Positions 1 to 5,694 of a DNA stretch of 5,694 bases are shown piece by piece. Made by a program: the position numbers and the translations under genes. Within the stretch, counting starts at the first letter, position 1; each line of letters starts with the position of its first letter. The notes under the pieces were generated by a model that was not told the DNA's origin, searched no databases, and saw nothing but the letters and a program-made list of their open reading frames with translations. Source of the stretch: a virus (Duplodnaviria; Heunggongvirae; Uroviricota; Caudoviricetes); the IMG/VR virus record IMGVR_UViG_2698536559_000015, one strand, 5' to 3'.

Positions 1-5024: not shown

Positions 5025-5195
5025 ATGTCGATTAAACATTACGATGTTGTCAGGGCGGCGTCGCCGTCAGACCTTGCGGAAAAGCTGACACACAAACTGA
5101 AAGAGGCCTGGCAGCCGTTTGGTAGTCCGGTGGACATAACTCCTTATACCCTGATGCAGGCGATTGCAGCAGAAGGTTATGTGGTGGTCAAGTAA
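5025..5195 (+). CDS. Small (56 aa) phage-associated hypothetical protein, possibly DUF1737-like
   Basis: ATG 5025 preceded by SD GGGAGA at 7-nt spacing. Translation MSIKHYDVVRAASPSDLAEKLTHKLKEAWQPFGSPVDITPYTLMQAIAAEGYVVVK, stop TAA 5193-5195. The family guess comes from memory of small prophage proteins and is weak. Confidence 0.55.
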   Translation: MSIKHYDVVRAASPSDLAEKLTHKLKEAWQPFGSPVDITPYTLMQAIAAEGYVVVK

Positions 5196-5371
5196 TACTG
5201 GCCACCGTTACCCAGAAACTGAATGGAGTTGCAGGTTCGGCACTCCAGGTCATAAAAGACAGTCTGACACTGAGCCTGAATGCGCTGACGCTGACGGATG
5301 TTACAAAAAGTGCAGCGTATGGCGTTGAGATAGAAAGTCTGGTGCTGGAGATGAATGCACCGGCAGCATAA
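5126..5371 (+). other. Coding-like open frame with no canonical start codon, overlapping and extending past the 56-aa ORF; possible frameshifted gene remnant
   Basis: Frame 2 is open from the TAG at 5123-5125 to TAA 5369-5371 and reads ...ILATVTQKLNGVAGSALQVIKDSLTLSLNALTLTDVTKSAAYGVEIESLVLEMNAPAA. It has protein-like composition but no ATG, GTG or TTG until near its end. Confidence 0.3.
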
Positions 5372-5379
5372 TAAAAAAG

Positions 5380-5409
5380 AGCCAGCGCCCACTCTGAAGG
5401 ACGCTGGCT
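5380..5409 (-). terminator. GC-rich stem-loop flanked by A-tracts on the + strand (a hairpin plus T-tract on the - strand); copy 1 of a tandem unit
   Basis: AGCCAGCG (5380-5387) pairs with CGCTGGCT (5402-5409), loop about 14 nt. Preceded by AAAAAAG and followed by AAAAGG on the + strand, so it reads as an intrinsic terminator only for - strand transcripts. Confidence 0.35.
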
Positions 5410-5524
5410 AAAAGGCCTTATATGTTTGTAGAGACTTATTTTTCACAGACAGCAATGATGTCTGTCAATATATTATCAATATGCGGATTGTTTCAGTTAC
5501 AGATGCTTTATTAAAGAAAAAAAC

Positions 5525-5559
5525 AGCCAGCACTGACTTTCGGTGGAGAGGTGCTGGCT
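5525..5559 (-). terminator. Second copy of the GC-rich stem-loop flanked by A-tracts (tandem unit copy 2)
   Basis: AGCCAGCAC (5525-5533) pairs with GTGCTGGCT (5551-5559), loop about 17 nt. Preceded by GAAAAAAAC and followed by CAAAAGG, the same arrangement as copy 1. Confidence 0.35.
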
Positions 5560-5676
5560 CAAAAGGATAGATGGACTTCACATGTTGCTTCTATATGGCG
5601 GTACATTTTCTGACAGACAGTGACGGATGTTGTCAAGATATTGTGTCATTTATAACCTGAATCAGGGGAGGCCGGA

Positions 5677-5694
5677 ATGTTATCTGGCATTTTT
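5677..5694 (+). CDS. Possible 5' end of a downstream gene (MLSGIF...), truncated by the window edge
   Basis: ATG 5677 preceded by a strong SD AGGGGAGG at about 6-nt spacing. Only 6 codons are visible, so identity is unknown. Confidence 0.3.

Follow-up and report, generated by a model that had tools for sequence, protein, structure and literature searches.

Results

The Repeats Lie between an Esterase Remnant and a Holin in a Lambdoid Prophage

The window (the whole 5,694-nucleotide stretch of DNA that was analyzed) is the late-regulatory region of a lambdoid prophage. Toward its end, downstream of tRNA genes and an sRNA gene of the STnc100 family, lie a 3' remnant of nanS-p, an esterase gene, and the two repeat units considered here (Table 1). 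The remnant is the 3' end of the SASA family esterase annotated in phage 434, Stx1 phages, and E. coli prophages; the gene is partly missing from the window through an internal deletion, and its stop codon (5371) abuts the U tail of the first repeat unit. A BLAST search with positions 5201-5694 returned the nanS-p end together with its adjoining spacer in phage 434, H-19B, YYZ-2008, Stx1a phages, and many E. coli prophages.

The two-unit locus occupies the stretch that separates nanS-p from the holin gene, a spacer that phage 434 and the Stx1 phages also possess. This spacer is collinear with those of phage 434, prophage PP2 of E2348/69, and RM14723, and the holin comes next in all three. The holin itself lies beyond the window end and, in phage 434, starts ~125 nt past the equivalent point. 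The order PasD/STnc100-type sRNA, esterase, PasA, and holin has been reported by Zhu, Shabalina and Storz (bioRxiv 10.64898/2026.05.13.724894), and the gene order of the window, with the holin seen in its homologs, agrees with that arrangement.

Table 1. Features of the window and of the two-unit locus, with the evidence for each where the analysis gives it
Feature	Position	Strand	Basis or comment
DUF968/HNH-type protein	14-1069		
RusA ORF and Q-like ORF	within window		
Three tRNAs	3686-3926		
Split TerB gene	within window		
STnc100-family sRNA (PasD-type)	4700-4886		Rfam scan, 114 bits
Terminator after the STnc100-family sRNA	4911-4929	+	Terminator scan
DUF1737 ORF	5025-5195		
nanS-p (sialate O-acetylesterase) 3' remnant	5198-5371	+	Sequence matches (see text)
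Unit 1 transcript, predicted ~61-nt sRNA of EcOnc51/52 type	5373-5433	-	Hfq-CRAC and RIL-seq on homologs; fold
Putative read-through isoform over both units	5373-5601	-	229 nt here; 236-nt "minor" PasA in EPEC
Unit 1 intrinsic terminator hairpin	5380-5409	-	11 pairs, 8 of them G-C; then C and a 6-U tail (5378-5373)
ORF1, 30 aa	5422-5514	+	Judged spurious
Unit 1 putative promoter	5439-5468	-	-35 at 5468-5463, TGT at 5447-5445, -10-like GAAAAA at 5444-5439
Unit 2 transcript, PasA-type Hfq-dependent sRNA, 85 nt	5517-5601	-	PasA northern probe, alignment
Unit 2 intrinsic terminator hairpin	5525-5559	-	Then a 7-U tail (5523-5517)
PasA seed GCCAGCACCU	5549-5558	-	Overlaps the terminator 5' arm; published in PMC8550237, Fig. 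S5
ORF2, 29 aa	5571-5660	+	Judged spurious
Unit 2 putative promoter	5607-5636	-	-35 at 5636-5631, TGT at 5615-5613, -10-like CAGAAA at 5612-5607
Conserved spacer upstream of the putative pasA promoter	5637-5694		Near-invariant in all homologous loci
Weak terminator-like hairpin	5671-5688	+	Terminator scan

The Two Units Are Homologous along Their Whole Length

An initial annotation, made from the letters of the sequence, had described two tandem imperfect repeat units here, each with an A-tract, a GC hairpin, AAAAGG, and a short ORF, and everything it described is present. The pattern AGCCAGCR...YGCTGGCT occurs exactly twice, once as the hairpin of each unit, where 200 shuffles of the sequence lead one to expect 0. 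On the plus strand, a run of A precedes each hairpin (5373-5378 and 5517-5523) and AAAAGG follows it, and both short ORFs are found as listed. The core shared by the units is indeed read in different frames, with CAGACAG at position +24 of ORF1 (frame 0) and at +43 of ORF2 (frame 1). When aligned on the minus strand, from upstream of the -35 through the U tail, the units agree at 83 of the 101 positions that align (82%), or at 64% when all columns are counted. The score of this alignment stands at z = 9.1 against 1,000 dinucleotide-preserving shuffles, none of which came near it, and the units are homologous along their whole length.

Each Unit Has a Terminator and a Promoter-like Core on the Minus Strand

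Each unit, read on the minus strand, comprises TTGACA, a spacer of 18 nt that closes with TGT, a weak -10, a body of ~45-60 nt that is mostly without structure, a hairpin, and a U tail. Written out in order, these are AATAT(A/C)TTGACA, ten variable bases, CTGTCTGT, the -10 (GAAAAA or CAGAAA), the body, CCUUUU, the hairpin, and the U tail. The A-tract of the plus strand is hence the U tail of an RNA, and the plus-strand AAAAGG is the U-rich stretch before the terminator.

The hairpins have T-runs on the minus strand only, and the earlier suggestion that they are minus-strand terminators was correct: they end the minus-strand sRNA genes described below. A terminator scan called the unit 1 hairpin on this strand, its fold energy is -22.7 kcal/mol (z = -4.5), and the phage 434 record annotates both homologous hairpins as minus-strand terminators. 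A covariation analysis, which had been proposed as a check on the repeats, supports the terminator helix. Across 23 distinct variants its 8 bp are 99.5% paired, and two pairs covary, having changed on both sides (C-G to U-A and G-C to A-U); the loops differ freely in sequence and length. A GC-rich stem-loop, a T-run, and compensatory changes, the marks of a Rho-independent terminator, are thus all found. In the predicted folds of both RNAs, an open 5' region precedes the terminator hairpin, the usual form of an Hfq-binding sRNA.

The perfect TTGACA pointed out on the minus strand of unit 1 is present, and unit 2 has a second perfect copy on the same strand that the first reading missed. The longer pattern TTGACA-N10-CTGTCTGTSARAAA has two minus-strand occurrences (5468-5439 and 5636-5607) where 0 are expected. 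The shared core is probably the promoter region of each unit, a reading that the initial annotation overlooked. The two putative promoters are alike in architecture and spacing, the promoter-like core lies equally far from the mapped or predicted 5' end in both units, and the position of the unit 2 candidate fits the mapped PasA 5' end at 5601. A consensus promoter scan called neither; both -10 elements are weak, which explains why the unit 2 promoter went uncalled. Since the IMG/VR loci were retrieved with promoter-containing patterns, promoter conservation across them is not usable as evidence. The PasA 5' end may also come from cleavage of a longer transcript (bioRxiv 10.64898/2026.05.13.724894), in which case the TTGACA would not be the pasA promoter.

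Unit 2 Matches PasA

PasA (pathogenicity-associated sRNA A) was described in prophage PP2 of EPEC E2348/69 as an 85-nt RNA on the minus strand, from 743499 to 743415 (Pearl Mizrahi et al. 2021, PMC8550237). There, it was detected by northern blot, was destabilized without Hfq, and took part in 41 RIL-seq interactions, with unlinked host and virulence mRNAs making up most of its partners (PMC8550237). The PasA northern probe GCCAGCACTGACTTTCGGTGGAGAG (PMC8550237, Table S6) matches the window exactly at 5526-5550, with no mismatch. The unit 2 RNA, whose ends (5601 to 5517) were transferred by alignment from those of the E2348/69 gene, is identical to PasA of E2348/69 at 83 of 85 positions; the two substitutions lie in the 5' part. 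The published seed is unchanged on the minus strand at 5558-5549. Unit 2 therefore has nearly the sequence of PasA in E2348/69 PP2, and it has the PasA seed, terminator with a U tail, strand, and position, antisense between the esterase and a class II holin; judged by sequence, unit 2 is PasA. Expression, Hfq dependence, and RNA partners are taken from the published work on near-identical copies.

The spacer layout, with two units, is shared between the window, PP2, phage 434, and the Stx1 phages. PP2 differs from the window in two respects, namely that the window esterase gene has an internal deletion and that unit 1 of the window has a PasC-type, not a PP2-type, terminator loop. In EPEC, a minor PasA isoform of 236 nt shares the PasA start and has a second end at 743264, beside the esterase stop codon (PMC8550237, Table S6). 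A Rfam scan of the whole window at E <= 1 found nothing in 5372-5660; Rfam is without a family for PasA or the unit 1 RNA and hence provides no covariance-model confirmation.

Unit 1 Corresponds to the EcOnc51/52 Peaks of EHEC

The minor PasA isoform of 236 nt has unit 1 as its 3' portion; the EPEC authors treat the region as a 3' extension of PasA and file it under PasA (PMC8550237). The same authors list "pasA.E2348C_0688.IGR" separately, as an sRNA-like RIL-seq partner with 5 interactions (PMC8550237), and the chimeras assigned to it, at 743267-743294, fall on the unit 1 terminator. EcOnc51 and EcOnc52 are Hfq-CRAC peaks in prophages Sp12 and Sp4, respectively, of EHEC O157:H7 Sakai (Tree et al. 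2014, PMC4104026, Table S2), and they are cited as PasA homologs by the EPEC paper (PMC8550237). When placed on the sequence, these peaks fall on unit 1 and not on PasA itself.

In Sakai Sp4, an IS629 element has replaced everything past the unit 1 promoter, leaving the locus without unit 2. EcOnc52 (1181998-1182075, minus strand) covers positions 576 to 499 of this locus (L004), that is, from the predicted unit 1 start to just past the U tail, and its 5' edge corresponds to window position 5434, bearing in mind that CRAC peaks mark RNA ends only roughly. Since Tree et al. worked from an older version of the genome, we used three of their northern probes to check the coordinate offset. The EcOnc05 probe gave an offset of 0 at 1.18 Mb, the AsxR probe one of about +142 at 1.27 Mb, and the EcOnc04 probe one of about +128 to +142 at 2.19 Mb. 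With the estimated offset of +128 to +142, on which its assignment hinges, EcOnc51 in Sp12 also lands on unit 1. This placement agrees with the fact that the two peaks are equal in length and in signal, and with the identical unit 1 sequences of Sp12 and Sp4. Unit 1 is an Hfq-bound RNA in EHEC, and because unit 2 is absent from Sp4, the RNA there is not a product of read-through from pasA.

The Sakai sequences beneath the peaks have the same promoter core as unit 1 of the window, and their body and terminator stem are identical to those of that unit; the loop alone differs (CCCACTCTGAAGGA in the window versus ACTGACCTGAAAGAAGA in Sakai). Neither EcOnc51 nor EcOnc52 has ever been validated by northern blot or studied functionally. 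At the place equivalent to the PasA seed, unit 1 has GCCAGCGUCC, unlike PasA, and so it probably has other partners. The stretch CUCUACAAACAUAUAAGGCCUUUU is specific to unit 1. Since it shares promoter and terminator architecture with pasA, unit 1 is probably a tandem paralog of that gene, and it looks like one that has so far gone unrecognized.

Four explanations had been offered for the repeats. Two of them stand, tandem sRNAs and minus-strand terminators, which prove to be one and the same thing: the units are tandem minus-strand sRNA genes, the second of which matches the published PasA. The remaining two, type I toxin-antitoxin-like loci and regulator sites for a downstream gene, are not supported by the evidence presented below.

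Single-Unit Loci Have Junctions within Repeated Segments

We collected 166 spacer loci, mostly by pattern scans of IMG/VR, with the rest from phage and E. coli records. Both units are found in 104 loci, a unit-2-type gene only in 51, and unit 1 only in 11, counts that are affected by the way in which loci were retrieved. Many one-unit loci end at IS elements. Those with unit 1 only keep the promoter core and terminator intact, as in L004, L092, and a plasmid copy (L068).

Single unit-2-type genes lie in 48 complete loci. In 27 of these, of PasC type, a unit 1 terminator is combined with a unit-2-type body; in another 10, the esterase stop is joined straight to the unit 2 terminator at the A-run. 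Both kinds of junction fall within segments that are repeated between the units, a pattern that fits deletion by recombination between repeats.

PasC itself, from prophage PP5 of E2348/69, has a terminator identical to that of unit 1 in the window, loop included, together with a promoter and body of unit 2 type. PasC loci contain a single unit, whose unit-2-type body runs straight into the CGCTGGCTAAAACGGG terminator junction. We rejected the window as a PasC locus: it holds two complete units, and the PasC probe has no match in it within 3 mismatches. Rather, the window seems to show the two-unit form that, through a deletion between its repeated terminators, could give rise to a PasC-type locus. 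Apart from the window, a single one of the 166 loci combines two units with a PasC-type loop in unit 1, namely the related IMG/VR contig L109, whose identity to the window is 96.7% over 2.1 kb.

Neither this combination nor the whole of unit 1 as it stands in the window occurs in any of 5,426 complete E. coli genomes, among which full-length matches reach 92.1% at best. A holin-anchored search with one genome per bacterial species yielded 62 loci, and the units were present only in that of E. albertii (L006); this search therefore supplied no deep divergence for covariation. The element seems to be confined to Escherichia-type prophages.

A Pair of Paralogous sRNA Genes Is the Preferred Reading

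Taken together, these results argue, with a probability of about 0.87, for two tandem paralogous genes for Hfq-binding sRNAs on the minus strand of the nanS-p/holin spacer, in a lambdoid prophage like phage 434 and the Stx1 phages. In a lysogen, two sigma-70-type promoters, each combining a strong -35 with a weak -10 that follows TGn, would drive short minus-strand transcripts. Each transcript would stop at its own terminator, and some pasA transcripts would continue to the second terminator to give the longer isoform. The RNAs would bind Hfq through the U-rich stretch, the hairpin, and the U tail. Antisense to the phage late operon, they would in this genome most likely pair in trans with host and virulence mRNAs, PasA doing so through its seed GCCAGCACCU at the foot of the terminator.

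With little better than even confidence, we go a step further and regard unit 1 as a separate, unnamed Hfq-dependent sRNA gene with its own promoter and pairing region, the pair as a recombining modular cassette, and PasC as a recombinant of unit 1 and unit 2. Such a cassette would be composed of promoter, variable body, and terminator and would have diversified via the repeated A-run and terminator segments; the window and L109 would preserve the two-unit form that carries the PasC-type terminator.

A main role in cis is the alternative that fares best, and we consider it unlikely. According to this proposal, the RNAs, being antisense to the late transcript (the nanS-p 3' UTR and the holin leader), modulate the stability of the late mRNA or the expression of the holin, or else their promoters interfere with late transcription. 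Both RNAs are fully complementary to the plus strand, which is the strand of the late operon, and the hairpins are without a T-run on that strand, so late and esterase transcripts must pass through the region. The EPEC RIL-seq data include a plus-strand fragment opposite the pasA 5' end and an interaction of PasA with the esterase 3' end (PMC8550237), and positions 5341-5348 of the window match the seed perfectly over 8 nt. However, the predominance of unlinked mRNAs among the published PasA partners points away from cis, as does the free variation of the body among variants, even if each body still complements its own opposite strand. A role in cis is in any case compatible with the paralogous sRNA genes that we favor.

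Somewhat less probable again is a single gene, in which unit 1 has no working promoter and merely provides pasA with a back-up terminator and a 3' extension, such that the short unit 1 RNA is a processing product of the 236-nt read-through transcript. This would account for the EPEC isoform that ends at the unit 1 terminator and is filed under PasA (PMC8550237, Table S6), and it is consistent with the unit 1 -10 (GAAAAA), which is weak and uncalled by the scan. It is hard to reconcile with the EcOnc52 peak, which is seen on unit 1 in Sakai Sp4 even though unit 2 is gone. Unit 1 also has a perfect TTGACA and the spacer, TGT, and -10 layout of pasA, and the three unit-1-only loci named above (L004, L092, and L068) retain an intact promoter core and terminator.

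The Short ORFs Are Not Conserved

Type I toxin-antitoxin-like modules, in which the plus-strand ORFs, with AAAAGG as ribosome-binding site, encode toxins repressed by the overlapping minus-strand RNA, had been another of the proposals. The layout superficially fits, in that AAAAGG and the ORF1 start codon both fall within the stretch covered by the unit 1 RNA; the ORF1 product is also moderately hydrophobic. Yet the ORFs do not hold up in homologs. ORF2 stops after 4 codons in the PasC, Sp12, and 19KM2326N variants, in which promoter and terminator are intact, and it is equally short in the common PasA-2 variant. Of two diverged copies of ORF1, that of the plasmid copy (L068) is cut to 21 codons and that of L071 is frameshifted. 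All ORF substitutions observed are non-synonymous, the sequence that the units share falls in different frames of ORF1 and ORF2, and a comparison of four short-ORF products with NCBIfam and Pfam gave no match at E <= 1. Toxin-antitoxin modules are accordingly very improbable. With the ORFs broken in homologs, the earlier judgment that conservation is at the DNA or RNA level, not in the peptides, is borne out.

It is just as far-fetched to see the repeats as operator sites controlling a plus-strand gene at 5677 or the holin, for although the unit 1 promoter lies within a 27-bp imperfect palindrome (5442-5468) and the motif TGACAGACA occurs three times within 5443-5619, the holin in phage 434 has its own upstream plus-strand terminator and ribosome-binding site well beyond the repeats, and the units contain covarying terminator hairpins that operators do not need. 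The gene supposed to start at 5677 does not exist: the ATG opens a 9-codon ORF in homologs, phage 434 among them, and regulator sites for such a gene are unsupported for that reason. A regulator acting on the sRNA promoters themselves is possible.

Discussion

The repeat finding is real and is largely known already as the pasA locus. For annotation, its value is that odd repeats with tiny ORFs can be assigned to the pasA locus and to an sRNA of the EcOnc51/52 type. The RNAs of the PasA locus belong to the prophage sRNAs through which, in pathogenic E. coli, prophages of lambdoid and Stx type are tied to the regulation of host and virulence genes.

Our additions are that the Hfq-bound EHEC peaks cited as PasA homologs map to the neighboring unit 1, that unit 1 is probably paralogous to pasA, and that PasC-type and other single-unit loci look like products of deletion between repeated segments. 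If true, the recombining-cassette reading would revise the published claim that pasA copies do not stem from tandem duplication. These additions bear on how the sRNA repertoire of prophages diversifies and leave the general picture unaltered.

Among known systems, the prophage anti-sRNAs AgvB and AsxR (Rfam RF02702 and RF02703) resemble the units in being short RNAs that bind Hfq and run antisense to the late operon in lambdoid prophages; their 5' part is variable and their 3' terminator conserved. They differ in being located between the moron and nanS-p, not between nanS-p and the holin. We rejected an identity with AgvB/AsxR, as there is no likeness in sequence and no Rfam match in 5372-5660 at E <= 1.

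Adjacent paralogous Hfq-dependent sRNAs on the same strand, each with its own promoter and terminator, are also known from OmrA/OmrB in E. coli and PrrF1/PrrF2 in Pseudomonas, and read-through of a tandem sRNA pair can yield a longer species such as PrrH. The sequences and regulons of these pairs are unrelated to the units, which, unlike them, are located on a prophage, lie antisense to a late operon, and have bodies that have diverged almost completely.

A sialate esterase remnant carries the complement of the PasA seed core

Additional features of the window are given in the table below. The sialate esterase gene nanS-p (5025-5371, plus strand) has undergone a large internal deletion, from which two remnants are left, and an identical deletion occurs in 12 complete E. 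coli genomes as well as in a related IMG/VR contig (L109). At the esterase 3' end, GGTGCTGG (5341-5348) is perfectly complementary to the core of the PasA seed and also repeats the PasA terminator's 3' arm. In EPEC, RIL-seq identified the homologous site as a PasA target (PMC8550237).

Coordinates of additional features in the window
Feature	Coordinates	Strand	Remarks
ORF, 293-aa product	2508-3389	-	matches PDC-S42, a candidate anti-phage defence family in PADLOC (E = 4e-27)
CAT-anticodon tRNA	3686-3761		called Met by ARAGORN
TerB/TciA-like gene, first fragment	4070-4237	+	gene appears split
TerB/TciA-like gene, second fragment	4385-4531	+	gene appears split
STnc100-family sRNA	4700-4886	+	114 bits; terminator 4911-4929
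nanS-p, DUF1737 N-terminal ORF	5025-5195	+	
nanS-p, C-terminal remnant	5198-5371	+	
Weak terminator-like hairpin	5671-5688	+	

A repeated motif at the putative promoters and possible plus-strand RNA ends in the spacer

The putative unit 1 promoter lies within an imperfect palindrome of 27 bp (5442-5468), which reads TTCACAGACAGCA-A-TGATGTCTGTCAA. Allowing at most one mismatch, TGACAGACA is present in three copies within 5443-5619, one on the -10 side of each promoter and one at the unit 1 -35. This could be a regulator site, or simply a hairpin in the read-through RNA, i.e., the longer PasA isoform that crosses both units.

Three observations concern the plus strand of the nanS-p/holin spacer. 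First, the window has a weak terminator-like hairpin. Second, past the point where the window stops, homologues carry a strong plus-strand terminator just upstream of the holin gene (3538-3574 in the phage 434 locus, L001). Third, a plus-strand Hfq-bound fragment lies opposite the pasA 5' end in EPEC RIL-seq data (PMC8550237). Taken together, they suggest that the spacer may be a site where a plus-strand RNA ends too.

Insertion elements and plasmid copies

Among the homologous loci, this spacer is repeatedly broken by IS elements (IS629/IS1203 and others), as in Sakai Sp4 (L004, at 631), L070, L085, L092, L116, L122, L156, and others. The insertion points vary, and one of the two sRNA units is often lost. 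A diverged, isolated copy of unit 1 (88% identity) is found on plasmids of ~90 kb, at L068 (E. coli plasmid NZ_CP027578.1, 37835-37986) and at about 100 plasmid places. This copy adjoins a piece of the 3' end of the esterase gene and has a G-U pair at one altered stem position.

Other features of the window

The STnc100-family sRNA resembles EPEC PasD2 only at its start and terminator. Except for its last bases, the EcOnc04 northern probe (Tree et al.) is the reverse complement of window 4850-4885. Coordinates in the EcOnc table (Tree et al. 2014) follow NC_002695.1 and are offset from the current Sakai RefSeq version, NC_002695.2, by 0 at 1.18 Mb, by about +142 at 1.27 Mb and by between about +128 and +142 at 2.19 Mb; hence, looking them up directly in the latter is misleading.

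E. coli RM14723 has a homologue of the CAT-anticodon tRNA that is annotated as tRNA-Ile, which implies that the CAT anticodon is lysidine-modified. Only the second fragment of the TerB/TciA-like gene, and not the first, matches Pfam TerB, which makes the gene a probable pseudogene in this window. The ORF for the 293-aa product and two other ORFs on the minus strand (2229-2492 and 1841-2272), neither of which matches any family, make up a reverse-oriented cassette that is flanked by Q on one side and the tRNA cluster on the other.
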